Counted from the first letter of the stretch, positions 1-33,668 are shown. The stretch: 33,668 bases of DNA from an uncultured Candidatus Saccharibacteria bacterium (GCA_964367315.1 CAYIWV010000001.1:1-33668), one strand, 5' to 3'. The notes: generated by a model from the letters alone, not told the origin. Made by a program: numbers and translations.

Positions 1-71
1 CCCGTATTCCACATGTCGAGGAGGTCGTCGTCGTGGCCCGGAGCGGCTTCTTCGTCGTAATCGCCGTACAT
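1..71 (-). CDS. N-terminal fragment of an unidentified protein; gene continues beyond the left window edge
   Basis: ATG at 71..69 on the minus strand with a GGGGGAG Shine-Dalgarno-like run 7 nt upstream. The frame is open to position 1 (MYGDYDEEAAPGHDDDLLDMWNT). Too short to assign a product. Confidence 0.4.
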   Translation of the reverse strand, partial: MYGDYDEEAAPGHDDDLLDMWNT

Positions 72-85
72 TTGCTGTCTCCCCC

Positions 86-114
86 GATCAAAGTCTCATT
101 GTGAGACTTTGATC
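86..114. promoter_or_regulatory. perfect 13-bp inverted repeat GATCAAAGTCTCA-TTG-TGAGACTTTGATC; candidate operator in a divergent intergenic region
   Basis: Read directly. It lies between the minus-strand left-edge gene (start 71) and the scpA-like ORF. Confidence 0.45.
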
Positions 115-202
115 CTAATAAGGCCCTCGCCACACGGCCGCGCCGCTGGTGGGGGCCCCGTTTTTCTAGGTGGCCCCGTAGCCGGTACAGACACCCATCT
201 TC

Positions 203-553
203 TTGCCGGACCCGGCCGTTACGCAAGGGTCCCTACGCGCCGCCGCACAGTCGGTCATAGACGGGTTCCCCACGACGTTTACGCTCCCGACGGTCGAGGT
301 CAGGAAAATCCGTTCGCTCGAGGAGACCATCCAAGAGCTTGCCGCCAGAATCTCGTCCGCTTTCCGCATGAACTTCAAGGACTTTGCAAAGTCCGCAGCC
401 GAGACGCGAGGGGGCCGCCACGCCGTTATTGTGAGTTTTTTAGCGCTGCTCGAGCTGGTGAAGCAGGGTATAATCAAGGCAACACAGGAAGAGAGCGGCG
501 ATATTGTCATGGAGTCCGATGCCGTCTCTACCCCTGAGTTTGGCAATGACTGA
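203..553 (+). CDS. scpA: ScpA-like kleisin, C-terminal winged-helix portion only (truncated; TTG start at 203 is uncertain)
   Basis: The C-terminus VIVSFLALLELVKQGIIKATQEESGDIVME is typical of ScpA, and an intact scpB follows with an overlap. The frame is closed upstream by TAG at 167-169 and TAA TAA at 116-121. Confidence 0.65.
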   Translation: MPDPAVTQGSLRAAAQSVIDGFPTTFTLPTVEVRKIRSLEETIQELAARISSAFRMNFKDFAKSAAETRGGRHAVIVSFLALLELVKQGIIKATQEESGDIVMESDAVSTPEFGND

Positions 554-1091
554 CCTTGCGACTACCATCGAAGCGCTCCTCTTTGCACTCGGCCGCCCGC
601 TTGCCCGCGCCGAGGCGGCAAAACTGACCGGCGCCAGCCCCGCCGATCTTGAGGCGGCTATTACAGAGTTGCTCGAGCTCCCTCGCGGCACAACCTTGCT
701 GGACGACGGCAACACCATCGAGCTGCGCGCCGCACCCTCCGCCGCGGCCTTAATCGAGCGGGTCCGCAAAGATGAATACTCCCGCGATATCGGCCGCGCC
801 GGGCTTGAGGCGCTCTCGGCAGTCCTCTACCGCGGGCCCCTGACGCGCGCCGAGATAGACTTTATCCGCGGCGTAAACTCATCCCAAACCCTGCGCACGC
901 TCACTTTGCGCGGTCTTTTGCGCCGCACTCCCAACCCCAAGGACGAACGCTCATTTTTATATGAGCCGACCACCGAGCTCCTCGCGGAGCTTGGCATCGC
1001 AAGCGTCAAAGCACTGCCCGAGTACGCCGCTGTTCGGCAAAAATTGCAGGACCTCGAGGAGGCGTACCGCGCCAAAGAACAAGACCAATGA
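546..1091 (+). CDS. scpB: segregation and condensation protein B
   Basis: The N-terminus TIEALLFALGRPL plus the GLEALSAVLYRGPLTRAEIDFIRGV motif match ScpB. ATG at 546 overlaps the scpA stop. I trimmed the longer track ORF that starts at 504. Confidence 0.85.
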   Translation: MTDLATTIEALLFALGRPLARAEAAKLTGASPADLEAAITELLELPRGTTLLDDGNTIELRAAPSAAALIERVRKDEYSRDIGRAGLEALSAVLYRGPLTRAEIDFIRGVNSSQTLRTLTLRGLLRRTPNPKDERSFLYEPTTELLAELGIASVKALPEYAAVRQKLQDLEEAYRAKEQDQ

Positions 1092-1960
1092 AGCGCGACT
1101 TGTTAAAAAAGACGTTCGCGGCGCTTGTGGCGGTAGCCGGCATGGGGGGCTCTTTTGCAATAGGCGCCGCCGGCGTCGCGCTCATGCACGCGCCGGCGCC
1201 GGCGTACGGTGCGCCGGCGCTCAAAAATATAGCGGTGCAGGCCAAAGCGGCCATACTCTACGACGTACACTCCGGCACGGTACTCTACCAAAAAAACGCC
1301 ACCATGGAGCTCCCGCTCGCCTCACTTACCAAATTAATGGCTGCGCAGGCCGCGCTCGCGGTGCAAGATCCGAAAACACTAGTGGAAATAACCGCCGATA
1401 CGCTGCGCCCCGAGGGAGACTCGGGGTTGCGCCAGGGCGATGCCTACGAGCTCAACGACCTGGTGCGTCTCGCACTGGTGGCATCATCCAACGACGCGGC
1501 CGCCGCCGCGGCCGCGTCTCTCGGCGGCGACTATTTACTGGCGATGAACTCCGCCGCGCGGCAGCTCGGGCTCACGAAGACGCACTTTTTAAATCCTACC
1601 GGGCTCGACGTCGACGCGCAAAATGCCGGCGCGTACGGCTCGGCCTACGATGTCGCACGGCTCGCGGCCGCGTTCTTTGCCGCACACCCGACGCTCTTCG
1701 AGGCGACCATGCGCGCTGAGGTAGCGGTGCCGCAAGGGCAGGGAGCTTTGGTTGCGGCCGCAACCGCCGCGCCCCTGCGCGATATCCCGGGGCTCATCGG
1801 GGGCAAGACGGGCTTTACCGACCTGGCCGGAGGCAATTTGGTGGCGGCGTTCGACCTCGAGGTAGGCAGGCCGGTCATCGCGGTGGTGCTCGGCTCCACC
1901 CTCGAGGGCCGTTTTAGCGATATCCGCATGCTTATCGAAGCCGCCCGAAAAAATCTATGA
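1088..1960 (+). CDS. D-alanyl-D-alanine carboxypeptidase (peptidase S11, low-MW PBP) with signal peptide
   Basis: Has the SxxK (SLTK), SxN (SSN) and KTG (KTGFT) motifs and a hydrophobic N-terminus. ATGA overlap with scpB. Confidence 0.85.
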   Translation: MKRDLLKKTFAALVAVAGMGGSFAIGAAGVALMHAPAPAYGAPALKNIAVQAKAAILYDVHSGTVLYQKNATMELPLASLTKLMAAQAALAVQDPKTLVEITADTLRPEGDSGLRQGDAYELNDLVRLALVASSNDAAAAAAASLGGDYLLAMNSAARQLGLTKTHFLNPTGLDVDAQNAGAYGSAYDVARLAAAFFAAHPTLFEATMRAEVAVPQGQGALVAAATAAPLRDIPGLIGGKTGFTDLAGGNLVAAFDLEVGRPVIAVVLGSTLEGRFSDIRMLIEAARKNL

Positions 1961-3009
1961 TATCCGACATGCTCCTCGTATTCATACCCGCGACGCTCGC
2001 GTTCCTCATCGGCGTGGGGCTCACGCCCTTCCTTACCCATGTGCTTTACACCAGGCGCATGTGGAAGCAGAAGGCCGGCAAGATCGCGCTCGACGGTTCT
2101 ACGGCTACCGAGTTTAACCGCCTGCATGAGGCGCGCGAGGTCGGTACTCCTCGTTTTGGCGGCATCGTGGTATGGGCGAGCGTCCTGCTTGCCGCCGACC
2201 TCCTGAGTATTTTGGCCCGCATCTATCCCGACGCCTTCCTCGACCTGGCGTTCATCAGCCGCTCGCAGACCTGGATGCCGCTCGCGGCGTTCGCGGCCGG
2301 GGCATTCGTCGGCTTTTTGGACGACCTCTTCGAGGTAAGCCGGGGCGAGGGCCTGCGCCTGCGGGTGCGGCTCGTTATCGTCGCGATTGTCGCGGCATTG
2401 TGCGGATGGTGGTTTTACGACAAGCTCGACGTCTCCTCGGTGACGACGCTCGTCACAGCCGCCCCGGTGGAGCTTGGGGTGCTGTTCATACCATTCTTTA
2501 TCCTGGTAACACTCTTTATATATGCGAGCGGCGTCATCGACGGGCTCGACGGCCTTGCCGGCGGGGTGTTTGCCTCAATCTTCGCCGCCTATGCGGGTAT
2601 CGCGTTCTTCCAAAATCAACTCGACATTGCGGCCTTGTGCGCCGCCATTGCCGGCGGGCTCCTCGCTTTCTTGTGGTTCAATATCCCGCCCGCGCGCTTC
2701 TACCTCTCCGAGACAGGCACAATGGCGCTGACGCTGGCGCTGGTCGTCATCGCCTTCTTGACCGACACGCTCGGCGAAGGCAAGGGCGTGGCAGTACTGC
2801 CGATTATCGCCCTGCCGCTCGTGGTCACTGTCGCGTCGAATATCCTCCAAATATTCTGGAAGCGCGTGTTTGGCCGCAAGCTCTTCCGCATCGCACCCCT
2901 GCACCACCACTTTGAGGCTATCGGCTGGCCAGCGCAAAAGGTCGTTATGCGCTACTGGGTCGTCGCGGTCGTCGCGGCAATTGTGGGGATGTCTATCGCC
3001 CTCTTATGA
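1957..3009 (+). CDS. mraY: phospho-N-acetylmuramoyl-pentapeptide transferase
   Basis: Polytopic membrane protein with the GTPRFGG, DDLFEV and APLHHHFE motifs. dcw gene context. Confidence 0.95.
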   Translation: MISDMLLVFIPATLAFLIGVGLTPFLTHVLYTRRMWKQKAGKIALDGSTATEFNRLHEAREVGTPRFGGIVVWASVLLAADLLSILARIYPDAFLDLAFISRSQTWMPLAAFAAGAFVGFLDDLFEVSRGEGLRLRVRLVIVAIVAALCGWWFYDKLDVSSVTTLVTAAPVELGVLFIPFFILVTLFIYASGVIDGLDGLAGGVFASIFAAYAGIAFFQNQLDIAALCAAIAGGLLAFLWFNIPPARFYLSETGTMALTLALVVIAFLTDTLGEGKGVAVLPIIALPLVVTVASNILQIFWKRVFGRKLFRIAPLHHHFEAIGWPAQKVVMRYWVVAVVAAIVGMSIALL

Positions 3010-4103
3010 GCAAGCGAGCGCCCTTGGATGCTCCGTTTTTGCTGACGGTGTGCTTGCTGTTGGCTTTTGGCCTGCTTATCTTCACCTCGGCGGCGCTCGG
3101 ACTTTTGGCGCGCGATGGCGCGACCTTTACCTCCGTGGCAACCTCCCAGCTCCTGCTTGGCTTTTTGCTCGGTGGGGTGGCGATGGTGGTGTTAAGCCGC
3201 ATCGACTACCGCACCTGGCGGCCCTATACGCCGTACTTTTTCGTGTTTTCGATCGGCCTGACGTTGCTGACATTTACGCCGCTTGGGCTCACGCTCAAAG
3301 GAGCGGCGCGGTGGGTCGCCTTGGGGCCCATAACCTTCCAGCCCGAGGAGGTCTTAAAGTTCGCCGCGGTCATGCTGCTTGCGGCGGTGTATGCCTCGCG
3401 TATGCGTGAGGTGCCGACTATGCGCGGCGGCCTCCTGCCGCTTATCCTCATCGGCGGGTCCGGCACGGTGCTGCTCTTGCTGCAGCCCAATACCGACGGC
3501 GCGATGATGCTTGCGGCCGCTTGCGCCGCGGTTCTCTTTGCCGCAGGCGGCAAACTGCGGCACCTTGCGCTCTTGGCGCTCCTTGGCGTGGTTGCGGTGG
3601 TTGCGGCCGCGTTCGCATACCCGCACGTGATGTCGCGGTTCGCCACTTTTTTCGATCAGGCGGCCGACCCGCAAGGTGCGGGCTGGCAGATCCATCAGTC
3701 GCTTATCGCGGTCGGGTCGGGGCAGGTATTCGGCAAGGGCTTCGGTCAGAGTATTGAAAAATTTTCCTACCTCCCGGAGCCGATAGGGGACTCGATTTTC
3801 GCGGTTGCGGCCGAGGAGTTCGGCTTTGTAGGGAGCGGCATCCTGGTTGCGCTCTATGCGACTTTTGCCCTCCTCGGCCTGCGCGTCGCGGCGCGCGCCC
3901 CGGACCCTTTCGGCGGGCTTGTGGTGGTTGGGCTCGTGACCCTCATTTGCGTGCAATCGTTCGTCAACATCGCCTCCGTCCTAGGGCTCATCCCGCTCTC
4001 GGGCCTGCCGCTTATCTTCGTCTCCCACGGCGGCACGGCGCTTGCTGTCTCCTTGGCCGAGGTCGGGGTTATACTGTCGGTATCCCGGAGGATGAAGTCC
4101 TAA
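3006..4103 (+). CDS. ftsW: SEDS-family peptidoglycan polymerase FtsW/RodA
   Basis: QPEEVLKF, YLPEPIGDSIFA and PLIFVSHGGTA motifs. Located between mraY and murG. Confidence 0.9.
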   Translation: MSKRAPLDAPFLLTVCLLLAFGLLIFTSAALGLLARDGATFTSVATSQLLLGFLLGGVAMVVLSRIDYRTWRPYTPYFFVFSIGLTLLTFTPLGLTLKGAARWVALGPITFQPEEVLKFAAVMLLAAVYASRMREVPTMRGGLLPLILIGGSGTVLLLLQPNTDGAMMLAAACAAVLFAAGGKLRHLALLALLGVVAVVAAAFAYPHVMSRFATFFDQAADPQGAGWQIHQSLIAVGSGQVFGKGFGQSIEKFSYLPEPIGDSIFAVAAEEFGFVGSGILVALYATFALLGLRVAARAPDPFGGLVVVGLVTLICVQSFVNIASVLGLIPLSGLPLIFVSHGGTALAVSLAEVGVILSVSRRMKS

Positions 4104-4118
4104 ATAATCAACAACCGT

Positions 4119-5249
4119 ATGAAGATACTTTTTACAGGAGGCGGGTCGGGCGGGCATTTTTACCCAATTGTGGCGGTCGCCGAGGCGCTCAACGACGCGG
4201 TGCGCGAGCGCAAGCTCCTCGAACCAAAACTCTACTATGCCGCCCCCGAGCCCTACGACCGCGAGATGCTGATCGCCAACGGCATTACGTTTGTTCCCAC
4301 CGCGGCGGGCAAGATCCGCAACTATGTCTCTATCCTCAACTTCTTCGATTATTTTAAGACCGCGTGGGGCGTGTTCCGCTCTATTTTGCGCATATTCTTT
4401 TTGTACCCCGACGTGGTGTTCGGCACGGGGGGGTATGCCTCCTTCCCGACGCTTTTGGCCGCGAAACTCTTCCGCATCCCGGTCGTTATTTATGCCACCG
4501 ACGCGGAGCCGAGCCGCGTCAACCGCTGGGCGGGAGCGTTCGCCGCAAAAATCGCGGTCTCCTACTCCGAGGCGGCACAATACTTCCCGAAAGAAAAAGT
4601 GGCGCACACCGGCAACCCCGTACGCAAATCAATTTTGGTGCCGGCGCGCGAGGGCGCGTACGAGTTTTTACACTTTAAGCATGAACTGCCGGTTATCCTT
4701 GTAGTCGGCGGCTCGCAGGGCGCGCAGGCGCTCAACGAAGCAATACTCGCGGCCCTGCCGAAGCTTTTGGAAAAATATCAGGTCGTACATCAGACCGGCG
4801 AGGCGAACCTCGCCGATGTCGAGGGCCGCGCCATGGTCGCCTTGGGTAACTCGCTCATCATCGAGCGTTACAAGGCGTTCGGCTACTTAAACGACCTTGC
4901 GACCCGTATGGCGGCGGGCGCGGCGGCGCTCGTCATTGCCCGCGCGGGCTCGGGTACGATATTCGAGATAGCGTCCTGGGGCCTGCCAAGCATTGTGGTA
5001 CCGATACCGGAGCCCATAAGCCACGACCAAACCAAGAACGCCTTCGGTTATGCCAGGGCAGGGGCGTGCGTCGTCATCGAACAAAACAATCTCACTCCCG
5101 GGCTCCTGCTCTCCGAGATAGAGCGGATTATGACCGACGAGTCGCTCAAGCATAAAATGTCGAACGCCGCCAAGGCCTACTCCCGCCCCGACTCGGCAAA
5201 GCTCATCGCCGACACCATCCTCGATATCGCCCTTTCCCACGAGGAATAA
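4119..5249 (+). CDS. murG: UDP-N-acetylglucosamine--N-acetylmuramyl-(pentapeptide) pyrophosphoryl-undecaprenol GlcNAc transferase
   Basis: GGGSGGHFYP N-terminus plus the GGSQGA and ARAGSGT motifs. Confidence 0.95.
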   Translation: MKILFTGGGSGGHFYPIVAVAEALNDAVRERKLLEPKLYYAAPEPYDREMLIANGITFVPTAAGKIRNYVSILNFFDYFKTAWGVFRSILRIFFLYPDVVFGTGGYASFPTLLAAKLFRIPVVIYATDAEPSRVNRWAGAFAAKIAVSYSEAAQYFPKEKVAHTGNPVRKSILVPAREGAYEFLHFKHELPVILVVGGSQGAQALNEAILAALPKLLEKYQVVHQTGEANLADVEGRAMVALGNSLIIERYKAFGYLNDLATRMAAGAAALVIARAGSGTIFEIASWGLPSIVVPIPEPISHDQTKNAFGYARAGACVVIEQNNLTPGLLLSEIERIMTDESLKHKMSNAAKAYSRPDSAKLIADTILDIALSHEE

Positions 5250-5255
5250 CTTAGG

Positions 5256-5261
5256 TATATT
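5256..5261 (+). promoter_or_regulatory. -10-like hexamer TATATT placed 6 nt upstream of the gltX ATG; possible leaderless promoter
   Basis: TATATT-cctctc-ATG read directly. No Shine-Dalgarno sequence between them. Confidence 0.35.
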
Positions 5262-5267
5262 CCTCTC

Positions 5268-6569
5268 ATGGCAGACACCGTTATAACCCGATTTCCCCCG
5301 AGCCCGACGGGCTTTTTGCATATTGGGTCTGTGCGCACCGCGCTCTTTAACTACCTCTTTACCAAACACAACGGAGGAGTGATGTTTTTGCGTTTCGAGG
5401 ATACCGACAAAGAGCGCAGTAAGAAGGAGTATGAGGACGATATCCTCGAGGGCCTGCGCTGGCTCAAGATACCCTACACGCTGCCGGAGGAGCCGCACCA
5501 ATCGAAACGCACCGCGATTTATAAAAAACACCTCTTGCCGCTCGTCGAGCGGGGAGCGGCCTATGAAGCCGAGCCAGCCAAGGACGACCAGGGCAAAAAG
5601 GTCGTACGGTTTAAAAATCCAAATAAGACCGTCACCTTTTTCGACCTGGTGCGGGGAGAGGTGTCGTTCGACACGACCGAGCTTGGCGACTTTGTCATCG
5701 CGCGCAACATGGACGAGCCACTCTACCACCTGGCCGTCGTCATTGACGACCATGAGATGGGGGTCACGCATATTTTGCGCGGCGAGGACCATATATCAAA
5801 CACCCAGCGGCAGATTTTAATATCGGAGGCACTCGGCTTTACGCGCCCCGAGTATGCGCATATCCCGCTTATCTTGGCGCCGGATAAATCCAAACTCTCC
5901 AAGCGCCACGGCGCTGTGTCCGTCAACGAATACCGCGCGCAGGGGTACTTGCCCGAGGCTCTGCTTAATTATGTAGCAATGCTCGGGTGGAACCCCGGCG
6001 GGGAGCGCGAGGTGTTTAGCTTGGAGGAGCTCGCGCAAGAGTTTACGCTTGACCGCGTACACAAATCTGGCGCCGTCTTCGATACCGAAAAACTAAAATG
6101 GTTCAATGAACAGCATCTAAAAAAACTCTCCGAGGCCGAGTTTGCCGAGCGGTTGCGGGAATTTATAGGAAAAGATATCGACCCGCGGCTTATCCCGCTC
6201 ATTAAGGAGCGCGCAAAAACTCTCGCGGAGGCGGCCGCGCTTGTGGGCGAGTATGACTTTTTTGGCGAGGTATCCTGCGGCACCGCACTGCTTACTCGGG
6301 GCGGCACAGTAGCGGCCGCCGATGCATCCAAGCACCTCCAGACTGTCCACGAGCTGCTCTCGGCGCTCGATGATGAAGATTTCACCGCTGCGCGCGTCAA
6401 AGAGGCGCTGTGGCCCTACGCGGAGGCAGAGGGCAGGGGAGCGGTGCTCTGGCCTTTGCGCGTCGCGCTCTCCGGCAAGGAAAAATCTCCCGACCCCTTT
6501 ACCATTGCGGGCATCCTTGGCAAGGAAAAGACGCTTACCCGCATTGCGGCTGCCGCAAAATCCCTTTAA
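5268..6569 (+). CDS. gltX: glutamate--tRNA ligase
   Basis: Class I aaRS signatures: PSPTGFLHIGSVRTALFN (HIGH region) and KLSKRHG (KMSKS). Confidence 0.95.
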   Translation: MADTVITRFPPSPTGFLHIGSVRTALFNYLFTKHNGGVMFLRFEDTDKERSKKEYEDDILEGLRWLKIPYTLPEEPHQSKRTAIYKKHLLPLVERGAAYEAEPAKDDQGKKVVRFKNPNKTVTFFDLVRGEVSFDTTELGDFVIARNMDEPLYHLAVVIDDHEMGVTHILRGEDHISNTQRQILISEALGFTRPEYAHIPLILAPDKSKLSKRHGAVSVNEYRAQGYLPEALLNYVAMLGWNPGGEREVFSLEELAQEFTLDRVHKSGAVFDTEKLKWFNEQHLKKLSEAEFAERLREFIGKDIDPRLIPLIKERAKTLAEAAALVGEYDFFGEVSCGTALLTRGGTVAAADASKHLQTVHELLSALDDEDFTAARVKEALWPYAEAEGRGAVLWPLRVALSGKEKSPDPFTIAGILGKEKTLTRIAAAAKSL

Positions 6570-6579
6570 AATAAGGACA

Positions 6580-7830
6580 ATGTCCCGTATAGCTGTGGTA
6601 GCCGGCGTTGTGTTGCTCGCATGCGCCGCTTTTGCTCCTGTCCTGCCTGTACACGCGCAAGATTCAAAAGATGCCATCCAAGAGCAGATAGACAAGCTCC
6701 GCAAGGAGATAGAGACCTTGCGGAAAGAGCTCACCACAACGACCGCGCAAAAACAGACGCTCCAGAGCGCCATCAAGGCGCTCGACCTGCAGATTCAGCA
6801 GCTGCAAAAAAGCATATCGCTTACCTCGACGGAGATAGGCCGCAAAGACAAAGAGATCGTGACGCTTGGGGGTAAAATACTCACCACCGAGGAAAAGATC
6901 GAGCTTAGCCAAGGGGGGGTCGCCTCCGCCTTGCGCGAGTTAAACGAGATGGACGACCTGGGGCTTGCGACCGCGCTTCTCGGCGGCGCAACACTTTCGA
7001 CCTTTTTCGACGAGGCGGTGGCGCTCGGCTCGATGCGCAGCGACTTAAGCAACAAGATACACGAGCTTAACGCGCTTAAATCCGACCTGGCGCAAAGCAA
7101 GGACGCCGCCGAGACTAAGCGCAAAGAGCTTGCCAGGCTCCAATCGCAGCTGAGCTCCGAGCGCAAGGGGCTCTCCGCTACCCGCGGCTCGCAAACGGAA
7201 CTCCTCAAAGTGACGCAGAGCAAGGAGGCGCAGTACCAGGCGCTTATCGCGCAAAAACAGGCCGAGCAAGCGGCGTTCGAGTCGGCACTGGTTAAGCTCG
7301 CCCGCGGTCTCGGCTCGGCCGACGTCAGCGGGGTACCCTCGCCGGAGCGCGGCGTCCTGCGCTGGCCGCTCGATAACGTATACGTGACGCAGCGCTTCGG
7401 CAACACCGACTTTGCACAATCCGGCGCGTATAGCGGACAAGGACACAACGGCATCGACTTTCGCGCGGCTATCGGTACGCCGGTGCGCGCGGCGCTCGAC
7501 GGCACCGTGCAAGAGGTCAACCAAGGCGCGGTCAAGTACTGCCAATACGGCAAGTGGGTCTTGGTGCGCCACAATAACGGCCTCACCACGCTCTACGCAC
7601 ACCTCTCGGGCATTGCGGTAAGTAAGGGGCAGTATGTCTCAACCGATGAGACGGTAGGCTACGCCGGTGACACCGGCTATGCGACCGGCCCGCACCTGCA
7701 CCTCACCGTCTACGCATCGGCTGGCGTCGCGTTTAAGCAATACACGTGCAACAGCGGCTATAGCGCATACATCCCCATCGCGCCGCTCAATGCATACTTA
7801 AACCCGCTGTCGTACTTGCCGGCGATATAA
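6580..7830 (+). CDS. secreted coiled-coil M23/LytM-family peptidase (EnvC-like)
   Basis: ATG at 6580 after an AAGGA ribosome-binding site. Signal peptide, a long Q/K/L-rich coiled coil, and a C-terminal GHNGIDF...HLHLTVY M23 motif. The N-terminal extension of the track ORF (from 6322) overlaps gltX and was rejected. Confidence 0.85.
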   Translation: MSRIAVVAGVVLLACAAFAPVLPVHAQDSKDAIQEQIDKLRKEIETLRKELTTTTAQKQTLQSAIKALDLQIQQLQKSISLTSTEIGRKDKEIVTLGGKILTTEEKIELSQGGVASALRELNEMDDLGLATALLGGATLSTFFDEAVALGSMRSDLSNKIHELNALKSDLAQSKDAAETKRKELARLQSQLSSERKGLSATRGSQTELLKVTQSKEAQYQALIAQKQAEQAAFESALVKLARGLGSADVSGVPSPERGVLRWPLDNVYVTQRFGNTDFAQSGAYSGQGHNGIDFRAAIGTPVRAALDGTVQEVNQGAVKYCQYGKWVLVRHNNGLTTLYAHLSGIAVSKGQYVSTDETVGYAGDTGYATGPHLHLTVYASAGVAFKQYTCNSGYSAYIPIAPLNAYLNPLSYLPAI

Positions 7831-7987
7831 CGCTCCTTAAAATTTTTCCGAGTGCCTTAGATATCCCCAGCGGGGGACTACCAAAGTCTGCAGTATCGTT
7901 CATACTTATAGATGCGGAAGTAGCCCCGGCAACGGGGCGGTCGAACCGCAAAATTTCTGTACTTACCTGCACCTCACATACACAACT

Positions 7988-8188
7988 ATGCCAACAGTAG
8001 CAATGATCGCTCACATCCTCGTTATCGTAGGCGCCCTTAACTGGGGCCTTATCGGACTTGGCCACTTTATGGGTCAGGACCTCAACGTGGTAGGGATGAT
8101 ACTCGGCGGTATGCCCGAGCTTGAAGCAATCGTATACGTCCTCGTCGGCCTCTCCGGCGCCTGGATGCTCGCAAAGCGCCGCGGTTAA
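7988..8188 (+). CDS. DUF378-family small membrane protein
   Basis: VGALNWGLIGL motif and two TM helices, characteristic of DUF378. Confidence 0.8.
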   Translation: MPTVAMIAHILVIVGALNWGLIGLGHFMGQDLNVVGMILGGMPELEAIVYVLVGLSGAWMLAKRRG

Positions 8189-8212
8189 TTTTCCCTCTCA
8201 GTTTGTTCGCTC

Positions 8213-8236
8213 AAACGCCTCTTCGGGGGCGTTTTT
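8213..8236 (+). terminator. intrinsic terminator after the DUF378 gene
   Basis: AAACGCCTC-TTCG-GGGGCGTTT stem with a UUCG loop, followed by T residues. Confidence 0.6.
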
Positions 8237-8267
8237 GCGTGCAAGGTTGAGAGAGCGGTATGGTATC

Positions 8268-9035
8268 ATGTCCCATTGTATGCACGCCGTAGAGGTTAAA
8301 GACCTGCGCAAAACCTACGCACCCCAAAAAGGGCAGGGGAGCGGCGTCGAAGCGCTCAGGGGCGTGAGCCTCACCGTCACGGAGGGAGATTTTTTTGCGT
8401 TGCTTGGCCCCAACGGCGCGGGCAAGACTACCCTTATTGCCATACTGACCAGCCTCGTGCGCAAGACGGGCGGCCATGCGAGTATCTTTGGCGTCGATAT
8501 CGACCGCGACCGGAGCCTGGCTAAGACCTATATCGGCCTCGTGCCGCAGGAGTTCAACTTTAATATCTTCGAAAAAGTCATCGACATCGTCACGACCCAG
8601 GCGGGGTACTACGGTATCCCGCGCAAAGAGGCGCTCGTGCGCGCCGAAACCTTGCTGAAGGGCCTCGGACTCTGGGAAAAGCGCAACGTGCCGTCCCAGA
8701 CGCTCTCCGGCGGGATGAAGCGGCGCCTCATGATAGCCCGCGGCCTGGTACACAACCCAAAACTTCTCATACTGGACGAGCCGACTGCCGGGGTGGATGT
8801 CGAGATGCGCCACGGCATGTGGGACTTTTTGCGCACGCTGAATGCGCAAGGGACGACGATCATCTTGACGACTCATTATCTGGAGGAAGCGGAAGCCTTG
8901 TGCCGAACCATCGCCATCATCAACAAGGGCGCCATTGTCATTAACGAGCCGATGCAGCAGCTCTTGCAGAGCCGCGGGGAAGCGAAGCTCGAGCAAATAT
9001 ACCTTGACCTCGTTAAGCAAGAACCGCCATTATGA
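8268..9035 (+). CDS. ABC transporter ATP-binding protein (ABC-2 type)
   Basis: Walker A GPNGAGKT, signature LSGGMKRR, Walker B LLILDEP. Start chosen at ATG 8268; ATG 8280 is also possible. Confidence 0.9.
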   Translation: MSHCMHAVEVKDLRKTYAPQKGQGSGVEALRGVSLTVTEGDFFALLGPNGAGKTTLIAILTSLVRKTGGHASIFGVDIDRDRSLAKTYIGLVPQEFNFNIFEKVIDIVTTQAGYYGIPRKEALVRAETLLKGLGLWEKRNVPSQTLSGGMKRRLMIARGLVHNPKLLILDEPTAGVDVEMRHGMWDFLRTLNAQGTTIILTTHYLEEAEALCRTIAIINKGAIVINEPMQQLLQSRGEAKLEQIYLDLVKQEPPL

Positions 9036-9805
9036 CGCCGGAGAAAATGCTCATATCCTATGGGACGATGCTGCGCAACGAGCTGGTGCGGATTTTCCGC
9101 ATATGGTCGCAGACACTCTTGCCGCCGGTCGTCACCACGACGCTGTATTTTATCGTCTTTGGAGCGTTTATTGGTTCGCAGATCGCACCCATAAACGGGT
9201 TTAGCTACATGCAGTTTATCGTGCCGGGCCTCATTATGATGTCGGTCATCACCAGCTCGTACATGAACACGGTGTCGACGTTTTACTTTGCCAAGTGGAC
9301 GCACACACTCGACGAGCTGTTAGTAAGCCCGACGCCGGATTGGGTTATCGTGGCGGGGTATGTGAGCGGGGGAGTACTGCGGGGGCTCTTGGTGGGGGTG
9401 CTGGTACTCGTGGTGTCGCTCTTCTTTACGCAGCTTGCAATCGTCAATGTGTTGGTGCTTATCGCCGCCATCGTGCTTACCTCGGTGCTCTTCTCGCTCG
9501 GCGGGCTTATCAACGGGGTGTTCGCCAAAGGCTTCGACGGCATATCCATCGTGCCGACTTTCGTGCTCACACCCCTCACGTACTTGGGCGGTATTTTTTA
9601 CTCGGTCGACATGCTGCCGGAGTTTTGGCAGAAGGTCAGCCTCTTTAACCCGATACTCTATATGATCAACGCCTTCCGCTACGGCTTCCTCGGTATTACC
9701 GACATCGCGCTGTGGCAGTGCTTTGCCGTGCTTGTGGGCTTTATGGGCCTTGCCATCGCTGTTATCATGTACCTCTTTAAACAGGGCATCGGCGTCAAAA
9801 ATTAA
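9032..9805 (+). CDS. ABC-2 type transporter permease
   Basis: Six predicted TM segments and an ATGA overlap with the ATPase gene. Typical YadH-like architecture. Confidence 0.85.
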   Translation: MTPEKMLISYGTMLRNELVRIFRIWSQTLLPPVVTTTLYFIVFGAFIGSQIAPINGFSYMQFIVPGLIMMSVITSSYMNTVSTFYFAKWTHTLDELLVSPTPDWVIVAGYVSGGVLRGLLVGVLVLVVSLFFTQLAIVNVLVLIAAIVLTSVLFSLGGLINGVFAKGFDGISIVPTFVLTPLTYLGGIFYSVDMLPEFWQKVSLFNPILYMINAFRYGFLGITDIALWQCFAVLVGFMGLAIAVIMYLFKQGIGVKN

Positions 9806-9806
9806 A

Positions 9807-9832
9807 AGCCTCTACCGCGGGCGGTAGAGGCT
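9807..9832. terminator. bidirectional hairpin between convergent genes
   Basis: AGCCTCTACC-gcgggc-GGTAGAGGCT stem. It overlaps the last codons of the minus-strand YkgJ gene. Confidence 0.5.
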
Positions 9833-10279
9833 GATTTCGACGAGTTCTCTAACAAGGGTCTCTCCTTTTTCTTTGCTTAAGCGATAGCCTTGAGGGAAGG
9901 TCATGCGGAGCTTGCCTGAACTCATCATCTCGGTAACCACGCAATTACTCTCGAGCGCGCGGTTTTTTTCTCGTCGTGCCGGTTCGGTATTGAGCGCACC
10001 CCATGACACTTCGTATATCCCGATTGTATCGTGCCCAAGCAAAGGGGAGGGTATAAGATCGATTACAATACGGGTCTTGTCGGGACGCTCATGCTCGGGT
10101 AACCGCCCAAGCAACCAAAGACATTTAAATACGCTACAGTCCCGCGGCCTCTGATTGTATGTCTTGCAACCGCGCCCAACGGCACACTGTTCGCACCAGG
10201 TCATTGGCGGTTTGTTGATTGCCAGGACCATGTGCGTTTTGCAGCAGGCGGTACAGCCGCCACATTCTCGCTCGGCCAT
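9812..10279 (-). CDS. YkgJ-family cysteine-cluster protein (CxxCxxCC, putative Zn/Fe-binding)
   Basis: N-terminal CGGCTACC motif plus further Cys pairs (CEQC, CKTY, CSVFKC). Confidence 0.75.
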   Translation of the reverse strand: MAERECGGCTACCKTHMVLAINKPPMTWCEQCAVGRGCKTYNQRPRDCSVFKCLWLLGRLPEHERPDKTRIVIDLIPSPLLGHDTIGIYEVSWGALNTEPARREKNRALESNCVVTEMMSSGKLRMTFPQGYRLSKEKGETLVRELVEISLYRPR

Positions 10280-10319
10280 AAGCGCCTCCTTGTTGGTTCT
10301 AACTAAAGGGCACTATAGG

Positions 10320-10982
10320 TTATTTACGCGGGCGGCGCCACTCGGTCATGCGCATGGCTTTAATCTCCACCGGACGCGCTTTGCGCAAAAATGTGTGCTG
10401 GCCCTTGGGGAGGGCAGGGTGGTGGGGGCTTTGGTCGAGCTCCTCGGCAAGCCAATCAAGCGGCCCGGCCGACCACCATTTTTTTGGATGGTAGCGGCGC
10501 AAGGTAAACGGCTTGGAGTAGGCGCGCATAGTTTTGTCGCCCAGTTTTTTGCCGTCTTTTTTGTGCCACATAAAATACTCGTTAAAGTACGACATCGCCA
10601 ACTCTCTCGGCGTTTTGTAGACCGGGTCTCGCCAGCGCAAGACGGGGTGGTTTGTCTTGCTGATAGCCCCCCAGTAGCCGCGCTCTTTAAACAGTGCGAC
10701 GACATGGTCCTCGTCGTCGTCGCGAGTTTGGAAGTCCATTAATAGAGGCTCCCTGCCATGGTAGGCGAGGGAAGCGGCCGCAAGGAAGGCCCCTTCGATG
10801 CAGTGGGCCTTTTTGTTGGCCAATACTTGGGCCGGATTTTGTATCGGGTCCCCTATTGGAGAAAAATTTTCGGGGAAGTGGTCCAAATAGTCCTGAATTT
10901 TAGTTGGAGTCGAAAGGCGCGCAAGGACCCGCCGAGCGGCGGGGGAGAGAAGGGAGTTTAATTGTTTTTGGTATCGGTCCAT
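10320..10982 (-). CDS. hypothetical protein, transglutaminase-like / papain-fold cysteine peptidase candidate
   Basis: Candidate catalytic arrangement AHCIEGAF ... DHVVALF ... GAISKTN resembles the Cys-His-Asp/Asn triad spacing of the transglutaminase-like superfamily. Assignment is from memory only. Confidence 0.5.
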   Translation of the reverse strand: MDRYQKQLNSLLSPAARRVLARLSTPTKIQDYLDHFPENFSPIGDPIQNPAQVLANKKAHCIEGAFLAAASLAYHGREPLLMDFQTRDDDEDHVVALFKERGYWGAISKTNHPVLRWRDPVYKTPRELAMSYFNEYFMWHKKDGKKLGDKTMRAYSKPFTLRRYHPKKWWSAGPLDWLAEELDQSPHHPALPKGQHTFLRKARPVEIKAMRMTEWRRPRK

Positions 10983-11271
10983 GTCAGCGGGGCACGGTTG
11001 GATAAGGGTCGCACAATATACATTTTCCGACCCTTATATCCTTTTGCACCGGGGAGGGGGCTTTGATCTCGGAGAACCTCCCCCGTATCCCCTTTAGACA
11101 TCTTACTACGGGGGTCGGTCCTTATTTTTATCCGCCCCTCCTCACTCCCCACGCCGCGGCGGGCCGGCCCATGGGCCGGCTCCCGAGATTTGTTGCATCT
11201 AAAGCCTACCTGGCCTCTGGCTCTTAAAATCTCGGTAAAAAGAGGGGACTTACTCCCCCGCTTTCCCAAAA
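10983..11271 (-). other. highly structured non-coding region (long 5' leader or unclassified ncRNA) upstream of the 10320..10982 gene
   Basis: Contains a 10-bp stem (11002-11011 / 11028-11037), an 8-bp stem (11050-11057 / 11078-11085), an 18-bp perfect palindrome (11163-11180), an 8-bp long-range stem (11183-11190 / 11228-11235) and a 5-bp stem (11244-11248 / 11254-11258). No convincing ORF. Confidence 0.35.
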
Positions 11272-11305
11272 CAAAAACTCCCAACCGTAAGGCTGGGAGT
11301 TTTTG
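11272..11305. terminator. bidirectional intrinsic terminator downstream of the lytic transglycosylase gene
   Basis: AAAAACTCCCAACC-GTAA-GGCTGGGAGTTTTT stem with one mismatch. An A-run and a T-run flank it. Confidence 0.65.
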
Positions 11306-11315
11306 CAGGAGTAAA

Positions 11316-11726
11316 TTAATTCTTTGCGAGGATGCCGCTCCCCCTGCTCCAGCATGCTTTAGAAGCATTCCAGGGCTTGGTGCCTTTCTCCTCATAGAGG
11401 TGGCGGGCAAACTCGAGGTTGCCTTCGATAGAGTAAATGTCCATACCCTTATCTTTTGCATCCTCGACGTGGATAGACGACATGACCTGGAAGATGCCGA
11501 CAGCCGAGCTTTTCGGATTCTTCAGGACATTGCCCTTCTTGTCGAACTGCCGAAACTGCGACTCGCAGCGGGCAATGTCGACCATGACGGGCGCATCCGC
11601 AAAGTATATTTCAACGTACTCCTTGACCGTCTGCGCCTGCGGCATGACTGCCGGGGCGTTGCTGAGGCTGGCCGAAGGAAGAATGATGGCCGAGAGCGAC
11701 AGCGCGAGAGATGCGGTAAGAGGCAT
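11316..11726 (-). CDS. secreted lytic transglycosylase-like (SLT-type) protein
   Basis: Signal peptide, then the IARCESQF...AVGIFQV catalytic Glu-Ser and GxFQ motifs. Confidence 0.75.
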   Translation of the reverse strand: MPLTASLALSLSAIILPSASLSNAPAVMPQAQTVKEYVEIYFADAPVMVDIARCESQFRQFDKKGNVLKNPKSSAVGIFQVMSSIHVEDAKDKGMDIYSIEGNLEFARHLYEEKGTKPWNASKACWSRGSGILAKN

Positions 11727-11843
11727 AGGTAAGATGACAGAGTTATGAACCTAGGGCACAAAAAAGCCGCGGGCTCGACCGCCTGCGGATAACACAATGT
11801 TAGCTCAATTTCGTCAATAGGTCAAGCGCCACACTTGACAAAT

Positions 11844-11880
11844 AAATAAGGGGCCCCAGTTTCCCGAGAACCCCTTATTT
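11844..11880 (-). terminator. hairpin downstream of the 11909..12133 gene
   Basis: AAATAAGGGG ... CCCCTTATTT 10-bp stem with a 17-nt loop, followed on the minus strand by a T-rich tract. Confidence 0.4.
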
Positions 11881-11908
11881 GACAGCCTATTTTACTGTGG
11901 TGGTGCTG

Positions 11909-12133
11909 TTAGCTCCCGATATCGACCCGCCCCAAGGGAGTGATAACAAATACCGAATGGTTTACGGGCGGGGAAGGCACCATGCCCTCGTCCTCCCAAA
12001 ACCATAGCCCTGCCGGAATACTGCTCGGAGGAGTAAAGTCCCCACAGGGCAGATGTGCCGGGTTGGCGTACATCGGGTGGCGGTGTTCGGTCTCTTGGTA
12101 ACCACAACTTATGCAGTGCTCGCCATCAGCCAT
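11909..12133 (-). CDS. hypothetical small Cys-containing protein (CxxC)
   Basis: GGGAGAG ribosome-binding site 5 nt before the ATG. 74 codons. No recognisable family. Confidence 0.45.
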   Translation of the reverse strand: MADGEHCISCGYQETEHRHPMYANPAHLPCGDFTPPSSIPAGLWFWEDEGMVPSPPVNHSVFVITPLGRVDIGS

Positions 12134-12189
12134 GATGCTCTCCCTTAGGTTCAGACTGCTGGCACGGTACCAAACTCCCCTCTTTTAGT

Positions 12190-12226
12190 AAAGAAATAAT
12201 GCTGCGGCACAAAGGCACCGCAGCAT
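12190..12226 (-). terminator. intrinsic terminator downstream of the 12247..12462 gene
   Basis: ATGCTGCGG / CCGCAGCAT 9-bp stem, followed on the minus strand by TATTTCTTT. Confidence 0.5.
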
Positions 12227-12246
12227 CATTCGGCGTTGCTTTATAA

Positions 12247-12462
12247 CTACGGAACTATGACCGCCGAGGCGGCGTAGAAGACCTTCTTCTTGGCGAAGAT
12301 CTGATACCACCGCTTCACCTTGACGATATAGCCGCCCGGCGCGATGGCGTGGATCTTGCCGATGAACTTGGTCCCGACGTACACGTTGTCCCCGACGCCC
12401 TGGGCGGCAGCCGCAGTGGCGAAAAGGGTTAGCAAGCAAAGAGCTGCCAATAATGCGCGCAT
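12247..12462 (-). CDS. hypothetical small secreted protein
   Basis: GAGGGAG ribosome-binding site before ATG 12462. Signal peptide MRALLAALCLLTLFATAAAAQG. I trimmed the track ORF's upstream extension. Confidence 0.55.
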   Translation of the reverse strand: MRALLAALCLLTLFATAAAAQGVGDNVYVGTKFIGKIHAIAPGGYIVKVKRWYQIFAKKKVFYAASAVIVP

Positions 12463-12547
12463 GGGAGTCTCCCTCTGGTTGGCACCGCCAAACTTTGGCG
12501 GTCCTGTAAGCATACACCAAAGTAAAATAGTCTGTTCAAAAGCTTAG

Positions 12548-12618
12548 TCGGGCCGCCGGGAATCGAACCCGGCCTACATGCACCCCATGCATGTGTACTG
12601 CCGATATACTACGGCCCG
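12548..12618 (-). tRNA. tRNA-Pro (anticodon GGG)
   Basis: Manual cloverleaf: acceptor CGGGCCG/CGGCCCG, D-stem GTAT/GTAC, anticodon stem CATGC/GCATG with loop AT-GGG-GT, and T-arm CCGGG-TTCGATT-CCCGG. CCA is not encoded. Confidence 0.88.
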
Positions 12619-12626
12619 TTAGGGTT

Positions 12627-13226
12627 TTAACTTTGCCACGGAATGGCGTATTGCTCAAACTCGGGGAGGAGTTTTTTGTCGTACAGGAGGCGCGCGATGA
12701 CCTCGGCGTGGGACTTTGCGCCGGTTAACGCATTGTGCGGGGTCGGCTCTGTTGGGATGCCGCAGTAGTTTAAGATAGCGTCCAGGTCCAAGGCCGAGCG
12801 CTTTTTGAGCGGGTCGACCGGGGGAACGAGTCCCCTCTTGACCATATGCATCCAGGCAAGACTGTGGGTGTCGATGGTGCGGTAAGCAAACGGCCAGTCG
12901 GTATGCCCCGCGCGCGCGGCCGCGTACTTTAAGAAGTCGCGGTCGAACGACACGTTCTGTCCGGCAAAGGTCTTATCCGCCGCCCCCTCGCTCCAGGCGA
13001 TAAACGCGCGCACCAACTCGGCCTCGGTCTGCTTGGTTTGGTCGGTCGCGGCGTCCGTGGTCAGCCCCAAAAATGCGAGCGACGCGTCGTCTATGTGCGC
13101 GCCATCCCATGCGCGGCACTCGCCGTAAAACTGGCGCGCCGGGTCCGAAAAGTCGACAGCCCCGACGCTGTATATGGAGTGCGTGTGCGGCTCGACGCCG
13201 AATGTTTCTACATCAACCGCAATCAT
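12627..13226 (-). CDS. DEDD-family 3'-5' exonuclease (DnaQ-like fold)
   Basis: MIAVDVETFG (Exo I), FAGQNVSFDRDFL (Exo II) and PHNALTGAKSHAE (Exo III, His type). ATG chosen at 13226; the upstream Arg/Cys-rich extension of the track ORF was rejected. Confidence 0.75.
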   Translation of the reverse strand: MIAVDVETFGVEPHTHSIYSVGAVDFSDPARQFYGECRAWDGAHIDDASLAFLGLTTDAATDQTKQTEAELVRAFIAWSEGAADKTFAGQNVSFDRDFLKYAAARAGHTDWPFAYRTIDTHSLAWMHMVKRGLVPPVDPLKKRSALDLDAILNYCGIPTEPTPHNALTGAKSHAEVIARLLYDKKLLPEFEQYAIPWQS

Positions 13227-13232
13227 GAGGCG

Positions 13233-13238
13233 ATTATA
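13233..13238 (-). promoter_or_regulatory. -10 consensus TATAAT placed 6 nt upstream of the exonuclease ATG; possible leaderless promoter
   Basis: Minus strand reads GGTATAAT-cgcctc-ATG. Confidence 0.35.
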
Positions 13239-13497
13239 CCTCGGGTGCGCCGAAAACCTTAGTCGTCCAGTCGTTGGCACGGCCGACAAATGTGTGGAGC
13301 GCGGGGTACTTGATGGTGTGCTTCTCCATAAACTCGCGGATCCGCGGCGAATACATCGAAAAAAGCAGAGCGCTGATCGCCAAAAACAGCCAGCCCTGCA
13401 AGAGCGGCAGCACCAGCCCCGCAAGCCCAAGCACGAAAAAGAGCGTTGCCAGGGTAAGAATGAGCGCCTTCTTAAGTTGTTTCTTGAACATTGCCAT
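13234..13497 (-). CDS. small two-TM membrane protein, DUF454/YbaN-like
   Basis: MAMFKKQLKK... followed by LVLPLLQGWLFLAISALLF, which resembles the YbaN family. Start is at 13497 or 13491. Confidence 0.55.
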   Translation of the reverse strand: MAMFKKQLKKALILTLATLFFVLGLAGLVLPLLQGWLFLAISALLFSMYSPRIREFMEKHTIKYPALHTFVGRANDWTTKVFGAPEV

Positions 13498-13501
13498 ACT
13501 G

Positions 13502-13879
13502 TTAAAGCCCTGGGCAGTTCGCCGCGGGGCCGTACCCCGCCGCCTCCGCCTCGGTTGCAGAGTCAAACCATACCTTATTTTCCTCCTTAATGCGCGACAC
13601 GCCGGAGCAGGCGGGGAGGTAGTACTTGCTGCCTGATTTTGATGCAACAAAGTTGCGCCCGCCCTGCGTAGCCTCGTGCGAGACGGGGTTTGCTCCGCCC
13701 CCCACGGCCGCTTGCGCTCCCTGCCCCGGACCCCCCTGGTTTATAACGAGACGGGGGACCTCCGGCTGGGTTACCGAGAGCCTCCCCAAGCCAAAACAGG
13801 CAAGCCCAACCAGGCCCACCATGGCTGGCACAACGAGCCCATCGAGCCTCTTGCCCACCCTATTGCTTTTACCCTCCAT
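13502..13879 (-). CDS. membrane-anchored sunset-domain (Ada-like metal-binding motif) protein
   Basis: N-terminal TM helix, a Gly/Gln-rich linker, and C-terminal KYYLPACSG...[20 protein letters not shown]. Start chosen at ATG 13879 to avoid overlapping rpmA. Confidence 0.6.
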
Positions 13880-13899
13880 CCCTGCTATTGTACAGATAT

Positions 13900-14178
13900 A
13901 TGGCATCAAAGAAAGCTGGCGGAACAGCGAAAAACCTTACCGACTCAAAGCCAAAATATTTGGGCGTCAAGCTCTATGCCGGGCAAGCCGCCAAGCGCGG
14001 CGATATTCTGGTCCGCCAGCGCGGCACCAAAATGATACCGGGCAAGCATGTGGGGCTCGGCAAGGACCACACGCTCTTTGCCCTGCAAGACGGCACCGTG
14101 GCATTTCGTTTTGTGCGCAAAACGGGCTTTAACGGCCGCACCGTCAAGCGTTCTGCGGTCGACGTCATCGCCAAATAA
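13900..14178 (+). CDS. rpmA: 50S ribosomal protein L27
   Basis: [12 protein letters not shown]...[11 protein letters not shown]...[11 protein letters not shown] pattern. Confidence 0.95.
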
Positions 14179-14198
14179 CTCTTTTTCAGAAACGCAAT

Positions 14199-14220
14199 AA
14201 AAGCCCCGCACGGGGCTTTT
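14199..14220. terminator. bidirectional intrinsic terminator
   Basis: AAAAGCCCC-GCAC-GGGGCTTTT stem between the convergent rpmA and KGG-protein genes. Confidence 0.65.
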
Positions 14221-14230
14221 ATTGTCGGGC

Positions 14231-14464
14231 TCATTCGTCGCTGTCATCGCTCTCGCGTCCCCCGCCTTTGCTGTTTTGCCCGCCGATACGGCCTGCCGCC
14301 GCGGCCTTTTCCTTATCGTTGGCGAAGTTACCCGGGTTGTTTTCCTTGCCCTGCGATTTGCCGCCCTTCGACGCGATCTCGCGCTGTTTTTCTTCATCCA
14401 TCGAGGCAAAACCGCGGTTGCCGGTGCCACCCTGCTCCATTTCGTCTTTTTCTCGCTTCTCCAT
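14231..14464 (-). CDS. KGG-repeat general stress protein (GsiB/YciG-like)
   Basis: GFASMDEEKQREIASKGGKS and a second SKGGG repeat. Highly hydrophilic. Confidence 0.8.
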   Translation of the reverse strand: MEKREKDEMEQGGTGNRGFASMDEEKQREIASKGGKSQGKENNPGNFANDKEKAAAAGRIGGQNSKGGGRESDDSDE

Positions 14465-14649
14465 ATATGTTGTTATGAATTAATTTGGTAAAGCATCGAC
14501 CGCGACCTGGCCCAGTATGCGGGACAGTACATGAACGAGGAGTTAAAATATCTTAAAGCGCCGCATTTACAAGCGGCGTAAAAAGTTTTATAACAAGCAT
14601 AGACAGTAAGCACGGCCATGGCGGTCGGCTACAACCAAGGGAGCATCCC

Positions 14650-15300
14650 GTGCATAGCACCACTTTTCCTTCACGGAGCGCTAGCGCATCTCGTCCAAGC
14701 ATCTTCACGATCCTCGAGGTCGCCGGCGCCGACCGCTGGAGCCCCGAGGCTATCGAGGCGCATAAGGCTGCCGAGCTTGCCAAGGTACCGCCGAGCCGGT
14801 TGTACCCATACCAACCGCTCATCAATGGCCTCATCTTGGACGCCAAAGAAGTCTGCTTGTACGCGGTGGTGTTCTCTCTTATCGGCATCGCCCTAGTCGG
14901 AGCGGTGGCATTTTGGGATCTGCTGCAATCATGGGGCCTGCCGGGACAGCTGCTGTACTGGTCGTCTGTCATATGCCTGAGCGGCGCGGCGATAGGCGCT
15001 GCCGCGCTCACCGTGCTCACCATCATCGGCAAGATCAGGATCCGGACTCCGGCCTACTGGTCCGAGGTGCGGCTCGTAACCTACCATCGCGACCCGAAGG
15101 CCCCCTACCCTTCGGAGGCGGAGGCGTTGGTCAAGGCTGTTCGGGCTCTTGTGCCCGGTTGCTCCTTTACCGTCGAGTCGCTGTGGCAAGGCACGGTATT
15201 GCTCGACCCGGTACTGTGGTTCCACGACGAGACCGACACGGTCCACGTACCAATCAAGGTGTGGGGTAAGGACGGCACCATTATCCGGCCAACCGCCTAA
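14650..15300 (+). CDS. hypothetical membrane protein (two central TM helices)
   Basis: GTG start 7 nt after an AAGGGAG ribosome-binding site, with a terminator directly downstream. Protein-like composition, unlike the overlapping minus-strand ORF. Confidence 0.6.
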   Translation: MHSTTFPSRSASASRPSIFTILEVAGADRWSPEAIEAHKAAELAKVPPSRLYPYQPLINGLILDAKEVCLYAVVFSLIGIALVGAVAFWDLLQSWGLPGQLLYWSSVICLSGAAIGAAALTVLTIIGKIRIRTPAYWSEVRLVTYHRDPKAPYPSEAEALVKAVRALVPGCSFTVESLWQGTVLLDPVLWFHDETDTVHVPIKVWGKDGTIIRPTA

Positions 15301-15308
15301 ACACGGCG

Positions 15309-15339
15309 AAAGGGCCCGCCCCGCAAGGACGGGCCCTTT
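15309..15339. terminator. bidirectional intrinsic terminator
   Basis: AAAGGGCCCG ... CGGGCCCTTT 10-bp stem between the convergent membrane-protein gene and rplI. Confidence 0.65.
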
Positions 15340-15352
15340 TTATGTATCTTTG

Positions 15353-15796
15353 TTAGGCGGCCGCAACGACAACGCCTAAATCGGCCTTGTGCGACGCGCT
15401 CTCTAAGCGGGCATGATGCCCCCCTACTGTTTTTATAGGTTCGGCAATGGTGATATTCCCTTCGGGGATCTCGAGACTGTGCTCTAAACGGAGAGCGGCG
15501 CTGATATCTTTGGGCGCGACCGCTTTAAAAAGCCCGCCTTGCGGCGTCGAGCGCATGGTTAGCGTTACCGTTTTGCCGTTGAGCGATGCGACCTTTTTAT
15601 CGAGCTCCTCGGCGCGTTTCTTTTCATCCGCTGCGCGCGCCGCCGCCTGCGCCACAACCTGCGCCATTTTCTCCTCGGTCGCGGGCTCGGCAAGTTTGTG
15701 GGTAAAAAGGTAGTTGCGGGCAAACCCGTCGGCGACCTCGCAGACGGCCCCGTGGGCCCCCACATTGCGCACATCCTTAAGCAGAATCACTTTCAT
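15353..15796 (-). CDS. rplI: 50S ribosomal protein L9
   Basis: MKVILLKDVRNVG...V.DG.ARNYL N-terminus and length are typical of L9. Confidence 0.93.
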   Translation of the reverse strand: MKVILLKDVRNVGAHGAVCEVADGFARNYLFTHKLAEPATEEKMAQVVAQAAARAADEKKRAEELDKKVASLNGKTVTLTMRSTPQGGLFKAVAPKDISAALRLEHSLEIPEGNITIAEPIKTVGGHHARLESASHKADLGVVVAAA

Positions 15797-15808
15797 ACGT
15801 ATAGCGTA

Positions 15809-15868
15809 GCAAAATACTCCGCAAAGGAGTAGGGGTCGTGTTCATCTCTCCGGAGTGGAGTATTTTGC
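15809..15868 (-). promoter_or_regulatory. 12-bp perfect inverted repeat with a competing local hairpin in the protease-rplI intergenic region
   Basis: GCAAAATACTCC (15809-15820) pairs with GGAGTATTTTGC (15857-15868). TACTCC can instead pair with GGAGTA at 15826-15831. Confidence 0.4.
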
Positions 15869-15875
15869 GAAGCGC

Positions 15876-17078
15876 TTACTGTCCCGCGAGCCAGGCTTTG
15901 GCGGCGGCGGTCTGCGGGTCGCGCAGTGCCGTGCGGTCCTCGGGCGTCCGCTTTGCGGTAATGTCGGGGGTAAGCCCGCCGTCCGAAATCGATGTCCCGT
16001 TGGGGGTCAGCCAGCGCGCCACCGTCACCTTAAGCTCGGCGCCGTCCCCTATCTCCATCAATTGCTGGACAGACCCTTTGCCGAAGGTCTTTTCCCCCAC
16101 CAGGGTTGCGATGCCGTGCTGCTGCAGCGCGCCTGCCAAAATTTCGGACGCGGACGCCGAGCCCTCGTTGACCAAAACCGCCATCTTAAGATTTTTGCCC
16201 GCAAAGACATTGTAGCCGACGGAGCGGTGCACGATATTGGGGCGGTTGCCCTTGTAATCCTCCGTGACGACCACTTCGCCGACCGGCAAAAAGTAGCTCG
16301 CCATCTGCACCGAGGCCTCCAAATACCCGCCGGGGTTGCCGCGCAGGTCGAGTATGAGCTTATGCTTGCGGCTCGTGACAAACTCGCGCAGCGCCGTGCG
16401 GAAAAGCTCGGGCGAGTTCGCCGAAAAGCTGTAGAGCTCGATAGTAAAGGTATCGCCCTCCTGCGAGGTGGTAATGAGCGGGATATTAATGGTGTCGCGC
16501 ACCAACGTGAGCTCGATCGGCTTCTCCACCCCCTTGCGGCCAAAGACGATCGTGACGCTCGTGCCTTTCTCGCCGCGGATCTTTTTGACTGCCTCCTCCA
16601 CCGCCATGTCGGAGGAGGGCGCGCCGTTTATCGAGAGTACGATATCCCCGCTCAAGACCCCGGCGCGTTCGGCCGGCGTGCCTTTAATAGGCGAGACGAC
16701 CGTGAGCGCATCGTCGCGGATACCGAGCTCCATGCCGACCCCGCTAAACGTGCCGCTAATCTCCTCGTTAAACTCCTTGGCTTCCTGCGGCGGCAAGAAC
16801 ACCGTGTACGGGTCGCCATAGCTCTCGGTAAGGCCTTTTATCGCGCCGTAGATCTTTTCCTTCTCCGTAGGGTTGGTAGATGAGCCGGTCTCGATATGGT
16901 TCGACTCCAAGAGTTCCCACACGCGCCAAAACTGCGCCAAATCCGCCGCCGCCGTCCCCGGGATGGCGGCTGCCGCGCTCATCCCCGCGCCACCGGAGAC
17001 GCCCGCATACATACCGGCGCCAAAGGCAAGCACCACCGCAAGCAAAACCCCCGCCGCCGTGACGCGCGTGCTGTTCAT
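15876..17078 (-). CDS. ctpA: S41-family carboxy-terminal processing protease with PDZ domain
   Basis: LDLRGNPGGYL and GSASASEILAGAL motifs, a PDZ-like segment, and an N-terminal anchor. Confidence 0.92.
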   Translation of the reverse strand: MNSTRVTAAGVLLAVVLAFGAGMYAGVSGGAGMSAAAAIPGTAAADLAQFWRVWELLESNHIETGSSTNPTEKEKIYGAIKGLTESYGDPYTVFLPPQEAKEFNEEISGTFSGVGMELGIRDDALTVVSPIKGTPAERAGVLSGDIVLSINGAPSSDMAVEEAVKKIRGEKGTSVTIVFGRKGVEKPIELTLVRDTINIPLITTSQEGDTFTIELYSFSANSPELFRTALREFVTSRKHKLILDLRGNPGGYLEASVQMASYFLPVGEVVVTEDYKGNRPNIVHRSVGYNVFAGKNLKMAVLVNEGSASASEILAGALQQHGIATLVGEKTFGKGSVQQLMEIGDGAELKVTVARWLTPNGTSISDGGLTPDITAKRTPEDRTALRDPQTAAAKAWLAGQ

Positions 17079-17122
17079 ATACTACGAGAGTATATCACGG
17101 GCGCTTGGTATACTGGTACTAC

Positions 17123-18592
17123 ATGGGGCTTTTTTCTTTTTTGCGATTTTTTTCTTTTGCGTCGCCCCGGCCGGCGCGCGCCGACCTGCCGCCCCTGCGC
17201 GTCTTTAACACGCTCTCCGGCACGACCGAGAAGTTCTCGCCGCAGGGCGGACGCGTCACCATGTACAACTGCGGTCCCACCGTCTACGACCGCCAGCATA
17301 TCGGCAACCTCCGGCCGTATGTGTTTGCCGATACGCTCCGCCGCACGCTCGAGGCATGGGGCCACGGCGTCATACAGGTTATCAACATTACCGACGTCGG
17401 CCACTTAACCTCGGATGCCGACGAGGGCGAGGACAAGGTGGAGGAGAGCGCCAAGCGCCGCGGGGTACGCGCGCAGGACGTCGCCACGGAGGTTACCGAC
17501 TGGTGGTTCGCCGACCTCGACCTGCTCGGGATAGACCGAAAAAAAATAGAGTTCCCCCGCGCGACGGAGTATATCGACGAGATTATCGCGTACGTAAAAT
17601 CGCTCGAGCAAAAGGGGTATGCCTACCGAACGGCAGACGGCGTATACTTCGACACCGCCAAATTCCCCGATTACGGCAAGTTGGGACACCTCGACCTTAT
17701 GGGCCAGCGCCCCGGCGCCCGCGTTGAGGAAAATTTAGAGAAGAAGAACCCCCACGACTTCGCGCTCTGGAAGTTAAGCAAGGAGGGCGCGGGGCGCGAG
17801 CAGGAGTGGCAATCCCCCTGGGGAGTCGGGTTCCCCGGTTGGCATATCGAGTGCACCGCCATGATCTTTAAGCTCCTCGGCAAGCAAATCGACATCCACA
17901 CCGGCGGCGTCGACCATATCCCCGTGCATCACAACAATGAAATAGCGCAGGCCGAGGTTTTGACCCATAAGCAGTACGTGCGCTACTGGATGCACAACGA
18001 GTTTATTACGATCGAGGGCAAGAAGGTCAGCAAGTCGCTCGGCAACACTATCTACCTGTACCAAATTACCGACCGCGGCTACTCGCCGCGGTCGCTGCGC
18101 TATTTATTTTTGACGGCACACTACCGCTCGCCGATGAACTTTACCTGGGCTGCGGTCGAGTCGGCCGACACGGCCTTAGGCAAGCTCAACCGGATGTATC
18201 TCGAGCTGCCGCCCTCGGGCCTGCCGCCGGAGGACTCCTTTGCCAAGGATTTTTATGCCGCGCTCGCGGACGACCTGGACACGCCGCTCGCCATAGCACG
18301 GCTCTGGGAGGCGTTGCGCGACCAGCGCCTCTCCCCCGCGGTTAAGCGCAGCTGCCTCGCACTCGCCGATGCGATGTTGGGCCTCGGGCTGAGCGAGCCG
18401 CGTAAAAAAATGAGGCTGGAGGTCATCCCGCTCTCGCAGTTGCCCGAGGAGATCATCGCATTGGTGGACGAACGCGAGCAGGCAAGGCTCGCCAAAGACT
18501 TTGGCGTGGCGGATGACCTCCGCGCAAAGGTAGAAAAGCTCGGGTATACGGTCAAAGACTCCCCCGACGGCCCTAAAGTCTCGAAAAAGTAG
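17123..18592 (+). CDS. cysS: cysteine--tRNA ligase (start codon uncertain)
   Basis: MYNCGPTVYDRQHIGNLR (HIGH region), KVSKSLGN (KMSKS) and WHIEC. Homology begins near LRVFNTL, so the true start may lie downstream of ATG 17123. Confidence 0.93.
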   Translation: MGLFSFLRFFSFASPRPARADLPPLRVFNTLSGTTEKFSPQGGRVTMYNCGPTVYDRQHIGNLRPYVFADTLRRTLEAWGHGVIQVINITDVGHLTSDADEGEDKVEESAKRRGVRAQDVATEVTDWWFADLDLLGIDRKKIEFPRATEYIDEIIAYVKSLEQKGYAYRTADGVYFDTAKFPDYGKLGHLDLMGQRPGARVEENLEKKNPHDFALWKLSKEGAGREQEWQSPWGVGFPGWHIECTAMIFKLLGKQIDIHTGGVDHIPVHHNNEIAQAEVLTHKQYVRYWMHNEFITIEGKKVSKSLGNTIYLYQITDRGYSPRSLRYLFLTAHYRSPMNFTWAAVESADTALGKLNRMYLELPPSGLPPEDSFAKDFYAALADDLDTPLAIARLWEALRDQRLSPAVKRSCLALADAMLGLGLSEPRKKMRLEVIPLSQLPEEIIALVDEREQARLAKDFGVADDLRAKVEKLGYTVKDSPDGPKVSKK

Positions 18593-18676
18593 TTTTTTCA
18601 CTATCCCCTGTTTGTCCACCCGATACCCCACACGGCACACATTTGCCCCATGACTAAAGAATAGTACTCTTAGGGC

Positions 18677-20053
18677 ATGGCCAAGGGCAAAAACGGTATG
18701 CGCATCCCGCCCCAGGCGCTCGAGACCGAGCGGGCCTTCCTCGGCGCCTTGATGATCCGCCCCGAGGCGATGGTTGAAAGTTCGGACATTATCGCCGAAG
18801 ACGCCTTCTACGCCGAGAAGCACCGCATCATTTACCGGGCGGCGCTGGCGCTCTACTCCAAATCCGAGCCCATCGACATCGAGTCGCTCCGCGCAAAACT
18901 CGCCGACCAGGGCCTTTTGGAGCAGATAGGCGGTGTCGACTACCTCGCCGAGCTTGCGGCCGACGTCCCTGCGGCCTCGAACGCCCGCCACTACGCCGGC
19001 CAAGTGCAAAAAAAACACATGCTCCGCTCCTTAATAGACGCGGGCGAATATGTAGCCGAGCTCGGGTTTGACGAGAGCGAGGATTTGGAAGAGACCTTGG
19101 ACAAGGCCGAAAAGAAGATATACGAAGTCACGTCGACCCCTACCCTCTCTAAGTTCACCTCGCTTAGCGATTCGCTCAAGGGCGCATGGGAGCGGCTCGA
19201 GCACCTGCACGAGCATAAGGACGAAATGCGCGGCATCCGCACGGGCTTTAAAGATTTGGACAACATGCTGGCGGGGCTGCAAAAATCCGACCTTATCATC
19301 CTTGCCGCCCGTCCGTCGGTGGGCAAGACGTCGCTTGCGCTCGACATTGCGCGGCAAACGGCGGTGCAGCACGGCACAGTGGTCGGGTTTTTTAGCCTCG
19401 AGATGGCCGCCCAGCAGCTTATCGACCGCATGGTCGCCGCCGAGGCCAAGGTCAACTCGTGGAGCTTGCGCACCGGCCACATCAACGACCAGGGCGACTG
19501 GGACCGCATCCGCGAGGCCTACGACAAGCTGGGGACAGCGCCGATATATATCAGCGACGAGCCGGCCAACAATATTTTAAAGATGCGCGCCACCGCCAGA
19601 CGACTTAAAAAAGAACATGGCTTGGGCCTCCTGGTGGTCGACTACCTCCAGCTTATGGCGCCTACCCAGTCGCGCGGCTCGGACTCTATGGTCCAGCAAG
19701 TGACCGAGATATCGCGCTCGCTTAAGCACCTCGCCCGCGAGATGGACGTGCCGGTTTTGGCGCTCTCCCAGCTTTCCCGCGCGGTCGAGCAGCGCGGCGG
19801 CAAGCCGCGCCTCTCCGACCTGCGCGACTCGGGCTCAATCGAGCAGGATGCCGACGTGGTGATATTCATCCACCGCGACGACAAGACCAACAAGGAGAGC
19901 GACCGCCCCAACATCGCCGAAATACTCATCGAAAAGCATCGCAACGGCCCCGTGGGCAAGATAGAGCTCTTCTTCGACGAGAAGCGCACCACCTTCCAGA
20001 CGCTGGAGAAGGCCGACATGGCGGCGTTCGACAGCACCGTCCCCGACTTTTGA
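18677..20053 (+). CDS. dnaB: replicative DNA helicase
   Basis: PPQALETERAFLGALM N-terminus, Walker A ARPSVGKTS, and LSQLSR / DSGSIEQDAD motifs. Confidence 0.95.
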   Translation: MAKGKNGMRIPPQALETERAFLGALMIRPEAMVESSDIIAEDAFYAEKHRIIYRAALALYSKSEPIDIESLRAKLADQGLLEQIGGVDYLAELAADVPAASNARHYAGQVQKKHMLRSLIDAGEYVAELGFDESEDLEETLDKAEKKIYEVTSTPTLSKFTSLSDSLKGAWERLEHLHEHKDEMRGIRTGFKDLDNMLAGLQKSDLIILAARPSVGKTSLALDIARQTAVQHGTVVGFFSLEMAAQQLIDRMVAAEAKVNSWSLRTGHINDQGDWDRIREAYDKLGTAPIYISDEPANNILKMRATARRLKKEHGLGLLVVDYLQLMAPTQSRGSDSMVQQVTEISRSLKHLAREMDVPVLALSQLSRAVEQRGGKPRLSDLRDSGSIEQDADVVIFIHRDDKTNKESDRPNIAEILIEKHRNGPVGKIELFFDEKRTTFQTLEKADMAAFDSTVPDF

Positions 20054-20164
20054 TATGCTTCGGCATAGCGAAGCAAAAAGTTCTCGAGAAAATAGTCTGG
20101 TGGATGTCCCCAGAGAGGGGCGGCCCGAGGACTTTTTCGAGAGAATCTTTTTGCGCAGCACTCT

Positions 20165-20764
20165 ATGAACCCGATTGAGAAACTCACGCAATTATTCGAG
20201 CGTTTCCCCGGTATCGGGCCGCGGCAGGCGCGGCGGTTTGTGCAGTACCTCTTGGTAAGCGGCCAGGGCTCGCGCAACGAGATCGCCGAGCTCATCAAGA
20301 ACATCGGCACGCAGACGAGCCAATGCAAAAAGTGCTACCGCTGGTTTTCGGCCCAAGGCCGATCCGCCTCGGGCGGAGTTTGTCCTATCTGTATCGAGCC
20401 CGGGCGCGACACGTCGCTGCTCTTTGTGGTCGAGAAGGATGCCGATATCGAGCCGGTCGAGCGTAGCGGCTTTAAGGGCCTCTACTTCGTGCTTGGGGGC
20501 ACTATCCCCTTAGCGACTGACGACACGCAAAAATATATCCGCGAGCGCGAGCTTCTAAAGCGCGTCGGCGAAAACAATTTAAAAGAGATAATCCTCGGGC
20601 TCTCGGCCACGACCGAGGGCGACCACACCCGCGAAATTTTGCAGGAAAAGCTCCGCGAGTCCGGCGTTGCCGTATCCTCGCTTGGCCGCGGGCTCTCGAC
20701 CGGGACTGAATTGGAGTACGCCGACCCGGATACGATATCGGAAGCTTTAGGCAACCGCCACTAA
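20165..20764 (+). CDS. recR: recombination protein RecR
   Basis: FPGIGPRQARR helix-hairpin-helix, a C4 zinc finger (CKKC...CPIC) and a Toprim segment. Confidence 0.95.
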   Translation: MNPIEKLTQLFERFPGIGPRQARRFVQYLLVSGQGSRNEIAELIKNIGTQTSQCKKCYRWFSAQGRSASGGVCPICIEPGRDTSLLFVVEKDADIEPVERSGFKGLYFVLGGTIPLATDDTQKYIRERELLKRVGENNLKEIILGLSATTEGDHTREILQEKLRESGVAVSSLGRGLSTGTELEYADPDTISEALGNRH

Positions 20765-20839
20765 ACAAACATCCAGACAGGTAGATCAAATCGTTCTCCA
20801 CTTGTTGTATCTTTCGAGCGAATAGGGGGTATTAAGAGA

Positions 20840-21151
20840 TTAGAGTGATTTGAGAGGACCAAGAGCTGACTGAGGTATATGTTTTGAGATAGAAAAGAAA
20901 ACATTGGTACTCCTCTGTTCCTTTTCAAGGATGCCTGCTCCTGCTAACAACGCCAAATGTTTTGAGGTCGCTTTTAAAGAAAGTTTTAGTTCCTCTGCAA
21001 TAGCAGTTACTGATGCATCTTTCCTCTTTTGTAAATATGCAACAATGGCAAGCCTGCGGCGATTGGCAAGTGATTTTAATACCCGTTCAGTCTCTTTATA
21101 CTTCTCTACACCCATGGCAGCATAATGTACTATTCGTTCGAATAAGTCCAT
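20840..21151 (-). CDS. ArsR/SmtB-family winged-HTH transcriptional regulator (start uncertain)
   Basis: LKSLANRRRLAIVAYL...SVTAIAEELKLSLKATSKHLALLAGAGIL is a typical ArsR HTH. I prefer ATG 21151 to the track's 21307. The segment is locally AT-rich. Confidence 0.7.
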   Translation of the reverse strand: MDLFERIVHYAAMGVEKYKETERVLKSLANRRRLAIVAYLQKRKDASVTAIAEELKLSLKATSKHLALLAGAGILEKEQRSTNVFFSISKHIPQSALGPLKSL

Positions 21152-21256
21152 AAAAGTTCGAACTCGACCACCTTCCCGTGGTACTAGACAAAAAATGTTC
21201 TGAGTGTTAAAAGTTAACCTGAGTTTGTTCCCACCACACGGACACGGAGATTCACC

Positions 21257-21556
21257 ATGTTCACTGTTGCTCTCTACACGACCCATGGTACACACGAGAA
21301 TTTTCATGATAGGCGCAACACCCTATCTAAACTTGCTGGACATGAACTAAGAGGCCTCACCCTCCCGAACCCCCAAAGTCCTCGTAGGACAACTTCTGAC
21401 CATTGCACTGCCTATCATCTAAAGGGCGGGGTCATAACGGTGTATAATCGCTCCAAATATATGTTCTGTATGGAGACCCCCGAAGCCCTTGACCCAATAT
21501 TGAAGGAACTCAAAATCGATATTGAAGAAGTACATTTCTTGAGACCTCTTCGTTAA
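21257..21556 (+). CDS. hypothetical protein, divergent from the ArsR-like gene (weak call)
   Basis: ATG preceded by GGAGA about 8 nt upstream, 99 codons, a terminator just downstream. No family recognised and the composition is unconvincing. Confidence 0.25.
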   Translation: MFTVALYTTHGTHENFHDRRNTLSKLAGHELRGLTLPNPQSPRRTTSDHCTAYHLKGGVITVYNRSKYMFCMETPEALDPILKELKIDIEEVHFLRPLR

Positions 21557-21571
21557 ACCGACGTGGAAATC

Positions 21572-21601
21572 AAAGGGCCGCCCCTTTCGGGACGGCCTTT
21601 T
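21572..21601. terminator. bidirectional intrinsic terminator downstream of rplU
   Basis: GGCCG.CCC-TTTC-GGG.CGGCC stem flanked by A and T runs. Confidence 0.6.
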
Positions 21602-21604
21602 CCT

Positions 21605-21928
21605 TTATGCGAGCTTCTTTATCTTGACCTCGAAAAACGGCTGGCGATGGCCGCGCTTTTTAAAATAGTTGGACTTTGCCTTGTACTTAATAACCACGAC
21701 CTTCTTGGCGCGGCCGATTTTGGTGACCTCGGCCGAGACCTGTGCGCCCTTAATAAACGGGTCGCCGATAGTGGTGTCTTGGCCGTTGTCGACCAGGAGC
21801 ACGTCGCTAAAGACGACCGAGTCCCCGACCTTGTGGTCGCCCTTAAGCTTCTCTATCTTGACGGTAGAGCCCTCCTCGACGAGGTACTGCTTGCCGCCGG
21901 TCTGGATTATCGCAAACTCTTTTGCCAT
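21605..21928 (-). CDS. rplU: 50S ribosomal protein L21
   Basis: FAIIQTGGKQY...KYKAKSNYFKKRGHRQPF matches L21. Confidence 0.93.
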   Translation of the reverse strand: MAKEFAIIQTGGKQYLVEEGSTVKIEKLKGDHKVGDSVVFSDVLLVDNGQDTTIGDPFIKGAQVSAEVTKIGRAKKVVVIKYKAKSNYFKKRGHRQPFFEVKIKKLA

Positions 21929-22010
21929 GTAAAAACGCCCTCTGGGCGTCCTCGTACTCTAGCCCAAAAACCCCGGGTATGCAAGAAGGGGCCTAAAAAG
22001 GCGGATTTTC

Positions 22011-23102
22011 CTAATCCTTGCCCTCGAGTACCGGGCGGTCGAGCGCCGCAATATCGATATTAATCTCGGTCGCGCTGTCGATGCGCAAGACATCCTTTTC
22101 TATCTTGCCGAGCTCTTTGGTGCCCGCGTTGTAGTGGTTGACGGTGGTACTAAGCGACGCACCAAGTTTTTTATAGTAATCCTGATAGGCGTTAATGTGC
22201 CGGCCCAGGGCCTCGACGTTTTTGGCGATGTCCTTGGCGGCCTCCTCGATCTTAAACGCCTTAAAGCCGTAGAGCACCGACTGCAGGTACGCGGCAAAGG
22301 TCGTCGGTGACACAATGATGACCTTTTTTTCGTTGTACGCGTAATCAATAAGGTTTCTTGTATTTACTTTGACTGACCCCACTTCATTAATTAAAAGGTC
22401 GTAATATATAGCCTCGGCCGGGATATACATAAAGACAAACGGCAGGGTGCCGTCTTTAGGCCGTACATACTTGGCGCACTCGTCGATGCGTAGCTTGAGG
22501 TCGTTTTTAAACAGCTTCTCCATCTCCTCGCGCTGGACATCGTCGACCGCGCCGACCACGCGGTTGTAGTTGTCGAGGCTAAACTTTGCGTCAACCGGTA
22601 TGACGCCCTCCTTGGTAAAGATGACGGCGTCGACCGTCTCTCCGCCGGGGAATCCGTATTGCATTTGGTAGGCAGTCGGCGGCAAAATGTTGCCTAAAAT
22701 AAGCTCGAGCGACGCCTCGCCCAGGTTGCCGCGCTGTTTTTGGTGCTTAAGAACCTTCTCTAAATTTTGCAGCTGCTCGGCGATGGTAAACACCTGCTTG
22801 GTCGACTCTTGGGTTGCCGACACGCCCTTAACTACCTCGATAAGCTGGTCTTGCACCTGCTTGGTAATGGCCGACATAAGCCGGGCCCCCTGCTCGGACT
22901 GCGTCGACATAAACTCCGACATGGTTTTAGTGCCCTCGCCGAGCTTGCTGTCCATCGCGCGGGTAAGCTCGGCAAGCTGGTTTTGCAACAGCATCATGCC
23001 TTGCGTGTCCTGCGGCGCGGCCTGCCCGCGCTTAAAAAGCAGGTACACGGTGGCGATATTCCCCACCACCAGGACAATAAGTAGAATTATGAGCCAATCC
23101 AT
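22011..23102 (-). CDS. rmuC: DNA recombination protein RmuC
   Basis: N-terminal TM helix, a coiled coil, and the GNLGEASLE...VDAVIF...IPVDAKF nuclease-like core. Confidence 0.88.
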   Translation of the reverse strand: MDWLIILLIVLVVGNIATVYLLFKRGQAAPQDTQGMMLLQNQLAELTRAMDSKLGEGTKTMSEFMSTQSEQGARLMSAITKQVQDQLIEVVKGVSATQESTKQVFTIAEQLQNLEKVLKHQKQRGNLGEASLELILGNILPPTAYQMQYGFPGGETVDAVIFTKEGVIPVDAKFSLDNYNRVVGAVDDVQREEMEKLFKNDLKLRIDECAKYVRPKDGTLPFVFMYIPAEAIYYDLLINEVGSVKVNTRNLIDYAYNEKKVIIVSPTTFAAYLQSVLYGFKAFKIEEAAKDIAKNVEALGRHINAYQDYYKKLGASLSTTVNHYNAGTKELGKIEKDVLRIDSATEINIDIAALDRPVLEGKD

Positions 23103-23104
23103 TG

Positions 23105-23110
23105 TAGTAT
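23105..23110 (+). promoter_or_regulatory. -10-like hexamer TAGTAT placed 6 nt upstream of the yqeY ATG; possible leaderless promoter
   Basis: TAGTAT-catgac-ATG read directly. Confidence 0.3.
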
Positions 23111-23116
23111 CATGAC

Positions 23117-23569
23117 ATGACCCAAGCAGAGCTCAAAGAGGCGATGAAAGACGCCATGCGCGCCAAGGATAGCGTTAGGTTAGGCGTTATCCGCGGGCTT
23201 ATATCGGCAGCAACCAACGAGGCCATTGCCAAGGGCAAGGGCCCAGACGGCACCTTAAGCGAGGAGGAGATACTGACCGTCATTACCCGCGCGGCAAAAC
23301 AGCGCAAGGACAGCATTGAACAGTTTATAAACGGCGGCCGCCCCGAGCTTGCCGAGGGAGAGAAGGCCGAGCTTGCGATACTGGAGACCATGCTCCCCGC
23401 CCAGATGTCCGAGGCCGAGATCGTTGCCGCCGCCAAGGCCAAAGCGGCCGAGCTTGGCGTTACCGACAAGACCAAGGCAAACCAGCTTATGGGCGCGCTT
23501 ATGAAGGACCTTAAGGGCCGCGCCGACGGCAATGCTGTTAAGGCGGTGGTTGACGCCCTCTTTGCCTAA
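23117..23569 (+). CDS. yqeY: GatB/YqeY domain-containing protein
   Basis: LKEAMKDAMRAKD...LSEEEILTVI...KQRKDSIEQF...LMGALMKDLKGRADG is typical of YqeY. Confidence 0.88.
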   Translation: MTQAELKEAMKDAMRAKDSVRLGVIRGLISAATNEAIAKGKGPDGTLSEEEILTVITRAAKQRKDSIEQFINGGRPELAEGEKAELAILETMLPAQMSEAEIVAAAKAKAAELGVTDKTKANQLMGALMKDLKGRADGNAVKAVVDALFA

Positions 23570-23618
23570 CCTCCCTTCTCCAAGGTGACACCTCGGATAG
23601 CCTGCCTGGCGTCTTCAT

Positions 23619-23647
23619 TTGACTTTTAGGCCAAATTGGAGTATAAT
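23619..23647 (+). promoter_or_regulatory. near-consensus sigma70-type promoter (TTGACT, 17-nt spacer, TATAAT)
   Basis: -35 at 23619-23624, -10 at 23642-23647, exactly 17 nt apart. It is 31 nt upstream of the ATG of the first orphan ORF, which has a GAGGAGG ribosome-binding site. Confidence 0.6.
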
Positions 23648-23678
23648 TGACACAGGATAGATTTTTGAGGAGGTCTCG

Positions 23679-23870
23679 ATGGCAATGGCCGAGAAAAAAT
23701 TCGATGCGGGCTTATCGAAGCTTCTCCCTGGGGAAGCCCCCCGGGCCACTAAGTTTGAGGCGGTCATCGCCCGCATCGAGGAGCAAATCGATCAGGGTCG
23801 TAAACGGCGCAGGTTTCTCACGACCAAAATGGTCGAGGGAACTAAAGCCGCCGAGGAGGAGGTGACATGA
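23679..23870 (+). CDS. hypothetical 63-aa helical, charged protein
   Basis: Strong GAGGAGG ribosome-binding site and a consensus promoter. ATGA overlap with the next ORF. Confidence 0.55.
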   Translation: MAMAEKKFDAGLSKLLPGEAPRATKFEAVIARIEEQIDQGRKRRRFLTTKMVEGTKAAEEEVT

Positions 23871-24187
23871 AATACCTCCCCTGCGATCAGATTGCGGCCG
23901 ACACGCTGGAGACTCAGCGCAAGGTTGCAAAAGAAAGCGGTGTCCCGCTCTCTTTGTCTGTTACGATTGTCGAGCGTATGGTAAGCGAGGTTGAAGAGAT
24001 CTATGCTGCAGGGACGCTCGACTTCGCGGAGACACTCGACGTCGTGTTATGGAAACAAGAATTCCGTCACGACGTCGAACGGACCGCTTACCACAAAGTG
24101 CTCGAGCTCGTCTTTAAGCGACGGGCAATCCACAAACAACAGGAGAACAGCCGGAGAGGAAGATATGCTCCGTTTACTCCTTTTTAA
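23867..24187 (+). CDS. hypothetical 106-aa protein (possible HTH segment QRKVAKESGVPLSLSVTIVERM)
   Basis: Translationally coupled to the preceding ORF. No family recognised. Confidence 0.5.
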   Translation: MKYLPCDQIAADTLETQRKVAKESGVPLSLSVTIVERMVSEVEEIYAAGTLDFAETLDVVLWKQEFRHDVERTAYHKVLELVFKRRAIHKQQENSRRGRYAPFTPF

Positions 24188-24740
24188 GCACGAACCGCCA
24201 CGGTTTGTGCACATACTCCCCCGCATTCGGTATACCGATGCGGGGTGTCCTTTTTATATGCCGTGGGTTAATGGTGACTCCCCTATCCTCGACCCACAGG
24301 CCCGCCGCCCTGCCGAGCATGCGGCCGTTTAACTTTTTGTCTATTTTTAAAAACTTGGTCAGCTTTGCCGGCCCATCTAACGCTACAACATCCTCACATA
24401 CTCCAGTATGTTGGGATGTCGTATTCTTGGCTAACCCGCGGATAAGTACTGCGGCGGGGTACTCCTCCCTCTCGGTCACGATGTTGAGCATCCAGTGCAT
24501 GCCGTAGGTAAAGTACACATACAGGGTGCCTGGCCTCGCATACATGGGGGCGTTGCCCGGCGTCTTGCCGCGCCGCGCCTTAGACGCCAGGTCGTTAAAC
24601 CCGTGGTACCCCTCCGTCTCGGTGATGAGTAACCTTGTTTCTTTTTTCCCAATTTTTCGGACCAGGTACTTCCCTATCAAATCCTTCGCCACCGCAAGTG
24701 TCGGGCGGTCAAAAAACGCGGGGCCTAAAACCTTTCGCAT
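24174..24740 (-). CDS. DNA-3-methyladenine glycosylase (Mpg/AAG family)
   Basis: FFDRPTLAVAKDLIGK...ITETEGY...A..PG.LYVYFTYGMHWMLN...VLIR motifs. Confidence 0.9.
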   Translation of the reverse strand: MRKVLGPAFFDRPTLAVAKDLIGKYLVRKIGKKETRLLITETEGYHGFNDLASKARRGKTPGNAPMYARPGTLYVYFTYGMHWMLNIVTEREEYPAAVLIRGLAKNTTSQHTGVCEDVVALDGPAKLTKFLKIDKKLNGRMLGRAAGLWVEDRGVTINPRHIKRTPRIGIPNAGEYVHKPWRFVLKKE

Positions 24741-24746
24741 GGACTC

Positions 24747-24752
24747 AATATA
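24747..24752 (-). promoter_or_regulatory. -10-like hexamer TATATT placed 6 nt upstream of the glycosylase ATG; possible leaderless promoter
   Basis: Minus strand reads TTGTTATATT-gagtcc-ATG. Confidence 0.35.
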
Positions 24753-24779
24753 ACAAAAAGCCCCGCGGATGCGGGGCCT
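24753..24779 (-). terminator. intrinsic terminator downstream of hisI
   Basis: GCCCCGC-ggat-GCGGGGC stem, followed on the minus strand by TTTTTGTT. Confidence 0.6.
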
Positions 24780-24796
24780 TCGCCATTGTGGACGTA

Positions 24797-25234
24797 TTAC
24801 CAGCGGAGATAGCCGGCCATGTCCTTAAAGTTTGCGTGCACGGGAACCTCGGTAAAGGCAAGCTCCTCGCCGACCCCTGCCTTTGGCGCAAGCAACAGCT
24901 GGCCTCCGACCGCGATAGTGCGGTAAAAGCAGCTGCGGGCATTGGTGTGGCAGGCGACCTTGTTGCCGAGCGGCTCGACCAGGTAAACAAGGGCGTCGCC
25001 GTCGCAGTCGATAAGCATGTCCACCACCCGCTGGACATTGTCGCTGGTCTCGCCTTTTTTCCATCGCGCCTTTTTGGAGGTCGAGTAGTAGACCGCCTCG
25101 CCGGTCTTAAGAGTCTCGTGCCAGCCCGCCTCGTCAACATAGGCGAGCATAAGCACGTCCCTGGTATTGGCATCTTGCGCGATAACCGGCAAAACGCCTC
25201 CTCGCTTCGCAAAATTAGGTTGTAACACTTTCAT
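24797..25234 (-). CDS. hisI: phosphoribosyl-AMP cyclohydrolase with a ~40-aa C-terminal extension
   Basis: LPVIAQDA...VLMLAYV...KKGETSDNVQ...DCDGDALVYLVEP...ACHTNARSCFY. ATG 25234 is preceded by a GGAGG ribosome-binding site. Confidence 0.85.
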   Translation of the reverse strand: MKVLQPNFAKRGGVLPVIAQDANTRDVLMLAYVDEAGWHETLKTGEAVYYSTSKKARWKKGETSDNVQRVVDMLIDCDGDALVYLVEPLGNKVACHTNARSCFYRTIAVGGQLLLAPKAGVGEELAFTEVPVHANFKDMAGYLRW

Positions 25235-25284
25235 AACCCGCCTCCATCGATTGCCCAAACTCTGGGCGACATAGTATGCCGAAG

Positions 25285-25313
25285 ATTGAAAAAAGACAAC
25301 TTTTTTGCTATAA
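25285..25313 (+). promoter_or_regulatory. sigma70-type promoter for tRNA-Glu (TTGAAA, 17-nt spacer, TATAAG)
   Basis: The -10 ends 10 nt before the tRNA 5' end. Confidence 0.5.
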
Positions 25314-25323
25314 GTACTCTCAC

Positions 25324-25395
25324 GGCCCTTTCGTCTAACGGTTAGGACAGTTCCCTCTCACGGAACAAATACGGGTTCGATTCCCGTAGGGGTCA
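25324..25395 (+). tRNA. tRNA-Glu (anticodon CUC)
   Basis: Manual cloverleaf: acceptor GGCCCTT/AGGGGTC, D-arm GTCT..GGAC, anticodon stem GTTCC/GGAAC with loop CT-CTC-AC, and T-arm ACGGG-TTCGATT-CCCGT. CCA is not encoded. Confidence 0.88.
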
Positions 25396-25402
25396 TGCAG
25401 GC

Positions 25403-25429
25403 AAAAGACCGGCTTACCGCCGGTTTTTT
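25403..25429 (+). terminator. intrinsic terminator after tRNA-Glu
   Basis: ACCGGC-ttacc-GCCGGT stem followed by TTTTT. Confidence 0.6.
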
Positions 25430-25555
25430 GCGTGCATAATTATCGACCGGGAATCGAACAAGGGAGGGGTCGGGAGGGAGGCTCAGCGTCCCTCCCGTGG
25501 AGGAAGCCTACGAAACCGAGAGGTTTCGTAAGAGCCGAAGGCTCAGGAGTGAGTG

Positions 25556-25570
25556 TTCCCGTAGGGGTCA
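25556..25570 (+). repeat. 15-bp direct repeat of the tRNA-Glu 3' end (TTCCCGTAGGGGTCA); att-like site
   Basis: Identical to 25381-25395. This copy is followed by CCA, unlike the gene itself. Confidence 0.7.
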
Positions 25571-25662
25571 CCAAGTCAGAGTTTTTGGCACTATTCTCAC
25601 CATAAGCCTTGGGTTATAATGGCGGCCCTCACAAAGAGTCGAGTGTTACAATTACTACCGAA

Positions 25663-26808
25663 ATGGAACAGTCAAATAAAGGGCTTATCCTAAACCCCGA
25701 GGTCTTAAAATGGGCGAGGGAGACCGCTGGGGAGTCTCTTGACTCCACCGCGAATAGGCTCAACACCACTAAAAATGTGGTGGAGGAGTGGGAGCAAAAA
25801 GGTATGCCCCTCTCCTTTGCACGCTTACACGCGTTGGCTGATTTTTATAAGCGCTCGGTCGCGGCGCTAATGTTGCCCGCCATCCCTTTGGAACCCTCAT
25901 TTCCTACAGATTTTAGGAGAGCGAGAGGACAATCAAAGACTTCAAAAAAGACTCGCTTGGCAATACGTCGAGCATGTCGTTTGCAAAATCTTGCGGCAAA
26001 TTTAGCACAGGAATTGGGCGGCGATATTACGCTCAAGCTCTTTCGTATTTCAAACATTAACAACCCTGCGGCGTCGGCACAAAAGCTGAGGGAAGTCCTT
26101 GGTATTACCATCGAAGACCAAAGTGGTTGGGAAAATGAACGAGCGGCCCTAAAGCAATGGATAAGCGCTTTAGAGAAGGCGGGTGTCAGCGTCTTCCAAA
26201 TGAGCATCCCTAAAGCAGAAGCGCGAGGCATCGCTTTGTCTGGCAATGGAGATAAAAAGTCTGCAATTGTACTTACCACTCAAGATTCAGTGAGGGGCCG
26301 CATATTTACTTTGTTCCACGAGGTGGGCCACTTGTTGTTGGGAGAGTCAGGCATTTGTAATCTAAAGAATCTCAATAGTCGCGTACGAAGTGAAAATGAA
26401 TATGAGATATTCTGTGATGAATTTGCGGGCAATTTTCTTCTTCCCGTTGGTACTCTTAACAGTGATGGACTCTTTACCACTTTTTTGGACGGACTCGGCC
26501 TCTCAATTCTTCGCAGAATTTCTCTCAAATATAAAGTCAGCCAAGAGATGGTGCTCGTACGCTTGTACCGCACTCAGAAGCTCTCTTATACCGTTTTTAG
26601 AGAGCTCTTGAAATTGGCTCAAGAAAAGAGAAAGCCTACGTCTGACGGCTTTCAGTTACCTCACCAAAAGTGTATAGGGGAAGTTGGTCGTCCTCTCATC
26701 TCTCAAACCTTTGACGCCATGAAAAAGGGCAAATTAAATGTTGCTGATGCGGTCTCATACCTTGGATTGAGCAGAAAACATTTCAAACGCTTACATGGGC
26801 TTATTTGA
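25663..26808 (+). CDS. XRE-type HTH plus ImmA/IrrE-family metallopeptidase fusion protein
   Basis: N-terminal HTH-like region (LKWARETAGESLDSTANRLNTTKNVVEEWE), HEXXH motif FHEVGHLLL, and a conserved E..CDEFAGNFLLP segment. ATG chosen at 25663. Confidence 0.85.
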   Translation: MEQSNKGLILNPEVLKWARETAGESLDSTANRLNTTKNVVEEWEQKGMPLSFARLHALADFYKRSVAALMLPAIPLEPSFPTDFRRARGQSKTSKKTRLAIRRACRLQNLAANLAQELGGDITLKLFRISNINNPAASAQKLREVLGITIEDQSGWENERAALKQWISALEKAGVSVFQMSIPKAEARGIALSGNGDKKSAIVLTTQDSVRGRIFTLFHEVGHLLLGESGICNLKNLNSRVRSENEYEIFCDEFAGNFLLPVGTLNSDGLFTTFLDGLGLSILRRISLKYKVSQEMVLVRLYRTQKLSYTVFRELLKLAQEKRKPTSDGFQLPHQKCIGEVGRPLISQTFDAMKKGKLNVADAVSYLGLSRKHFKRLHGLI

Positions 26809-26813
26809 AAAGT

Positions 26814-27302
26814 ATGAGGACACTCTTTACTCCCGAACGGATTTACTGCTTCGACTCCTCAGTATTAATGCAAATAGCGGAAGACTATCCGCCTGACATT
26901 TTTCCTACGTTATGGTCACAGCTGGAGGAACTCATAAAGAAGGGGGTGGTGCATTCGGTACACGAGGTGTTGGCGGAGATAGAGGCAGGTAACGATGACC
27001 TTTGTGACTGGGCAAAAAGAAACAGCGGACTATTTATATCGCTCGAACTTCATCACCAACAACGCGCACAAGAAATTGTCGTCGCGCATCCCACGCTTGT
27101 GGATGCCAGTAGGCAAACACCCCAAGCAGACCCGTTTATAATCGCGCACAGCCTAATTGATGGTTGCGTGGTTGTCACCAAGGAGAACGCGGCGCAACCT
27201 AATCAAAAAAGAAAAAAGATACCTGATGTCTGCGCTAAGGAAGGTGCGGAATACATCAACGACCTCAATACGCTCTTTCGTGAGTTTCACTGGTCTTTTT
27301 AA
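26814..27302 (+). CDS. DUF4411-family protein (predicted PIN-like nuclease)
   Basis: YCFDSSVLMQI...YPPDIFPTLWSQLEELI...ADPFIIAHS...VVTKE...KIPDVC are hallmark DUF4411 motifs. An alternative TTG start at 26805 overlaps the upstream stop. Confidence 0.85.
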   Translation: MRTLFTPERIYCFDSSVLMQIAEDYPPDIFPTLWSQLEELIKKGVVHSVHEVLAEIEAGNDDLCDWAKRNSGLFISLELHHQQRAQEIVVAHPTLVDASRQTPQADPFIIAHSLIDGCVVVTKENAAQPNQKRKKIPDVCAKEGAEYINDLNTLFREFHWSF

Positions 27303-27435
27303 GCCTATGGCCTATAATTGGGCCAGCCGATTGAGTTCATCTCCGACTATCTCCAAGGGAGCTCCTGGTGTTTATCCCGCTTCTTAAGGACTTGGCGGGT
27401 CGACGCCAATAGTATCAGTCAATCAGCATTGCCCA

Positions 27436-27540
27436 ATGAAAAAGCATGTTGTTCATCGCTCCAGCAAGACTGGTCGCTTCGTGACGAAGAAGTTCGCCAA
27501 AAAGCACAAGTCGATTACTGAGCGAGAAATAGTGCCGTAA
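27436..27540 (+). CDS. 34-aa basic small protein (MKKHVVHRSSKTGRFVTKKFAKKHKSITEREIVP), below the ORF-track cutoff
   Basis: Resembles, from memory, a recurrent small-protein family with a TGRFVT..YAKKHP.TT motif. No obvious ribosome-binding site. Confidence 0.35.
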   Translation: MKKHVVHRSSKTGRFVTKKFAKKHKSITEREIVP

Positions 27541-27605
27541 GGCACACGGCTATCCCTTCGGGGGTAGTCGAATATGACCTCAATCTTCTATTTTTAACCC
27601 TACCT

Positions 27606-27641
27606 AGAAAAGAGAAACCCCGCACCAAGTCGAGCGCGGGG
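27606..27641 (-). terminator. hairpin plus T-rich tract downstream of the 27681..28208 gene
   Basis: CCCCGC / GCGGGG stem, then TTTCTCTTTTCT on the minus strand. Confidence 0.4.
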
Positions 27642-27680
27642 CTCTCTCGAGACGGGGTCTGGGGTCAATTTGGCGGTGGG

Positions 27681-28208
27681 CTACTGAAGGAATGATTCCT
27701 CCTTCTTGCGATCGTCGCTCTGCAACCACGCTTCGTGTGCGAGCCCAACCATTATGTCGGCGACCATGCCCGAAATCATCTTGTCGAAGTAGGGCTGGTA
27801 GCCAGAGCAGGTCACCACAAGGCCGCGCCGCTTGACGCCACCCCAGTACGGAGTGTCGCCGGGGAACAGTAGATGCGGGATACAATCCGTACGATCGTCG
27901 TTACGGTCGTGCCAGAGCTGGAGCGCTTTGCACCGGGCGATATCGTCGAAGGGATACGCCCACTTCTTCTTTTCACCGCGGCTGTGTTCCTCGAGTGTTA
28001 CCGGATGCAGTTGATAATCCGGCCAAGAAGGATAAGAAGGTCGGTCATCCTTCATCCCCGGCACAAGGACGACGATATGATGGTTTTCGCCGTCGAGACG
28101 AAAGATGCGCGGCACTGACGTGACAGCGAGCACTGTCGCATGTATCGCTTGTTGAGCAATTGCCAGGGTGAGGAATTTTGGTGTAACTAACGGCAGTATG
28201 TGGGGCAC
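27681..28208 (-). CDS. hypothetical protein, possibly GlcG/HbpS-like (DUF336) fold
   Basis: GTG start 5 nt after a perfect AAGGAGG. Loose resemblance to DUF336 (IARCKA..., GGV...G.VV.CSG). Family assignment is tentative. Confidence 0.5.
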   Translation of the reverse strand: MPHILPLVTPKFLTLAIAQQAIHATVLAVTSVPRIFRLDGENHHIVVLVPGMKDDRPSYPSWPDYQLHPVTLEEHSRGEKKKWAYPFDDIARCKALQLWHDRNDDRTDCIPHLLFPGDTPYWGGVKRRGLVVTCSGYQPYFDKMISGMVADIMVGLAHEAWLQSDDRKKEESFLQ

Positions 28209-28334
28209 GATAGCCTCCTTCCAGTTGGCGTTGAAGAACTTACTTACTCTGAAATATATATCGAGACCATATACACGTCAAGCAGTCAAGGAACTGTGAT
28301 TCGCCCCGGTCACCGTTATTAGTAGCGCAACGCA

Positions 28335-29648
28335 TTACCGCCGTTTCCACTCCGCGTCTTGGCGGACCAGGAGTTCGCGGGCGCGCTCGGGCTCAAGCAT
28401 CAGCTCCTCCACCACGCGCTCCATGCGCATCGATTGGGAGCCTTTGACCAAGACCACGTCGCCCTCCCCTACCCAATTTTTAAGGTCGGCCCCCGCCTTG
28501 CGCGCGTCCTCGTACTGAAATATTTTTTCATCCCTCAGGCGGTTGTCGAGCGCGCCCTGCGCGATATCGCGGGCGCGAAAGCCGATGGTCACCAGCAAGT
28601 CGCATACCTTGGCCGCCTGCGCACCCGCCTTGCGGTGCGCGTCGACCGAGTGGCGCCCAAGCTCGAGCATATCGCCAAGTACTACGATGGCGCGCTTGGG
28701 GTTTATCAGCGTGAGCGTCTCGAGCGCGGCCTCTACCGCCGCGGGCGAGGAGTTGTACGTGTCGTCGATGATGAGTGAGCCTTTAAGCCCGGGCAAAAGA
28801 CGCATGCGCCCCGGCGGCGGCTCATAGCCCGCGAGCCCCTCGAGTATCGTTTGCAACGGGAGCCCCAGCGTATGCCCCACCGCCGCGGCGGCGACACCCG
28901 ATAAAAACGAGTGCGTGCCGACCGTGCCGGCTATTTCGACGGGGGCGGATTCTCCCTCGACAGTGATGGTCGCGCGCATGCCAACCGGCATCCCTTTTTT
29001 GCGGCCCACAGGTTGCGCTCGCACGAGTGCAAAGTCGCTCGCGCGCACGTCGGCGTCGGCATTAAAGCCAAACAACAGCACCCGCGCGTCGGGGAACGGC
29101 TCGTGCCGCTCGAGCGCGCGGGTATGCGGGTCGTCGGCATACAAAAGCAGCGTCCCACCCGGTCGGATACACTCGATAAGCGCGGCTTTTTCCTCCACCA
29201 CGGCCTCGGGCGAGTCAAAAAACTCGACATGTACCGGCGTCTCGGGCAGCCGAGTAATGACCGCAATATCTACCTTAAGCCAGTTTACGAGCGAACGGAT
29301 GTCGCCTGGGCGGTCGGCCCCGATTTCGAGCACCAACCACTCGGGGTAGGTACCGCGCATAACGATGAGCAGCAGCCCATCAAAAATATTCTGCATCCAC
29401 CGCAGGGGGTTGCCCCACGCATTTTGGAGCCCGAGGATAGTGAGCGGCAAGCCTATTTCGGAGTTGTAGCTTTTCTCCGACTTGCGCACGTGGGTTGTCT
29501 TGGCAAGCACCGAGAAAATCGCGTCTTTGGTCGACGTCTTGCCGACACTGCCGGTGATGGCGACGATCTTTGGCTTGTATGTGCGCAGCACCACCCGCGC
29601 CTCTAAGGTCAGTATGGTGATTACTATTTTTTTTAAAAATTCTTTCAT
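28335..29648 (-). CDS. murF: UDP-N-acetylmuramoyl-tripeptide--D-alanyl-D-alanine ligase
   Basis: GSVGKTSTKD P-loop and Mur ligase middle and C-terminal motifs. dcw context. Confidence 0.93.
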   Translation of the reverse strand: MKEFLKKIVITILTLEARVVLRTYKPKIVAITGSVGKTSTKDAIFSVLAKTTHVRKSEKSYNSEIGLPLTILGLQNAWGNPLRWMQNIFDGLLLIVMRGTYPEWLVLEIGADRPGDIRSLVNWLKVDIAVITRLPETPVHVEFFDSPEAVVEEKAALIECIRPGGTLLLYADDPHTRALERHEPFPDARVLLFGFNADADVRASDFALVRAQPVGRKKGMPVGMRATITVEGESAPVEIAGTVGTHSFLSGVAAAAVGHTLGLPLQTILEGLAGYEPPPGRMRLLPGLKGSLIIDDTYNSSPAAVEAALETLTLINPKRAIVVLGDMLELGRHSVDAHRKAGAQAAKVCDLLVTIGFRARDIAQGALDNRLRDEKIFQYEDARKAGADLKNWVGEGDVVLVKGSQSMRMERVVEELMLEPERARELLVRQDAEWKRR

Positions 29649-29905
29649 CCCGTTAGAGATAGGAAACGTTTTAATCGGTTGTTTAAATATCGCTTGCCCA
29701 TTCCTGATTTTAAATATTTCTCTCGAGCCCGAGCATCATCTTCATTTTTGCACGCCTCGTAGTATATCAGTTCGTAAGGGCCGCGTGATTTTGTCCATGT
29801 ACTTTTACCGGTTTGATGCTCGTTGAAACGTTTCCGAAGATCTTTGGTTGAACCGGTGTACCAATAATTATTTTTTTGACTTTTTATAACGTAGACATAC
29901 CACAT
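29645..29905 (-). CDS. small GIY-YIG (URI-domain, YhbQ/COG2827-like) nuclease family protein
   Basis: WYVYVIKS...YWYTGSTKDLRKRFNEH...E..AR.REKYLK is the GIY-YIG core. ATG at 29905. Its TGA stop overlaps the murF ATG (ATGA). The longer track ORF overlaps ftsI and was trimmed. Confidence 0.85.
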   Translation of the reverse strand: MWYVYVIKSQKNNYWYTGSTKDLRKRFNEHQTGKSTWTKSRGPYELIYYEACKNEDDARAREKYLKSGMGKRYLNNRLKRFLSLTG

Positions 29906-29925
29906 ACTTATATCTCTAACGGGAT
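29647..29925 (-). mobile_element. candidate miniature GIY-YIG cassette bounded by 15-bp perfect inverted repeats (or 13-bp TIRs plus a 2-bp AT duplication)
   Basis: ATCCCGTTAGAGATA at 29647-29661 is the exact reverse complement of TATCTCTAACGGGAT at 29911-29925. The interior is markedly AT-rich relative to the flanking ftsI and murF. Confidence 0.4.
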
Positions 29926-31470
29926 TTATCGATCCGGCGGGATGTTGTAATAGTTGAGGAGGAATTCGGTAAACGTATGGAAGGGTCCGGCCCATGTCTG
30001 CGAGGCGAACGGGGCGCCCACCGGCTCCTGCGCGTACAAAAACACGACGAACTTCGGATCGAAGCTGGGGAAGTACCCGAAAAAGCTGTGCAAATACCTG
30101 TCCGTATAGTAGCCGCCGCCGTTTGGGTTCGCAACCTGGGCGGTACCCGTCTTTGCCGCCACCGAGTGCCGCTCTATTTTTATCTTACCGTCGGCGAGCG
30201 CCTTGTCGACCACCTCGGTCAGCATGCGGCTTATCGCGGTCGAGGTCTCCCCTTTTAATATCCGTACCGGCTCGCCCCAGCCGAGCTCCCGCTCGAACCC
30301 CCGCTCGTCGCGCACCGCGCGCACCAGGTGCGGGGTTACCAGGTACCCGCCGTTGCCGATGCTTGCGAGCGCGCGTGTCATCTGCACCGGCGTTATCGCG
30401 ATACCCTGGCCGAACGATGCCGTGTTGTGCTCCACTCGCCGCGAGCTCTTGAGGTTGTCAGTGAGCCCGCGCAGCTCTCCTGGCAAGTCCACCCCCGTCT
30501 CCTCGCCGAATTTATAGCGATCCAAAAAGTACTCGCGCATGGTGTCGGGCCCCATTTTGGTCGCGACAAAGGACGCGCCCAAGTTGAGCGACTCGCTTAA
30601 GACCTGCTGCATCGTAGTGCCGGGCCCCCGCGCCCTAAGGTCATGGTTGCATATTTTCTTCTCGTCCATCTCGATGCACCCCGTGTCGTTGTAGGTCGAG
30701 CTCTCGGTTATCGCGCCCGAGTCGAGCCCCGCGGCGAGCGTCAACGGTTTCATGATAGAGCCCATCTCATAGACGCTCTCGGCCATCGGGTTGCCGAAAA
30801 TCAGCGGGTCTTCCTGCATATTAAACTCGTTGAGGTCAAACGTGGGGTATACCGCCATGGCGAGTATCTCACCGGTCATCGGGTCCATGACGACCCCGCC
30901 GGCAAGGCGCGGCGACCAGTGCGCACCGTACTCGGCCAAGGTGCGCTCGAGCTCCGCCTGCACGGTCGGCTCTATTGTGGTAATAATATCGCCGTAGGAG
31001 GGTGTGCCGGAGAGCGCCGATTGTAACCCGCCGAAGAGCTCGACGAAAAAGTTTTTATACAAATTCTCCCCCGGGCGCGCGAGCGTGTGCTCGTAGTAGC
31101 GCTCGAGGCCGTACCGGCCTTTTTGCTCGTCATCGTTGTTATACGCGACAAAGCCGAGCGTCTGCGCCGCCAGAGAGCGGCCCGGGTAGTAGCGCTGATG
31201 CCCTTTTGAGTCCTCCCCGAGCGGCCGCAGGGTCGCCGCGACGACCCGCTCGCCCGCTTTGTCGGTAAAGTAGATGCCCCCGCGGTTAAGCAAGGGGTCC
31301 TTGGTAACGACAAGCTGCGCGTCGGCTTTGCGCGCGTACTCTTCGCCGTGGACGATCTGCACCACATAGAGCCTCCCCACGATGACGAGCGCGCCGAGCA
31401 CCAAAATGCCGGTTACGACCCGCACGCGGTTCGTAAAGCGCGCGGCGCTCGGCTTCGGGGGGGTCGGCAT
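29926..31470 (-). CDS. ftsI: class B penicillin-binding protein (FtsI/PBP2-type transpeptidase)
   Basis: SIMKP (SxxK), SESLN (SxN) and KTGTA motifs plus an N-terminal TM anchor. dcw context. Confidence 0.92.
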   Translation of the reverse strand: MPTPPKPSAARFTNRVRVVTGILVLGALVIVGRLYVVQIVHGEEYARKADAQLVVTKDPLLNRGGIYFTDKAGERVVAATLRPLGEDSKGHQRYYPGRSLAAQTLGFVAYNNDDEQKGRYGLERYYEHTLARPGENLYKNFFVELFGGLQSALSGTPSYGDIITTIEPTVQAELERTLAEYGAHWSPRLAGGVVMDPMTGEILAMAVYPTFDLNEFNMQEDPLIFGNPMAESVYEMGSIMKPLTLAAGLDSGAITESSTYNDTGCIEMDEKKICNHDLRARGPGTTMQQVLSESLNLGASFVATKMGPDTMREYFLDRYKFGEETGVDLPGELRGLTDNLKSSRRVEHNTASFGQGIAITPVQMTRALASIGNGGYLVTPHLVRAVRDERGFERELGWGEPVRILKGETSTAISRMLTEVVDKALADGKIKIERHSVAAKTGTAQVANPNGGGYYTDRYLHSFFGYFPSFDPKFVVFLYAQEPVGAPFASQTWAGPFHTFTEFLLNYYNIPPDR

Positions 31471-31473
31471 ACG

Positions 31474-31818
31474 CTAGCGGCTCGCGCCGCCTCGCGTCTC
31501 GCTGCGAGTCGAGCCGGGCGCGAGCGAGAGGCCCTCCCCGCCAAAGTACACGGTTACCTGCGAGCTCGGCTCGACAAACCCCATCGCGCGGGCAAGCTCC
31601 GGGGTAAGCGCCTTCGAGCGCTCGAGGTAGATTGCTTGGAGCGTGCTTACCTTGGATTCGATGGAGGATATTTCGCTCTCCACGCCGCGCAGTTTTGCCG
31701 CGTGCGACACCGCCAACAGCAGGAACGCCCCGTAGCAAAAGACCGACACCGCGCACAGTGCCGCCAAGGCCCCCGCGGTTTTGGCCGAATATTGGTTGTA
31801 AAGTGCCAGGTACTGCAT
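31474..31818 (-). CDS. ftsL: FtsL-like cell division protein
   Basis: Single TM helix followed by a short coiled coil. Conserved position between rsmH and ftsI. Confidence 0.6.
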   Translation of the reverse strand: MQYLALYNQYSAKTAGALAALCAVSVFCYGAFLLLAVSHAAKLRGVESEISSIESKVSTLQAIYLERSKALTPELARAMGFVEPSSQVTVYFGGEGLSLAPGSTRSETRGGASR

Positions 31819-31819
31819 A

Positions 31820-32791
31820 TTAGTCGCGCGCCTTTTCGATCGCGCGCAGCTTGGCGCTGCGGGATGCCGGGTTTTTTATAATTTCCTCGCGGGTCGGCGC
31901 AAGCGGTTTTTTTCGGCCCAGGGCCGATCCGCCATGGGCGGAGAATTCTCGGAACAATCTTTTGACGATCCGGTCCTCAATGGAGTGGAAGGTGATGACC
32001 ACGAGGCGCCCGCCGGGCGCCAGGATGCTCCACGCGCCGCGGATACCCTGCTCGAGCGCGCCGAGCTCGTCGTTGACCGCGATGCGCAACGCCTGGAAGG
32101 TCTTGGTCGCCGGGTGGATCCGCCGGCCGGCGGAGCCGCGACGGTACGCCGCCGGCACCGAGTCTTTCACAAGCTCGACAAGCTCGAAGGTGGTGGCAAA
32201 CGGCTGGAGCGCGCGGCGATTGACGATAGCGGCCGCGATGCGCCGCGCAAAGCGCTCTTCGCCATAGCCATAGAGCGCGTCGGCAATGGCCTTCTCGCTC
32301 CAGGTGTTAAGCACCTCGGCGGCGGTAAAGCCCGAGCGCGGTTGCCCGCCATAGCTCATATTGAGCGGCTCGTCGTGCATAAAAGAGAACCCGCGGCCGC
32401 TTGCAAGCTGCCCGCGGTTCCACCCCAGGTCGAACAGGGCTTTATTTACCTGCCTGCCGGCAGGCAGGTTTTTTTGAACAAGTTCTTTAATGTCGGCAAA
32501 GTTGCCGACAATGTCCGCTTTCGACGCCGGGTCGGCGTCTATGGTGATGAGTTTTACTTTTTGCCCCTGCCTGCCGGCAGGCAGGGCTTTTTTGATGGCG
32601 GCGCTGTGTCCGCCTGCCCCAAACGTCGCATCGACGACTACGTCGCCTTTTGCAAGGCTCAGCGCCTCGAGCACCTCTGCCGTCATGACCGGCTTGTGTT
32701 CCGATACCTGCTCGCGAACCGTATCGCCCTCCTCTCGACGGGAGCGATGCGAACCACGAACAGGTATCGAAGCAAAAGTCATCGTGTGCAT
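31820..32791 (-). CDS. rsmH: 16S rRNA (cytosine1402-N4)-methyltransferase
   Basis: HKPVM...DATFGAGGHS...FDLGWN...HPATKTFQALRIAVNDEL...ITFHSIEDRIVK...SAKLR. Confidence 0.93.
   Translation of the reverse strand: MHTMTFASIPVRGSHRSRREEGDTVREQVSEHKPVMTAEVLEALSLAKGDVVVDATFGAGGHSAAIKKALPAGRQGQKVKLITIDADPASKADIVGNFADIKELVQKNLPAGRQVNKALFDLGWNRGQLASGRGFSFMHDEPLNMSYGGQPRSGFTAAEVLNTWSEKAIADALYGYGEERFARRIAAAIVNRRALQPFATTFELVELVKDSVPAAYRRGSAGRRIHPATKTFQALRIAVNDELGALEQGIRGAWSILAPGGRLVVITFHSIEDRIVKRLFREFSAHGGSALGRKKPLAPTREEIIKNPASRSAKLRAIEKARD
32449..32468. repeat. 20-bp perfect palindrome CCTGCCTGCCGGCAGGCAGG inside the rsmH coding sequence (copy 1)
   Basis: Read directly. Encodes LPAGRQ in frame. A T-run follows on the plus strand. 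Confidence 0.85.
32566..32585. repeat. 20-bp perfect palindrome CCTGCCTGCCGGCAGGCAGG inside the rsmH coding sequence (copy 2)
   Basis: Identical to copy 1 and 117 bp away from it (39 codons). Encodes LPAGRQ in frame. A T-run follows on the plus strand. Confidence 0.85.
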
Positions 32792-32794
32792 GGT

Positions 32795-33229
32795 TTAAAG
32801 GATCCCCAAATCGCCCAAGGCCTGCGCCATTTGGTCGGCTCCGCGCTCGATCCGGCGCTTGTACTCCTCCCAGGTCTTGTCGTTCCAAATCTCGATGCGG
32901 TCGGAGACTCCGGCGAGTACGACACGCGATTTAAGGTCGGCGAAGTCTTTGAGATACTCCGGTATGAGGATGCGCCCCGCGCCGTCTACCTCCGTCTCGC
33001 TGGCGCCGGCGAGGATAAACCGCGACAGACCGCGCGTGTCGGCTTGCCCGACCGGGAGCGCGGTCAATTTCTCCGCAATTTTCTCCCAGCTTTTTTGCGG
33101 GAACATAAAGAGACAGGTGTCGAGCCCGCGCGTCACGACAACTTTGCGACCCACCTCCTTGCGGAATTTCGAAGGCAACGAAAGCCGCTTCTTGCTGTCG
33201 AGTGTGTGTTGGTATTCGCCGATAAGCAT
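32795..33229 (-). CDS. mraZ: division/cell wall cluster transcriptional regulator MraZ
   Basis: MLIGEYQHTLDSKKRLSLPSKFR and a second DGAGRILIP SpoVT-AbrB repeat. Confidence 0.93.
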   Translation of the reverse strand: MLIGEYQHTLDSKKRLSLPSKFRKEVGRKVVVTRGLDTCLFMFPQKSWEKIAEKLTALPVGQADTRGLSRFILAGASETEVDGAGRILIPEYLKDFADLKSRVVLAGVSDRIEIWNDKTWEEYKRRIERGADQMAQALGDLGIL

Positions 33230-33248
33230 GCTGTGTTATTCTCAATGT

Positions 33249-33314
33249 CCCACTCTATCCCACTACAATACAGTATATTCCACATTCTCCCACACATACA
33301 CAAGTTATCCCCAC
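33249..33314 (-). promoter_or_regulatory. phased GTGGG repeats upstream of mraZ; candidate MraZ operator and dcw promoter region
   Basis: CCCAC on the plus strand (GTGGG on the mraZ strand) begins at 33249, 33259, 33289 and 33310, with a degenerate TCCAC at 33279. Spacing is in multiples of about 10 bp. Confidence 0.5.
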
Positions 33315-33436
33315 TACGCCTGAAGGCCAAGTGAAGCCATTTTCTGGCGTGCTTCTTGACATTTTAATCATTTTGATATACTCTACTCCCTTAGGAGAGG
33401 ACAGGGCCGCCACAAAACGAGGAGAGGAATTCTCAG

Positions 33437-33631
33437 ATGCGGAAGAAAGAAGAAGGTAAGGAGCTTGCAAAGCTCCTCAAGTGGAATACCTATTCGGTTT
33501 TCTTAGTGGGCCTGATACTCATCGCCACCGTCGTGCTCATGGTGCTGATGATCGAGCAAAAACGACGGTCGATGGGGCTCACCCACTACGACCGAGTACA
33601 AATGGATCGGCTGGTTAACTCGCTTCAGTGA
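33437..33631 (+). CDS. hypothetical small single-TM protein
   Basis: GGAGAGGA ribosome-binding site upstream of the ATG and one clear TM helix (VFLVGLILIATVVLMVLMI). Divergent from mraZ. Confidence 0.45.
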   Translation: MRKKEEGKELAKLLKWNTYSVFLVGLILIATVVLMVLMIEQKRRSMGLTHYDRVQMDRLVNSLQ

Positions 33632-33644
33632 CCGGCCCCAGGGC

Positions 33645-33668
33645 TGCCACGCGCACGCGCGCGTGGCA
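33645..33668 (+). terminator. GC-rich hairpin at the window edge (possible terminator; downstream sequence not visible)
   Basis: TGCCACGCGC-acgc-GCGCGTGGCA, a 10-bp perfect stem. Confidence 0.3.

What the first reader, a model, noticed from the sequence alone, without database searches (positions are those of the whole stretch)
29645..29928. GIY-YIG gene cassette with perfect 15-bp terminal inverted repeats inserted precisely between the ftsI stop and the murF start; candidate uncharacterised mobile element
The sequence ATCCCGTTAGAGATA (29647-29661) is the exact reverse complement of TATCTCTAACGGGAT (29911-29925). The 279 bp they delimit are strikingly AT-rich compared with the flanking genes and contain only an 86-aa GIY-YIG (URI-domain) ORF. 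The right repeat ends one base before the ftsI stop codon (TAA, 29928-29926 on the minus strand). The left repeat supplies the A and T of the murF ATG. The outermost AT is self-complementary, so the structure can equally be read as 13-bp TIRs (CCCGTTAGAGATA) flanked by a 2-bp AT target duplication. Removing the element and one AT restores ...CGA TAA ATG AAA..., a natural ftsI-murF junction. The GIY-YIG ORF runs through the left repeat and borrows its TGA stop from the murF ATGA, so it is translationally embedded in an essential operon. GIY-YIG enzymes are known as homing endonucleases and repair nucleases. I do not know of a TIR-bounded, TSD-generating element whose only gene is a small GIY-YIG protein. 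If other copies exist, this would be a new type of minimal selfish element. It could also explain why such small GIY-YIG genes are so abundant in reduced genomes.
Basis: partly seen in the sequence, partly recalled or inferred. Interest (0 to 1): 0.72.

Follow-up and report, generated by a model that had tools for sequence, protein, structure and literature searches.

The report
Tiny mobile GIY-YIG nuclease gene cassette
A 277-bp stretch wedged between two essential cell-wall genes is one copy of a widespread family of miniature jumping genes, which I did not find described in the papers I could search; the element carries only a tiny DNA-cutting enzyme and lands on gene start codons without breaking the gene.

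Summary
A perfect 15-bp inverted repeat (29647-29661 / 29911-29925) brackets an intact 86-aa GIY-YIG gene between the ftsI stop and the murF start, at 39% GC in a 61% GC operon.

It is not a one-off. Of 81 loci holding homologues, from many CPR phyla, Omnitrophota, Desulfobacterota, Planctomycetota and a DPANN archaeon, 77 carry the same arms (CCCGTTAGAG...CTCTAACGGG).
- Arm positions covary, and synonymous sites inside the coding arm are frozen.
- One metagenome-assembled genome (MAG) holds three near-identical copies with unrelated flanks.
- 42 gene-less miniature copies share the termini.
- Flanks carry 3-4-bp direct repeats, mostly TGAA.
- 44 of 70 full copies sit on a host ATGAA start codon, rebuilding the ATG and overlapping it with the nuclease stop (ATGA).
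- About 65 MurF relatives lack the gene at this junction, and six carry miniature copies there.

The ancestral junction was probably CG-ATGA-AAGAA.

The closest known system is the Ssn single-strand nuclease with its hairpin repeats (Chenal 2025), whose authors only guessed at mobility. I read this as an Ssn-like element whose gene lies inside its own hairpin. That the nuclease itself moves the element is inferred, not shown.

The parts
29648..29924 (-). The element proper (277 bp) under the best-fitting end model. In gene sense it reads T-CCCGTTAGAG...CTCTAACGGG-A.
   Evidence: Identity among three paralogous copies in one MAG stops at these ends plus the flanking ATGAA. The register analysis of flanks in 116 elements supports the same ends.
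29911..29925 (-). 5' arm in gene sense (ATCCCGTTAGAGATA), lying 5 nt upstream of the GIY-YIG ATG.
   Evidence: The family-wide stem covers positions -2..+11, with covariation at -1, +10 and +11.
29647..29661 (-). 3' arm in gene sense (TATCTCTAACGGGAT). It encodes the C-terminal residues LSLTG and part of the stop codon.
   Evidence: Third-codon-position entropy is 0.00 bits at codons 83-85, against 1.7-1.95 bits at other four-fold sites.
29645..29905 (-). GIY-YIG nuclease gene: 86 aa plus a TGA stop that overlaps the murF ATG.
   Evidence: Pfam PF01541 at E 5e-19. Y5, Y16, R26, H30 and E62 are invariant and median dN/dS is 0.135. The AlphaFold model has pLDDT 92 and a GIY-YIG fold.
29644..29647 (-). 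Downstream copy of the 4-nt direct repeat (TGAA in gene sense). Together with the element's terminal A it forms the murF ATGAA.
   Evidence: TGAA is found on both sides in 49 elements.
29925..29928 (-). Upstream copy of the direct repeat. Here it reads TAAA, one base away from TGAA, and contains the ftsI stop TAA (29926-29928).
   Evidence: In 17 of 70 full-length family members the stop of an upstream ORF lies in this repeat. Relative L134 has ...AGA-TGA-ATCCCG at the same junction.
28335..29648 (-). Host gene murF. Its start codon is rebuilt by the end of the element, and its translation is probably coupled to the nuclease ORF through the ATGA overlap.
   Evidence: In 44 of 70 family members the right-flank ATG starts an ORF of at least 80 aa.
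29926..31470 (-). Host gene ftsI (transpeptidase), immediately upstream of the element.

Best explanation
The cassette is one copy of a large family of minimal mobile elements of about 275-285 bp. Each element is a single-domain GIY-YIG nuclease gene enclosed by two arms (CCCGTTAGAG.. / ..CTCTAACGGG) that pair with each other into a 14-15-bp stem.

**How I think it moves (inferred).** When the DNA is single-stranded, during replication, repair or DNA uptake, the arms form a panhandle that brings both ends together. The encoded nuclease recognises this stem plus the adjacent flank and nicks there, as its relative SsnA does with the hairpin repeats flanking its own gene. Host functions then complete excision or copying and insertion at T-N-N-A sites, above all (A)TGAA. 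This leaves a 3-4-bp duplication.

**What the sequence shows directly.** On an ATGAA start codon, the element's terminal A plus the duplicated TGAA rebuild the host ATG. The nuclease stop overlaps that ATG (ATGA). The upstream copy can supply the nuclease with the host's own start signals, giving a 95-aa form. The host gene therefore stays expressed through translational coupling and the insertion is nearly neutral.

**This locus.** The element landed on an ftsI/murF ATGA overlap. It arrived recently from an AT-rich donor and is still intact.

**Confidence by step.**
- Member of a mobile family: about 0.9.
- Its own nuclease is the mobilising enzyme: about 0.6.
- The mechanism uses a single-strand hairpin: about 0.4.
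For: **Shown here**
- The same arms occur in 77 of 81 loci that were selected only by protein patterns lying outside the arms.
- Pairing is kept through covariation at positions my search did not select. Position -1 is 97% Watson-Crick against a permuted maximum of 74%. Position +10 is 97% against 89%. Position +11 is 97% against 61%, with three pair types.
- Synonymous sites in the coding arm are frozen, while the protein is under purifying selection with invariant catalytic residues.
- Three copies in MAG CAZATK01 differ by 0-1 mismatches over 275 nt and have unrelated flanks.
- 42 gene-less minis of 44-195 nt share only the termini. They occur at about 7.6 per 100 kb in the loci fetched for the nuclease gene, against 2.3 per 100 kb in the MurF-selected loci, where most sit at the murF start itself.
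- The direct-repeat register is x1-5 = y1-5. In elements not at an ATG, the exact 4-mer matches in 40% against 12% when permuted (maximum 24%). When the host second codon is not AAN, the left copy follows it (ATGAGT/ATGAGT, ATGGAT/ATGGAT).
- About 89% of ATG-type insertions sit on ATGAA, against about 25% of ordinary long ORFs.
- The ftsI-murF junction is empty in about 65 relatives and holds minis in six (L102, L121, L123, L128, L134, L157).
- A second filled/empty pair is L026 against L175, whose host proteins are 92% identical.
- The terminal stem is part of the minimum-free-energy fold with both DNA and RNA parameters, z = -2.7.

**Precedent**
- SsnA is a 94-aa single-domain GIY-YIG protein. 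It binds hairpin repeats that flank its own gene and cuts only single-stranded DNA next to them, and it also works when the hairpin is split between two oligos (PMC11893778).
- A rhizobial homologue 38% identical to this protein is flanked by hairpins of the form TCATCCCTGTG...CACAGGGATGA. These share TCATCCC / GGGATGA with the arms studied here.
Against: - GIY-YIG enzymes are hydrolytic nucleases. None is known to carry out strand transfer, so rejoining has to be assigned to host functions, and no transposition has been shown.
- I found no filled/empty allele pair with nearly identical flanks. The duplication is therefore inferred statistically and from relatives at 65-92% protein identity.
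- In the window the left repeat is imperfect (TAAA against TGAA).
- No second copy or mini lies in these 33.7 kb, and I could not scan the rest of the genome.
- 26 of 70 full copies are not at a recognisable start codon.
- Covariation of the arms would also be produced by selection on an mRNA stem. G.T and A.C mismatches are equally frequent, so neither strand nor RNA is indicated.
- Whether the protein belongs to the Ssn clade (cd10448) could not be tested. The nearest solved structure is a UPF0213 protein of unknown function.
Confidence: 0.6

Rival explanations
1. The cassette and its miniature relatives are mobile but not autonomous. Some other enzyme moves anything bounded by these termini, such as a host recombination or replication-slippage pathway or an unidentified transposase. 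On this reading the GIY-YIG gene is cargo, or a selfish nuclease that helps retention rather than movement.
For: No GIY-YIG transposase is known (established knowledge). Minis without the gene are frequent. A 3-4-bp duplication at TNNA resembles what DDE transposases of the IS5/Harbinger kind produce (my knowledge, not tested here).
Against: The arms co-occur with this one gene in 77 of 81 loci from more than ten phyla and one archaeon, and no other ORF lies inside any element. The 3' arm lies within the last codons of the gene, with frozen synonymous sites, which argues for long co-evolution. No larger element with these termini turned up in about 860 kb. The Ssn precedent links this type of protein directly to the repeats that flank it.
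Confidence: 0.2
2. This is a domesticated, host-serving Ssn-type system. The nuclease and its recognition repeats act on single-stranded DNA, for example to restrict transforming DNA as in Neisseria. This copy would then be a fixed resident gene rather than an active transposon.
For: That is the demonstrated role of SsnA and its NTS repeats in N. meningitidis. The protein is under strong purifying selection. The insertion is identical in two assemblies from the same groundwater site, the Hainich H43 contig L169 and the window. The left repeat has already mutated.
Against: The gene is absent from this junction in all of about 65 relatives. Its GC content is 22 points below the operon's. The closest homologues sit in unrelated contexts. 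Near-identical multi-copy insertions exist in another genome. A host function would not explain placement on start codons with flanking repeats.
Confidence: 0.12
3. The inverted repeat exists only as a long-range mRNA stem that controls translation or stability of the nuclease and murF. It has no role at the DNA level.
For: The arms covary. The stem is in the RNA minimum-free-energy fold. It brackets the 5' leader and the stop/start overlap, where it could gate translational coupling. In gene-less minis it would loop out the insert and bring the upstream ribosome-binding site close to the host ATG.
Against: An mRNA stem does not explain identical copies with unrelated flanks, flanking direct repeats, tandem arrays or spread across phyla. 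There is no excess of G.U-compatible mismatches on the sense strand. No Rfam family matches. An RNA role may well exist alongside mobility.
Confidence: 0.05
4. This is a classical free-standing GIY-YIG homing endonuclease gene that spreads by cutting an empty allele and being copied in through homologous repair.
For: There are weak profile matches to the group I intron endonuclease family (TIGR01453, E 3e-5, below its cut-off) and to a phage homing endonuclease family (phrog_314, E 1.5e-5).
Against: The protein has only 86 aa and no DNA-binding domain. Insertions sit in front of dozens of unrelated genes with no shared flanking homology. Gene-less minis share the termini.
Confidence: 0.03

Closest known systems
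Ssn single-strand-specific GIY-YIG nucleases with their hairpin repeats (NTS/SRM); Chenal et al., Nat Commun 2025, PMC11893778
   Same: Both are single-domain GIY-YIG proteins of about 90 aa with the same catalytic Tyr/Tyr/Glu. In both, inverted-repeat DNA flanks the gene on both sides and extra copies of the repeat are scattered and clustered in the genome. The motifs are similar at the foot of the stem: (G/C/T)TCAT(T)CCC...GGG(A)ATGA in Neisseria and Sinorhizobium, against TTCATCCCG...CGGGATGAA here. The authors themselves note that the gene-plus-repeats layout looks like an insertion sequence.
   Different: In Ssn systems each flank holds a complete 20-50-nt hairpin. Here each flank holds one half, so the gene lies in the loop of a single stem. 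The published SRM search pattern does not match. This family also shows features not reported for Ssn: flanking 3-4-bp direct repeats, precise placement on start codons with an ATGA overlap, minis of 100-190 nt, near-identical multi-copy insertions, and hosts in CPR, DPANN and Omnitrophota. Sequence identity to an SRM-flanked homologue is only 38%, and membership of cd10448 was not tested.
IS200/IS605 insertion sequences and REP/RAYT systems (single-strand transposition guided by hairpins, HUH enzymes)
   Same: Both are very small elements whose ends are recognised as DNA hairpins. Both choose a 4-5-nt target. Both have abundant gene-less hairpin derivatives that cluster in the genome. All of these points are from my own knowledge of those families.
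   Different: Those elements use a covalent HUH tyrosine transposase, not a hydrolytic GIY-YIG nuclease. IS200/IS605 have subterminal hairpins at each end, no terminal inverted repeats and no target duplication. Here the two ends pair with each other and direct repeats are present.
Free-standing and intron-encoded GIY-YIG homing endonucleases (I-TevI, T4 Seg proteins)
   Same: They share the catalytic fold. Both are selfish genes lodged between or within essential genes.
   Different: Homing enzymes carry a DNA-binding domain and are more than 200 aa long. They return to one cognate site by homologous repair. This 86-aa protein has no such domain, and the element sits in front of many unrelated genes.
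Bacterial MITEs that tolerate or exploit gene contexts, such as Correia elements of Neisseria and Rickettsia palindromic elements
   Same: Both are short elements with terminal inverted repeats and short target duplications. Both are present in many copies and are often co-transcribed with neighbouring genes (my own knowledge).
   Different: For those elements the mobilising enzyme is unknown or is a DDE transposase acting in trans. Here a candidate autonomous partner carrying the same termini is identified.

Membership tests
Ssn nuclease / SRM hairpin-repeat system (cd10448) | Single-domain GIY-YIG protein of about 90-100 aa with the catalytic Tyr, Tyr and Glu | tested here: met
   86 aa. Pfam PF01541 at E 5e-19. 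Y5, Y16, R26, H30 and E62 are invariant in 56 homologues. The model has one GIY-YIG domain plus a C-terminal helix, pLDDT 92.
Ssn nuclease / SRM hairpin-repeat system (cd10448) | Placement in the CDD cd10448 clade of the GIY-YIG superfamily | not testable with these tools
   No CDD models and no SsnA sequence were available. Indirect evidence: 38% identity over 65 aa to a rhizobial homologue flanked by NTS-like hairpins, and best solved-structure matches to UPF0213 proteins.
Ssn nuclease / SRM hairpin-repeat system (cd10448) | Gene flanked on both sides by complete hairpin repeats that fit the SRM consensus HGTCWY..YYVSBRH..WNVSBRG..RNCYNB | tested here: not met
   The published pattern has no match in the window and only 2 matches in 433 kb of homologue loci. 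Each flank carries one half of a single inverted repeat, separated by 249 nt.
Ssn nuclease / SRM hairpin-repeat system (cd10448) | Many further copies of the repeat dispersed or clustered in the genome | tested here: inconclusive
   None in the 33.7-kb window, and the rest of this genome could not be scanned. In related genomes there are 42 gene-less copies in about 860 kb, often clustered.
Ssn nuclease / SRM hairpin-repeat system (cd10448) | Sequence-specific cleavage of single-stranded DNA only, next to the hairpin | not testable with these tools
   This needs a biochemical assay.
GIY-YIG homing endonucleases (I-TevI, Seg) | Nuclease domain joined to a separate DNA-binding domain | tested here: not met
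   86 aa in a single domain. TIGR01453 scores 24 bits against a cut-off of 56.
GIY-YIG homing endonucleases (I-TevI, Seg) | Insertion at one cognate site, spread through flanking homology | tested here: not met
   Insertions lie in front of many unrelated genes, including ruvX, ruvC, pyrG, fmt, murF and FBP aldolase/phosphatase. Three copies in one MAG have unrelated flanks.
Insertion sequences / transposons with terminal inverted repeats | Terminal inverted repeats | tested here: met
   15 of 15 bp in the window. The stem is 14 bp across the family.
Insertion sequences / transposons with terminal inverted repeats | Short direct duplication of the target | tested here: inconclusive
   Flanking 3-4-nt repeats are statistically supported and vary in sequence (TGAA, TTTA, TAAA, CTGG, CCCG, TAGA). 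The window copy has one mismatch, and no near-identical empty allele was found to prove duplication.
Insertion sequences / transposons with terminal inverted repeats | Several near-identical copies at unrelated sites in one genome | tested here: met
   Met for the family: L021, L026 and L033 of MAG CAZATK01 differ by 0-1 mismatches over 275 nt. Not seen within this window.
Insertion sequences / transposons with terminal inverted repeats | Encodes a transposase of a known class (DDE, DEDD, HUH, serine or tyrosine) | tested here: not met
   The only ORF is a GIY-YIG nuclease.
IS200/IS605 and REP/RAYT | HUH (Y1) transposase, subterminal hairpins, no terminal inverted repeats and no duplication | tested here: not met
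   There is no HUH protein. The ends pair with each other and direct repeats are present.
UPF0213 (YhbQ/YazA-type small GIY-YIG proteins) | Sequence and fold similarity to BH0048 / YazA | tested here: inconclusive
   Profile against 1zg2 gives E 2.6e-10. Foldseek gives E 2.7e-4 with TM 0.54. Identity to B. subtilis yazA is 43% over 64 aa. This is similar in degree to the match with the Ssn-type rhizobial protein, so the subfamily cannot be assigned.

The most novel reading that the evidence does not exclude
These are autonomous transposable elements of a new class, and at about 277 bp the smallest known. Their only encoded function is an 86-95-aa hydrolytic GIY-YIG nuclease that recognises the panhandle formed by the element's own ends in single-stranded DNA. 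They target the first bases of genes ((A)TGAA) and make the insertion harmless by rebuilding the start codon and riding on translational coupling. This would explain why small GIY-YIG genes are so abundant in CPR and other streamlined genomes.
Probability: 0.4. Interest if true: 0.92.

Novelty: new variant of a known kind. Interest (0 to 1): 0.8.

Why it matters
- If the nuclease moves its own gene, this adds a new enzymatic class to the short list of transposition mechanisms, in an element less than half the size of the smallest known insertion sequences.
- It would account for one of the most abundant unexplained small gene families in CPR/Patescibacteria, along with their scattered hairpin repeats.
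- It shows how a selfish element can colonise genomes with almost no intergenic space. It inserts on the start codon or on an ATGA gene overlap and restores both reading frames, even inside an essential cell-wall operon.
- It supports the speculation by the discoverers of Ssn nucleases that the gene-plus-repeat layout is a mobile element.
- It supplies thousands of natural nuclease/arm pairs with covarying specificity. These could be useful for tools that cut single-stranded DNA.

Tried and rejected
1. **Other copies in the window.** None were found.
2. **Known RNA families.** There is no match at gathering threshold or at E <= 1.
3. **Carriage by phages or plasmids.** Only distant GIY-YIG hits at 33-43% identity appear in GenBank phages and PLSDB plasmids. 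No relative is in IMG/VR, and two exact 16-mer hits there lack the second arm and are chance.
4. **The published SRM pattern.** It has no match in the window.
5. **A bona fide SsnA sequence to test clade membership.** The paper's supplements are not held. A search seeded with the rhizobial homologue returned only Rhizobiales among its top hits.
6. **An empty allele in the same population.** The only other contig with the identical MurF (L169) is 100% identical and carries the element.
7. **Choosing between an RNA and a DNA stem from wobble asymmetry.** G.T and A.C mismatches are about equally rare, so the test is uninformative.
8. **A leader ORF in minis coupled to the host ATG.** The lengths of the minis give no consistent reading frame (sizes), so I rejected this as a general rule.
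9. **A larger element with the same termini that might encode a transposase.** Only tandem arrays of small elements were found.
10. **Possible excision footprints in relatives (L117, L155).** They are too ambiguous to use.
11. **Literature.** Seven full-text searches found no description of a GIY-YIG element with terminal inverted repeats, or of derived MITEs, in bacteria. Two papers touch on it. Tsurumaki et al. 2024 note GIY-YIG genes in non-intron insertions of CPR rRNA genes. A Patescibacteria horizontal-transfer study lists GIY-YIG genes among the transferred genes.

Full report
**1.
- The + strand reads ATCCCGTTAGAGATA at 29647-29661 and its exact reverse complement at 29911-29925, with 249 nt between.
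- On the minus strand, ftsI (29926..31470, transpeptidase domain) ends with TAA at 29928-29926. One base further on, the 5' arm begins.
- Five bases after that arm, an ATG (29905) opens an 86-aa ORF with a GIY-YIG domain (Pfam E 5e-19). Its last five codons (LSLTG) and its stop lie in the 3' arm.
- The TGA stop (29647-29645) overlaps the ATG of murF (29648-29646).
- The cassette is 38.7% GC, against 61% for both neighbours.
- A perfect 15-mer inverted repeat within 600 nt is expected about 0.02 times in this window (my arithmetic). The whole-window scan finds this one and one other perfect pair.
- There is no second copy of the arms or of the gene in the window.

**2. The gene is widespread.**
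- A protein search gave 4272 hits. The best 120 are 85-111 aa long and 71-88% identical.
- A scan of one genome per GTDB species found 353 relatives. The best 80 come from many CPR phyla, from Omnitrophota, Thermodesulfobacteriota, Phycisphaerales, Bdellovibrionales, Bacillota and Thermodesulfovibrionia, and from a Woesearchaeota archaeon, all at 69-81% identity.
- Those loci were picked with peptide patterns that do not include the C-terminal LSLTG, so the arms were not selected for.
- Even so, 77 of 81 loci carry CCCGTTAGAG a few bases upstream of the ATG and CTCTAACGGG at the end of the ORF.

**3. The arms are under selection both for sequence and for pairing.**
- In the 74 distinct elements selected by protein alone, three positions outside the 10-nt core I searched with are paired in 97% of elements. 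They take several pair types:

| Position | Watson-Crick | Permuted mean | Permuted max | Pair types |
|---|---|---|---|---|
| -1 | 97% | 57% | 74% | T-A 52, C-G 19 |
| +10 | 97% | 81% | 89% | mostly A-T |
| +11 | 97% | 45% | 61% | T-A 41, C-G 24, A-T 7 |

- Rare variants change several positions together: TTACATCCAG/CTGGATGTAA in L055, GAGCTAG/CTAGCTC in L019, and CCCGTACGAAAT/ATTTCGTACGGG in L128. Some of these alter the C-terminal residues as well.
- Third-codon positions of codons 83-85 have zero entropy. Four-fold sites of invariant residues elsewhere in the gene have 1.7-1.95 bits.
- The protein is under purifying selection (median dN/dS 0.135), and Y5, Y16, R26, H30 and E62 are invariant.
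- The stem closes the minimum-free-energy fold with DNA or RNA parameters, z = -2.7.
- G.T and A.C mismatches are equally rare, so the data do not say which strand or which nucleic acid forms the stem.

**4. The family is mobile.**
- MAG CAZATK01 has three copies on three contigs (L021, L026, L033). They differ at 0-1 of 275 positions.
- Identity begins at ATGAAT on the left and ends after ATGAA on the right. Beyond those points the flanks are unrelated, and the downstream genes are ruvC, FBP aldolase/phosphatase and another gene.
- Tandem arrays occur in L023/L024, L032, L039 and L078.
- The closest homologues of the window protein (88% and 81% identical) sit in other contexts, one of them between a glycosyltransferase gene and a methyltransferase gene.
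- In about 860 kb of fetched DNA there are 42 gene-less elements of 44-195 nt with the same termini. They share only 15-27 nt at each end with full copies.
- 19 of 40 minis abut the start codon of an ORF of at least 80 aa. Most of those have the same subterminal YCT motif on the side facing the host ATG.

**5. Ends and target.**
- I compared the 8 nt outside each arm in 116 distinct elements. The left and right flanks match in register at five positions and not at the sixth.
- The best reading is an element (T/C)CCCG...CGGG(A/G) flanked by a 4-nt repeat. TGAA appears 49 times, TTTA 9 times and TAAA 4 times. CTGG, CTTA, TAGA, CCCG, TGAG and TGGA appear once each, and TGAA once more among the elements not at an ATG. 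Some elements have 3-nt repeats (TGA, TGG, TAA).
- Among elements not at an ATG, the 4-mers are identical in 40%, against 12% when partners are permuted (maximum 24%).
- Where the host second codon is unusual, the left copy follows it: ATGAGT/ATGAGT in L043 and ATGGAT/ATGGAT in L067.
- 44 of 70 full copies have the right-flank ATG as the start of an ORF of at least 80 aa. In 17 of 70, the stop of an upstream ORF lies in the left repeat.
- About 89% of these host starts read ATGAA, against about 25% of ordinary long ORFs in the same loci.
- Elements with C...G termini use TTTA or TAAA and are not at start codons. Target choice therefore changes with element subtype, which points to a mechanistic preference and not just to selection.
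- In many copies the upstream ATGAAT is in frame with the nuclease ORF and gives a 95-aa form starting MNPVRD. In others it is out of frame or stopped.

**6. This locus.**
- Of the MurF relatives fetched from metagenomes, about 65 have ftsI directly upstream, and none has a GIY-YIG gene between the two.
- Their spacers are mostly -4 to +10 nt. L139 has the ATGA overlap and L082, L083 and L120 have 1-nt overlaps.
- Six relatives carry gene-less minis at exactly this junction: L102, L121, L123, L128, L134 and L157. In L134 the ftsI stop is the TGA of ...AGA-TGA-ATCCCG.
- By analogy, the ancestral junction here was most likely ...GAT CG-ATGA-AAGAA. Insertion duplicated TGAA, and the left copy later changed from TGA to TAA, which is silent for ftsI. 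This removed the upstream ATG, so the nuclease is now made from the internal ATG 20 nt after the ftsI stop.
- L128 and L131 have 93% identical MurF proteins. L128 has a mini, and L131 has an unrelated palindrome instead.
- A second filled/empty comparison: the FBP aldolase/phosphatase gene of L026 carries the element on its ATGAAG. In L175 the 92%-identical gene starts ...ATATC-ATGAAAAAC with nothing inserted.
- The only other contig with the identical MurF (L169) comes from the Hainich H43 groundwater site and is 100% identical through the element.

**7. What the protein is.**
- The AlphaFold model (pLDDT 92) is a three-stranded sheet with helices, as in GIY-YIG domains, plus a long basic C-terminal helix.
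- The nearest solved structures are the UPF0213 protein BH0048, then Slx1, a structure-selective nuclease, then the I-TevI catalytic domain.
- There is no DNA-binding domain.

**8. Comparison with what is known.**
- Chenal et al. (PMC11893778) showed that SsnA of N. meningitidis binds a hairpin repeat (NTS, CGTCATTCCCGCGMAVGCGGGAATCYRG). SsnA is 94 aa, has a single GIY-YIG domain and belongs to CDD family cd10448.
- The same hairpin also flanks its own gene. SsnA cuts only single-stranded DNA a few bases upstream of the hairpin.
- Recognition needs both the sequence and the structure. Cleavage still works when the hairpin is split between two oligos.
- They found hairpin repeats on both sides of 42% of homologues. 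They remarked that the layout resembles an insertion sequence, without evidence of movement.
- I found a rhizobial homologue (L166) that is 38% identical to the window protein and is flanked by such hairpins (GATTCCTGTG...CACAGGAAT upstream, TCATCCCTGTG-CTCG-TCACAGGGATGA downstream). These share TCATCCC / GGGATGA with the arms here.
- The present family therefore works like an Ssn system whose hairpin has been opened to hold the gene.
- Membership of cd10448 could not be tested. The published repeat pattern does not match.
- It is not a homing endonuclease, because it has no binding domain and has many unrelated sites. It is not a member of any known insertion-sequence family, because it has no known class of transposase.
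- Seven full-text searches found no description of such an element. One paper notes GIY-YIG genes in non-intron insertions of CPR rRNA genes.

**9. Mechanism: what is shown and what is inferred.**
- Shown: the anatomy of the element, the selection on the arms, multi-copy mobility, the gene-less derivatives, the flank repeats, the start-codon placement, and the way reading frames are restored.
- Inferred from the Ssn precedent: the encoded nuclease recognises the stem formed by the two arms in single-stranded DNA and nicks at its foot.
- Inferred without precedent: this leads to excision or copying and to insertion with a 3-4-nt stagger, using host ligation and repair.
- Open: the polarity of cleavage, whether movement is cut-and-paste or copy-and-paste, and whether start-codon placement is due to targeting or to survival of harmless insertions. 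Both probably contribute.

**10. Verdict.** The finding is real. The element family is, as far as I can tell, undescribed, with Ssn as its nearest relative.

Noticed in passing
window 32449-32468 and 32566-32585: Two exact copies of a perfect 20-nt palindrome, CCTGCCTGCCGGCAGGCAGG, lie 117 nt apart. Both are inside the rsmH coding region (31820..32791, minus strand) and each translates to LPAGRQ. None is expected by chance. They look like in-frame palindromic inserts in a housekeeping gene.
   Followed up: partly
L103, L105, L115, L116, L127, L130, L131, L138 (ftsI-murF spacers, about 2440-2500 in each locus): The ftsI-murF spacer of many MurF relatives holds other, unrelated perfect palindromes of 30-50 nt. 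One example is CCACAAGTCGGACATGTGG-CTAA-CCACATGTCCGACTTGTGG in L115, with a related one in L131. The junction seems to be a general landing site for hairpin elements, or else these are regulatory stems.
   Followed up: no
L031 1320-1664: A second, different small GIY-YIG gene (114 aa, with a ..KSWKSRKAIERL.. tail like the rhizobial Ssn-type protein) lies directly downstream of the main element. It is followed by its own hairpin, CCCGTCCTCGACCGAGTCGAGACGAGGTCGGG. L035, L011, L019 and L072 also carry a distant second paralogue nearby.
   Followed up: partly
L034, L046, L070, L076 (Omnitrophota and relatives), about 2975-3800: In these loci the element has C...G termini and GTTTAC flanks. It lies in arrays with minis, and the nuclease ORF reads on past the 3' arm for 325-538 nt. 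Immediately after the arm there is what looks like a decayed 5' arm (GTTTACCCTTTTAG and similar). I did not examine what the extension encodes.
   Followed up: no
window 25324-27302: A lower-GC stretch (0.44-0.49) starts at tRNA-Glu (25324-25395). It holds a 399-aa ORF (25609-26808, with an HExxH-type motif FHEVGHLLL) and a 165-aa ORF (26805-27302) that overlaps it by 4 nt. This may be a small island or a toxin-antitoxin-like pair.
   Followed up: no
L009, L013, L017, L041, L043, L049: One subfamily of minis (CCCGTTAGAAGCCGCGATCGC...GATCGCGATCTGCTTCTAACGGG, 45-119 nt) recurs in Daviesbacteria, Sungbacteria, Liptonbacteria and other Parcubacteria. The gene-less forms therefore also cross phylum boundaries.
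   Followed up: partly
L005, L017, L069 around 2900-3400: Here the nuclease gene is itself the target. Minis are inserted on its start codon (L005, L069) or in its 3' end, where they replace the C-terminus (L017). These nested insertions explain three of the four loci where the usual 5' arm was missing.
   Followed up: partly
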